A stretch of 64,000 nucleotides of DNA from Podarcis bocagei (Eukaryota). The first letter of the stretch is position 1, and each line of letters begins with the position of its first letter. The stretch lies in NCBI GenBank assembly GCA_964188305.1, contig OZ076886.1. One strand, written 5' to 3'. A model generated the notes under the pieces. The model saw only the letters and a program-made list of their open reading frames with translations, did not search any database and was not told where the DNA came from. A program made the position numbers and the translations under genes. Of this stretch, positions 1 to 64,000 are shown one piece after another.

Positions 1-165
1 AATTCAAGCCCATTCCCTCTACAACTGGTATACCTAATGTAGTGAATTATTTGAGAGCTTGCTTTCCATGCAGGGCATTCCCAACAGAAGGCGAGTTGTG
101 GCTTTGCAAACCTTTACAACTCTTCACGCTCTTTATTCTGGAAAGTCTTGCTGTTAAAAACTCAC

Positions 166-402
166 CTGTTGAAGCTGCAGGTTCATCGGGGCTTCTCCCA
201 TAGTGTGCCATTAGCTTAAGTTTGGTCTCCTGCTTTTTGTGTTTCTTGCCCACGTAGTGTTGTTTTGCCATCAGGGGATTGTTGAATGTGGCATGACAGA
301 GACTGCAGAATTTGTCTGGGTCAGAAGTGTTTTGGTTCTCTTCATTAGAGGGCACAGTAGTGGGAGGCGGATTAGCTGGTTGTTTCTGAGCAGGTACAGC
401 TG
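166..402 (-). CDS. ZNF346: ZNF346 coding exon 5 (third matrin-type C2H2 finger); gene continues beyond the window start
   Basis: Acceptor ttttacag| at 404-403 and donor G|gtgag at 165. Phase 1-1, 237 nt. Encodes [79 protein letters not shown]. Confidence 0.93.
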
Positions 403-774
403 CTGTAAAATCACCCCCCCAAAAAAAAACATATGAAGAAAATCCAATCAGGAAAGTCTAAGGCACAATTTCATGTAATCAGAACAAGCACAATAATCTC
501 AATTGTGCCAAAACATCCCACTTAGAATAATTATTTTCTACATAAAATTTGGATGAGCTTACTGTGGGCATATACATAAATATCAGCTACCAAAACAGTG
601 ATCAAAAATAAAAAGAAAGATTTTGGTGTAAGGTTTGTTATGTCTATCTATCTTTGACCACCAGGGTCATCAAGAAAATTCATCACACCAGAATGCAAAT
701 TTTCAACTGGAAAACATGTTTTCTTGAACTCCCTCAGTGTCTGTCTCATTATCATATATGTGAAGCAGGGTTCA

Positions 775-1032
<258 letters not shown>

Positions 1033-1585
1033 TTACTGGGGCTGCAGAATGAAAGTTCATCAGCAAAGTGTTCCAAGTTCAGTAACTGGAATTTCTTTTG
1101 TCCAGATTCACCCTATCCTTTACGGAACACACTGAAAGAAGCTAGAGAAGACTATTAAAGCTATTCAAGACATGTTATGCAGCAAGATACAATTGCCATT
1201 CAGTTAGTAGTTTCTGTTACTACAAACAGAATTCTCAATAGTGTGCCAAGGCTGAATTCTACTTTTCAAATAAATTTAATATGAAAACGGCTTATTATAA
1301 GTAGAGCATATAACCATTTTATTCCCAATGGTTTTTGAATGAGTTATCTCCTTGCACTCAGCTTCTTCATTTTTCAGTGTACAGGTACATACAATTAGGT
1401 GGGCAAAGTTTAAATGTGCATTTGCCCAAGCAGAATAATGCATAGATTGTTCTTGCAAACAGTGCCTGATCTTCAAAATCCTCACTGGTGCATTATTCCA
1501 CAATCCAAGAAACGCTATTTGCCAAACTTTCTAGTGCATTAAATTCTTTTACTTGTCCTTGGATTTCTGGCCTGACTGGCATTAC

Positions 1586-1681
1586 CTGCTTTGTATCCAG
1601 CTTTATTTTCTTGCTTGAGCAGACCTCCTCTTCACCATGGATAGCCATGTATCGACGAACTTTGTTGGCATGTTTCTTACT
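1586..1681 (-). CDS. ZNF346: ZNF346 coding exon 3 (end of finger 1 and linker)
   Basis: Acceptor tttccttcag| and donor CAG|gtaatg. 96 nt, phase 0-0. Encodes [32 protein letters not shown]. Confidence 0.95.
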
Positions 1682-1775
1682 CTGAAGGAAACAGTATAGA
1701 AGAGCAACATAACCATCTCAGGAATCCCACACACTCTGGGCAAATTTCAGTAACTGCCTGTAGATTTAAGCATAC

Positions 1776-1879
1776 CTGATAATGAGCGAGCTTCTGTGAC
1801 TCGGAGATGAGCACTGCACTACACACTTTACAATGGGCATCTGTGAAGATGTGGCTGTTCTCTTTGATCATACGATCCA
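1776..1879 (-). CDS. ZNF346: ZNF346 coding exon 2 (first zinc finger)
   Basis: Acceptor ctttttacag| and donor CAG|gtatgc. 104 nt, phase 1-0. Encodes (V)[34 protein letters not shown]; the [12 protein letters not shown] block is diagnostic of ZNF346/JAZ. Confidence 0.96.
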
Positions 1880-2917
1880 CTGTAAAAAGCAAGCACACCA
1901 ATATTCAAAACAAAACAAAACAAAACCAGGAAACTTTGCCAAGGACCCAGCTATCACCTCTTAGGGGTTTTGCCAGCATCACACAAATGTTCGCACCAAC
2001 ATTGAACACTGGTTAAATAAAGGTCTTGTGGCAGACAATGACAATTCTAATTCCCCAGTCGGGGAGACATAATTTAAAACATGTAAATACATTAAGGCAG
2101 GGTTTTTTTCTTATCCCACATTCAAAGAAGGGTGAAAATGCACATGAGGTGGGAATCATCTAGTAATAACACAGCAAAGAATGAGATGTCTACTATTTCT
2201 TTGATATGCTGCATAGCATACTTTCCATCAGGGATGAAGTATAGGATTGAGCGATTTCCACACTGCTACATAAAGGACAGGCTAACAATGAGGAATCATG
2301 CAAAGGTAGAAGTAACTCTACTGTTAAGTGACATGCCAGGAGTCCACTGCAGAATAAAACCATTTCCAACAACTGCAATTAATGATTTACCATGTAAATA
2401 ATGTCGTTTAAGTCAGCACAGAACACTGCACAGAAAGGCTCGATATTTCTTCCTACCATTGATCCATGCCCAATTTTAAGTACAATGCCAATGCTTTCAT
2501 TAGTCTTCAGCTAAACAGTCAATTGGCTAATGGGTCTTTCAGTTAGAGACACACAGAATGCCTGGAATTGTTTTCCATTTCCAAAGTTGCAATGCTTAGT
2601 GCCTCAACAGTGTCAAGATGATAAGTACCACTTTGTGGTCAGAAGTTTGGTCACTTTGGTGTGCATGTATGCAGGTCTCTTAGGCAATGATCTTACAAGC
2701 AAGAAGTTGCTATTTACACACTGAGTAAGAGGCAGACTGGAAATATACAAAAGTGAGGGTAGAAAACCGTCACAGCTGTGATTGATTTGTAATTGTCTTC
2801 AAAACACATCCCTTACATTCACTTTACAAACTCCTCAAAATCATTATATTGACATGACAAAGTGCATTTCAAATACTGCCATTAGGCACATCAGGGGAAG
2901 GAGATCTATTTTTGTTT

Positions 2918-3610
2918 TAATGACCCAGTACAGCTTAGTATCATCAGCAAACCTGGCAACCCCACTGCTCACTCTTAACTCTATAGATTGTTTATTAACA
3001 AGTTAAAAAGCACAAGTCCCAATACTGAACCTTGTAGGACTCCAGTTTCTACATCTCTCCATTTGGAGAGCTGTCCATTTATTCCTACTCTTTGCTTCCT
3101 GCAACATAACCAATTCCTGATCCACTAGAGGAGCTATCCTCTTATTCCTTGACTTATGCAGGACTCTTTGATGGATTTGAAAATCCAAGTATACTATGTT
3201 AACTGGATCATCTCTATCCATATGCTTGCTGACACTCTCAAAGAACTCTAATAGGTTTGTGAGACAGGCCTTGCCCTTGTAGAAGCCATGCTGGCTCTGC
3301 TTCAGTAAGGCTTGCTCTTCTATATGCTTGGTTATTGAAGCAAGTTTCCCCAGTACAGACATTAAGCTAACTGCTCTGTAATTTCCCAGATTCTCCCCTC
3401 ACGGGTTCCTTTTTCAAAATTGTTGTTACATTGGCTACTTTCCAGTCCTTGGGTGGGAAGGACAAGCTGCATATTTTTGTTAGAAGATCAGCAACTTCAC
3501 ATATGAGTTCTTTGAGAACTCTCAGGTGGCTGCCATCTGGACCTGGCAATTCGTCAGTTCTTATTTTGTCTATTAGGCCTCTCATCACTACTATCTGCCT
3601 CATCTATACA
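2918..3610 (-). mobile_element. CR1 LINE ORF2 (reverse transcriptase) fragment, degraded
   Basis: Minus-strand ORF pieces PGPDGSHLRVLKEL..DWKVANVTTILKK and SQHGFYKGKACLTNLLEFFESV..DPVNIVYLDFQ are typical CR1 RT motifs, with frameshifts. Ends approximate. Confidence 0.9.
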
Positions 3611-3902
3611 TCCCAGATAAAAACACTCAATCATATATCCTCAATGATTTCCAGCCCATTCTGCATAATCATAGAGGCTGCAGCAGAGGGAGAGAAGGGA
3701 AGAATAACTATTTTACCAACTCTGCTGAGAGATCAGCTCCTTTTGTGTCTTTTAGATTGTAACTCTGAAGGCAAATACATTTTTTTTAAAAAAATACTAA
3801 TTTAGAAGTTACTTTGGGACTCTGTTTGGCTGAAGTATGTGGTGAAAATGCTTTCAATTACTAAAAAAGAAAAAAAAGAAAGGGAAAACTTGGTATCAAA
3901 TA

Positions 3903-4309
3903 CCGTATTTTTTGCACCATAGGGCGTACCGGACCATAGGGCGCACTTAGTTTTTAGACGGGGAAATCAATTAAAAAAACCTTTCCCCCCCCAGCCCCAA
4001 AAAGCAGCGTACAGGCTGCGCACAACCTCTCCCTGCCGGAGGGGTTGCGCGCGGCTATGGAACAAGCCAAGGCAGCGAGCGGGATGGATCCCGCTGGCTG
4101 CTTTGGCTTGTTCCATAGCCCCGCGTAATCCCTCCCTGCCGGGAGAGGCTGTGCAGGGCTAAAGAAGCCATAGCCCCGTGCAGCCTCTCCATGCCGGAGG
4201 GGTTGCGTGCGGCTATGGCACAAGCCTGCATTCGCTCCATAGGACGCACACACATTTCCCCTCAATTTTTGGAGGGGAAAAACTGCGTCCAATGGAGCAA
4301 AAAATACGG
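3903..4309. mobile_element. Tc1/mariner-superfamily (Tc2-like) MITE
   Basis: TIRs CCGTATTTTTTGCACCAT...ATGGAGCAAAAAATACGG flanked by TA at 3901-3902 and 4310-4311. CpG-rich interior with internal direct and inverted repeats. Confidence 0.88.
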
Positions 4310-4800
4310 TAGGCTATCCTTAGGAAGGTTAGTGACAGAAGACTTGTGGCACCTTTGCTGAATCCACAAGTGCATTTAATCTCATTATCATTATTTGCAT
4401 AGCATATACAGAACTTGAGTAAGTTTATTCCACTACCACCCCATCTCACACAGAAGTATACAACTCTTACGTCTTGAGGAACCAAGTAAAAAAAAATTAC
4501 TACTAAATTAAGGTCATTTCGAAAATAACGCTGTCTAAACTCACATATTTTATATAATCTAGGTTAATATCATTCCAACAAGCAGTTAGTCATGCTTTTA
4601 TCTTGAATTTACGTTGTAAGAAATACCTTACTTGCAGAGGCAGTCAAAAGTTAGAGTTGATTTAATAAAACAGACAACTTGTAATAGTTGACTTTCAGCA
4701 CACTATCTAGCATTACTTAAATATCCAATATTACTCTCGAAATAAAAAAAAAAAAATTGTCCAGTAGCACCTTAGAGACCAACTAAGTTTGTTCTGGGTA

Positions 4801-5018
4801 CAGTGGTACCTCGGGTTAAGTACTTAATTCATTCCGGAGGTCTGTTCTTAACCTGAAACTGTTCTTAACCTGAAGCACCACTTTAGCTAATGGGGCCTCC
4901 CGCTGCCGCCAGAGCACGATTTCTGTTCTCATCCTGAAGCAAAGTTCTTAACCCAAGGTACTATTTCTGGGTTAGCGGAGTCTGTAACCTGAAGCGTATG
5001 TAACCTGAGGTACCAGTG
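4801..5018. mobile_element. pogo/Tigger-like MITE inserted into the Penelope pseudo-LTR
   Basis: TA|CAGTGGTACCTC...GAGGTACCAGTG|TA. Same family as 27061-27286, in the opposite orientation. Confidence 0.9.
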
Positions 5019-5059
5019 TATAAGCTTTCATGTGCATGCATACTTCTTCAGATACACTG
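5014..5059 (-). ncRNA. Minimal type I hammerhead ribozyme motif (Penelope-derived), copy A
   Basis: Minus strand cagtgtat-CUGAAGA-A-gtatgcatgcacat-GAAA-GC-UU-atacactg. Core boxes are intact, stem III is the palindrome AGCU, and stem II has mismatches. Confidence 0.65.
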
Positions 5060-5228
5060 AAACAGAAGTCACCAGACCCTTATATATAGTGGGAGGGTGG
5101 GGTGGGGTTTTTCTCAGAAGGGTTGCAGGAGATGGGTGATTGACTCAATGGGTATGGTAAACCTGTTGACGACTAGTTACAGGTAGGTGTTGGTCTGCCA
5201 ACTTAGAGGCCAACTAAGTTTGTTATTG

Positions 5229-5266
5229 GTATGAGCTTTCATGTGCATGCACACTTCTTCAGATAC
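5229..5266 (-). ncRNA. Minimal type I hammerhead ribozyme motif (Penelope-derived), copy B
   Basis: Minus strand gtat-CUGAAGA-A-gtgtgcatgcacat-GAAA-GC-UC-atac. Core is intact; the stem II closing pair is G-U (likely CpG decay). Confidence 0.72.
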
Positions 5267-5889
5267 ACTGAAACAGAAGTTTACAACTGTTAACGACTGC
5301 AATTAGTCCTACAGGAAAAAGCAAGGGATAGTATGCAGATGACCAAAAATAGCTTTAGAATGTGTGATGAGACAAGAATCCAATATCTCTATTCAGACCA
5401 GGTCTCTCCATAGTTTTCAGTTTAGTAGTAAGTTGTAATTCAGTTTAGTAATGATTAAATATGACAATTGCTAACAGCACAAAGTATTTTCTGCAGCCTA
5501 GTGACATACAGTGGCTTAACAAGAAACATCAAACTTTAAACAGAACTGTACTCACTACACATTTCTACCAAAAGGTTCACAACTGGACATGGTAACAACA
5601 GAACAAAGTTAAGGGGGGGGAGAGCTTTGAGTACATTATAAACAGTAGTTTTCCTGTAACAGCTGGGCAGAGACTCCTGTTTCACCTTTTCTACAGTAAA
5701 CAAAATGCTTCTAAAAATTTTAGCAATTGTGAATGAGAGTAAGACTGCTGTCCTAAGACCACCATATTGCATTAAATATATATTTGTACAGCTATTTCGA
5801 AAGAAGCTGAATGGGGGCAGGGGGAATGCTCCAGTGAGACTTGCATTTAAGGAATTGGGTCTATAAAAATACAAAATCAGCATCAAAAG

Positions 5890-6019
5890 CAGGGATAGGG
5901 AACCTGTGGCCTTCATGATGTTGTTGGATTCCAGCTCCCATTATACCTGAACATTGGCCAAGTTGACTGGGGCTGATGGAAGTTGGAACATTTGGAAGGC
6001 CAAAGATTTTTGAGTCCTG
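5890..6019. mobile_element. Degenerate palindromic hAT-type MITE
   Basis: cagggatagggaacctgtggcc...cagctccca..tgatggaagttg...cctg resembles the MITEs at 14147, 46663 and 50027. Confidence 0.55.
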
Positions 6020-6673
6020 TCCAAGGCAGTACAGTATAACATAACAGAATAAAGTTTGCAAGCTGAATATTTGCACTGTCCATAATCTGGCAAACCTACA
6101 TGTCACTGAAAGACAATGATTCAGAAAGCACAGGGTTAGGATTTCAGTGATTAAGGGATGAGGAAACACACCCAACCCACATGTTTATCATCCCCATTCC
6201 ATATCATTCCCCCCCCCATTCTCATGCCTTCCTGTTATTTCATCAACATTTTCAATTTCTTGCAAATTGTCTAACTTTACTGTGACCACAGAACACGTAT
6301 TACACAGGTTGCAGACCAGTAGACAGTAATGCTGCAGTAAATCAAGAGTTCTCTGCAGTACTCTCGGTACTCACTCATCCTAGGTTCATCCACCCTCACC
6401 CACATCCCAACAAGAACATTTTGCTGCTGTTCATAAATTTTATTGTTCTGAACGGGAACTGCATGCACATCAATAACTGAAATGTATTGCACAGAACTTG
6501 GACACTGTAAAGTTTGTTGTTTCTTTAAGACACCACTCTGGAAGTTTAAGGAAGAAAGGAGAGTATGTATTTTCAACCCATTAGGAGGATAGAAATCTAA
6601 TCCCGTTCGTAAAAAAACAAGCCAAGGGAATTTAGGAAATCACACAGCCACACATTCACAAACCACAAACCAA

Positions 6674-6712
6674 ACTCTCGAAATAAAAATAAAAAAATTG
6701 TCCAGTAGCACC
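6674..6712 (-). repeat. Short Penelope pseudo-LTR terminal fragment
   Basis: actctcgaaataaaaa.aaaaaaattgtccagtagcacc is a near-exact copy of 4733-4771. Confidence 0.75.
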
Positions 6713-7317
6713 GTAGGGGGAGAGCTGCATATGTTCCATAATCTGTGAATGATACACTGTCCCATAAAGCAGACACGAAAGTTCACTTCCCTCATCACAC
6801 AGAAGAGCAAGGAACAAATGGCATGTAACGGGGCAGAGAAGCCAGATCTAAAGCCACTCCACTAGCAGGGGGAGGACGACACATTCTTCTACGCCCGCTC
6901 AATAAGCACTGAAGCCTTGAGGCAGCTGAAGTGATGGCTAGACCTGAATGTGTAAGATGCAAGCTTTTGTGGGACCTAGCCTACAAAATCTTACATTTTG
7001 TGAGTGTGTGTATATTAAAAACCAGGATCGATGGGAATTGGAAGCTTCAGGCTGCGAAACAAGCAGCGGAGGACTTCTTGGAGGTGGCGGAAAGAACGCA
7101 GCGTTAAAGGGACGCTCGCTCCGCCTCCGTGGGTCAAAAGAATCGGTAGCCACTGGCAGCCACACGCGGGTCGAAGTGGGGAGAAGAGAGGCCAACAGGC
7201 CCCACCCACCACGCTCCTGATGAAGCGCAGTAAAGCAGAGCCGGGCGGGGCAGAGTAAGGAGGAGGCAAACCCCCGCCTCCCTCAGAAGGAAGATGACAG
7301 AAGCGCCCCCGCCTCAC

Positions 7318-7378
7318 CTGCCTCCTTCCCCACCGGTAAGGCTGAAGCGTCCCCGTTGCTATCCGCTTCGTCCGCCAT
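7318..7378 (-). CDS. ZNF346: ZNF346 coding exon 1
   Basis: Strong start context aagATGG. Encodes MADEADSNGDASALPVGKEA plus 1 nt, with donor G|gtgagg. Phase 1 joins exon 2 (G+TG=V). PVGKEAV resembles the PVGREEV of human ZNF346 as recalled. Too short for the ORF track. Confidence 0.92.
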
Positions 7379-8269
7379 CTTATCCCCGCGTCGCCGCCCC
7401 CGAGGTACCCGCCTTCCCCCGGACGTCTCGTGGATCCCGCGAGATGCGCCTCTCTCCAAGACACGTATCGCGAGACCTCTCCCCCCCTCCCACCGCGCAG
7501 CCCGGGAACCGAAAAGATCGGGAACCGCGAGGAGAATCGAACGCCCTCGCGATATTTGGTTTGCACGTGATCGAAGCCGCCTCTCCCTGGGCGTCCATTT
7601 CTCTTGAGGGCACTGGGAGGGCCGAGCGGGAAGCAGTTGCTATGGGGATGGAACCTGGCTGCATGGCCGCTGTCGTGAGGAGGCGCCGACCTGCACGCAC
7701 CCCCCACTCCAAAAACCCCCAAAACGCCTCCAACTGCTGTGTGTGTGTGTGCCCACTCATTTCTATGATGTCTCATTCACACACCTCATTTCTGTGCACA
7801 AGAGAGTAGCAGCTCTGTTAAAACCACACACCCCTCTCTTGGGGAACATGGCAGGCTGCTAATAATTACGCTACGGCCTAATTAGGCTGCAGGACATGCG
7901 TGTTCTTAAATGGAGAGCCCCCTCGCGGAAAACCCGATTTCAATCCGGTTGGCGGGAAACAAAAGGCAGAGCCCCCAGAGAGTGACTGGAAAGGCCGCGC
8001 GTGCAGCAAACCACAGCTGAGAGTCGAGTGAAGTGACTCCTAGAAGAAGCCGAAAGGACTTCTGTGTCGGCTGGCAGCGCTGATGCTAGCCAGGACCGGG
8101 GAGAAGTAGACAGGGCTGCCCGCCTGCTTGTCCAATGCTGAGCCGCCTTCACCCAGGATGACACCGAAGGACCGGGCTGTGGGACGGCGCGAGAAGAACG
8201 GCTCCCGTGACCCCCGCAAGCCCCGCCCTTCCCCTCAAGCGAGGCCGCCGACTATTTCCATTTTAGCTC

Positions 8270-8435
8270 CGGGAAGTGAAGTTGCTGGCGCCAGCTTGAG
8301 TGCGGGCAAAATATCCGCTGCCGAGCCGCCGTCACTCCCAGCAAGGGGCAGCGGAGCCGCCGACTTGCCTCCGCCGCTGAGCTGGTGGGAGGGGAAGGCG
8401 GGGTAGTGGCCCGGTTTGGGGAGGAGCCGGCCCCG
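8270..8435 (+). other. UIMC1: Probable non-coding first exon of UIMC1 (5' end approximate)
   Basis: Lies in the CpG island just downstream of the GC-box and ETS motif, and ends at a consensus donor CCG|gtgagt (GT at 8436-8437). The first coding exon has an acceptor only 8 nt before its ATG, so an upstream exon is required. Confidence 0.65.
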
Positions 8436-9342
8436 GTGAGTAGCCTTGTCCGCCTGCCCGCCTCCCTTCCTCCGTGGGGCCCGTAGGACCTTTTCCATGC
8501 TTCCCCTGTGGGGGCTCTTCACTCCCTCTCCCCCCCCCCCCATTACAGGGTCGCCCCATGGGTCTAGCAGCCTCTTTGCAGGGAGTCTTGGTGGTTGGGT
8601 GGCGCTTCGTTGCAGCAACCTTAGTGGTCTAAACCCACCCCGTCCGTCTAAAATAGGGGAGGATTCAGTAGGACCTGGGATGGCCTGTCCTTCCACTTTT
8701 TAAACAGCCGTTTAATATGCAGAAATCGTCATGGGACGCTTTTCATGGCCTGGAGATACCTACCAAGCTGGCAGAGCTTCAGGAGCCCTTTCAAAAGTTT
8801 GCAACCTTAGAGTCAAATCTGACAAAAAGTTCGTTCTCTCTACAAAGGCCCTGCCTCTCCACAGGAGGCCTGCCTGCTCTCATTATCTTTTGCAAGTTTT
8901 TTAATGTGTCTGTTTTCAGTTTTCTTCTTCTCTGTTTAGCTTATGCACTCCTCTAGAAGTACCTTCTGCCTCAGGTTCTTGATCTTGGAGGATGCAGAAC
9001 TTTTAAAAATATTTCTTATGCCCGCTGCCTTGCAGATTGGTTGTGTTTGTACTTGATAACTGAGCATTCCTCAGAAGAGACTGTATAAAAAGAGCCCACA
9101 AACGGGGACAGGAGTGCTTAGCAGGATTTTTACTTTTTATTTTATTTTTGCAATATTTTGGAAGTCACTGTTGATAGTTATCTTTATTCAAGCTACGATA
9201 TATATTTCATAGAAATAGCATTTTCAGCTCTTGCTACCTCCATCCCTACTTTAGTGTCTCCTACAGTTTTGAGTGTTGTGTGGTCACATGATCACAGTGC
9301 CATAATTCTCCTAGGTTGAGTGCTCTCTCAGATGCAGTAAAG

Positions 9343-9950
9343 TTGAGACAATACTGCTGGTACGCCAGCTGAGACCTGTCTGTGCGTTGTGTGGCCAGGT
9401 TGGTACATGCTCGGTTAACTCCCACTTGGACTACTGCAATGCGCTCAGTGTGACTCGGAAACTGCAACTAATCCAGAATGGAGCAGGTAGACTGGTGACT
9501 GGGAACAGCTGCCAGCACCATATAACCCCATTCCTAAAAGAAGTGTGTTGGCTCCCAGTATGTTTCTGAGCCAAATTCAAAGTGTTGGTGCTGACCTTTA
9601 AATCCCTGTATGGCTTTGGCCCTGTATGCTTGAAAGAGCATATCCACCACCATCTTCCAGCCCGGACACTGAGATCCAGCTCTGAGGGCCTTCTGGTGGT
9701 TCTCTCATTGCGAGAGGTGAGGTTACAGGGAACCGAGCAGAGGGCCTTTTCAGTAGTTGTGCCCGCTCTGTGGAATGTCCTCCCAACAGATGTCAAACAG
9801 CTATGTGATTTTTAAAAGACATCTGAAGGCAGCCCTGTTCAGGGAAATTTTTGTGTGTGATGTTGTATTGTGCTTTTACTATTTTTTTGTTGGGAGCCAC
9901 CCACAGTGCCTGGGGCAACCCAGTCAGATGGGCAGCATATAAATTATAAA
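9343..9950 (+). mobile_element. L2-clade LINE 3' fragment
   Basis: HLDYCNAL..RKLQLIQNGAGRLVTG...HHITPFLKEVCWLPV..KFKVLVLTFKSLYG..RTLRSS..RAFSVVVPALWN, followed by an L2-type tail ending gggcagcatataaat. Confidence 0.9.
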
Positions 9951-11695
9951 TTAGTATTCTTAATAATAACATTCCCTTTAAAGAAACAATTTCCCAGTGA
10001 CAAAATACCAATAAAGCATTCTGCGTTTCCTGCCGTGCCCCTCCCCTGCAATTCTTTGGTCATAATTATATTCACATTTCCTTCTTAGTTTAGATTTGTT
10101 TCCATGTTTTGTGTGCTATTAGCATTTCCAGTTCTGGGTTATAAAGCTCTCTTATTTTATTTTTTTAAACGAAAGTCTTGTCTAGTTTGCTCATCTGCTT
10201 ATGGTATCACATACGAGGTCAGTAAAGCATGTACCACATGTGCAGAAGGGGGAGACACAGAGCAGCATGGCTGTCTTCTAACAGCAAGCAGTATTCTGTA
10301 GCAAAGCACATCTATGCAGGTACTTTTACCATGGGAACTGGAAATAGTGCAGAGGAAAAATTAATGGAGTTGGGGCAGCTTTTAGGTTTCCAAGCTGTAC
10401 TCAAACAAAAGAATGATTGGTTTAGAAGGAATTTTAGCGTAATTTCTCCCTTTTAAACATGGAACATTCTTATTTTGGTCAGGATGAAATATAAGGGATT
10501 GGGTGTTCCATATGAAAAGTGTGTTCTAGAAAGCTGTGGATTTCTGGAAAACTGGAAATTGTCAAAATTCTGTTCTGTAGAGCTGTGTATAATTGAATTA
10601 GGGTAGCATAAGTATGCCTTGGGATGGGGCTCCTTTATGGACTCTTTTATGGCAATCATTAAACTTGGTCATAGGTTGATTTGTACAGGAATACAATGCG
10701 ATAATTGATGACTTTCAAGTTGAACCTTATTTCCTGGCAAACAGGAAATATTTTATTGCTGCTGTATCTAGTCTGCATCAGAACTGTAATAGGGTTAGGT
10801 CTGATTTGAACATTATTTACTTGCTCATTGTGGATGAAATGTTTCCATGTGGCATTCAAAGTTCATATTGTACATACCAAATTGGCAGGATCTCATAGAA
10901 CATCATGCCAATATTAGATGCTCTGTAACACTGATATGGTGACATTCCATGCAATTGGAATGACTAATGTGCTGAGCCTAATACAAACTTTACTTTCTGC
11001 TGTGCGGAGTGCTGTCACAGATATATTTTATTAGTCTCCGCTTGTGGCCTTAGTAGATCTGAATCGGCACAGAATAGTTGCAGCCCCCCTAGAGGCGGAC
11101 TTGATTATCGGTGCATGTGTTTTCAAAGGTAACAGCCTCAAGCCAGAGATATATTTTTTTGTACAAGCAGCCCATCTTAAACCTAAACACATTTTCTCAG
11201 AAGCAAGTTCCTTTGATTTCAGTGGTACTTTCAAGGTATGCTTAGACTCTCAGTCGTTGCATAAAAAAGACTTGTCTGATGCATAAGGTATGAATCTGCA
11301 ACTCTGCTCTTCTGAATCCTTATTCCCACTTTGCTACCACTGTATTTGTTCTTTGAGCCTGTGCTTGCAACCACCGACGTGAACTCTACAGATCTGTTCT
11401 ACATTTGGGAGACTAGGCTGAATTCATCTTTCCTTGTAACTGCCGAGTGCATCTAAAAATTGATTCATTCAATTTTACCAGATTTGGGTCAACCTTATGG
11501 TACACCCTCTGGTTCTTCCTCTTGCCTTTGATGCAGACAAAAGTCACACACACAAAAGGACCTGCAATTGGCTCTTGTAAGAGTCTTATTAATCTTGAGC
11601 CATCAGCAGGGATTCAGAGTGCAATAGTGTATATCCTTTCTGAAAAAAAATGTAACATTATGTATTCCTTTCATCTTGCTACCCAGGTCATAAAT

Positions 11696-11760
11696 TCATA
11701 GAATTGTTGAGTTGGAAGGGACTCCAAGGGTAATTTAGTCCAGGCTCCTGCAGTGCAGGT
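11696..11760 (-). repeat. CR1-type 3' tail / SINE remnant
   Basis: Reverse complement resembles the tail of the SINE at 49096-49232 (ggac..ga..accc..gg..ccttccaactc...attctatga). Confidence 0.55.
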
Positions 11761-14146
11761 CCCCTTTAGGAGTTTTCTGAACAGTGGGTACAATAAACCC
11801 AATCTGTTGGGGCTGTTGTAAATTTGTTAGTTTTCAGAAAACATGGTAAACTGTTGGGAACAGAATTTTTAAAGGAGAGCACTATGTATTGTGTTTAACC
11901 ACAAATTTTGAGTCCATAGTGTTGATTCTCATAATTTTTTTCCTCATACCTAAATTTGGGATAGCAGCTTACAAACAGCCGTCTGTAGCTTGAACCTCTC
12001 TAACTCATTTGGGGATGAGAGTCATTCATTTTTGGCCTTATTTTTGAGCATTTTAAGCTGTCACAGCTTGGCAGGTCTAGTGGCTGCAATGTCAAGATTG
12101 TGAATTATCCTGCTGGTAATTGTTTTCTGATTCATCAAAGTGATAGATGATGATGAAAGAAAATGGCAAATAATCATAAATGGGGAATTTTCAAGGATGC
12201 CCCTGAAAAGTGCAAGTTCTGAATTGAAACACATGTGGGCTTGCTTATTAATGGGTCACTTTTACTGTCTGAGCTTAAAGAAAGAAATGTTCTTAAGCAT
12301 CCAGAGATGGGGTTGGGAACCCAGATGATTGGAAAACCAGCCTGTGAGCTAACTTGCAGAATTAGTTAACAGCAGACTCCCAGGGAGAGAGTAAGATGGA
12401 GGCATGAAAGCAAAACAAAATTTTCAATGCTTCCTGACTTCAATTGGTTTATTTAATTTATGTTTGCAGGGACATCAGCCCTGTTGGCTTCAGAGCACCA
12501 GTGACAGTTGTGTGGTTGAGTATGCAATCCTAAACCCTCTTACTTGGAACTAAGCCATATTTAAGTCAATGGGACTTTTTCTGAGTAGACATGTATAGTG
12601 TTGCTTCTATTAAAATGTTAGGGATAAGTGTGTCATCCTACCTGTGTTTTGTGCTTCATAGCAATCCCATATTGAATGTGATCTGTCAGGCAGATGATAT
12701 ACTGCACAATCTGAGCAAGTTGAGTGCTGGTGTGAATGTTGTTGTTTTTTTGGCAGGCTTGCAAATGCTCTTCCCCAATCTGCTTCCATGTATTTCACAG
12801 GCATACTAAGATACATGATCTGATTTATTGAATATGAAGTAATAACACAATCAAATCTTTCTGAATTGTCTTTTGTATTGCATTTGCCTATTGCGCCAAA
12901 GTGTGTATCTTGTAAATATTTGAGTGTTTTTGCTTCCCTTTCTGTAAGCAGTGGAAATTTCAGAATGGCAGTGGTTGTTTTCCCATCAAAGTGAGAGCAT
13001 TGGAGTGGGTCTTTGTATTTACAAACAAACATACAGGGCAGGATTCTGCTAGTGCACCAGATCTTTCCCCTCCTTTCCTTTCTATGCAGAGCCTGATACT
13101 GGCTGTGGGGCAGTCTATATCGCTATATATATCTGCAGCACTTTTTAGTTCTTTGTTTACTTTGCCGCTGGATCTTTGATTGTCTACCTTGCTCCTGGAT
13201 TGTTAGCCCGCTCTGCATAATTAGCTGAGCTCTGAAAGTTTTTGGGGTGAGAGCAGAAAGTTCTGCTGAAAGAGGTGGGGTTTAAAGTTGGCTGCAGCGG
13301 AGAGCTTCTATCAGGGAGGGGAGGACAGCAAAGCAGGGAGACAGGTGACTGTCTTCTTGCTGAGGAAAGTAGCAAGAAACATAAAGGTGAAGCTGAAAGA
13401 GTTTGCTGGTTTATGTGAGGGCTTATCCTCATTTCTTATCAGTTAAGAGGGAGAAGGGAGAGAGCAAACAAAGCCAGCACACTATCTGCAAAGTATCTGT
13501 AAAGTATTGGTTCAGCTGAGCTATCCCATGGGAAGCTGTCAAGTCTCAGCCTTTTGTTCACCAGTATATTGCCTTGTTGAAACACTTATCACAATGTTAT
13601 TTCAATACTGGTATTCAGCTGTACAGCCCTAGTCTGGAGGCTGTGGGAGAAGGAGAAAGGGAATTGTTTCATCTGGTAAACTGAAAGGCTCTGCTAAATT
13701 CCTCTCACAATTTCAGATAGAGAGGTGCAACACCCAGTGCAGACAGCACTGGTTCTGAACCTAGTAGAGTACATGAGTCTGCTCCATTAATCTTCTTTTC
13801 CTAATGTCAAATCTCTATCCTATTTCTTTCTGTTAATAACCTGATTGCTAAAGCAATAGCTCAGACAGAACTAGTACAGCTATTCCTTTTTTTCACTGCT
13901 GCCTGAAGGTATCTTGTTCTCTCAAACAACTCTGTGTGTTTCTCCTTGCTGTCCCTTGTTCCTGGATTCCCTGCCCCCCAGAACAATCTTCTGGTTCTAC
14001 CTCTCTCTTCTTCCAAATCCTTCCTCCATATACTTCTTGATTATCTGTCCTGTCATCCTTAAATGTGTGTTACTGCCCTTGCTCAAGTTCAGCTCTTATG
14101 GGCCTTGCCCCTCCTATCCATTCTCTTCCATTGTGGAGCTTTAGTT

Positions 14147-14275
14147 CAGAGGCGGTAGCTACAGAGGTCTATGGACTACAGCTCCCATAATCCTTGACCA
14201 TTGACCATGCTGGTTGAGACTGATGAGAGGCAGGAGTCCAACAACACCTAGAGGACCACAGGTTAACCACCCCTG
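14147..14275. mobile_element. hAT-type palindromic MITE
   Basis: CAG...CTG ends, internal ggactacagctccca/ggagtcc palindrome, imperfect 8-bp TSD ctttagtt/ctttagag. Confidence 0.65.
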
Positions 14276-14933
14276 CTTTAGAGTGTAGGCTCCTGCCCTG
14301 GCTGCTTTTCTTTCTACTTATGCGGTAAAGCACCATTTGCATTATTGCTACATTCTCTCATATAAAAGCAATTTCCAACATTTCATTGCATTGTAGCATG
14401 ATCAGGAAATGAAAAGCAGAGCTATACAGTTTGGAATTGGTTTAATTCTTAGTGGTTCTCACTGCATTCTATGATATAGAGTTATAGGGATACATCCAGG
14501 AAGATGGTTGAGAAAAGACCAACACTTACCTGTACTGGGGTAGCTGTTTTTATGGGAGGGGACTGTCATGGTAACATCTGCATTAGATATATGGTGAGGT
14601 GCACAAAGCCCCCCTCGGCCAGTGCAGTAGGGCGTGTCATTTTAGGGGGTGAAACTTAACTTTTGCAAATTTCTTCAGTGAGGGGTCTTTAAAATATGTT
14701 TTTAATGAATTCAATTCTTCTTATTTTTTGATTGAGTAACATTTAGCTTGGTAAATTATGTTTGATTAGAAAGCACATAAACTGCTCTTGGAAAGCCAAA
14801 GAACTTTAATTTTGCCTTCCGAAAATGTCAGGAAGTGCTATAAATTTTTTTGTTTCTCTGCATAAAACATATCCTTTTAATCATACAACATTACCTTGTA
14901 ATCATAAGACAATGTTAGAAAGTAATGACATCA

Positions 14934-16019
14934 GACACTCCCGTTTATTCCACATCCAATACACTCCCACCACTGATTTTGGAAGTGGTATACACAAGGT
15001 TTGATCTGAATCAGCTTTGAACTTAATTCAGAAAAAGCCCAGGCTGGCCTCCACCACTGCCAGCACCGCTGCCAGAGGGAAACCGGGGTGTCCAGTGCGC
15101 CTACCGAGGGAGCCACAGCTTCCCTCCTCACCCAACAACCCAGCGGAGCTCCGAGGCCAGAGGGACCAGACCCCATAAACACAGCAACCTCCCTAATCAG
15201 AGAACTCAACACATTTGCAATGGCCTACAAGTAAACTTTGCAAAGTCAGAAGCTACCGTATTTTTTGCACCATAACACTCACTTTTTTCCTCCTAGAAAT
15301 TAAGGGGAAATGTCTGTGCGTGTTATGGAGCGAATGCCTGCGGGTAGCGGGAGGGATCTGCTGCAGTCGTGAGCAGAGGATCCATGGTTCCCCTTCCTTC
15401 CCTCCTCCGTGGTTACAAAGCATGGATCCACATGGATCCTCAGGATTTTTGCATTGGTCTACTCCAAACTCACTGTCAGATCACATGTCTGTGGCCACAG
15501 CATGAACCACAAAAATCATATATCCACTATTTTGTTTAGAATATTTTTTTTCTTGTTTTCCTCCTCTAAAAACTATGTGCGTGTTATGGTCTGGTGCGTG
15601 TTATAGAGCGAAAAATACAGGTATGTGCTTCAACTCCCCTCTTCACACCCAAAAAGAACTCACTAATGTCACCAAGATAAAACTTTGCCACACCAAATTC
15701 AGATACCTAGGGGTACAAATAACCAGAAACCTCAATAAATTATACCTCCACAACTATAAGCCCCTGTGGCGCCAAATAAACAAAAACCTAAAGAGATGGA
15801 ACAACATGAATTTCACTCTCTCAGACAAAATAGCCATGATCAAAATGATCACCCTCCCAAAACCTACCTATTCCAAACCCTCCCAATCTGGATTCCCCAA
15901 ACCCAACTCCGCATGGTTACATGGAAAAAATGTTACATGGAAAAAATATGAGAGAGAGATATTGCACATACTTTTGTAAATCAAGAAAATCTTTAATAAC
16001 AATACTTTAAAAAAAGAAA
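14934..16019 (+). mobile_element. Internally deleted L1-clade LINE nested in the hATm-like element
   Basis: Perfect 17-bp TSD agaaagtaatgacatca (14917-14933 and 16020-16036) at a TT|AGAA site, with an A-rich tail. RT and thumb motifs DPINTATSLIRELNTF..GLQVNFAKSEA|MCFN..FRYLGVQITRNLNKLYLHNY..LSDKIAMIKMITLPK. Confidence 0.88.
15256..15621. mobile_element. Tc2/mariner-like MITE nested in the L1 fragment
   Basis: TA|CCGTATTTTTTGCACCATAACAC...GTGTTATAGAGCGAAAAATACAGG|TA. Removing it and one TA restores the L1 frame (KSEA-MCF). Related to 3903-4309. Confidence 0.88.
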
Positions 16020-16049
16020 AGAAAGTAATGACATCATCAGTTAATAAGA

Positions 16050-17900
16050 AATGTAAACAGGAAGTTTAATCAAGTCTTGCTTTGATTCGTTCTTGGACAT
16101 CAGCCGCTAATTTGCTTCTTTGCCACTGATGTAGCCCTCACACTTTTCTTGTGTATACACCCTACTTACTGGCTTTGTGACTTGTTTCACACACCTCTGT
16201 ATAGACTGAACATGGCAGGCCCACTATGGAACTTGCATGGGCTTGTCAGTGGACTTCTATACTTTGGCTGTAGTAAGTTTACATGTCAAAGGAGGTTCAT
16301 ATACCCAGTCAGACCAGTCCTATCAGCTCCAACAGGAACAAAGCACAGGGGTTGATGCAATACATCTTCCTTGGACGTACAGAAATGCCTCCCAGTATGT
16401 CATCATCTCCGCCCCTTAAGTCAACAATGTTTTGGACACCAGCTCCCCTCTCTTCACTGTCATCTGAGCACCAGAGTGTCTGGATTATCATTTCGCTGAA
16501 TGCATACCATGCTGAGCACTAAGTGGTTGGCAAAACAGCATCCACTACAGCCGCCTTTTGTAGCTGAAACAAGATGCAGTGTGCGCCTTCCACCCAATAG
16601 TGTTTTACTGTGATGTTGAACCAGCAGGGGTAGTATACACAAACAATGTATTCCACTCTCAGTCTTAAATTGTTGAGGGTTTTGCCTTTAAGTCTTTTTT
16701 GAAACCCATATGCAACAAAGCCTGTTTGCTGCTGTTACCACCTTGAATAGTTCACTGGACCAATGTCTAGAAGAGCCAGATCTGTGGGATGTTTTTCTGT
16801 CCTTATGGCCTGTGTGATCCGATACTCGTACACTTAATCAGTGGACGGATCCTTAACAACATTGTCACTCAGTGAAATAAGAGGCTGTCCAATTGAGAGT
16901 TGGGTGAATGAAGGATCAATTTCAAGTTCTGCAGCAGTGTCTAGCATCTTGTTACTGCTACCTGTCCACTTGCTGTTAGATAAGGTCTTCCCATCAAATG
17001 CTGTGATCAAGTGTCAGAGGGGTGTGGACACAAACCAACCAGAGCAGCTTACAACCTGGCTTGACCTCTACCCAGTGCATGGTACCACCTACCCAGCCAG
17101 TGTTAGCATTTGTAGAATCACCTCCAATGGCCTGCAGGCTCTTATCAATGCCCTTCTTCTTCATGAAATCTACAATATAATTAGCAATAATGTCAGCTGG
17201 TTTCACCCTATTTGAACCTTTCTCTGGAGTGAAGTGGTAGAGATACCTTCCACCTGGCTCACTGCACACAGAATAATCCTGTTCTGTGATGATGCTGGGG
17301 AACTGCTGATCTGAATTGTCTGCTTTCAGCATATCTTTAGTTGTATCTTCGCGGCCGTCTAAAAAGATGTAGTCAGTTTCATCCTTCTGACAAAGATAAT
17401 CAAATTCCTGATCCAGGGTTTTCGTTACTTTTTATTGGCCCCTCTTTACTTTATTGTGATCAATGACAAGTCTCTTGTGTTCTTCAGTGATCAAGCCAGC
17501 ATCCACAAAGGCAGCAGTGGTGATGGCAGCTGTGGCATGTAGGCCAGCACCATATCTAATGCTATGCATAGCAATTTTATATATTTTGAATGTGTTGTAT
17601 ACATTTTTATAATTCAAGTGCTATTTTTGAAGTATTAGAAGTGGAAGGTATACTTGGTTTTATTAATGTCAATTAATAACTTCCATCATTTCAATCTTGG
17701 GTATCAGCTATTTGTTCTTCATTTCCATCAGCAGAGAAAATCATTTAATTTGATGGTATTGAAGCATCCTGCTTACTTCTCTGCTTATATTCAGCAAGAC
17801 TTATTCTCTCATCTTCTTGCCACTTGCTTTTTGACTTGTCTCTTATACCCTGGCAGATCTGGCAAGCCAGACTGATGTGATCCAATCATTTTTAATGATT
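16050..17900 (-). pseudogene. hATm-type DDE transposase pseudogene (stops and frameshifts)
   Basis: Colinear motifs VIDHNKVKR; IFLDGREDTT; YSVCSEPGGRYLYHFTP; AIGGDSTNANTGWVGG; LLWLVC; DGKT; STD*..YRITQAI; IGPVNYSRW..ANR; YYPCWFNI; AWYAFSE; EPPLT; CHVQSIQRCVKQVT. The 5' limit is approximate. Confidence 0.85.
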
Positions 17901-18636
17901 TTAATGCAAATTTTAAAAAACCAACAAAACCCATTTTTTTAATATGACAATTTAAAAATTATTGGAAATTCCACAAAAATGTTAAAAGGTCATTATTTTT
18001 TATGTAGCTATATACCAAGCAAAACTAAAGTACATTAATTTAACCAAAATATCATTTGAATTCCCAAGTGATGCTACAACCTTTTAGCACCCCTCATTTG
18101 AAAGTTGAAAAATTCAACACGCCCTACCAGGGCAGCCCTTTGTGAGCCAAACCTAACCAATATGGCCCTTGACCATCATCATACAAATATCTCTGCTGGC
18201 TGTAAGATAACCCAGAAAGTTATTCCTACCATGATAGCTTTCATGCTGTGGGACCTTGATTTTTTCTGTACGCATTCTTTTGGTTTCCTGTTCATGTTGT
18301 TATCACTTAGGATGCTGAGCTGATAGCCAGAAAAGCTTTGGAGAACATAGTGCGGGGGTGGGGAGGGGGAGGATTTGCGGTGTTGCTGCTTCTCTCAGTT
18401 GGCCAAGAGCCCTAATCAGCTTTTCTGGCTGTGCTTTCACTGTTAAAGCTTGTTATGTAGCTCTCTTGCTATGTATAGTGTGGCAATGAAGGACTTTGCC
18501 GGAAGCGCCAGCTCTAATTGCACTTGCACCTGCCCTCCCCTCTGTTTCTCATGACTCTTAGCATTTCTGGCTTTTCAGCAGTTTCCCCCCTCTAGCTGCA
18601 GAATGCCCTTTCTGGAACAGGTAGCCATGGTTTGTC

Positions 18637-18651
18637 CCAGCAGAGGGCACT
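18637..18651 (+). promoter_or_regulatory. CTCF core motif
   Basis: CCAGCAGAGGGCACT matches the CCASYAGRKGGCRS consensus. Motif match only. Confidence 0.5.
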
Positions 18652-19302
18652 ATCAGCATGCTGTTCAGTGGGTGACTTCAGCTATAAAAGAAGAGCCAAG
18701 TGTCCTTGACTTTTCTCTCTCGTTTTCATTTAGTCTTTTTGCCGTTCTTCTGACCTTTGTCTTATTCCTACAGTACACTTCCAAGCTGTTGCTCTGTGAG
18801 CATATTACTTGAAAAATGCAGCTCCTTTCCCGTGCCTAATTGAATATGAAAGCTGGCAACTGCTTCTGATGCTTTGGTTTCCCCCTTCTGTAGTGCTGAG
18901 TCTAGCACGATCCGCTGTCCCTTTCTCAGTTTTCCCTGCATCAGCAGTGGAGCCAGGTTTAGGCTAATAGGGATTTGGGATGGCAGGCTGATGTTTTCTG
19001 ATGTTGCATGAATAACTTTGGGCAAGCTGGAAATGTGTTTTTGTAGTTGCTCTTCATTGCTTTGGAACCTGCTGTTAGTCTGTGTTTTCTAGCTTCTTCC
19101 TGATTTAATCAGCTATATAAGGTAGTCTTAATTGGGTGAGCGGGGATTTATGAATGTGCCTCTGAATAAGTCTCAGGTCTCCACACCTATGAGACAAGAA
19201 TGGATTGCCTAGGGTGCTCTACCTCCAAGTAATCAATTAGGGAGGAAACTGAACCACGATCAGTCGGACAAATAAATATTTCTGTTTGTTCCAGTGGAAA
19301 GG

Positions 19303-19434
19303 ATGCCAAAGAAAAAGCGGAAAACTTCAGATGGGCCTGATTCCCAGAGCCAGGATCAGGGAGAAGAGTCAAGGGAATTGTCAAATGCCATGGTTGTGGA
19401 TGCGTGCATTGTCATATCTGACAGTGATGGAGAG
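19303..19434 (+). CDS. UIMC1: UIMC1/RAP80 first coding exon (exon starts at 19295); basic NLS-like patch and SUMO-interacting motif
   Basis: Acceptor ttgttccag| at 19294, 8-nt UTR, ATG at 19303, donor GAG|gtgagt. Encodes MPKKKRKTSDGPDSQSQDQGEESRELSNAMVVDACIVISDSDGE; IVISDSDGE is the RAP80 SIM. Not in the ORF track. Confidence 0.94.
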
Positions 19435-20118
19435 GTGAGTAGTCAAGAACAAACAATGCGAATTCTGACTTGAATTCTATTTGTATACCAGTGCATTTTC
19501 TTTCCCCTCCCCCATAAAATTTTATTTTGAAATAAAGTTGGAAATACAGGCAACAAAATGAAAGAACACCACAGAATATTATATCATGATCACTAATTAA
19601 GAGGAAACGGAAAAAGGAACTCACTGATTACTGGCCTTGGTATATCAGGCGTGGGCTGCTGGGACAATTAGAGTATAACAGCCTGGGGAGAGGGTCACTA
19701 ACTACTGGATGAGTTTGGATGTCCAAACTACAGTTAGAAAAGAAATATGCATCTGTATTTGATTAGAATGCAGTCAGGTGTTTGATGGGCTTTCACAGGA
19801 GATAAGATAAACAAAAACCATGGTGTCAGAACGCCCTGTCCCCCCCAATACAATTGCTTCCTTATTGAGCAACTTCATACAATAATCATGGTCCCTCAGA
19901 TTTAATCAATCTGCTAATTTATTTTTAAGGGAGAGTTTATTCTACCTCTCTATCTGGAGTTAGGTAGCTGGACTTTGACACAATAGTCTATTCTGCTTAA
20001 TGTATTTTTAGGAGAGCTTTGATTTATTTTTCTCTAAGTAATCATATTGTCATACTTGGAAAGAATAGGCATTTGGCATTGGAAATAAACTCTCCACACC
20101 CCCAGTTTCCTCTCACTA

Positions 20119-20373
20119 CTGTATTGGCCTGAATATAAGCCGCATCCGCAAATAAGCTGCACCTTTAAAATTAGGTGGCTTGGGGGAGACTTGGAAGCCA
20201 CGGAAGGGATGGGCACCATTGCCCTGTGCTCCCAGGCTGCTCACGGGGTGGGGAATAGGGGGAGCCACACCACTTTGCCGGTGGTGTAAGGTCACAAATA
20301 TAAGCCGCACTTTAACTTTTAATGATCGGAATTTGGAAAAAAAAATGCGCGGCTTATATTCGGGCCAATATGG
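20119..20373. mobile_element. Tc1/mariner-superfamily MITE
   Basis: TA|CTGTATTGGCCTGAATATAAGCCGC...GCGGCTTATATTCGGGCCAATATGG|TA, with internal repeats of aatataagccgca. Confidence 0.88.
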
Positions 20374-20410
20374 TATATCCTTTTTTTGGTTTGTATTTTT
20401 TAATTTTTTA

Positions 20411-20413
<3 letters not shown>

Positions 20414-20487
<74 letters not shown>
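20414..20487. repeat. Compound microsatellite (TC)n(CA)n
   Basis: Directly visible. Confidence 0.98.
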
Positions 20488-20489
<2 letters not shown>

Positions 20490-23400
20490 CTCTTTGCAGT
20501 ATATTTTAAACACTAAACAAAACACTTTAAACTAAAATAGCTGCATGCTCATAAGGGGAAGAAATCTGTGTCTCATGTAATTTGACAGGACAAATCCTAG
20601 TTCGTATAGCTCAAAATTGCCACTTTGAATTTTGTGCAGAAAGTAGCTGAAAGCTGACTTGAAACACCTCTGTCAGGAGGGTGAATGTGTTCTGCATCAG
20701 CTGCAGTCACCCAGCAGTCCTCAATTCTCTGTATACAGTTAATTACAGGAGCCTGCTTTGAATCTAAGAATAGCTTGCTGGAGAAGGCCAGTGGCCCATC
20801 TAGTCCAGCATCATATTCTCACAGTCTAACCAGATGCCTGTGGAAGCTTAGGAAGGGATGAACAAAGGCCAGTAGATATAAATAGGTAAAAAAAAGGTTG
20901 TGGCCAGAGGTGGAGAAAAGCTCCCCCATATACCCTGTTCTCCAAGTACAACATTTTATATTTATTTATTTAGAATATTTTAGATGCCACCCTTTAAGGA
21001 AACTTCCAGGGTGGTTTAGAAAAACAGAAGTGCACATGACCCCTAAAAATGTTCCCATGTTATGAGAACTTGCCCTGTAAGCTGCTGAAGGAGGATGGTA
21101 GGTGTCTGAGGTGTTGGGGATGACACTCCAAAGTTATTCCACTTGTGGTATCTATTTGTTTAAAATATGCTGTAGTGATGGCTAAGTGTTGTTCAGCTGA
21201 ACTTTAAGAAGATTAACAAATGACCCTGTTCAGTCAGGAGTCTCATTCTGTCCAGTGTGACATAATTATGTTTAATAGAAACCAAATGTCAAGCTTGGGG
21301 GCATTCCACAGAATTCCCTAATGACAACCTTTTACTATTAAATAAGTGCTGATAGCAGCATTATTCACACATTATTCACTGATTCTAGGGAAGGTCCAAA
21401 TCCTTGTAAGCTAAAGCCAAGTCCAGCAAAACGACCACCAGAGGAACTCATTTGCCATTGTATAGTTGCAGTTTTTATGGTACATCCTCACCCAGTACTT
21501 TTAAAATTTCAGGATAGCATTTTACACAATACCAAGGGATCTTGACTTCCCTACTGATTATAGATCTTGTTCCTAGTTCCTTTAGTGGCCAGTATTGATA
21601 AGCAGATAGTTATTATGTGCAAAGACTAAAAACAAAGCAAAAACCACAAAAACAAAACACAAATACAAAAAATCCCACATAAGCTAAACAGAGGTTGGGG
21701 GGGACCTTTACATCAGATGATATTGAAAGTTACATCTGCATCCTTATTAGAGATCTTCCCTGCTGGGAAAATTCTTTAAAGAAATACATCATACAGCAGT
21801 GATTATTCCTTTTTGTTAAACCCCGATCTCGGCAAATATGCTAAGCTAACTTCAGATTTGTGCTGTGTTGCGATCTTCATATTGAAATCTGCAAGGAAAG
21901 ACAAAACCAATAATGACAAGAGAGTCTACAATGCATGCAAGATCAGGACCTATTGTTGGCCAAAATCTCTTATCTCAGTGTGCATATATTTGAAAATAGA
22001 GAAACAAAATAACTCTTAAAATGAATCTGTAAAAATAATAGGCACTTTCACTTGACTGTACGTTCAGACCTATAAACAATAAATTCTGGTGGCATAATCT
22101 CTCATATTACAGTACAGGATATGCTCAGGGAGGCCATTAAAGAGCCAATTAGGTTCTGTTTAAGTGAAAACAGTTCACAGCCAGTTGAGTAAATGGATTT
22201 ATTCTGTTTGCTCTGTTTTCAGATCTGAGGCTATAACCCTGCCTTCTCATTTTCTCTCCTGCAAAAAATACCTTTCCTGGGAATTGTGAAAAATGTGTCT
22301 GACTCCTGAAACATTTCCTCAGATTTGCCAGGCATGCAATACAAAATTCAAGTCCTGAATTCCATTGTTGCATTAAAGTAAAATGCATGTAATAGTCTGG
22401 ATAAACGACAGTTTTAGAGAGGAGTAGATTCTCAATTCTTCTGGCAGCTGCTCACATGTGGTTCCCTATGATACACAGATTTATAAGGCAGGCTTGGAAA
22501 CCAGAAGTTCATTGGGCTCTTTCTTTGGCAACCTCCTGACAGGTATCTTTAGAACAAGCCTCCCATCCTCCTCTTGAGCCAGGATGCTTTGTAGCAGTTG
22601 CAGCTGGAAAGTCTCCAGCAACTCGCTTTTGATGATCTCTGGCAGGCTGAGTCTCCCTGGTGTTTCTCAGTCATGCTTTGTTGTCAAACTCCTCTGTGCT
22701 ATTTTGCAAACTTCTTCTTGCAGTGGGCTTTGCCATAGCATCTGTTAAGGCTAATCTGAAGCAACTTTTCTGCCCAGTGGCCTGTCTAATCAATACTGAT
22801 TGCCTCATAGGCTCGAGTTGCTTTTGTCTTCAACTTGTGCTATCTGTGCATATGTGATTAGACCCTTTATCAGCCTTTTACTGATATCGACAAAAAATGG
22901 TTTCTTTTCTCAGTAGAGTGTATGTAGATTGTGAAGCGATGTTAAGCTGAATTCACTCTAACATATTCGTTATATATTTATCACACCCTCCTTTAGAGAA
23001 CTCAAGAGTGCTACCCTGTAAAGTAAATTAGACTGAGAGGGAAAGGAAGTTCTGTTTCACGGGCAGAAGTCTCTGTGTTAATGGGATGATTTTGTTGGAT
23101 ACAACCCTTTATACTGACTTTCTTCTGTAGTTTTACATATTTCATTAGGACAACTTGTTGAGCTGAATCTGTACAGCTTTCAAAGTATAAGAAAGAAGAT
23201 GTGGAAGCTGGCATTGGGTCAGCCTTTTGGTCCATGTAGCTCAGGACAATCTCCTTCAACTTGCAGTGACGTCCTACTCTGTCGCTGTCATCCTTTCAAT
23301 TGGAGATGATAGGAATTGTACCTCAACCATTCCACATGGCGACTTTCTATTTATTTTATATATATACCCCACTTACATTATAGAATATCAAAGCAGCGCA

Positions 23401-23539
23401 GAGAAAGCCAGAAATAAGTATAAAGTACACATCAGAAATAATACAATTAAAATATCAGTATAACTCCAGGAGATGATCAGCGGACAATAATTAAAATTCA
23501 CATTCAGAAACTGGGTAAATAAAAAGGTCTGCATAGGAA

Positions 23540-24230
23540 ACAGCAGATTGTTGGCGCCACAAGAGGTCTGGAGGGTGGCAACACAATAACAGGCCTTTTC
23601 TATAGTGGCTCCCCCTTTGTGGGGAGCCTTGCCTGGGGCCTTCATCTTTAGGTGCCAGGTGAAAACTGTTTCTCTGTAATCAGGCCTTTGGCTGATTAAC
23701 ATTCTATAGTATTTTAAATGTGTTGATGGCAGAGGGGTTATTGGCTTGTTTTCGTTTTATTATGTATTTTGTGCTCTTGTTTTGTATTTTGTATTTTGAA
23801 CTGTGATCTTCAGATGAAGGGTGGTATACAACTGTAATAAATAAACAAACAATAAATCAATAAAATTAATACATTGAACATGGCCTAGATTGAAGCATAT
23901 GGTCAGCCAGCGCAGCTGCTTCAACAAAGGTGTCATATATTGATGGCAGTTAACTCCAGACAGCATACTCACAGCAGCATTTTGCACTAACTGCAACTTC
24001 TGAACCAGCCTCAGGGACAGTCCCAATGAAGTGCATTGCAGTAATCAAGTGAGCTGTGTATGTGGCACAGTCGTGAGATTATCCCTGTCCAGGACTGTCA
24101 ATAGCTGGCATACCAAGCTAAGCTGGTAGGAAGCAGCCCTCACTACTGAAGCCACTTGAGCCTCTAGTGACACATGAATCAGTGAGTACCCCCAGACTAT
24201 GAACATGCTATTTTTAAGGGAGTGTCCAGA
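23540..24230 (-). mobile_element. L2-clade LINE fragments
   Basis: Minus-strand SLEAQVASVVRAASYQL..; GLSLRLVQKLQLVQNAAVSMLSG..MTPLLKQLRWL, plus L2 tail pieces at about 23800-23860 and 23540-23700. Confidence 0.8.
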
Positions 24231-24339
24231 ACAGGCAAATGGCCAGTTTCTTGGATGCCCAAACCACCTACCAGCAGTGCCTTCATCTTGCCAGGATACG
24301 ATTTCAGTATATTGGCCATATACAGTAGGCTTCTGAATA

Positions 24340-24490
24340 CCAGTTGCTAGGAATCGCAAGTGGGGAGATTATAGTTGCACTTAGGCCCTGCTGGTGGGCT
24401 TCCCATAGGCATCTGGTTGGCCACTGTAGGAATAGGATACTGGACTAGGTAGGCCTTTGGCCAGAACCAGCAGGGCTCTTCTTATCTTAC
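24340..24490 (+). repeat. CR1-related 3' tail/SINE remnant (related copies near 20760-20850, 24965-25035, 59640-59760)
   Basis: ggcatctggttggccactgtag.aataggatactggactag.taggcctttggcc...ccagcagggctcttcttat recurs in both orientations. Confidence 0.6.
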
Positions 24491-26464
24491 ATATTATTTG
24501 CAAGCCCAAGTGGAGTGCAGGTTTTTGTGACAGAGGAGAGACTATTGAAATCTCTCAGCTACATCCGTGAACTACATGCACTTATTTTACTCTTCTTCAG
24601 TACAGAAGCTATGAACTTCAAAAGTCAAAGTGCTTGAATGAAATATATTGGATGAATCTTGAACAGGTCAAGACTACTGGTCATTCCAGAATATATAGAA
24701 CACTTTTCACTTTTCTTCCACTAGCATTGGTCCAGCATGTTTACTGCTTGTGGACTTCTCATAAGCATTTAGATTTATTTATTTTATATTTTATTTATAT
24801 AATTTATATCCTGAACCCATCATATGTGATCTTGGGCCCACAACAATAAACAGTCAAGTATCTTTGGGTTATATAACGGCTCATTCAGAAGGCCTGAAGC
24901 AGGGGAGAGTCTTCAGCTGGTGCAAAAATAATAATAACTAAAGTTGGTACCTGGCAATTCTTGGTGGGCAGGTTGCTGGTCAGTGTGAGGACAGGTTGCT
25001 GGGCTAGATGGTCTGTGCTGGCAAGACTCCTATGCATTAGAAGGAAGTGTACAATTCATAGCTGCAGGGAGAGGGCTTGACTTATTGGTATTTGCCACTT
25101 CTGAAAAAGGGCTACATGAAGATTCCAGTGATTAGAATAGGAGAGTTTTTTTTGGGAAATATCATTTTCTCAATGAGAATATAAAGTTCTTTGGGTGTTG
25201 GGAAGATACAATACTGGAAAGACATTTAAATCCCCTGAAATGTGCAAAACAAGTGAGCGAAATAGTGATAGCCTCAATAGACCCTATGTATGATTTGCTC
25301 TATTAGATAGCTGCAGTCCAGGGAGCTTCTGCAGTGAATCCAATTAATCCTCGTGGCCTAAACACACACGCGCGGTTTTCAGTGACTCAGATTTTTAAAA
25401 GCATACTTATTTAATAAAACCAGAAAATGAAAAACACTATTTAATTAGGTCTTAGATCTGCTCATGGGAAGATTTTGTTTCTAGTGGGAGCAAACCCCTT
25501 AATCCAGAAGTACTCTATATCTGTGCTGGCGAGAATGGCCTTGAGATACCTTCATTGAATGCAGAGAAGGAAAGAAATCAACAAAGGCAGTGGGGCTGCT
25601 CTAATCTGACCCAGCCTTTTAATAATGCTCATCCGCCTACGAGAATATCAACTACTCAAGGGACCATTCAACCAACTGCCTTTTTAATAAGACTGCTAGT
25701 CCAAAAATAATCTTAATCAATTAAGTATCTCCAGCACTGCTACAAGGTCATTCCTAATGCAAAACTTACAAGGAAAACTAATAGTTATGCTTGATTTGAT
25801 CTCTGTGCTGTATTCCTCTGTTCACAGGAAGAATTCTGGATAGAGTTTCCCTTTCTTTGGGTTAAAAAGCTTTCAGAATATCATCATCTGTGTTGCTTTT
25901 TTCAAATAGGGATGTGCAGTTTAATTTATGCTTACAAGCAACTGCAGCGTCAGTTTTGTCCAAAGACTGCAGAAAGAGATTTGTTCTTAAAAACTCCATA
26001 TATTTTCATTCAAAAGGAACTGATTAATTTACCACTGTTTCAAGCTAGATGATTTGAAAATTGTTAATGAATTCTTACAAAACAACCTTATGTGCAGTGA
26101 CTAGAAAATAAGGACCATTGAAATCATCTTAAATAGCCTACATAACTCAGTTATATAAAATCTAGATGTGCACAATATTAATACATCCAGTACTGCTGTA
26201 TAGGACAGAATCTTGGGTAACAATGAAAAAATGAGAAACACACATTGATGATATCTGAAAACAAAATTATCAGGAAAATCTTTGGTCATATCAGGGGAAA
26301 TGAAACCTGCAGATGAAGGATTAAAGAAGAAATAAGAAGTCTCTATGACAAGCCAAGCATAGTGGGGAAGATTAAGGCAAATTTATTTCAGTAGCTCGGG
26401 CGCATCCGAGATACGGATAAGCAGAGAGCAGTGACAAAACCACTTTTGTAGTAACACCATGCCT

Positions 26465-26920
26465 TATTATTATTTATTACATTTGTAAGCTGCCCTTCAT
26501 CTGAAGATGACAGGGTGGTCCACAAGATAAAAATACAAAATGAGAACACAAAATACAGAATAAAACAAACCACTAACCTCTTTCCCACAAACACAGAGAA
26601 AAGCCAAAGGCCTGGTTATAGATGTTTTTGCCTGTTGCTTAAAGATATGTAATGAAGGTGCCAGGTGAGTCTCCCTGGGGAGAGCATTCCACAAGTTGGG
26701 AGCCACCACAGAAAAGGCCCATCCTTGTGTTGTCACCCTCCAGACCTTATGAAGCAGTTCATATGGGAAGAGGCAGTCCTTGAAGTACTGTGGTCCTGAG
26801 TCATTTAAGCCTTTATAGGTCAAAACTAACACTTTAAATTGACCCCAAAAACTAATGGGCAGCTAGTGCAGTCAGGCCAGGATTGATGTAATATGCTCAG
26901 ACTGTCTTGCTCTGGTGACC
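26465..26920 (-). mobile_element. L2-clade LINE 3' end
   Basis: FKVLVLTYKGLNDSGPQYFKDCL..WAFSVVAPNLWNALPRE, with a tail ending (aat)n. Confidence 0.85.
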
Positions 26921-27060
26921 TTACTTCATTTTAACTTTTGCAGGATAGTCCTGAACATTCCAATTTGGGGGCAATATGAGGGTGGGGGTAATGTTTCAGC
27001 AGGGAGGTAGCTTTGTTGCTGTGTGGGAAGTCAGCCATGCTGCTTCCTTCTCACCACCTA

Positions 27061-27286
27061 CAGTGGTACCTTGGGTTACAAACGCTTCGGGTTACAAACT
27101 CCGCTAAGCAGGAAGTGGTTGCTCCAGGTTAAGAACTTTGCCCCAGGATAAGAACGGAAATCGTACAACAGCGGCACAGCGGCAGCAGGAGGCCCCATTA
27201 GTGAAAGCACGCCTCAGGTTAAGAACCGTTTCAGGTTAAGAATTGACCTCTGGAATGAAATAAGTTCTTAACTTGAGGTTCCACTG
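27061..27286. mobile_element. pogo/Tigger-like MITE
   Basis: TA|CAGTGGTACCTT...GAGGTTCCACTG|TA. Reverse-orientation relative of 4801-5018. Confidence 0.88.
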
Positions 27287-27288
27287 TA

Positions 27289-27408
27289 CAGTGGTACCTC
27301 TGGATACGAATGGGATCTGTTCCGGAGCCCCGTTTGCATCCAGAAGCAAATGCGGAGCGCAACCTGAAAGTGCTCAACCTGAAGCAACTTCAACCTGAGG
27401 TATGACTG
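27289..27408. mobile_element. Second pogo/Tigger-like MITE sharing the TA at 27287-27288
   Basis: TA|CAGTGGTACCTC...GAGGTATGACTG|TA. Confidence 0.8.
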
Positions 27409-27454
27409 TATTTTTCTTAAGACAGGCCTGTAATTCCAGTGCAGCAGAAAAGAA

Positions 27455-27661
27455 TAGGATTGGCATACGTTCCTGTCTGGGCCGAAACCACTAAAATGTA
27501 TGGGAAAATCCAGACGTATGGCAGCCTATATTGGCAGTGCCGTTTTTGCCGACTCTCTCTAAAAACTGCTCAAAAACGGCTTTTTGTGATTTTGGGCAGA
27601 ACTAAAAAAGCTCAACAACTTTTCTGTCCGTATTTTCACTGTTTGAAATATGGCAACCCTG
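27455..27661. mobile_element. hAT (Tip100-like ends) non-autonomous element
   Basis: TAGGATTGGCATA...TATGGCAACCCTG with a perfect 8-bp TSD gaaaagaa (27447-27454, 27662-27669). Confidence 0.82.
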
Positions 27662-28100
27662 GAAAAGAAGCCACCAGCAAGGACTCATCAGTGAGCTGAA
27701 ACTGACTTGTTTCACAGGGAGTCTGAAGAAGCCTTTTGTTAATGTCACCTTGGCAGAGAGTTGAGCTAAAGTATCAAGGCAAAATCAGAAGTCTGGCTGC
27801 CAGGAGTAAAAGTGTCAAGGGGTTTCTCTGAACTTTGTCGCGAGAAGAATAGGTGCAAGCTTAGAGTCCATGCTGGGTAATTGCCTTTCCGACCGTAGTT
27901 TGTTAAAGAGGACCAGCTTTCCAGTGACAAATATAGGGCACTGACAGGGGCTAGCTCTTCCTTTTTACGCAACTGCAAAATGACGAAGCTTGTAAAAAGA
28001 ATATTAAAGTGTAAACAGGGGAAACGAGAGGGGAGAGCACAGCAAGGGGGATAAAACAGGATAGCTGTGTAGCTGTCCAAACCCACCCACACAGCATCAA

Positions 28101-28122
28101 GCAGCAGCAGCAGCAGCAGCAG
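28101..28122. repeat. (GCA)7 trinucleotide repeat
   Basis: Directly visible. Confidence 0.9.
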
Positions 28123-30983
28123 CTTTGCTCTGTTTTAGGCATGCTGTAAAGCACCATCTGGGAGTCTCTGGAATGGTTAACACCTGTCATGTTACTACAG
28201 CCAATAACAAAACAGTCAGTTTGTGAGCGCCTTGATAAAAATGGATCATCAAAAAGAAGGCTAGATGGATTTGTCTGGAGAGAAAACACACACATATCAT
28301 GGTGAGCTAGTGCTGTTTGTTTCTAATAAAGTGGTGGTTTTTCTAGCCAGTGCAATTACTATGCCATGATCATGTTAAGATATTTGGTATATTTCCCACC
28401 ATATCTTCTCATAAGCAATTAGGAAAATATGGATTGTAAGTGTCTGCTATGGAGGTCGCTCCCTCCTCCAGATCCAGATCCCCTGGATTCCCAAGGGCTC
28501 TCCACTGCTATTTCACCAGATCTACCAGAAATAGTAGACCCTTTCTCTGGTGCTATTCATTTATTTGGAATATTTACTTTGCCCCTCACCTGAAAAAAAA
28601 TCATGTAGATGCATATGGTCGTACATCTGATCATGGCTTGGAGGAAATGCAGAATTGCAGAATTCTAAAGGGGCAGGCTGTCAGATGAAGTAGAGCAGAG
28701 GTGGCTGCCCTGTGGCCCTCCCATTGTGCTGGCTTGGACTGATGGGAGCTGGACTTCAACAATATCTGGAAGCCCAAAATGTAGATAGATAGTCACTCTT
28801 GAAGTATTTTCAGATAATGCAAAGCCAGAATAAATTCCACATGACTATTCACCACCCTGCTTTCTAGTAGAAGTCACCATTGACAGAATTCCCCCATCAA
28901 AGTTAAGATTCTACCACTACCTCGACATGCCTTATTTCTTGACAGTCCTCCCTAGCACTCCTCCTGTCATTCTGCATAGCATACTGCCCCTGTTGATCTT
29001 CTCTTTGACTCACTTCTTCTTGCATCAGTTCTGTGTCGTCGCTGCCCTTTTTCTCAAAACACCACACTTTCAACTTTCTCAAGTCTATTCCCTATACTCT
29101 GTATCATTCTTTCAGTTGCCTTGCCTCTGGGCTCCCTTTGTCTTTGTCCTGGGTCCTCAGCCTACCCAAGTAATTTTTGATTCCAGCAAAACTGACAGCT
29201 TTACTTTCCCTCACAGAAGTTAGACTATAGCTGGCTTAGTGTCCTTGGTTTACTATACTAGCTCAGCCAACCACAAGCACAAAACAATATCCTGGCCCTA
29301 AATGTTCTTAACACATTGGGAAATGGAAGAGCAGAAGTCAAAATTCTCCTAAGACAAGCATAATTATATGAACAAGAGAAAAATCAATGTCGTATTAACA
29401 AAATTGGTTAGATAATTGCTCCACTTAGAAAAATCTGCATGGTTCTAGGGAACTACTGTATAGCCTAAATAAGTATGTTACAATGCTGATATGCCCAAAA
29501 GGCAACTTGAACTAGCAGAATTTTAAACATTGCTTCCATATGACAGAAAATCATTGTTTCATTCTCTTCCATACTAGTCAGACCTTAGTACGGACTTGGG
29601 AGAAAAATCAAGAGCAGAAAAAGGATAAAGCTTTTGAAAATAAGACTAGTAGAAAAGGCTGATGGTGGAGCCTGGAGATGACAACCACTTTCTAATAGAT
29701 GTACATTTTTTCTGTAGCTGTTCAAGCAGAAATGCAACTGACAGGAAGTAATGGACTTTTGTTGAAGGAGGGAAGATTTTTAACATCACGTTCAAAACTG
29801 AGAAAAGTTAAGAACTCAATAAGAGAGGTTTGGGAATACCTCGTCCGTTGGATGTTTTTCAGTAGAGACAAAGATCAGTTAGGGGCAGTTAAAGTAGAAA
29901 TGATCATACTTAAAGTAGGCATGGGTCTAAATCAGGGATGGGTAACTAAAACCAACTCATCTGCTATCTGCTGAGCCGTGCTCATTTATTGGTCCACTAG
30001 AGTCAAGGATCAATCAACAACAATGAAATGACAGATCATTTCACTGTATATATCCCAGGTAGGTAGGTACATTTTAGGTGTGTCCAATTGCCATGCAATT
30101 GCCAACTCATGGGTCCTCTTGGGGCAGAGCAGAATGGAATGGAAGGTGGGGCAGAGGTTGGGAGCAGAATTCCTGTGCGAAATGGTCACTGCCTGTTTAT
30201 AAATTGCTTCTTAGGTGGTGGGTCAAAGCAAAGAAGTATGCAACTTACAGATTATATGTTGTTGTTATTCCATCACCCAAATAGGTTACATATTCATTTT
30301 CTGCTCCAAAATCATCTGATTCTAGGAAAGCATATCTTTATTTTTCTTTCTAGTTCTATGTCATAAAAATATATTTCCCCGTAGATAGAACCAAGGCCCT
30401 TGGGCTGCCTGTCCTCTTTAACGCATTAAGCTAAACATGGAAAGCAAACGTACCTCCAGGCACTCTCTTAATCCTTTTAGCAGGTAGACTCTGAGTGGTC
30501 TGCAAGCAAATTTTTTAAAGGGATCAGATGTGCACTAGGTGAACATCCAGTCGTTGCATTACATACTTACCAAATTCCAAGTTGGAGGATCAGCAGTCAC
30601 TACTTGTTCAGTCTGCATGGATTTTCAAATCTGCTTGGTTTTTCAGAGAATCCAGGGGTCAATTCAAATATGCAGAAATAGCAAGTAATACAGTCCTTCC
30701 TTGACTGTTGCACATTAGGACTGCAGGTGGAAGGTGGGGGGGGGCATATGTTTAGATAAGCCCCTACGTAACTGCCCGGTTCACTGCAGTGCTCTCCATA
30801 TGGGGCTGGCTTTAGAAATGGCCTGGGAATCGAGAACTGTTTCAAAACACACCTGCCAGGATGTGGTAGCAGCAAGGCAGTTGGGACTTGCTGTGTATCA
30901 GTGTAATGATTCTATACCAACTACATGTGTTGCCAGTTTTTCTGGGCTCAGTTTTAAGAGCTGGTATTGATTTTGTTCTAGGT

Positions 30984-31379
30984 CAGTGGTTCCCAATTGG
31001 TGGTCCGCATAACCCACTCGGGGTCCGTGGCACATATCCGTCAACTGTCTGGGACATTCTGTTTTAATAATAATAATAATAATAATAATAAATTTTTATT
31101 TATACCCCGCCCTCCCCAGCCAAGGCCGGGCTCAGAGCGGCTTACAAGCAATAAGTAAGAGAGCATGGAACGCCAAAACATGCAGGTCACGTGACTCATG
31201 TGGGCATGCAGCCCAGAAGACGGGCTTCCCAGTTTTGCACTGGGACATGTTGGAGGGTATAGTAGCATCATCCACATAACAAAAACTACCCCAGATATAA
31301 CACTTTCAAAAGTAGGGGTTCCATGGCTTGGCTTTTGAAAAACTGGGTTCTGTAGTACTTAGCTAGTTGGGAACCACTG
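30984..31379. mobile_element. hAT-Charlie-like MITE containing an inserted LINE tail (about 31062-31152, minus strand, with (AAT)n)
   Basis: TIRs CAGTGGTTCCCAA...TTGGGAACCACTG; both flanks contain tctagg (Charlie-type TCTAG target). Confidence 0.78.
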
Positions 31380-32834
31380 TCTAGGCCATTTTAGTATTGA
31401 AGGGTTATCTGGTGCAAGAATTGCTTGTACCAATATTAGTTTGCCAGAGCTCAGTATCAGAGGCTATTCTCTCTCGCCTTTGATTAGCAAAATCTGAGTG
31501 GCAGATACCAGCGATGGAGCCTTTTTGGTGGTAACAGAGCATCTGAGGAATTCCTTCCCTGAAGAGCTCTGAAAAGCCCCTTCTACTGGATTTTTATGCT
31601 GATGTGTTTTTACCTCTCCCGTCCCCCCCCCCCCGTTTTTAACTGTTATGACTTTTCTAAGCTGCTTTGGAGGAAATATTTTAAAGAGTAGAATATAAAC
31701 AATCAAACAAATAAAATAAAGCAGCAGAAGAAAGTAGTCCCGAAGGCAAGCTTTCTGCGGTTTTATTCAGGTCAAAGCAAATGAATGGCTGGGGAAATAT
31801 TTCTAGAAACTATAGGAAGAGGAGAGCCAATGGGGGACTAGAGCTTGTGAGTGTGCAGCCTACAAGCAGGTGAAAGCAGGGTGGTGTCACCAGGTCTGGT
31901 AGGGAGATTAAGCAGCTCAGCTCAGAGGACAAGGGATGCTGGGTTGAAGACTCCTGGACTAAGCAGGGCATGGAGTGTAAACTGTGTTGGGAGAAGAACC
32001 TGTTTTTCAGAGAGTGAATGTACCATATTTTGAATTTGTATATGACAGGGAATAAGGCTTTTTTTAAAAAGCATTAGTATTAAAGCTGGAAGGTACTGTG
32101 AGAAATAAATGGAAGTGCTATCTCTTAAGTGAGTGGAAAGGGAGTGGTGAATAACTACTTCTGTACTAAATGGCTTGCTTGTTTGATTATTTTAAAAGCA
32201 GTGAAAGAAAATGCATATTGGGACTTGGAGAATCATATAATACTATGCCTTGCACTTAGTTTGTGAGGCATGCTCCTGGGATGAAATTTTTTAAAAGCTC
32301 AAGACAAAGGGTAGCACAGAGCAGCAGTGAATTCAGTTCTGAGTAACAGCACAGAGAGGAAGGGACTGGTGTTGGGTTTGCTTGTGTTTAACGTCTAAAT
32401 TAATTATCAAAATCTATGCACTAATGAAATCCATAGATGAGATTAAATAGTGAGAAGCTGCAAGCACACACCATAGCAGAATCACCTTCCAAAGGGGCCA
32501 GGAGTACTTAGTAAACATGAACAGAAGTCCACAAAATTAAGCATGATTTGCAAAAATATAGTTTATGGATGTGAGCAATGCATTATGCACCAGCAATACA
32601 TTAAGCACCATTCCCTTCTCTTTGAATATTTCTGACCATAGGATCTCACCCAGTAGTTCAAGCTTTTTGAAACCAGCCTTCTTAAATTCCAGAGTGCATG
32701 TCTGACTACACTCAGCTTTCCCTTGTCTCTGTGTAATGAAACCCAAGAGAACAGGATCACTTTCTCAGTACTGAATGTTTGGTAATCTGATCTAGGAAGG
32801 TATCATCCAAGCCTTCACTCTGGCTTCGCAGGCA

Positions 32835-32962
32835 ATGTAGTATCCGAAGAATGTAGTGTATCCGAAGAAGTGTGCATGCACACGAAAGCTCATACCAAGA
32901 ACAAACTTAGTTGGTCTCTAAGGTGCTACTGGACAATTTCTTTTTATTCTTTTTATATATTT
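32835..32962 (+). mobile_element. Penelope pseudo-LTR copy with hammerhead motif at 32858-32895
   Basis: gtat-CCGAAGA-A-gtgtgcatgcacac-GAAA-GC-UC-atac-caagaacaaacttagttggtctctaaggtgctactggacaa; reverse complement of the unit at 4757-5060. Confidence 0.85.
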
Positions 32963-32990
32963 CTACCCACAGTCACCAACAGTGTAATCT

Positions 32991-33570
32991 TCTTTTTAAA
33001 AAAAATATTTTTATTAAAGTTTTCTTGGTTTACAAAGGTATGCACAATGTCTCTTTTTTCAAGTTAAATTTTCCATAGGTCAGTTTCATTTGTTGAGACA
33101 TTAGGGTTACATTAGGAAGAAAAAGGGTGGAAGAGGCGGAGGGGGCCATGGTGGGTGGGGTTGGGGTTGGGAGGCGATATTTCTATTTTGCTTAATGTAT
33201 GTGTATTTCTTGTATGGCTGTTGTCCAGAATAGTTGGATTTTGGGGCATTCCCACCACATGTGGAGGTATATGCCCGTGGAGCTGCACCCTCTCCAGCAT
33301 TTTGGTGAGGTTCCTGAGCGTATTAGCTCTAGTTTCCTTGGTGTTAGGTACCACCTTTAGGTAAGTTTCAGAGTGAGTTCTTTTCTTTTCGTTGATATGG
33401 ATTTAAAGGGGGGTTTAGGCTACATTCTGGTCCACTGAGTGGGGTTAATCTCATAGTCTATTTCGTCTTCCCATTTTTTTTTATTACGTCTAGGGAGTTC
33501 GTGGGATTTTGGAGTAGTATTTTGTATATTGCAGATACCATCCCTTTGCCATGTCCCTTTGTTGTTAGGA
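32991..33570 (-). mobile_element. L1/Tx1-clade 3' fragment
   Basis: Poly-T and tttatt at the left end; CCHC-type motif HMWWECPKIQLFW on the minus strand; imperfect TSD accaacagtgtaatct (32975-32990) / acccacagtgtatct (33571-33585). Confidence 0.8.
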
Positions 33571-33575
33571 ACCCA

Positions 33576-33681
33576 CAGTGTATCTGAAGTGTGCATGCAC
33601 ACGAAAGCTCATATCAAGAACAACTTAGTTGGTCTCTAAGGTGCTACTGGACATTTTATTTTATTTTATTTTTTATATTTC
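33576..33681 (+). mobile_element. Second Penelope pseudo-LTR copy, hammerhead core with a 3-nt deletion
   Basis: cagtgtatctgaag---tgtgcatgcacacgaaagctcatatcaagaacaacttagttggtctctaaggtgctactggaca. Confidence 0.85.
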
Positions 33682-34998
33682 TACCCACAGTCAAGTCACT
33701 GTTGTTTCCCTCTCCTACAATTTTTACTCATATACTCTCAGTCTGCATTCTGTCATTCAAGTCATAGATCTCTTGATAAGTGTACACATTCTTTACATAT
33801 AATTTTGCTACCTCTCCTTTCCTGTATGGGCTATTCCTTTTGAATAGGGTATACCTCTCAGTTTGTACATTGCAGTCATGAGTTTCATCCCACCAGGTTT
33901 CACTAATGCCTAAAAGATCATATTTGCCAACCTGTATTAAGAGTGAAAATTCTTCTTGCTTGTTTCCTGTACTCTGTGCATTAGTGTAGAGACAAGTGAA
34001 ACAATGAGTCTTTCCTCTGCACACTGCTGCCTCTGTCACCCTCAGTAGGAAATCATCTGCTGCCAGCACACATCACTTTCGTTTGTGGAGAGCAGCAGGA
34101 ATTGTTCTGTTCATTGCCACCTCAGTGTGTTTTGGGTTTTCTACTTATATTCTTGCTGCTCTGGCTGAGAATTGGTGTCCAGGGTGAGGGCATGGAATTG
34201 ATTTTGCCACTCCAGAGACAAAACATGGCTCCTGACAGTCCTGCTTTCTTTGTGTTATGTTCCTTCAGGGGGTTGCCTCCTGTATTGGGTGATCTTGCTC
34301 CTCCCTAGGGTTCCCTTCCTGCATCTCTGCTCCAAGATAGTCCACTCGGGTCTAGTGAGAATTTCCTCATCTTGCCTGATAGCTCAGAGTGTGGTTGGCA
34401 GGCCTCATGTTGCTGTATCTTCTCTTCCAGCAAGGTAATCAGCTTGCACTTGCTACATGTGTAGTTTTGCCCGTTCTTAGGCAGGAAGACAAACATGGCA
34501 CAGATGTTGCTGGTAATTGCAGCAGCTGCATTACCCTCCAGGTCTCTTGGTTCCCCACACACTGTGAGACAGCTCCAGGCTTCCCCCTCAAACTAAACAA
34601 CCTTGCAAATGCCCCTGTTTACAAGTCCTGGCCATGAGAGCTTCACCTGCTGGATTTCCTCCTGTAGTGCTTGTATTAAAAATACAGCAGCCCTGTCTTG
34701 TTGCAGGTGGCGCTGTCGCCATGTTTGAAACCGCCTGCGTTTGAAGCATCTGCTGCGCCAAGATGGTGAGGCCCGTGAGGCCCAGCGCTTGAAGAGGCGG
34801 TGGGCAGGGAAGCCACAGAGATGAGTTTTGCCAGATGCTGAGAGGGGAACACGACTGCCTGAGGAGTTCCAGGCAATTTTCATCCCCCCACCTCCCCACT
34901 TTTTCTTGCTTGTATTCTTACTTGCCTTAAGACTGCCTTCTCAGCAATGCCACTGCCTCAACCTTTTCAGACAGATAGCCGAGTTAGTCTTTTGCATC

Positions 34999-35151
34999 AA
35001 AAACAACAAAAGAGTCTAGTAGTGCTTTCAAAGACTAACGAAGATATTATGGCATAATCTTTCATAGACCAAGTGGACTGTAGTCCATGAAAGCTTAAGC
35101 CATAATAAATGCGTTGGTCTTTAAGGTGCTACAAGACTCTTTGTTGTTTTT
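34999..35151. repeat. Fold-back (inverted) pair of pseudo-LTR ends from a second Penelope family
   Basis: Imperfect inverted arms of about 70 nt around caagtggactgta. Contains gtggactgtagtccat-GAAA-GC-UU, the 3' half of a hammerhead lacking the CUGANGA box. Confidence 0.7.
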
Positions 35152-35936
35152 CACTACAACAGATGAATACTACTGCTCCTCTGGAAACTCTTCCCTGACA
35201 TTATTTATGAAGCTAAACAGCCCAGGCCCCAGAACTCACTGCAGACCTCCACTTGCCACCTCTTTTCTCTTTTATGTCAATTCATTATTATCCACTGAGT
35301 GCAGTTATTTTTAGACACTTGCATACCCACTTTATGGTTGTTTCATTTAGTTCACATAATTCATCCTTGCCCAAGAGGATGCGATTTGGGGCTGGATCAA
35401 TATCCTTGTTGATATCTAGGGCTGTGAGGCTGCTTAGAGAACACTAACAGGACTTTCCAATTCCTGGCTGAAGAGTGGGAGGAAACTCCTTGTACGTGTG
35501 GTGCTGGCGTTGTGTATTTATGGGCTGTAGATTGCAGCCTAGATAATTTCCACCTGTATACTTAACTGACAAGAGAAGAGAACCAACAGAGCATTTCTAA
35601 TCCCCAGGTCTGCTGGCTAGAGATGGTTTAGGATGAGACAGAGGTACCTCTCAGCCAGGGGAGGACCATGCTCAGTGCAGAGGTCCTGCCGTGCTCGTGG
35701 TTCTAGATCTGCCAGTGGTGTTTTGGCTAGTGGAAGCCATTATTAGCCCCCAATATTTGGTTCATCACCCCCCCCCCAGCTTTGCCCATCAGTTTGCCAT
35801 AATTTCTTCTGTAACATCACTACACTTGCTATGAGAAGTTGGCTTTGTTTTTCTCTAAACAATTCTAAGAGTATTTTCCTCATTTTGAATACCTAGCTCT
35901 ATCTTCTTTAGCCCTTTTAAAAAAACCTACCCTGTA

Positions 35937-36178
35937 CAGTGGAACCTCGGTTGACGAATGTAATCCATTCTGGAAGACCATTTGACTTCCAAAACGTTCA
36001 ACAACCGAGGTGCAATTGCCGGTTGGCAAATTCCATTGAGAAAAATGGAGAAAAACACCTCGGAAGCCGTTCGACTTCCGAGGCGCATTCAAAAACTGAA
36101 GCATTCACTTCTGGGTTGTCGGCATTCGATAGCCGAAACGTTCGACTTCTGAAGTGTTCAACAACCGAGGTTCCACTG
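35937..36178. mobile_element. pogo/Tigger-like MITE
   Basis: TA|CAGTGGAACCTCGGTTG...CAACCGAGGTTCCACTG|TA, with an internal repeat of the right end near 35990-36011. Confidence 0.9.
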
Positions 36179-37440
36179 TAGTAGGCTTTGTGAATCAGAT
36201 CAATTCTCTGAATTCAAATTTGTGTAGAATGTCCCTTTCATATTGCCCAAATATTATTTTACATGCTCTTTTCTGCTACTAACTTCATGTTTCTCTTCAA
36301 TTTTTGTTTCTATTAATATCATTGGTTGTTTCAGTACTTCACCTTTTTTAAAATAGATGTTGCACTCTATTGTATACTCTGTTGGTATCTTTTTCTGAGG
36401 TAAACAACACACTTGAGATGCCTTTCTTTGTTTGCAACATAAAAATATCTGTCTCTGGCTGGTTGCAACTCATTGTGTACCTTTCTTTTTCTGACTTTTG
36501 TCCAGCCTTACACTCCTGTGCTGGATCAGTATTCTTGACCTTAGCAATCTATCTCTCCTTCTCCTTTTGGTCAGTTTCCATTTTAGACTCTTCAGTCATT
36601 AAAAAGATTCCTGCGTCGCCGTTATGTGTCATGTTCAATTTCTCCTGTTCTTTCTCTGCTTGGATATGGCTTGCAATTGTGCTTCCATTGTTGCATCCTT
36701 TAAATCTTAACTGTCCCTGACAAATGCTCATACTGTTGACTTTTAAAAATGTACTTAGTTGTCAGTTCAGGGAGGCCATAGCATGATAGCCATTTTGATG
36801 GATGTGCCACCCCCCTTCCTTCAGAGGCAAATAAAAGAAGTTATCAGTCTAAAGTATGATACACAGGAGGGTGACGTCTCATAGTGAACAGCATTAGATT
36901 GTGGAGTTCTTCCCCCCCCCTTATTAACTAAGTGCCCCTTGCCTTTGGGGAATCAACTTTGCTGGATGATACCTTTCCAGCTGTACTAAGAAAGCACCTT
37001 GCCCTGTTAGATGTCCCTGCTGGAAGATCTTATCAAGTTTTTCTTTTGCATTTTCACTCTTTATAACTTCCTGAATGTAAAAGCAAACAACTTCTTGTTA
37101 AAATCCTATGCAGCTGGTACTCTGCATGGGAGTGACTGACATGAGGTCTATTGTCCTTTGCTGCTAATCTGTTTACACGTTTGCCTGCATCCCTCGTTGC
37201 TCATTATACTTACCACACAACTCCTTTAATAGCTACAGAATACTCTTTTATTTGTGTCTGAAAGTCACATTTCTCACCAGTCGAGGAGTCTGCCTTTGTG
37301 CCAGCTTTTCCTTTTCTTTCCCCCCCTCTTCCCTGGGCTTGGAGATTTGGATGAAGGTTGAGGCAGGAGGGATGGGGGAAGGGTGGCAAATGGTAGCATC
37401 TTCTGTAGTTTATGTATTTACCATATTTCTTCTCTTGCAG

Positions 37441-37531
37441 CAGGAGTCCAAGGAGGAACATGGTCTGCAGAAGAAAAGAACAAAGCAGCAGCTGGATAGA
37501 CTGAAGTTTGCCGCAAAAAGGAAAATAGCAC
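37441..37531 (+). CDS. UIMC1: UIMC1 coding exon 2 (alternative acceptor giving start 37444)
   Basis: Acceptor ttctcttgcag|cag and donor C|gtaggt. Encodes (Q)ESKEEHGLQKKRTKQQLDRLKFAAKRKIA, matching RAP80 E.KEE.GLQK..TKQ....K..AKRKIA. Confidence 0.93.
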
Positions 37532-40500
37532 GTAGGTCTCATCTGCGCAGGGGAATGTGGGAGCTGGAGAATGAGAGTACACTGGTTTTTTTTGTATGGA
37601 GTTTCTTACATATGCCTTTGCATGACACATATGCCAGGGCCTACCAACTCAAAAGTAGCCGCTTTGTATGAGGTCTGACATTGTATGCGGATAAACAATG
37701 TCACCACAGATACATATAGATATGATACAGCTAAGTGTCATTGTGCATATCTATTGGCATAAAGGAGAAGAGCCTTGTAAGGTTGCCAAGGCTGTCACTG
37801 TTTATGCAAAGTACAACATTACTATCTATTTCCTCTATGAAGACAATGGAACAAGGGCTATGTTATATGGCAGCCGTGAGATGAGAAAAAGGATAAGAAG
37901 ACCTTGAATCTAAGCTCTATCCAGAGACAACTGTAGTTGGTGTGTAGAGTTACAGTCTCACGGACAGAATATTCTTGCTTGTTGCTTGATTGGTTATTAG
38001 GGCAAGAGTACATGCGGTTTATTCAGTAATTAGCCTTCTGGGTGACTCTGTAACTTAATTTATTTGTGAAATGAAATTCTTTGCTGTGATTCTAGGATCT
38101 TGTTCTTCTAGAAACGTGCTGTTTCACAGAGGTAGTCTTAGTTAGATCGCCTCAGCTGAGCCCATTGCTGTAAGTTTGCAGCAGCAGTTTATAAGTATGC
38201 TCCAACTCACAAGATTTATTGTGAGTGGTGCTGGTTTTACAAGGAGCATCTGATTTGGAAATATAATGGAATACATTTCTGAATGGACCCCAAGCAGTGG
38301 TTGTAACCTGATAAACTCCAAATGGAGGAGATGGGAAGTAGGTTGCAAATAGCCCTCTTTGCAAATCCCTTTGTAGGAAGAAAGAAGTGCATATTCAGTA
38401 CTCCAAACAAGCTAAAGGCCCACAGATGTGAGCAAGAAGGCATGAAATCCTCTGTGTGTACAGAATACCTAGGAGAGAGATTAACATGAAGCCATCCATG
38501 TTTTGTGTTGAAACTGTAATGTGTAGAATCCATTTGCCGCTGGCAGCACAAGACTAGATCCTCCGTCCAGCATCCAGCAGAATGTGGTCTTAGAACTGCG
38601 CTTGATAATTGGCATGAGCAAAGGTAGTGAGTCTCCTCATCAGTTCGCTCCTTTGGATGCAGGTCTCATACCTACTACATTAGAGCAGTCAATTAGCAAT
38701 AATTAATTAGGCACATCCACTTACATGTCTGCTCTTTTATTTATTAGAACTATAATTAGCCTTTTAGTGTTTATTTTTAGGCAAATTAAGGTTCATTTCT
38801 TTGAAATATAAACCACTGTCAGTGTTTTAAAGGGTTGCTTGGGTTTTATGACAAATTGGCCTCTTGGAGATGTGGCTGCCTAGGGAGGGTGGGATTGTTT
38901 GGCCCCTCCTATGTAGGCCAATTGAGACTTATTCAAGCAATTAATAACTGTGTATAGTGGTAGTGATGTTTTTATTCAAGAAAAGGCTGTTTTCCTCCCA
39001 ATGCAAACAGCAATCACCAGGGGCAGGGGCTGGAACTGGGGTATGGGCAAAGGGTTAAAGTCCCCCTCCCTGCAGTTGGCATTTCCCCATGACCACTATT
39101 TACTTAAAACAAACATTCACCCAACTACTAATCCGTGAATAATGTCACGTCTGGTTTCATCCTATGTGGAGAAATAAGGCCCGCATGTGCTGCCAATTTC
39201 CAAAGCTGGAACATTTCTCATATTGTTAGTGTTTAAGGCACATTGTTCTTTTCTGACTTTGTAATTTTTAATCATTTTTAACATTGAGCTATAATTCAAA
39301 TACACCCGTGACGTTATATTCTCAACAAGCTAAGATTAAAACATACAAACCTACATAAATCCTTTTCTTTGGAATGTTTCTGATGTATGTCTTCTAGAAC
39401 AGTAAATCTCTTTTCACTGTACATTAATTTCACTATGATTGTGAGTGTAATACAGCCAACATTTTTGGGGGTGGGGGTGGGGAATCTGTTAGCAAGAAAA
39501 CTCAGAACTGGTGGTGCTTTGCATCTAATTCGTTTTCAAACGTCCAACTGAAACATGAATTGTGTAGTAAATTGGCATATTAGCATGTAAAAAGGCTCAG
39601 AACTAGTTTAATTTGTTTAAGGCTGTAATGTCTTTAAAAGCAGTGTATGTACACCCCCTCCTCATGTTTTCTTGGCGGGATTGATCATATGACACTGACA
39701 TTTCTACTTATCAATGGAACTAGGAGTGTAGTGGGAGCCTAGCTTTGGAACAATGAAACTATGCTGACTTTAGCACACAAACAAAAAACCCCTCAAGTTT
39801 TATAATGGAGCTATTCAGAATTCGTGGGCACATATGTGCAAGCACATAATTTGTGTCCGAAAGGGCATGCAAATGGTTTTCTGTCTGCTAGACGTTGGTT
39901 GTATAGACTACCTGCCAAACCATTCAGACAGTGCTTGCTTCTGAGAGCTCAGCTTCTATTTTTGTGTCTTGGAGCTCTTAAATAGTCTGTTTGCCCACAC
40001 CAGTAGGAGGCTAACGCAATACTTAGAATTTCTAATCATCATAAATTATGACCAATGTAATCAACATCAAGCGCACACAAATTGTGAGCGTTTGCAGACA
40101 GCGTTTAGAAATGATCAGATGTTAAGCAGAATAATACATGATAGCCAGAGATACGCAGCATGGCTTTGACAGAACAGATGCCCTGCTTCTCTCAGGGAGA
40201 TGGCTTGCTCCTTTCACTGTCGTGCAAGTTGGATGTATTTCATGGTGGGTGGGGGGCAAAGATTTATCCTTTTCAATGCACCCGTGAATTTGGAAAGTGG
40301 AATAAATGTTGTTTATTTTCTCTCTCTGATATGCCAGAAGGATTCTTGTCTAGAGTTCTTCCGTGTTCCATTTTACTATGCCCTTTTTTTCACTCCCTGG
40401 CAGCATGATACACCATATTGCTTCTTAGATGGAATTTCATTTGCATTGTGTTTTATAGTTGTTGACAGTCTGGTTATGCAGTCATGGGTTTTTGGTTTTT

Positions 40501-42852
40501 TTTAAGTGAGAGATTGAGAACAGGTAACTGATGATTGTGATCCTATGTCCATTAATTTCTGCTTAGATCCCTTGCAGTTTTGCTGCCAGTATCTTAATTA
40601 TATGAATTCCAGTAATTATAAAATATTCTGCTGGTTCTTGAGGATGTCCAGGCCCTTGTACTGTATATGTACAAGAATACACATTCCAGTGGAAAAGCTA
40701 TAATATGGCTGCTCAAAGCACTGTTGCTTTTAAGAAGGGGGGGGGATAACTCAGCAGCTTATTTCTGCATACAGCTGTTAAAGGCACAAGAACCCTGTTT
40801 CCTTAGTGCCAAACTTAAACCAAAGCCTACGCTGTCATCCTGTAGACACATACCTGGGAATAAGCCCCATTAATCCCAAAGAGACTTACTTTTCAGTAGG
40901 CATGTATAGCATTGTACTGAAAGTTAACATAATGAGTGTCTGGCTTTAGGCCCTGCACAGCAGGAGACACACCTAAGCATATTTGAAGAATTTACACGTT
41001 TTGCATTTGCTATTCAGGAAAGGGATTCTTTAACAACCAGTTGCACTTACTGTGTAGTAGTATTTGCAGATCATCACCTCTAAGGAATACCTGATCTCAT
41101 ATGAACCCACCATAGGTGCATCCTGGTTACCAGGAAAAAAGGAAGGGCCAACTCTGGAAATCTCAAGGACTACTATAGAATAAGACAGAAGCAGGAAAGT
41201 GCACTAAAGAACCCCAGGGATTCCTGCTGCCTGGTGTCCAAACAACTCGCATATCAATCGCAGCTCTGACATCACTCATTGGGAGCTGGGAGCAGCCAGG
41301 CTGGCTCACTTCACAGAAATTGCTTAGAAGGATACCTGCATCTTTTGCTTCATAGGTTTCTTTCTAGGAGGGCTAGAGATTTTCTTAAGAAAATAATAAA
41401 TAAACTTAGGCTATTGTGCCCTGATACTGTACCCATGGGTGGGGCATTGCCCCCACCCCCCTGACTTAAACTCAGCTCCAGGAAAGCTAATGCCCATTAA
41501 GCAGGGCAAAATGAAACGGCATTGTGTCACATAGTTGCTTATTCATAGTTGTGACCATATCCAAGGGGTGTTGCAAAGTCCATGTTTCAGTTTAGACCTG
41601 CTGCTTTTCTCTTGGGAAGAGGGAGTGGTGAGGTTCAGTAATCCACAAATGAGGTTTCCTTTGGAGGCATTTCTCATGTGTTGAGAAGATGCTCCTGAGG
41701 AGGCTGTGATGGCGTCCTAATTGCTTTGGTGTCCAAACACTTTACAGTAAAGGAATCTGAGCTATTCACCGTGTCTGGAAGGTGATCTGTTTCTTCAAAG
41801 CTCTTCTCTTTAGTTTCTTCTATGGTGTTTTGTGCTCAGGTGCACTTGTTGGGTTAAGAGTTGTTATGTGTGAGAGAGGATTTCTCAGAAAGTGCTGCTC
41901 AGAATCAACTTACAATGGTTTGACTGAAGAGTGTTTCAATGTGCTCTTCAAATTCTCAGAAAGCAGGGGAGTTGCTGGAGTTTCTTTTTCATTCTGGTTT
42001 TCAGGCTTGGATATTTTTAGTTAAGTGAAAGTGATGGGTCAGAAATCTAAAAAAACCAACACCCTGGTGTTTTCCAGAACAGCTTTGGTTTTTTGTTTTT
42101 GCAACGCTTGTGATTTTTAGTATGTCCCAGAAAATCATTTAGGGAACAACTTTGTATAGGTAGGGAGAGAGTGGTCTCATCCCAGGTAGGAAAGCGTGCA
42201 GATCTGAAGATCATTCTCTGCCTTTTCCAGGTTGTTCTTCTCATTTTTATATTTTTAATTTTTTGCACTAGTCCAGGCAAATGTGGCTCGTGACCTTTGC
42301 CCGTTTGCATTTCAGGAGGCTTGGCAGTATACACCACAGAGCACTATGACTTTTAAAGTTAATAATAATGTTGAGTGGAAAGGAACTAACTTCATTGTGC
42401 TCTACCAGCAGACTGTGCCTTTTAGAAAAAGTCTGTTCATGCACAGTTCAGTGTTCAAAGTCTACCGCTTTTCCTTTGCGCCCTTTGATGATAGTATTGC
42501 ATGTGGAAGTACAAAACAGGGTCGCTGCCAGATGATTATGTGATAAAATATTTCATTGTGATGAATTCACCAAAGAGTCAAAGCTGAGATCACTATGGGA
42601 ACCTTAACTAAATGCCCTGACTTGGTTCAGTGATTTGATATTGCACAAAATGCATTACTCTGCATTTAGCACTGTCTGTTCCAGTTTTGAAGGCACACGG
42701 CAAGGTAAGCTGAGATGTAACAGCTTTGATCCAATTTAGTTGGCCTTTTTTCCCTGTGAAGGTGAAAGTCCCCAGGCACCTTCTTCAGGGCATAAGGAAT
42801 GAGAGCCTGCTGCATTGTATTGTGTTACGCTTTTCTTTTTCACTTTTTTCAG

Positions 42853-42977
42853 AGATGACGGAAGATGAACAGTTTGCCCTGGCTCTGAAAATGAGCGAGC
42901 AAGAAGCCAGGCAGTTGAACTCTCAAGAGGAGGAAGAGGAAGAGCTTCTGAGAAAGGCCATTGCTGAGAGCCTTGGT
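42853..42977 (+). CDS. UIMC1: UIMC1 coding exon 3 (tandem ubiquitin-interacting motifs)
   Basis: 125 nt, ttttttcag| ... |gtaagt. Encodes (Q)[41 protein letters not shown]. Confidence 0.97.
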
Positions 42978-43352
42978 GTAAGTGAAGCAGAAATACTTGG
43001 GCTACAGAACTGCCCGTTCACATCTTTCCCTGCCCTGTACTCCCCCTCTGCAGTTCAAATGAGGTGTTTGTTATGGGACAGGCTTCCATCTGGAATTCTA
43101 GCCAGTCTTCTGTAAGGCATAAATGCATCTGACAAGGTGAGCTCACAATACATTTGTTAATCTTCACCATGTTAACAGCCCCAAACACGGCTAATGAATG
43201 ATTTCACCTTTAGCTATCATTTTGTAGATTAACATGGAAGTGTCCATTTATATATTTTACTCAGTAGAGCAGCAGTCAGTTTGATTTAATAATTAGGAAT
43301 GTACATTTTCAAAGGCAAATCATTTGTGTGCATTTTTCACCCTCCTTTCTAG

Positions 43353-44486
43353 AGCTGCCAGCCTTCTGAGTCTTCGGCTGCAGCTGCCGTGCCCCATCCT
43401 TCCAAGGCACCAGTGTCTTCAGCACCAAGCTACCCAGCTGGGCAAGAGGATCCTGAGCTCCTTGCAGCTCTACTGCCTTGCCCTGAGTCTCCTTGCTCCG
43501 AGTACAGCTCCCTCTCACACAGTGACAAAACTGATAAGAATGGACAGACAGATGTCGCCAAGAGGCCCCTAGTAGTACTGACGAGGTTAAGCCAGGCAAC
43601 AGTTGAGAGCTCACTAGTCTCTAGCATAATTGTATCTCCAGGGAAGAGCCAACCTTCTGCAAGGTCAAATGAAAACCCTTCCCCATCAGCAAGGAGCAGT
43701 TCCAGCGATACACCACCCAGTCTAGAAGAAGGGACATCAGTTGCCTTAAGTCCCACCTTTCCCCAAAGGCCTCGGGGCACTTTGTCACTGGCATCTCAGA
43801 GACTTTTTGCAGGACGGTTTAGCCCTCCAAAGCCAACAGGCAAGGAAACTGAAAAGCATTCCCAAAATTACATGGAAGGAGATTCCCTTCCTGGTTGCTC
43901 AGAAGCTCCGGAGAAAGTGGCCCTAGAGCAAAGCATGTTGGACTACTCCAGCAGACCAGGGTCTGAACTTGGACATCGGTTGGAGCCCATCAAGAAGGCA
44001 TGTCTTTCTCCTGGGCTGGTGGAAAGGACTGAATTGCCCAGAAATGCTCCTCCACTGTGCGCACTTCATAGGGGTGACGAGGAGTGCCAAGAAGGCGAAG
44101 AGAGAGACATGGTGCACTATTACTGGGGTGTTCCCTTCTGCCCTAAAGGCGTGGATCCCAACAAATATACCCAAGTCATCCTGTGTCAGCTTGAGGTTTA
44201 CCAGAAAAGCCTGAAACAGGCTCAGCGACAGCTTCTACACAAGAAACCATTTGGGGAGCCCATTGTCCCCAATTTGTGTCCCTTGAGGCGAAGTGACCGT
44301 GGCAAAGCAGCAAAGGAAGCATCTAAGATAGATGAAGGTACAGATGAGCAGGAAGGAGAAGAAATGGATGAGAAAAAGGAGCCTGAGAGCATAGCCTGGC
44401 TTCTGTCCCCAATAAATGGAGAGCAGAACATGGCAGGGGGAAGAAACCCTGAGCGTGATGATGAGCCAGCAAGCAGCTCATTTCAG
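43353..44486 (+). CDS. UIMC1: UIMC1 large coding exon 4 (Ser/Pro-rich region and Abraxas-interacting region)
   Basis: Acceptor cctttctag|AGC, uninterrupted 378-codon frame, donor CAG|gtaaat. Contains VHYYWGVPFCPKGVDPNKYTQVILCQLEVYQKSLKQAQRQLLHKKPFGEP. Confidence 0.9.
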
Positions 44487-46624
44487 GTAAATTTGCTGCG
44501 CTTTCTTTGTCGGTCTGGTGAATTCTGAATGAAGGAGGGGGAGTGGCTAGTTATCTTTGCTTGATGTTGTGATCTATACAACAGACTAGACCCCAAAGAA
44601 TGTTGGTGCGTATTTAGGGGTACATTGGTTCACTACGACTTGCCACACTTCTAAGGTCAAAGAGATTTGGTGAACTTTGCAGCTTTTTAAAAGAATAGTG
44701 GACAACTCAGAAATTTATAGGATCTAGCATTATAGTGAACTGAATCTCTAGTAGGTGGCTGTTCAAGCAAGGGGGGAGAAACTTTTCAGCCCCAAGCTAA
44801 CCTTGTGGCTTAACCTTCTGGGGGCCACATGCTAGCTGTGTGCAGGGCCAAAGCAAAAAGTGGGTATACACACACTCCTTTACATGAACACAAACACTTC
44901 CATGCGCTCTCCCTAGCTTCAGTCTCCAGGAACTTGCCCTCTCCTCCCAGAGTGGCAGTCAGGCTTGAAAAAAAGCATTGGAGCTAATGGAAGTCATTTT
45001 TTCAAGCCTAATTGTCACTTGGGGAATATTGGGGGCATGGAGCATGTTATAGTCAGATGAGGAGGACTCATGGGCTGCGTCTGAGCCGGTGGGCTTGAGG
45101 TTCCCCATCACTGAGATAGCTTGTTTCTGCCAAGAGATTAAATAATAGACTTGAAACCCAGTTTGTGCTCTCTGGTTTCTAAATTGTAACAAATGTGACT
45201 TTCCTTTGCAAGATCAATCTTAGAAAGCATATATCAATGTATCTTACCGCCAAAATGTTCAGCTCTTGATGGTTATGTTAATAGCTACGAAGGCAACCAT
45301 ATGACTGAAAATTGTGGCTTATACACAAAGAGTTCTAGTATAGCAAGTCATCTATTGCTGGCATGAGCATTGCTGCATTTTTAAAAAAAATTGTTTGTTT
45401 TGCTTGGCCTGTTCTCTGCCTTACTAGGTAAATCCATATGCTACCAGAGATAGTAAAATGCCATGTGACCTAGTTCTAAAATACATTTTCAGCAGGAAAA
45501 CATTTGCTATTTTGCACTGAGTTTTTTACATTATTTTGCTCTTTGGGAGATGTACCATTCATAAGACTATGCAGTCTCTTAGGATTTCTCTGTGTTTCTT
45601 AGCCAGTTGCACAACTTAGGTTTTAAGGGCGCCTAAGCAGCAGTGATTGATTTTAATGGGCAAGCTTTCCTATGTGTTTATCATGTCACTGAACAGAGGA
45701 TGAGATGTGACAGGGAGAATGTTATAATCCTTCCTCATTGGTGTGGCATGCGCAGCCAAGCCAAACATTAACCTGTTCCTCTTGCTTTAATTGTTGTCTC
45801 TGTGTGCCATTTTTTCAAGCTGCCGGACAGCCACTAGGTGTCAGTGTTTGTTTCATTTCAAGAGCTGGAAGCAGCTTTCGGTCATTGCTGCTGTTTAAAC
45901 AGATTGCTAGTCAGATGAAGTATTTATTGCTGCTGTATTTTAGGTTTGTGTCAGCCTTTTCCAACCCTCATTTTTCATAATGACTTCGCTGCTAGATCAT
46001 TGTATAACTTTATCTTCGCTCTGACTGAAGCTCAACCTTGTTGTTACTATTTTCAAGTGTATTTGATTGTTTACCCCAGTGATGGAAAGATACTTAACTT
46101 GTTTTGTGATATTTATATTCTGTCTTGTAATATTGAACGCGCTGAGGAAAAACTGTCATGTCTGCATTTTCTTTCAGAAGCAAAAGTGCAGTGCAGCCTT
46201 GCTTCTGGTTTCACAGTTTTGGATCCAGAGTAGCTATATTTAAACACACCTTAAAGGTGACCTGCGAAGGAGAAAATGTTGGACTTGTGCCCTATTTTTG
46301 CTCGTTTATGATAGATGGAGATGACCGAGATGACCGAGTGTTTTTGTGTCAAAGCTGTTTTTATCTCTCTGCCTCAGTTGTTGGAAATCCAGGCCTTATT
46401 TAGCCTGGATTTTTGTGTGTGTGTGTGGCATGTGAAGTTCTGATGAAAATCTAGGAAAACCCCAAAGGCCTGATAGCACTGGTAGCCAAGAAAGGGAATT
46501 AATAATATAGGAAGCTGTCAAATGGGAGACTGTGATGAGCTGATACATCTAAGCACAGAAGTTAGATATACCCCAGCTTCTTCAAAGCCATTCTTAGGAA
46601 CACGGGGAGACTCTTTATACAGAG

Positions 46625-46890
46625 TCAGACCATTGGTCCGTCTAGCTCAGCATTGTCTACATCAGATGTGGGGAACCGTTGACCCTCTAGGGGTTGCTGA
46701 ACTACAACTCCCAACCTTGTGCTTGCGACAGCTGGTGGGAATTGTAGTTCAACTACATCTGGAGGACCAACGTTCCTCATTGCTGCTCTACACTGTGATG
46801 TAGCAGCTCCCCAGAGTTTCTGATAAGGGTCTTTCAGAGCGCTGTCTGGAGATGCCAAGGACTGAGCCCAGGACCTTCTGTACACAAAGC
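46625..46890 (-). mobile_element. tRNA-derived squamate-type SINE interrupted by a hAT MITE (46663-46785)
   Basis: Reverse complement of the SINE body at 49889-50185. MITE cagatgtggggaacc...gttcctcattgctg is flanked by gtctacat/ctctacac. Confidence 0.75.
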
Positions 46891-46894
46891 AGCT

Positions 46895-47056
46895 GGGGAA
46901 GAGTCACCACCCAGTGGTAGAGCAACTGCTCTGCTTTCAAAGAATCCCAGGTTCAGCTCCCAGCATCTCTAAGTAGAGCTGGGAGAGAACACTGTCTGAA
47001 ATCCTGGAAATCTGTTGCCAGTCAGTGTGGACGATGCTGAGCTACATGGACCACGG
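46895..47056 (+). mobile_element. tRNA-derived squamate-type SINE
   Basis: ggggaagag..cagtggtagagca (A-box-like), ggttcagctcc (B-box-like), body cagcatctc..tctgaaatcctgga..gccagtcagtgtggac..ctgagcta.atggacca. Confidence 0.78.
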
Positions 47057-49095
47057 AGCCACAGCCTTTCTATTTTTAAGCCCTAAACGAGTTCCTGGAA
47101 GAAGGCGCACCATAACGCAAGATTCAGTGTCCCTTTCGACTACATCCTCAAGGAATGCAGGCGTTGAGTGCACAAGTCTTAAGCAGTCTTCCAGCAAAAA
47201 CGGAGAGTAATAGATTTGACATTTAAAATGGCTCTAGGGCCGTGAGAAACAAATGGGGTTGTTGGGGCAACCTGAAAACACAATTAAAATGTAAAAAGCT
47301 CAAGTTCCAACTCATAAATATACACTAAAGCACCTTAAGGTATAGCAGAGAAGCCAAGGCAGGGCTTCAGCCGAGTATGACAATATGCTTTGCGGCAGGT
47401 GATTCTTAACACCCCTTTTCTTTCTTCCGCCATGTAATGGAACATGGAGCTGATGGCAGGTAATTCAAAGACCACTTTTCCATGTTTTAAGCCTCATTTG
47501 AGCACTACATTTTTCTCCGCCATAATTACCCACCGGCGTTCTTTGTCACTGTTTCAGCACCCTTTGTGTTGACAGTAGTGTAAGTCCTAATGTATTTAAG
47601 GTGCCAAAGTGTCTCCTTAGCTGTTGAGTCCGGGCGGCTGCTACCTCTCCCCTCCCCCCTGCTTCTGACTTGTTGCTATTCCAGTACAGCTGAATCCGTT
47701 CTAGTCTGGGATGTTAAATCTGCATCGTGCTTTTCCTGGCGGTTTGAGCTGCTGGCAAGCCTGTTTGACTATGCCCCCTGCATCTGCCGAATTGCAAAGC
47801 TGTTAATCAAGACAGTAACTACCGTTGCCTTCAAGTCTTCCCTAGTGGTTCCTCGCTCCATCCTGCTACGGTGAAATGCTGCTAAAATGGACAGTGTGCT
47901 TGAGCTACCCCTTCAGACTCTGCTTCCCGCTGTTCTTTGGGAAACGATATATACCTCTGTTGTCTCTTTAGATGAACGGCTTTCATGATTCATTGCCTAG
48001 AATAGATTGAAACTAGATGTTATGGCAGATGTGGGCCTCTACTGAAAACAACAACCCCATGTCTCTGTCTCTTCCTTTCTTGTTGTTCGTAAATTCTAGG
48101 GATACTGCACGCCTGATATAACATCATTACCTTGCAAGTTCCCACCATCACCACTTCATTGACCGCTTCTTGTTCTTCCCGTAAATAACAAACAATCCTC
48201 AATACAATTTTGGGTAAAGTCAACACCCCAAAAGTTGGAAACAAGTAGGAGATGTATAGCAATCACATAGCTCTGTGTATGATCACAATTTATATACGTC
48301 TTATCTAGAGCAAGCCCTGCCATGCAGCGAGGCGAGGCTATCTGCTTAAGCCATTCCCATGCCAGGGTGGAATACAAGACCCAGAGTTCTTTGTCTGATT
48401 ACCCACACCTTCCGTGCAGTGTCTTTATGGTTGCCACAGCATCACTTCCAGCTTCCAGTGCTTCATTTGGGTCTAGCACAGTGCTCCAATAATATCTGGT
48501 GTATGTAGAAAGGAATGAAAATATTGGAATGTGCACCACGCAGTAAACTCTGGAACAACCCAAATCATACACCCCATATACCATACACTGGATGGGAGGG
48601 TCTTCCAACACATAAGACCAGATGTTCTCAGGACAAAATAAACATAAACATAGACCGTTACAGGTTTCTTGTGAGATTGCTGTAAATGCAGTCAACATAT
48701 GCTTGCGTGGATGGTAGCTGGGATGTTTAGAACAATTATTTAAAGTAATGCATAGAACATTGCATTTTTGTCTTAATTCATATTTGATCTATAGGTCAAT
48801 ATTTCCTGCAGGTGACTATTGAAGAACAATATGCACCTACTTTTTAACAGATGAAGAGTAGGAGTAATAAGATTGCTCAGGGTAACCTTTTTTCTATAAA
48901 TGACTATTGACTCATGGGGAAAATCTATTGGGGTCCAGAGCCAAAAGTGGGAGAGCCATCAATAAGATAGAAACATCTGTAGAAGAAAGCTGTAGAAGAT
49001 CAGGTATTTCCAACCTTTTCACACCCAGGCCCACTTTTAACCCAAGCATGCATTTGGGGACCCATTTCTTAATCTTGTACTATATAAGCCCACAA

Positions 49096-49232
49096 GGTGG
49101 CTTGATAGCTTAGACAGACATGAGACTCCTAATGCCAGTGTTGTGAGTTTGAGCCCCGTGTTGGGCAAGAGATTACTACATTGCAGGGGGTTGGACTATA
49201 TGACCCTTGTGGTCCCTTCCAATCTATGGTTC
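49096..49232 (+). mobile_element. tRNA-Lys-derived SINE with CR1-type 3' tail
   Basis: tagcttag..acatgagactcctaat..gttgtgagtttgagccccgtgttgggca aligns by eye to tRNA-Lys(CTT); it is followed by ggggttggacta.atgacc..ggtcccttccaa.ctatggttct. Confidence 0.78.
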
Positions 49233-49240
49233 TGGTAGTA

Positions 49241-49519
49241 CAGTGGTACCTCGCAAGACGAAAAACGCGCAAGACGAAAGAGTTTTCCATTTTTTGAGTC
49301 GTTCCGCAAGACGAATTTCCCTATGGGCTTGCTTCGCAAGACGAAACGTCTTGCGAGTTTGTTTCCTTTTTCTTAAAGTCACTAAGCCGCTAAGCCGTTA
49401 ATAGCCGCTAAGCCATTAATAGCCGCTAAGCCGCTAATAGCCGTGCTTCGCAAGACGAAAAAACCGCAAGATGAAGAGACTCGCGGAGCAGATTAATTTC
49501 ATCTTGCGAGGCACCACTG
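49241..49519. mobile_element. pogo/Tigger-like MITE with internal minisatellite
   Basis: TA|CAGTGGTACCTCGCAAGA...TCTTGCGAGGCACCACTG|TA. Repeated cgcaagacgaa boxes and an (aagccgct/aatagccg)n array at about 49383-49443. Confidence 0.92.
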
Positions 49520-49888
49520 TAGTACTGCTGTTGCGACCCACCTTCGATCAAGTCATGAGCAACTAGTGGGTCCTGACCCACCTGTTGAAGACCAGTGAGG
49601 CTAGATGCTCTTGATGTGTCTGAAAATATTTATTTGTGCATGATGTATGAGAGATGAAGTTAGTTTAATATGGAATGAGCAGGAGTAGAATGCAAAACCC
49701 CATGACAACTGCATTTGGAGTCTAACACAGGAAATAGGAAGTTCAGTGATGGATGGCTCAGTGACGGATGGCTTGATATAAGAATAGGGCAAAATATAAG
49801 AATGAAAAAATTAGAGGAGTCTACCAGCATCTCCTTTCTTTCATTTCTTGACCCCCTTTCCTGTGGCAACTTATCTGAGTTCTTATTT

Positions 49889-50185
49889 GGGGAAGGACTG
49901 TAGCTCAGTTGTAGAGCATCTGCTTTTAAGGCAGAAGCTCTTTGGTTTAATCTCCAGCATCTCCAGACAGGGTTGGCAGGGATTTTTGTCTGAAACCCTG
50001 AAGAGCTGCTGCCTGTCAATGTAGACCAGCCATAGGCAAACTTGGCCCTCCAGATGTTTTGGGACTACAACTCCCATCATCCCTGACCATTGGTCCAGTT
50101 AGCTAGGGATGATGGGAGTTGTAGTCCCGAACATCTGGAGGGCTGAGTTTGCCTATGCCTGATGTAGACCATACTGAGCTAACTA
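49889..50185 (+). mobile_element. tRNA-derived squamate-type SINE interrupted by a hAT MITE
   Basis: ggggaaggactgtagctcagttgtagagcatc (A-box)...ggtttaatctccagcatctcc...tctgaaaccctgaagagctgctgcc.gtcaatgtagac|MITE|catactgagcta. Confidence 0.82.
50027..50161. mobile_element. hAT palindromic MITE
   Basis: TIRs CAGCCATAGGCAAACT/AGTTTGCCTATGCCTG, perfect 8-bp TSD atgtagac (50019-50026, 50162-50169), near-perfect internal hairpin. Confidence 0.92.
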
Positions 50186-51417
50186 GCAGTGGTATAAGTA
50201 TGAGGTATAAGGCAACGTACTCAGTATAAGGCAACTTCCTGCACTCCTACAATGCCGCTGGCTATTTAAAAACCTTGGTGCATATTGGGAAGGAGACCAA
50301 GTGGTGGCAAAAGCATTAAACTTCAGTTGTGGTTTGTGCCTGATCCAAGAGTAGGCAAGAGAAAAGGAAAAAGATGGGATGTAGAGAAAGTGAGAGGAAG
50401 AGCGAAAGAGAAAAGTAGAAAGAAAAGAGGCAAAACTACAGTACAGTCAAAAATTAAAAGTTGGTTTTGTATTGCCGGATGAGGTTAAAGATGGTCTTAA
50501 AAGGTTGAACATTACTATGCCGAAGAACCTTACAGATTCCACCTACAGATTTCCCCTCCTCTTTCCCCTTTATATCAAGAAACTGGCATGTGAGAGAGCA
50601 TGGACAGGTGTGATTCAATTTTTTATTTACCTAAGGAAGATACAACACCTGGATCTCTTTGCAGGAAGATGGGTAGGATTCTGAAATTCAAAGAGCCATT
50701 TAATGCACAGCTTTTTAGAGTAAAATACATTTGCACACGGTTTATACAGTTAGAGTGCTACTTAATTAATTGTTTCAGTGGCTTCCATTGACATGTAATG
50801 GTAATGCATTTCCCAGTAATGTAATTACTTGGCTAATTCTGGCATAGGACTAGTTTATAGTTAGTTCTGAGCTACGAGTTCTCAGAACATCTTGCGAGAT
50901 AGTTCTTTCTGTTTATGTTCCAGCTAAGGACAATGTTGCAACCAACATCTTTGCTTTTCAGTGTGTTCCTGACAGCTTCTGTCTCAGCTGTGAATTTTGC
51001 AAGTGTTTTGCTTCTGAAGTTAACCCTTCGAGCTTAATGCTTTCAGAGGGCCTAACGTCTTTGCCTTTGTCTCCTGGTTCATGCAGCATAATGTGCCTTT
51101 TTTGATGCAACTCTTTGCTTGTGGCAGTCTGTCTGGATATGGGTTGGTATGTGGATCCTACCTTACAGTGACAGGTTGGTCATGGTAGCTATCTGGTTTC
51201 TTCCAAGTTTTATGATTCTATGACCAAATGACCTTCAAACCCTTTTAAATGCACGTTTACACGGTTAGCTGATTCTTATTGCACAGATATATTTCTGGTC
51301 TCTGAAGGACTTTATGTTGCTGCTGCCCTACTTTTTTCTTACATTGGATGTTCTAGCTTAGAAGTATTGAGCTGCCATTAAAAGATTGTCTGGTTTGATT
51401 ATTTTCTTTCTCCTTAG

Positions 51418-51482
51418 GCCACCCAAGTGCTGTTTGCAGAAGATGTGCTTGAAGAAAGGGAGCCCATGCAGATTACCCAAAG
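51418..51482 (+). CDS. UIMC1: UIMC1 coding exon 5
   Basis: Acceptor ttttctttctccttag| and donor AG|gtaagt. 65 nt, phase 0-2. Encodes ATQVLFAEDVLEEREPMQITQ(S). Confidence 0.88.
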
Positions 51483-54400
51483 GTAAGTAGGTGTATATCA
51501 GAGTAGTTCATTATGGGAGATAATAAGCCTGCTGGAATGACCTGGTCTTACTGGGATCTTCTTCAGAAGCTGTTGCACAGAAATTTAGTTTTTTGATGCC
51601 TGTGGCTGTTGTATATTTCAGGTTGTAACTATACTGTGCTGGAATGTGATAAGTGGGCAAAGAAACCTAATTTCTGTTTGTATAGTGTCAAATGTATGTG
51701 ACTCAGAGCCTTGAACGGATATTCTGCCCGAAATCTCAGCATGCGTTATTATTCTTGCAGTATATTTGTGTCTAATGTCAAACAGAGAAGTATGACCCTC
51801 AACAGTACCTGTGTCTTAAAAATGTAAAGCAAGAAGTAGCCATTGCAGTAAAGATAATAAAGTTCAATCCTTGGCCTAAGGAGCTAATTTAATTTGATTT
51901 GACACCACAAAGCAATAAATTGTGGCTGGTTGAAAGATGAGTTTCAGCAAGAGTCTCAGCGGGTATGCAAACAGCATGGCGGAGCAGTATTTAAATATAT
52001 ATAATATGTAATATATATATGCAGTTCTTTGAAGAGGCAAGAACAGAAGACAAGACCAAGAAAGCATATCGTAATAGTGGCAGCACATTTATCTCCTTGA
52101 GACAGCAAGCCATGTTCCGGGAGAACAACCAATTCAAGTATGAGCAAGGAGCATGTGTGGCTGGGGAGGGTCCAAACCCTGTTTGCTTCAGATGATTAAA
52201 TAACAAGTTGGGGAGGCTGCTGCCTGTGTCTCGCATTTGGGCCCCTGCTGCTGCTGCTGCTTTTTCTGGCAGGGCACAGCATGGTGGCCATTTCTGGAAT
52301 ACCTCCTGGGAGGACTGCCGCCTTAAAGGTTCCCAGAGCCCAGGAGTAAAGCATCCTGGCTGGGATGGCTTGCAGTAGAGATCAGGAAATGAAGGAAACG
52401 GTAGGAGATGGTGCAGATAGGGGAAGATTCATGAAGTAATTTGCTAGGAAGATTTCAATATTTGCTGCTCAGCCACAAGTCTAGCTGTGAGAAGTTCCTT
52501 GATTCTTGGGTTAGTTTCCCCAGGTTTTATAATTAAAATGCTCTTGGCATGAGGCCACTGGTTTTTCTCTGCCTGATATCCTCTCTTCTCATTGATCCAA
52601 CAGCATTTTGGCTGAATGCTCAATGAGGGGAGCAGACTGACTAATGTGATAGCTCTTCCCACCTTGCAGTGGGGTAAGCTCTCCTATGTACATAGTCTAA
52701 TAAGGAGGATAGCAGTTTCACCCTTATGGTGATCATACTTGGGAGGAGAGATTCAAGTGTGGATGCCTTTCTTTGCCATCACAGCTGTCAGGAGATTCTG
52801 GGACTGCGTGGGGAAAGAGAGAGAGATATAATGCTCCTGTTTCCTCACTAGGGCGTAATATTTCAAGTACTCATTAGCCAGAGCTTGATTGGAAAAAATC
52901 CCCCTAGCTCCATCCAGGGACAGCACTCATATAAACAAGTGGCACTGGTGTGAGGCTTCTACCCTTAAGGCTTGTTCCATTTCCCCCTCAGACTGTAGGT
53001 AATAGGATTAGTCTCCTCTGTTTACATTGGGCGCCTTGCACATTTTTCAAGCCGCAAGCAGGGATCTCAAAGTACATCCCACTTGCCATGCTGTGACCCC
53101 GGGAACTTTGCAATGCAGCCGGCGGCTGCCCTCATCAGGCTGCTGGGATCAAGATTGACCATTACGTGCTGCGACATCTAATTTGATCAGACGGCACATC
53201 TGCATTAAGATGACAGTGGCTGCAGTATTCTCAGTTTTGTGCACATTAAGTGTGGCCATCTGGCACCTGGCAGTTTGCCAGCAGAGCCCTGCACTGGGCA
53301 GAGCACAGGCAACCTGGTCAGCGGGCTTCAGATGCTCTTTGGTTCTTATACTGCTGGAGTAATTTTGAAAGCAGCTTTAGCCAACGGCATCTTCCTCCCC
53401 CATTTTCCATTGGCCACTCAGCTTTGTTGTTTCCTGTGTTGTGCAAAGTATGCTAGATTGAGATTTTAATAAATGATTATATGCTTTGTTACTGGGAGAT
53501 AGTTGGTGTAGGAAGCAATGTGGGTTGACTTCAAATTGATTAGCACATTTTATAAATGTCATAGCAAATTGTTTAGTGTGAGGCCTTTTGAAGTGAGTCT
53601 TGATGGTTTACACAGCATAAGCTGTCCTCAGCTTGGGCTCATAACAAATGCTTTGAGATGGTTTATTTAGCGAGAGAGCGAGAGAAGTCACTTGTGGTTT
53701 CCCATCAGGATTTTCTTATTTATCATAAATCTGTGGTGGCTGTTCCCTACTCTCCGAGGCTCATAGCTGAGTTTAATAAATCTTTCCTTTCGTCAGTGTG
53801 GGGATTCGTGTTTTTCAAGTGTGCACTTGCATACTTGATCAATCCAATAGGAAAGCCACATAGAACTCTAAGGTTGACAGGGTGGCAATGTCACAGTGGC
53901 TCAGCCTGTGTCTTCCCGTGACGTGGAGCGACTGTGCTTTGCAGAGAAAATGGCGGCACTGGAAGGTCAAAATGAGAGGAGCCAGGCACAGTTAAATGCT
54001 GCATAAAAGAGCTGCTTGGTTCGTGTTGGCAGAACTTTGCTGTAGGGAAGCTTTGAGTTGTGTCAGATTCCTGCTGCTTTAGAGAGCTGTGTGCAGTGAT
54101 GAAATGGGGGGGGGGGGAAGAATAGCAGTAAAGGATGGGAGAGAGAAGAGTTCAGTGTCAAACAGATCTCTACCTCTTCCCACTCCTCACTAAGGATTAG
54201 GCTGCTCTGCTACCTGCAGTACTCCTGTGACCAAAAGCAGAAAGCATCAAAGAAGCCTTTGCAGTTCTGAGTAGATATTCTTACTTCTCTTGCATGACAC
54301 AATGACCCTTTCTTTTGCTTTAGAAAGTGTCTCTAGGGAAGAAGGGCTTCTCCACGGTCGTCTTGTTTGGGATGCTTCTTTCAAGCCTGTAACTTTCTGC

Positions 54401-54509
54401 ATTCTCTCCTGCTGCCTTTCTTGGATAATCAGAGCTCCTAAGGCTGCAGCTGACTTTCACAGGCCTGCATGTTGTGACACTGGTTTATTCTGTGTTTGCA
54501 TTTCAATAG

Positions 54510-54598
54510 CATTTCTGCCTTGACCCCGTTGGACAGTAGGAGAAGCCCAGACATGGCCGCAGAGAATCAAGCTGAGGAAGAAATCACTCTTTGCCCTG
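54510..54598 (+). CDS. UIMC1: UIMC1 coding exon 6
   Basis: Acceptor tttcaatag| and donor G|gtatga. 89 nt, phase 2-1. Encodes (S)ISALTPLDSRRSPDMAAENQAEEEITLCP, matching RAP80 EEITVCP. Confidence 0.9.
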
Positions 54599-56094
54599 GT
54601 ATGAGCCCTCTAACAATTCATTTGTGGTTTTGAGCCAAGAAAATCAACATCCTTTAGTTGCAGACAAATCTGTGCTGCTTGGCAGGTTGTAAATCATGAG
54701 GTCAAACTGGTAGGTTTGGTAGGTGGATCCCTTGAAAAAGGCCTGATCAGTTCCTTGGGAAAACGCAAAATCCTGTTGGTCCCTTGCCATTCCGGCCCTA
54801 GTGTGTCCAGATGCAGGCAGGAGGAAGGTGGCTGACTCAACTCCCTTTCTGCTCTTTCATTTGGGTGGTTGCATCAATGGTACCCTGGAGAGGGGCTTCA
54901 TGCTGTTTCCTGTGGACTTCTTGCTTCACTGGAATGCCTCCCTTGGAGCACCATGACGGATGCTGCTAGTATGCTGGCACTGTCATCATTTATTTGCTTG
55001 GCCGCAGAACAAGGGTGACACTGAGCAACACCTGCTGAGCCTCTTAGTTTTGTCCTAGAACCACTTATGTAAGTGTTTATGTTAGTTTATGTTCCTTGGT
55101 TAAACATACTGGGAGAAGGACTCCTGAGCTTATATTTTAGAAACTGAATGAAATATGTCTTCCTCTCAGGATGAGCAAATGAACTTCCTCCTCTGCCTTT
55201 TGCAGTCCTGTGTTTAATGAAGCTGCAATTGCTAATCATTGTTTGGACACTCAAAGCCAGGGGTGTCAACTACTACGGCTTTAACAGGAGGGTTACCTCC
55301 TGTTAGAAGAGCCAGCGGTCCCCACCTGCTGGGTTTGTCAGTGACATCCTGAATGATGTATTTTCCCCACCCGCCCCCCTCAGTTCAGAGCAAATCAGTC
55401 ATACAGCAATGCTTACAAATCCATCTGCCCTGAGCATACATTTTCAAAATCACGCTAGGGGAAAGGAATTTTCTTATATTCAGTAAGCAAGAAAATTGTT
55501 CAAGGTTAAATTGTTCTCTTCAAGACCCAATCTGATTTCGAAATTATTTTTCTAAAGCAAACCTTTTTTCAGTGTCACATCTCATACAGGAACAGGTTTA
55601 ATTGTGAGGTTCCCTGCAGGAGACTGGATGAGGTTTTCATTGTTGGTAATAACTGAGGGGTGGTGTTCTAACAAAGAGGCAGAGCGGGTACAAAGGAAAG
55701 GCAAGCTGTACAGCAAAGCAATAGGTGTGTTGCCTTTCTCCCGAGCTGAAGCGCTTGCTCCTGCATTGTGCTGCTCGCCAGCAAAACCTACCCTGGCGCA
55801 CAACCTACATGCCCTATTGATTCCTGCTCCCTGTTAAGCTGCAGCGTGGCAGTAGCCTTATCCACACACTGCTGCACTATAGCTTTAAACTTCTACTCCA
55901 GTTATGTTGTTGCACGTTGTCTGCTAACATTTGTGACAAGTCTAAAAAATGTTTAGAAACTGTGAAGACACTGTAAAGCAAATGGGATAAGTTTTATCAG
56001 CTAGTGTGGAATGTGCTGGGGGGTTGGAGGGGGGCTTGTGGAGAATAATAGGGAGGGGCTGAGCTGCTGCTAACATGGGAGGCTTCTGTTACAG

Positions 56095-56174
56095 AGACCC
56101 AGCCGAGTCCATTGCAAGCTATCGAGCCTGAGAGCGGAGAAATCCATTCATCCAGCAAAGATGTCTCTCTGCAG
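56095..56174 (+). CDS. UIMC1: UIMC1 coding exon 7
   Basis: Branch-like gctaac, acceptor ttctgttacag| and donor CAG|gtaagc. 80 nt, phase 1-0. Encodes (E)TQPSPLQAIEPESGEIHSSSKDVSLQ, completing the conserved CPETQ across the junction. Confidence 0.88.
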
Positions 56175-56297
56175 GTAAGCAAACCCCTAAGGGATAACAG
56201 CCAGTGAAGCGTCTGGAATGCAGAGTCTCATTTCCTGCCTGTCTCCCAAAATGAGCTGCTTTGCAAACTATGCAACCTGCTAGGAAATGTTTGTGTA

Positions 56298-56300
<3 letters not shown>

Positions 56301-56338
<38 letters not shown>
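56301..56338. repeat. (GT)19 microsatellite
   Basis: Directly visible. Confidence 0.97.
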
Positions 56339-56339
<1 letters not shown>

Positions 56340-59300
56340 AGGCCTCCTGTTGTTCTCCCTCCCTTTGTCAGCAACTCCTCCCATTTGTTTCTTTTCCTCC
56401 ATCTATGTGGCCATGGACTACAAGCCTAGCACCTTTGTTAACGGAAGGGATTGCTGTTGACTTTCTCACGTTTGTCATCTTGCGGGCGACACCTATTCAA
56501 TGTGCTACATGGGTTGCGATGTGCCAAAGGACACCACTGGGCCCAACGAGGGAAAGGGAGCTAGTTGCTTGTCCCCGAGCTGCACGTGTCTGACTGAACA
56601 AAGAGGTTGCAAGCATGTTGGCAAAACTGTGACTCTGCAGTGTGATTAAGCTGTTGCTATTGGCTCTTTACAGCTTTGAGGCTTTGACAGTAGAGCATGT
56701 GTACACAAGAAGGGAGTGGGCAGAGGGCTTTAAGATTTGGCACTGGTCTGAATGCTGCTGCTGCTTAATTTTGGGGTGCTCACTGTGCTCGTGTGGGCCT
56801 TCTGACTATTACCTTAAACAAAGTCTTCGCAGTCATGATTTATCTTGGATGTGCCTCTAGATTAATCCAGAGAAAGGCCTTTCTTGCTTGTCTCATTGCC
56901 AAATGAATTCTGTTGTCTTTGCTCTGCTTTCCTGAATCACCACACCTGTGCTGCAGTCACCATGCCGCTGTCACAACAGTGACATCTGACTTCAATGGCT
57001 GTTTCTGGTAATATAAAAATAATGCCTATTTAGGTTGCTGCTGGTGGGAATATAAAAGGGATTTTCAAATACTATTCTGGCAGGATACATAAATCTAGGT
57101 GAATTGGAGAGCACTTGACAAGATGATTCATATGTAAAAGGCTAATTCTTGGAGTCTTCAGCCTGTACAGGGTTGTCTGTCTCCATGATGATGACTGTTA
57201 ACATGTAGAAGCAGCATCACATTGTAACAGGTACCTTAATGAACTTCATAATAGCTCAGGTTTTTTACGTTGTGTGCCATTCATCAGTTAGGCAGTGTCA
57301 CTGAGTGGGATAGTGCACCCAGTGAGTATCTGAACTCTCACAGCCTATGCTATGTTTGCATAGTGATTATGAAACTTAGGGACCTCTAGGGAAACCAGAA
57401 CTAGTGAGTTGTCTCTTGTGTTATGGGACTAGTTCCTGGGTGGGATTTGTGCCTTAAAAAACCTATCCAGGCAGAAAGACAGCAAGTGCTCCGAAAGGCC
57501 CTAAGGATAGGTCAGTAGCCCATTTTAGGCCTCCCGGTGTTAACTTGGGTGATCAGAAGGACTTGAACGCTGTGGCAGGATTTGAACCTTGTATTATATG
57601 GCTCAGTGGATAATGGGAGCTGAGCCATACACCAGCCAGCCTGATCTCCTGCCTCTGCTGCTGGCCCATAGGCACGAGCCCTGCTTGAACGGAGGCAGCC
57701 TCAGTTGCTCAGGGCATCTCTTCTTGTAAGCGCCGGCGTGGGATGGTTCTGCTTTCCCCTTTGCTGGGTGGGCAGCCAGTCATGCGGTTAAGGCTTCTCT
57801 CAGCCGTCCTCCCAGGGCTTGTCAAAAGTCATTCTCAGGGAGGGGGGTGGGTGAGGGGGCTGATGTGTTGCTACACAATGCCGCATTTACATTTACAATT
57901 GAGTTATTTACTGTGGGAGTGTAAGCAGTTTATTTGGACACCTGGTATTTGCAAAGGATGTGATCTGCAAGGCTGTGTAAAGTGGAAATGGGAAGGAGCG
58001 GAGAGCTCTTCACATCTGTATATGTGTCATCTTATTAGATTAACACCGATTTGATCAGAACTCCTTATCGTTGGCATGTCTTGTTTTGTGTTTGGCATGT
58101 CTTCACGACACACCACAGCCTCAAAGCACTTAGCAAGATGTAGCAATGCCGAGATGCAAAATACTAGGAATGTATGGCGTAGCAGTAGTAGCTGTAGTGT
58201 AGCTTACTAACTGCAGAATGCACAGAGCAATTTTTCCCCACTTTGGAGTCAGGTCTCTTTAGAAAAGGATTTTTAAAAAATGACTTTTGCCTGAAACAAT
58301 TGTTGACGGTCCCTGCAGTTTGGTACTGATCACCTGTCAGCAGGGAATTTGGCACATTTGAGATTGGGCTTTAAGAAAACACCAGCCAATCACACACACA
58401 CACACATATACAAAGCAGTCTTCAATAAGTCAATGAAATTCCTCACATAGAATTAGGCTCTTGCTTGACAATGTAGATTCTGCAATGAAGCTGCTAAGCA
58501 ACAGGCCTACATAATGGGGACCACTCATAAAACAAAACATGAAGCATGCCTAAGCAGTCAGTCAGGCTCACGTCTAGTGATGGTTTCCTTGGAACTGTGC
58601 AGTTATAAGGACACAGATGACAGTTTCTGTGTATGTGTAAGAGAGAGAGTGTGTCAGCTTGTCTCACCCCAATAAAAAATCACCAATCCTAGAATATTTC
58701 CCACAGGTTCCATCTATCTGGTTTAATATTTAAACAGACGTTTTAATGGTTCTGGCAAATCTTCTTTGCTTTTGAATGTTTAGGAACCTTTGAGATAGGG
58801 TGACATTATGTAGAAGTCTTCCAGTATTAAGAAATAAGATGGCAGTAGTCAGCCTTCTGCCTCTTTCAGACATGAATAGTTCAAGGCAGAGGCTGTGCGT
58901 TTCAGAGGGAGAAACGCACTGTGGCTCTGAGACTCTGTTGGGGATAGTAAAAAAATGTGTGTATTTAATGACATGCAGATAATAGTACTTAACTTTATCC
59001 TACAAAAAAGCCAAGAAAGAACTCCCATGTGTTTTCTTGCTCCCATCCTGTCTCCCTGCCACAAAACTAGGGGCTGATCTGGTTGGACCAGCAGGCTTCC
59101 CATTCACAAACCCAAGGCCCAGTGAGGATTTGGGAGTTAATTCAAAGTAACTGCTGTAACTCTTCCACATACTTGTCACTAGAAAGTCGGTGGGGTGGAT
59201 AGTGCTGGACCTGGACTAGGGAGAGTTGAGTCAAATCTGCTGCAGAGCTCACAGCATGGCCTTGGGCAAGCTGAACCTCTGCTCCGTGTACTCAGCCCTA

Positions 59301-61040
59301 AATTGCTTGGGATAAAGGTTGGGATGCAAGGGTGAAAAGTATACACCCAGATAGGCTAACAGGCGTACCTGGAACAGTCATGAAAACTATGCTTCCCTTA
59401 CTTACTGACCTCAGGATTGTTTCAAACATTTGCAACTCCAGTTAGACACAATTGTAGATGATATCCAGAGCCAGTTCATTATGACTACCAGCTGTTAAGA
59501 GCAAGCAGCAGTGGCTGTCTCAGTCTTGTCTGGTTTGGCTTTAACAGAGATCATCCGGACGCCCATGGGAAGCTCAGGCTGCTGAGCTAGTTGGACAGTT
59601 ACTAAGAATGTGAGAGAAGCTCTGCTGATCAGACGAAGTTCCCATCTAATCCAGCCTTCTACTTTCAGCAGTGACTTTCCAGATGTTTCAAGGAAACCCA
59701 CCAACAGGGCAGGAGGCGGCAACAGCACATGGCTTGATCCTGCACGACAGTTTTTACATTTTTGTGCTCCAAGCCCTCATAGTTCTCTGCCTTGAGAATA
59801 TCCAAGTAGCACAGTCCCAAGATGATACCTAGCTCTCTCTCTCTAGTGGCAGCTATGTTTTATTGAATAGCAACAAAAAGATCATATTAAAACAGGGTTT
59901 ATTGAGAGAAAATCCTCAAATGTAAAATGTAACAAAATAAGTGTAAAAATAGCACATGCAATTCTTAGGTACCAGAGTTCTTTAAATTATCAGTCCCTTG
60001 GTAGTGATCTCCATCAGAGGGCCAAATGAGCCACTTGTTCACCACATTCGGTAAGCTGCATTTCAAGCCCAGGTGTTGTTTTCCCAGGGACAAAGCCACA
60101 CTCTCCTTTTGTGGGCTGGTTGGGGAATCTCCCATATTAGATACAGCTTGGTTTTCTGGGTCAAGCTGCTTTGAGAAAGCATTTTAGCAACATTTCAAAA
60201 ATTGTACATATAATTTGAACCTAGCTGGGAGTCAATAAAGGGAAAATTTACAGGTTGAAGCCACAAGATACCCAGAGTCTCTTTTCCTCCAAGAAACATC
60301 ACTGAATGGAATTGTGATCAAAGGACTAGCCAGTAATTTCAAGTGTATGTTCCATTGCAACCATCTCAGTCTTGTAGCTTAACCTTTGGATTTAGAAAAC
60401 CCGACATCGTATAAGATGGCTGTACTTTGGTAAAAATAAATAAAATGCCCAAGCTTGTGTATAGAACAGCAACATGCCTCCACCTCACGAATACACATGC
60501 AACTTCTGCTATGCAGACCATGATCTAACTCGGTGAACATTTCTCACTGACTCAGGCTAGCCATGAGTGTGAAGTTGGCGGTTTCTTTTCATCCTGGACG
60601 GGTCCACACTCTGAAGGCAGTACTGCCAACAAGGGACTGGCTGACTCTGAATTGGGTGCTTTAATTTTCTGTCAGTTGTGTGTTTTTTCCTCGCTGGCAC
60701 TCAGACTTTCTCAATTTAAGAGTGTTTTATGCTTTCCCAAGAGAGCCACAGTGGCGATGCAGGTGATCTATGCTTTAAATAGAACATGTGGCTCTCCAGA
60801 GGGAGCGTCATAGTGATTTGGGAGGGCACGGTGCCTTTTGAAGTAAGCATAAGATATTAGGTCTGTTGAGTGTGCTCATCACTGCAGGGTTCTTAGATCT
60901 GACCGGTTCAGTAGGAATGAAAACTGGTGATGGAAGCCCAGAATCTGGAGAGATTCAGAAACTGCAGATCAAGGGAACTAGGATGATTGTTGAAACTGCA
61001 ACTAGATCAACTTGCCCCTTTCTCTTCCTCTCTTTCTCAG

Positions 61041-61206
61041 GCTGATGCAGCTGAAGATGCTGGGGAAACGGTGTCTGCGGGAAGCTTTCTTGGTGACGAC
61101 CCTATTCCATGTCCACTGTGTGATCGCACATTCCCAGTTTCGGAAATTGAGCTGCACGCCATGTATTGTAATGGCGCCAGAGAGGACCCAGCCGAAGATG
61201 CTCCAG
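61041..61206 (+). CDS. UIMC1: UIMC1 coding exon 8 (first UBZ/Rad18-type zinc finger); gene continues past the window
   Basis: Long pyrimidine tract ..tctttctcag| and donor G|gtttgc. 166 nt, phase 0-1. Encodes ..IPCPLCDRTFPVSEIELHAMYCNG.. Confidence 0.95.
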
Positions 61207-63339
61207 GTTTGCTAAGCACCTGTTCTTATGTGCCGTTTGTTCATGCTGGTCATTTGGAGATCTTGCCCCACACGCCTGTATTAGCTAGAGTAGTCCACTT
61301 GGGACGAGTCTTGGGCAAATTCTTAAAACCAGAGAGTCAAAAGGCACCTAGTGTGTCACCCAGTCTGATGGCTTGTCCTAGCGCAGCTAGCAAATCCTGA
61401 CAAGTCATGAGTGTGTGTGTGTGTCATGTGTTCAGTTCTGAAGGGTATGCAAGTACCCCAGAGGTAGGCAGGATGGAGACAAGGGCCATAGTCTGGGCGT
61501 GCAGAGGAAGGGCTGAGCAGCCTCCCTCAGATACAAGCTGCCCACACAGAGGGAAGTGAGAATCTTTCATAAACGCCAGTGGCAGCAGATTGGCTGTCCA
61601 GTGCTGCCTGGCTTCCTGTGCAGTGAACCTCTCAGCCTGCAGTTCCCTCCTCTGACCAGGAGCCCTGGTGGTGTAGGGAGCCAGGGCCCTGTGGCACCTG
61701 ACAGTTTGCATGCCCACATCCATGCATCCTGCTCTGGGCCTCCGAGGCCCAGCATCTCAGTCAACCCTTCAGGCCCTGTGATTTGCTCAACACAGCTCTA
61801 TCACATCCTCTCCTATCATTTCTGCTGTTCCTGTTAGTGAGCCCTGGCGCTTCATTCTTGGCTGGCTGTTGTTTCTCATTCACAGCTCACGTCTGGCTCC
61901 AGGCCCACTCCTCCTGTCATGAGAAATGTTGCCTGTGGTTCTGGCAGAAATCCCCAGTGTCTGCTGGTGGGGTAAAAGAGCTACCCCCTGTGAAAAGTTT
62001 CTCTAGGCAGCGGGTAGTAGTACGGCACACAGGTTCTGCCTCTTACAAAGAGCACCCTCAATACTTCCAGTGCCGTCCTGGGCATATCTATTCAGAACCT
62101 CTTACTCCTTTGCAAGTGTGCTTAGGATTGCAACTTTAGACCCCTTCACTTCCTTTGTGCCCTTTGGAAACAGACAACTTCCTTTATGGCTCTTGTAATC
62201 TTTCAGCCTGTAGAATGCTGGGAAAGGCTTTCGGATACCCCAGCAAATATAGCTTTGAGCAGATTGAATGTGAATGCGTACACAGAAAGACTGTTCACTA
62301 TTAATTATCTACCTCAAATGGGGTAACACTTTTTGTGTTTTAATTAACGAGGATATCAATCCCGTTTTCCCACAGACATGGCGATTTTATGTTGAGCTAT
62401 TAGTCACTATATGAAATCTGCTAATGCAGTGCTTGGCTTTCCTTTCGTTAAGGTAGGGGAAACCTGAGGACCACATTAGAAATACATCATAAGCCAAAGG
62501 CCTGTTGCCAGTTTGCATGTTTAATAGCAAGTGATTAACATAATTGGCAAAGCTTTTTTTTGTTTTTGTTAAATTTGTCGAGCCAAGCTGAAATAAATTA
62601 TTAGTAGGCATGATTCCTATTCCGAAATTGTTGACCTCAAATGTGAAAAACTTGACTTCACCTTTAAACACCTTGGTGTGCAAAATTAGACATCACGAAT
62701 GTTAAATGCAGTGAATTGGGGCTGCATTTTATACTTTGCTTTCTGCCATTAAACTCATTTGCCATTAATTATTCAGATATCTCTCTGCGGCAATAAGGAG
62801 TAGGAATTTTCTAATAAAAGCAATATTATTATTTTTTTTTATAAAAAGGAATCCTAACAAGTGTTGGTGGGCTCTAAGGAGGTGGCTTTGGGTCACATTG
62901 CCTCCCTGTTGCCTTCCTGCTGTTGAGGCATCTTGTGTACTTTTGTATACCTTTATGCCCTGCATACAACACAGGCTCACTGATATTCATGCCACCCTGG
63001 GATCTTTGGATAAAGGATAGTATATAAATTGAATAATAATACAGGGAAAACAATTCTTAGTTCTGTAGCATTATCATTTCTAAGACCTTAAGCACAGATT
63101 GTGATGCAGGTAGAGATCCCAACTGCAACACAAAGCAAGTCTTCACTTTCACCATGCCTGGGGAAGCTGTGCAGCATCTAAGCAGGTCTTCGTTGGAACC
63201 ACCAAAAAGGCTCTCCCATGGACCCCCCAACAGACCTAATTTAAGGCAAGGACCACAAGGAAAGCCTTACTCACTGATCTGAATGCAGAAGCAGCTTGAT
63301 CCAGGGCAGGGCATTCTTTCAAATAGTTGGGGATCAGGT

Positions 63340-63900
63340 CATTCAGGGCTTAAATGTCAACAGAAAAACCTTGAAATAAGTCTGGCAGACAAGTGGCAAC
63401 CAGTGCAGCTGTTTAGGAATATGAGCTATATGCAGCTACTCTCACCCTGGCCTCTGCATTCTGCATTAGTGGCAACTTCTAGGTCATCTTCCGGGGCAGC
63501 TCAACTTAAAGCACATTACAGTAGTCCACCCTGGAGGTTACCAGATCATAGAAAACTATAGCTAGGCTATCTTTGTCCAGACAAGGTTGTAGTTGATGTA
63601 CCAACAAAAGCAAGTTGTAGGCAGTTGTAGTCACTGAGGTCACCTAGGAATGATCATTCTAGCATAGCACCCACCCACAATGAGCTTGCTCCTTGGAGGA
63701 CAGTGCAACCTCACCCACAATAGGCTGTCACACAAAACCCCACCCATAGGACCTTCATCTCCTCTGGGTTCAGTTTCAGTGTGCTTGTCCACATCCTACC
63801 CACTACTACCTCCAGGCACGGCTCAGCACCTTCACTGCCTCTCCTGATACTGATAGACTTGAGAGAGGGAGAGCTGGGTGTCATCAGCATATTGATGGTT
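63340..63900 (-). mobile_element. L2-clade LINE RT fragment
   Basis: Minus strand caatatgctgatgacacccagctc = QYADDTQL, followed by LKLNPE..; SNLQGGLL/DYCN-like and LQLHIA-like remnants. Confidence 0.8.
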
Positions 63901-64000
63901 CCTAAAACAATGTGCTATAATAGTAATGAGAACAAATCACATGCAGAGAATGAAATTTACTGCATGGGTTTGGGATCTTGGAAATCGGAGAAATTAGGCA

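Follow-up and report, generated by a model that had tools for sequence, protein, structure and literature searches.

In the minimal hammerhead ribozymes of metazoan Penelope-like elements (PLEs), one base is left unpaired between positions 9 and 10.1, helix I is short, helix II is long and the sequence at 15.2-16.2 is palindromic (Cervera & de la Pena 2014, PMC4209133). Their G10.1-C11.1 pair is highly conserved, and the copies, which are known from reptiles, are mostly solo, truncated and widespread (PMC4209133). A lizard element has been described in PAc, a Poseidon-clade PLE of Anolis carolinensis, where the open reading frame starts inside the hammerhead and where partial tandems and insertions into the element's own pLTR occur (Frangieh et al. 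2024, PMC11167929). In general, PLEs tend to insert into or beside older PLE copies (PMC6765202; also PMC11167929). Minimal motifs without stem-loop III were published by means of purpose-built descriptors and manual inspection.

HH9 and HH10, the intronic hammerheads of amniotes, each occur as one ultraconserved motif, which folds and cleaves as a monomer. The two motifs described here are like them in being of type I and in lying, as far as the exon positions tell, on the sense strand of an intron of a vertebrate gene. They are unlike HH9 and HH10 in that they belong to a multi-copy repeat, have no stem-loop III and are decayed, and the window matches neither Rfam model (E<=10).

The window, a stretch of 64,000 nucleotides from Podarcis bocagei (contig OZ076886.1) that contains no N, carries on its minus strand two minimal type-I hammerhead cores spaced by 211 nt. 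The coordinates, strand and spacing had been given correctly in the initial annotation. The order of the core is CUGAAGA, stem II and GAAAGCU in both, followed by C in copy 1 and by U in copy 2. From 5270 to 5225, the minus strand of copy 1 reads ...CAGUGUAU-CUGAAGA-A-GUGUGCAUGCACAU-GAAA-GCU-C-AUACC..., and this stretch is nearly repeated 211 nt downstream (5059->5014). A 52-nt direct repeat of 96% identity (5280-5229 and 5069-5018) houses both motifs, which are composed of the following parts.

5229..5280, minus strand: hammerhead copy 1, in the 52-nt repeat (motif pattern, repeat search)
5266->5263, minus strand: copy 1, helix I 5' strand GUAU
5262->5256, minus strand: copy 1, CUGAAGA
5255, minus strand: copy 1, unpaired A
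5254->5241, minus strand: copy 1, stem II of 5 bp with the loop CAUG; G10.1.U11.1 at 5254/5241
5240->5234, minus strand: copy 1, GAAAGCU, with GAAA at 5240->5237
5237->5234, minus strand: copy 1, AGCU palindrome
5233, minus strand: copy 1, C17; predicted cut 5233/5232
5232->5229, minus strand: copy 1, helix I 3' strand AUAC
5018..5069, minus strand: hammerhead copy 2, in the 52-nt repeat (motif pattern, repeat search)
5051->5045, minus strand: copy 2, CUGAAGA
5044, minus strand: copy 2, unpaired A
5043->5030, minus strand: copy 2, stem II with an A.C mismatch at 5041 and G.U at 5043/5030
5029->5023, minus strand: copy 2, GAAAGCU, with AGCU at 5026-5023
5022, minus strand: copy 2, U17; predicted cut 5022/5021
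5021->5019, minus strand: copy 2, A-U-A past the cut, with a transposon next

The catalytic boxes CUGANGA, GAAA and U-H were present in type-I order in both copies, and both have an unpaired A (5255 and 5044) separating position 9 from 10.1. Positions 15.2-16.2 are palindromic in both (AGCU, 5237-5234 and 5026-5023), as had been annotated for stem III, and a hairpin of AGCU within a monomer is impossible, as it would have a 2-nt loop. Copy 1 has a helix I of 4 bp (GUAU/AUAC) and a helix II of 5 bp with a 4-nt loop. In copy 2, helix II is broken by the A.C mismatch, and helix I had originally 4 bp and has 8 bp with the end of the transposon. The conserved G10.1-C11.1 pair is absent and replaced by G.U in both copies (5254/5241 and 5043/5030), which agrees with the G-U noted earlier at the base of stem II.

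The boxes, the unpaired base, the 4-bp helix I, the longer helix II and the AGCU in place of stem-loop III, which implies action as a dimer, are shared with the metazoan PLE hammerheads, whereas U11.1, the stem II mismatch of copy 2 and the absence of an adjacent PLE reading frame distinguish the two copies from them (PMC4209133). The Penelope origin proposed in the initial annotation is borne out by this match to the published architecture. The comparison supports a classification of both as Penelope-type minimal type-I hammerheads in which a palindromic AGCU replaces stem-loop III, and they are derived members of this family that fail one conserved feature (C11.1). In the proposed Infernal search, the Rfam hammerhead models (type I, II, III, HH9 and HH10) gave zero matches in the window, at the gathering score as well as at E<=10, and by model score the motifs are outside every Rfam hammerhead family. 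A reading frame for a PLE reverse transcriptase or endonuclease was not found in the window, and the motifs are flanked by family sequence of high copy number, with a PLE-like tail next to T-rich DNA. The tie of the family to an autonomous PLE therefore rests on the motif architecture and the tail signature.

As in PAc, an ATG is found within the hammerhead stem-loop II, here in loop II (5248-5246 and 5037-5035), and a short 'tail', ending a few dozen nt beyond the hammerhead and beside AT- or T-rich DNA, closes the insertions (PMC11167929). Start codon and cut site are 16 nt apart in the ZNF346 copies and 26 in PAc, and the tail ends at about +61 at the ZNF346 locus and at +111-118 in PAc. 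Since these distances differ, the family at the ZNF346 locus is distinct from PAc, as compared by layout and not by sequence.

The host gene was identified by three minus-strand stop-free stretches that encode JAZ-type zinc fingers and follow each other in descending coordinate order.

1680..1904, minus strand: ZNF346 exon with zinc finger 1, stop-free stretch (Xenopus ZFa residues 19-55, PDB 1ZU1, E 1.6e-13)
904-972, minus strand: zinc-finger exon (ZFa residues 85-127, E 1.9e-20)
239-307, minus strand: zinc-finger exon (human ZNF346, E 1.4e-25)

On the gene strand, the exon with zinc finger 1 is downstream of the motif pair, and the sole nearby CpG island is at 7000-8500. The motifs are situated between this island and the zinc finger 1 exon (ZFa residues 19-55). 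Judged by the zinc-finger exons, they occupy the sense strand of ZNF346 (minus). Since the site is between the likely promoter and exon 1 (the CpG island) and an exon that starts near residue 19, it is most likely in intron 1. The placement in ZNF346 intron 1 that had been annotated thus stood for the sense strand, and its intron number fits.

Elsewhere in the window, the longest open reading frame (43389-44528, plus strand) has 379 aa. The sole Rfam match over the gathering score is a weak tRNA-like one at 49894-49965 on the plus strand (30.7 bits, threshold 29) with several non-standard pairs, probably a SINE or a tRNA-derived relic.

For the architecture of the locus, DNA contigs from two sets, X1 of the source species and X4 of a sister species, were aligned to 3800-6800 at 90% likeness. 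In the unique flanks, the sister species diverges from the window by 1.2-1.4% (7/486 and 6/512 letters differ). The elements at the locus and the other copies of the family in the window are listed below.

5287..5430, minus strand: family sequence upstream of the extra piece, forming the 5' end of the outer PLE fragment; joins 5171 elsewhere
5175..5286, minus strand: locus-specific extra piece carrying copy 1, bracketed by a 12-14-nt direct repeat
5070..5174, minus strand: family sequence (pLTR-like) immediately upstream of copy 2, with TATATATAAGG at 5088->5078
4801..5018, no strand assigned: Tc1/mariner-like miniature transposon of 218 bp with 25-nt terminal inverted repeats CAGTGGTACC...
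4758..4798, minus strand: continuation of the copy-2 element past the transposon, CCAGAACAAACUUAGUUGGUCUCUAAGGUGCUACUGGACAA (direct repeat); 3' end ('tail') that abuts a T-run
6716-6681, minus strand: tail-only fragment (repeat search)
32855..32948, plus strand: solo hammerhead and tail copy with C at 11.1 and the core lesion U4->C (CCGAAGA)
33576..33671, plus strand: solo hammerhead and tail copy with C at 11.1 and a 3-nt deletion at the CUGAAGA/stem II junction

The piece with copy 1 is bracketed by AGTCGTTAACAG (5298-5287) and AGTCGTCAACAG (5174-5163). Joints that skip 114 nt (5171->5286 and 5168->5283) were observed in 15+6 contigs of the source species, in 6+2 contigs of the sister species and in 14 RNA reads. 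Because family contigs and reads skip over these 114 nt, the copy-1 piece 5286->5175 is extra at this locus. Between the piece and copy 2, the sequence at 5070..5174 has no open reading frame, with stops in all frames, and a depth about 3,000-fold over the flanks. Upstream of the piece, family contigs cover 5284-5399 and 5286-5427, and single-copy contigs start near 5399-5414. In the sister species, the single-copy contigs are interrupted at these repeat borders too (4766 and 5414), which suggests that the insertions predate the split of the two species.

The 218-bp transposon (5018->4801) begins 3 nt beyond the cut site of copy 2 and is flanked by a TA duplication (5020-5019 and 4800-4799). 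Family copies without the transposon exist, as a joint 4797->5018 was found in reads and contigs. The terminal CACUG of the transposon complements a CAGUG upstream of the copy 2 core (5018-5059), and this chance pairing extends the 4-bp helix I of copy 2 to 8 bp. The transposon itself is the deepest sequence of the stretch (8-9 million in the sister species against about 16.6 for single-copy sequence), with thousands of RNA reads in both directions, and a second copy of it is present at about 27059-27289.

Past the transposon, the copy-2 element runs for another 41 nt to ...GGUGCUACUGGACAA and a T-run. This tail end recurs in three other copies (32922-32935, 33640-33653 and 6712-6699), and a tail at T-rich DNA in four copies fits the PAc-type PLE tail and AT-rich target (PMC11167929). 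Beyond the tail end ...GGACAA, a T-run and ATTTCGAGAG are found at both 4732-4757 and 6681-6698, and the two plus-strand copies have TTTATATTTCTACCCACAGTCA in common past their tails (32940-32975 and 33655-33695). Two 3' variants may exist in the hammerhead family, or it may prefer certain targets.

For the abundance of the family, the summed depth in the sister species, which is not a copy number, was 778,812 and 301,246 in the hammerhead bins, 54,605 between them and about 16.6 on the unique flanks. The PLE hammerhead repeat family is clearly very abundant, with a depth thousands-fold over the single-copy flanks. Another very high-copy repeat is the block at 3900-4310 (depth 810,225 in the sister-species bin 4204-4304), which consists of GC-rich nested inverted repeats with 48-nt arms that are 90% complementary (4038-4135).

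The lesions of the two motifs were then compared with the family. At 5241, where copy 1 has its position 11.1, 84% of the depth in the sister species and 77% in the source species carry the base for C11.1, and so do 185/197 and 223/241 of the reads in the RNA run X23. Both copies have U at 11.1, where C prevails among the family copies as read at 5241. At 5041, the third pair of stem II in copy 2, the pairing base accounts for 54% of the DNA depth in the sister species, for 45% in the source species and for 86/87 of the X23 RNA reads. Each of the four hammerhead copies in the window bears a different lesion, as would be expected if the four had decayed neutrally. At 11.1, the T forms TG where the other copies show CG, which fits a decay of CpG; the shared U could also be a subfamily trait instead of decay. 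A 19-nt match at 14516-14534 was judged to be chance.

The possibility that the motifs are chance matches unrelated to hammerheads was weighed together with two readings that grant them an activity. The short pattern and the absence of an Rfam match would favour chance. The pattern CTGANGA-N(8-30)-GAAAGCT matches exactly twice in the 64 kb, with a shuffled expectation of 0.12 per window, and at least two matches were obtained in 1/100 shuffled windows, although the two matches are copies of one repeat and count as one event statistically. The stronger argument against chance, outweighing the shuffle statistics, is the homology to a high-copy repeat family whose members have all the features of PLE minimal hammerheads that were not part of the descriptor. 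Chance is already refuted by this family evidence, and its probability is practically nil. According to the initial annotation, the two copies might pair by AGCU to an intramolecular double hammerhead that cuts the nascent ZNF346 transcript, which would attenuate the gene or release a 211-nt RNA. This finds some backing in the intact catalytic boxes of both copies, their sense orientation 211 nt apart and the 8-bp helix I that the transposon end fortuitously supplies to copy 2; a second copy is also reportedly required for PLE-type activity (PMC4209133; PMC6765202 citing Lunse et al.). The energies of the parts were calculated with ViennaRNA, where the dimer of a double hammerhead is a kissing (pseudoknot-type) interaction, and as equilibrium predictions they cannot decide on activity. 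The trans helix III between the two AGCU has merely 4 bp and -2.5 kcal/mol. For the stem II hairpin, -5.5 kcal/mol was predicted with C11.1, -3.3 for copy 1 and 0.0 for copy 2, where the A·C mismatch abolishes the hairpin and stem II is unfolded. Copy 1 alone reached -5.3 kcal/mol with helices I and II, compared to -6.3 for its minimum free energy fold. In two-strand cofolding, the palindromic stem II sequences preferred to pair in a swapped duplex (about -31 kcal/mol). The equilibrium fold predicted for a 371-nt RNA was also swapped, with the 5' half of copy 1 paired to the 3' half of copy 2 and the local helices I and II at probability 0.00. This fold would speak against a double hammerhead, but co-transcriptional folding favours local hairpins and the fold was therefore counted for neither side. 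The comparison of monomer and dimer folding that had been proposed thus ended with an unfolded stem II in copy 2 and a preference for swapped pairing, and the equilibrium folds lend no support to an intramolecular double hammerhead. The U at 11.1 in both copies and the interruption of copy 2 by the transposon 3 nt beyond its cut site argue in the same direction. Even dimeric, the minimal PLE hammerheads have a low activity (PMC4209133), and the anole PLE hammerhead needs the PLE protein and shows no RNA-seq read ends at the site (PMC11167929). For the source species, none of the runs on record was RNA, and two bulk RNA-seq runs of the sister species were used, of which about 12% each was read. 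Not a single read fell on the unique flanks within the intron (4406-4708 and 5517-5819), which makes these runs powerless at the ZNF346 locus itself, and the RNA reads on the motifs, which run in both directions, therefore all come from other family copies. Among these family-wide reads, no pile-up of read starts or ends was observed anywhere, including both motifs. Loose ends at 5020/5021 and 4798-4800 are borders of the transposon, with heterogeneous continuations (agreement 0.34-0.53), and, lying 1-2 nt from the predicted cut of copy 2, they would confound a mapping of RNA ends. Finally, given the abundance of the family, one intronic copy on the sense strand is unremarkable. The attenuator or RNA release is therefore left unsupported by the lesions, the unfolded stem II and the interruption by the transposon; we regard an AGCU-paired double hammerhead that cuts the transcript as highly improbable, any remaining cleavage of ZNF346 pre-mRNA by the motifs as extremely improbable and the locus as a poor candidate for testing the cleavage of a host pre-mRNA. 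In a variant that tolerates the lesions, a double hammerhead would cleave a fraction of the nascent ZNF346 pre-mRNA in cells with a PLE protein or an RNA chaperone and so act as an attenuator of the host gene, for which the 8-bp helix I of copy 2 or the swapped pairing of the two copies could be of aid. This is a most distant prospect; if true, cleavage of a host pre-mRNA by a relic would be a new mode of gene tuning by retroelements. The RNA data also contained 85 X23 reads at 5921-6021, all in a single direction and with three linked differences (5961, 5963 and 5966), which points to a paralogous copy of a repeat that is expressed from another place in the genome.

The locus could also be a non-LTR retrozyme of 211 nt in dimeric form; such a non-autonomous derivative of a PLE would be transcribed, cleave itself and circularise. 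In animals, non-LTR retrozymes consist of tandemly repeated units with type-I hammerheads, dimers among them, and the ZNF346 locus is like them in its pair of type-I hammerheads about 200 nt apart on the same strand (Cervera & de la Pena 2020, PMC7229834). It is also PLE-related, as are the retrozymes, which derive from PLE pLTRs, and its size is within the range for reptiles, where consensus lengths average 176 bp (Li, Clavereau & Pollet 2026, bioRxiv 10.64898/2026.07.22.740005). RNA reads of family members were found in both RNA runs, which likewise favours a retrozyme. Unlike in retrozymes, no tandem of one unit was found: the two 'units' have just 52 nt and about 30 nt in common, Tandem Repeats Finder detected no period of 211 nt, and the sequence upstream of copy 1, aligned globally with that between the copies, showed no convincing homology beyond the 52-nt and the 12-14-nt AGTCGTYAACAG repeats. 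Nor is 211 nt a period of the family, whose contigs and reads bypass the copy-1 piece. A circular-type joint 5022-5232 was absent among the joints listed, which is a weak argument. Because of the missing period, the few shared nucleotides and the skipped copy-1 piece, the pair is no tandem unit of the retrozyme type. The locus fails the definition of a non-LTR retrozyme, which is a head-to-tail unit of 150-450 nt, each with a type-I hammerhead, and a retrozyme dimer is very unlikely. The spacing of 211 nt is a locus-specific accident of nesting and no repeat unit.

The pair is very probably a neutral relic of PLE insertions in ZNF346 intron 1; its anatomy, lesions, strand and membership in the family are shown by the data. 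For the order of events, we infer the following. An outer, 5'-truncated PLE fragment (5430->4758, minus strand) would have brought the pLTR-like sequence, copy 2 and a 61-nt tail to a T-rich target. Within its pLTR, a second and much shorter PLE piece (5286->5175) would have brought copy 1, either by a nested insertion (5'-truncated, with a 12-14-bp target duplication) or by a template switch during reverse transcription. The Tc1/mariner-type miniature transposon would have arrived later, 3 nt beyond the cut of copy 2. In the parent element, the hammerhead would overlap the start of the open reading frame and belong to the element's own RNA biology, where it presumably acts as a dimer in the processing of PLE transcripts, assisted by the PLE protein. 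Drift since then would account for the wobble pair at 10.1/11.1 in both copies and for the broken stem II in copy 2.

A G.U at 10.1/11.1 would weaken the activity, as judged from the conservation of the pair and general knowledge, and no published effect size for it was found in the literature. The catalytic boxes are intact and G10.1 is retained in both copies, and the G.U pair may still permit some cleavage. Taken together, we infer that the neutral relic most likely does nothing to the ZNF346 pre-mRNA.

The finding is an ordinary, already known kind of repeat relic, and this instance of it is decayed. As one more decayed Penelope hammerhead copy in a lizard genome that holds very many, it is of little weight. 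It serves as a worked example in three respects: Rfam models are blind to such minimal motifs, repeat boundaries can imitate ribozyme cut sites in maps of read ends, and nesting, not a retrozyme unit, can create a 'tandem pair'.
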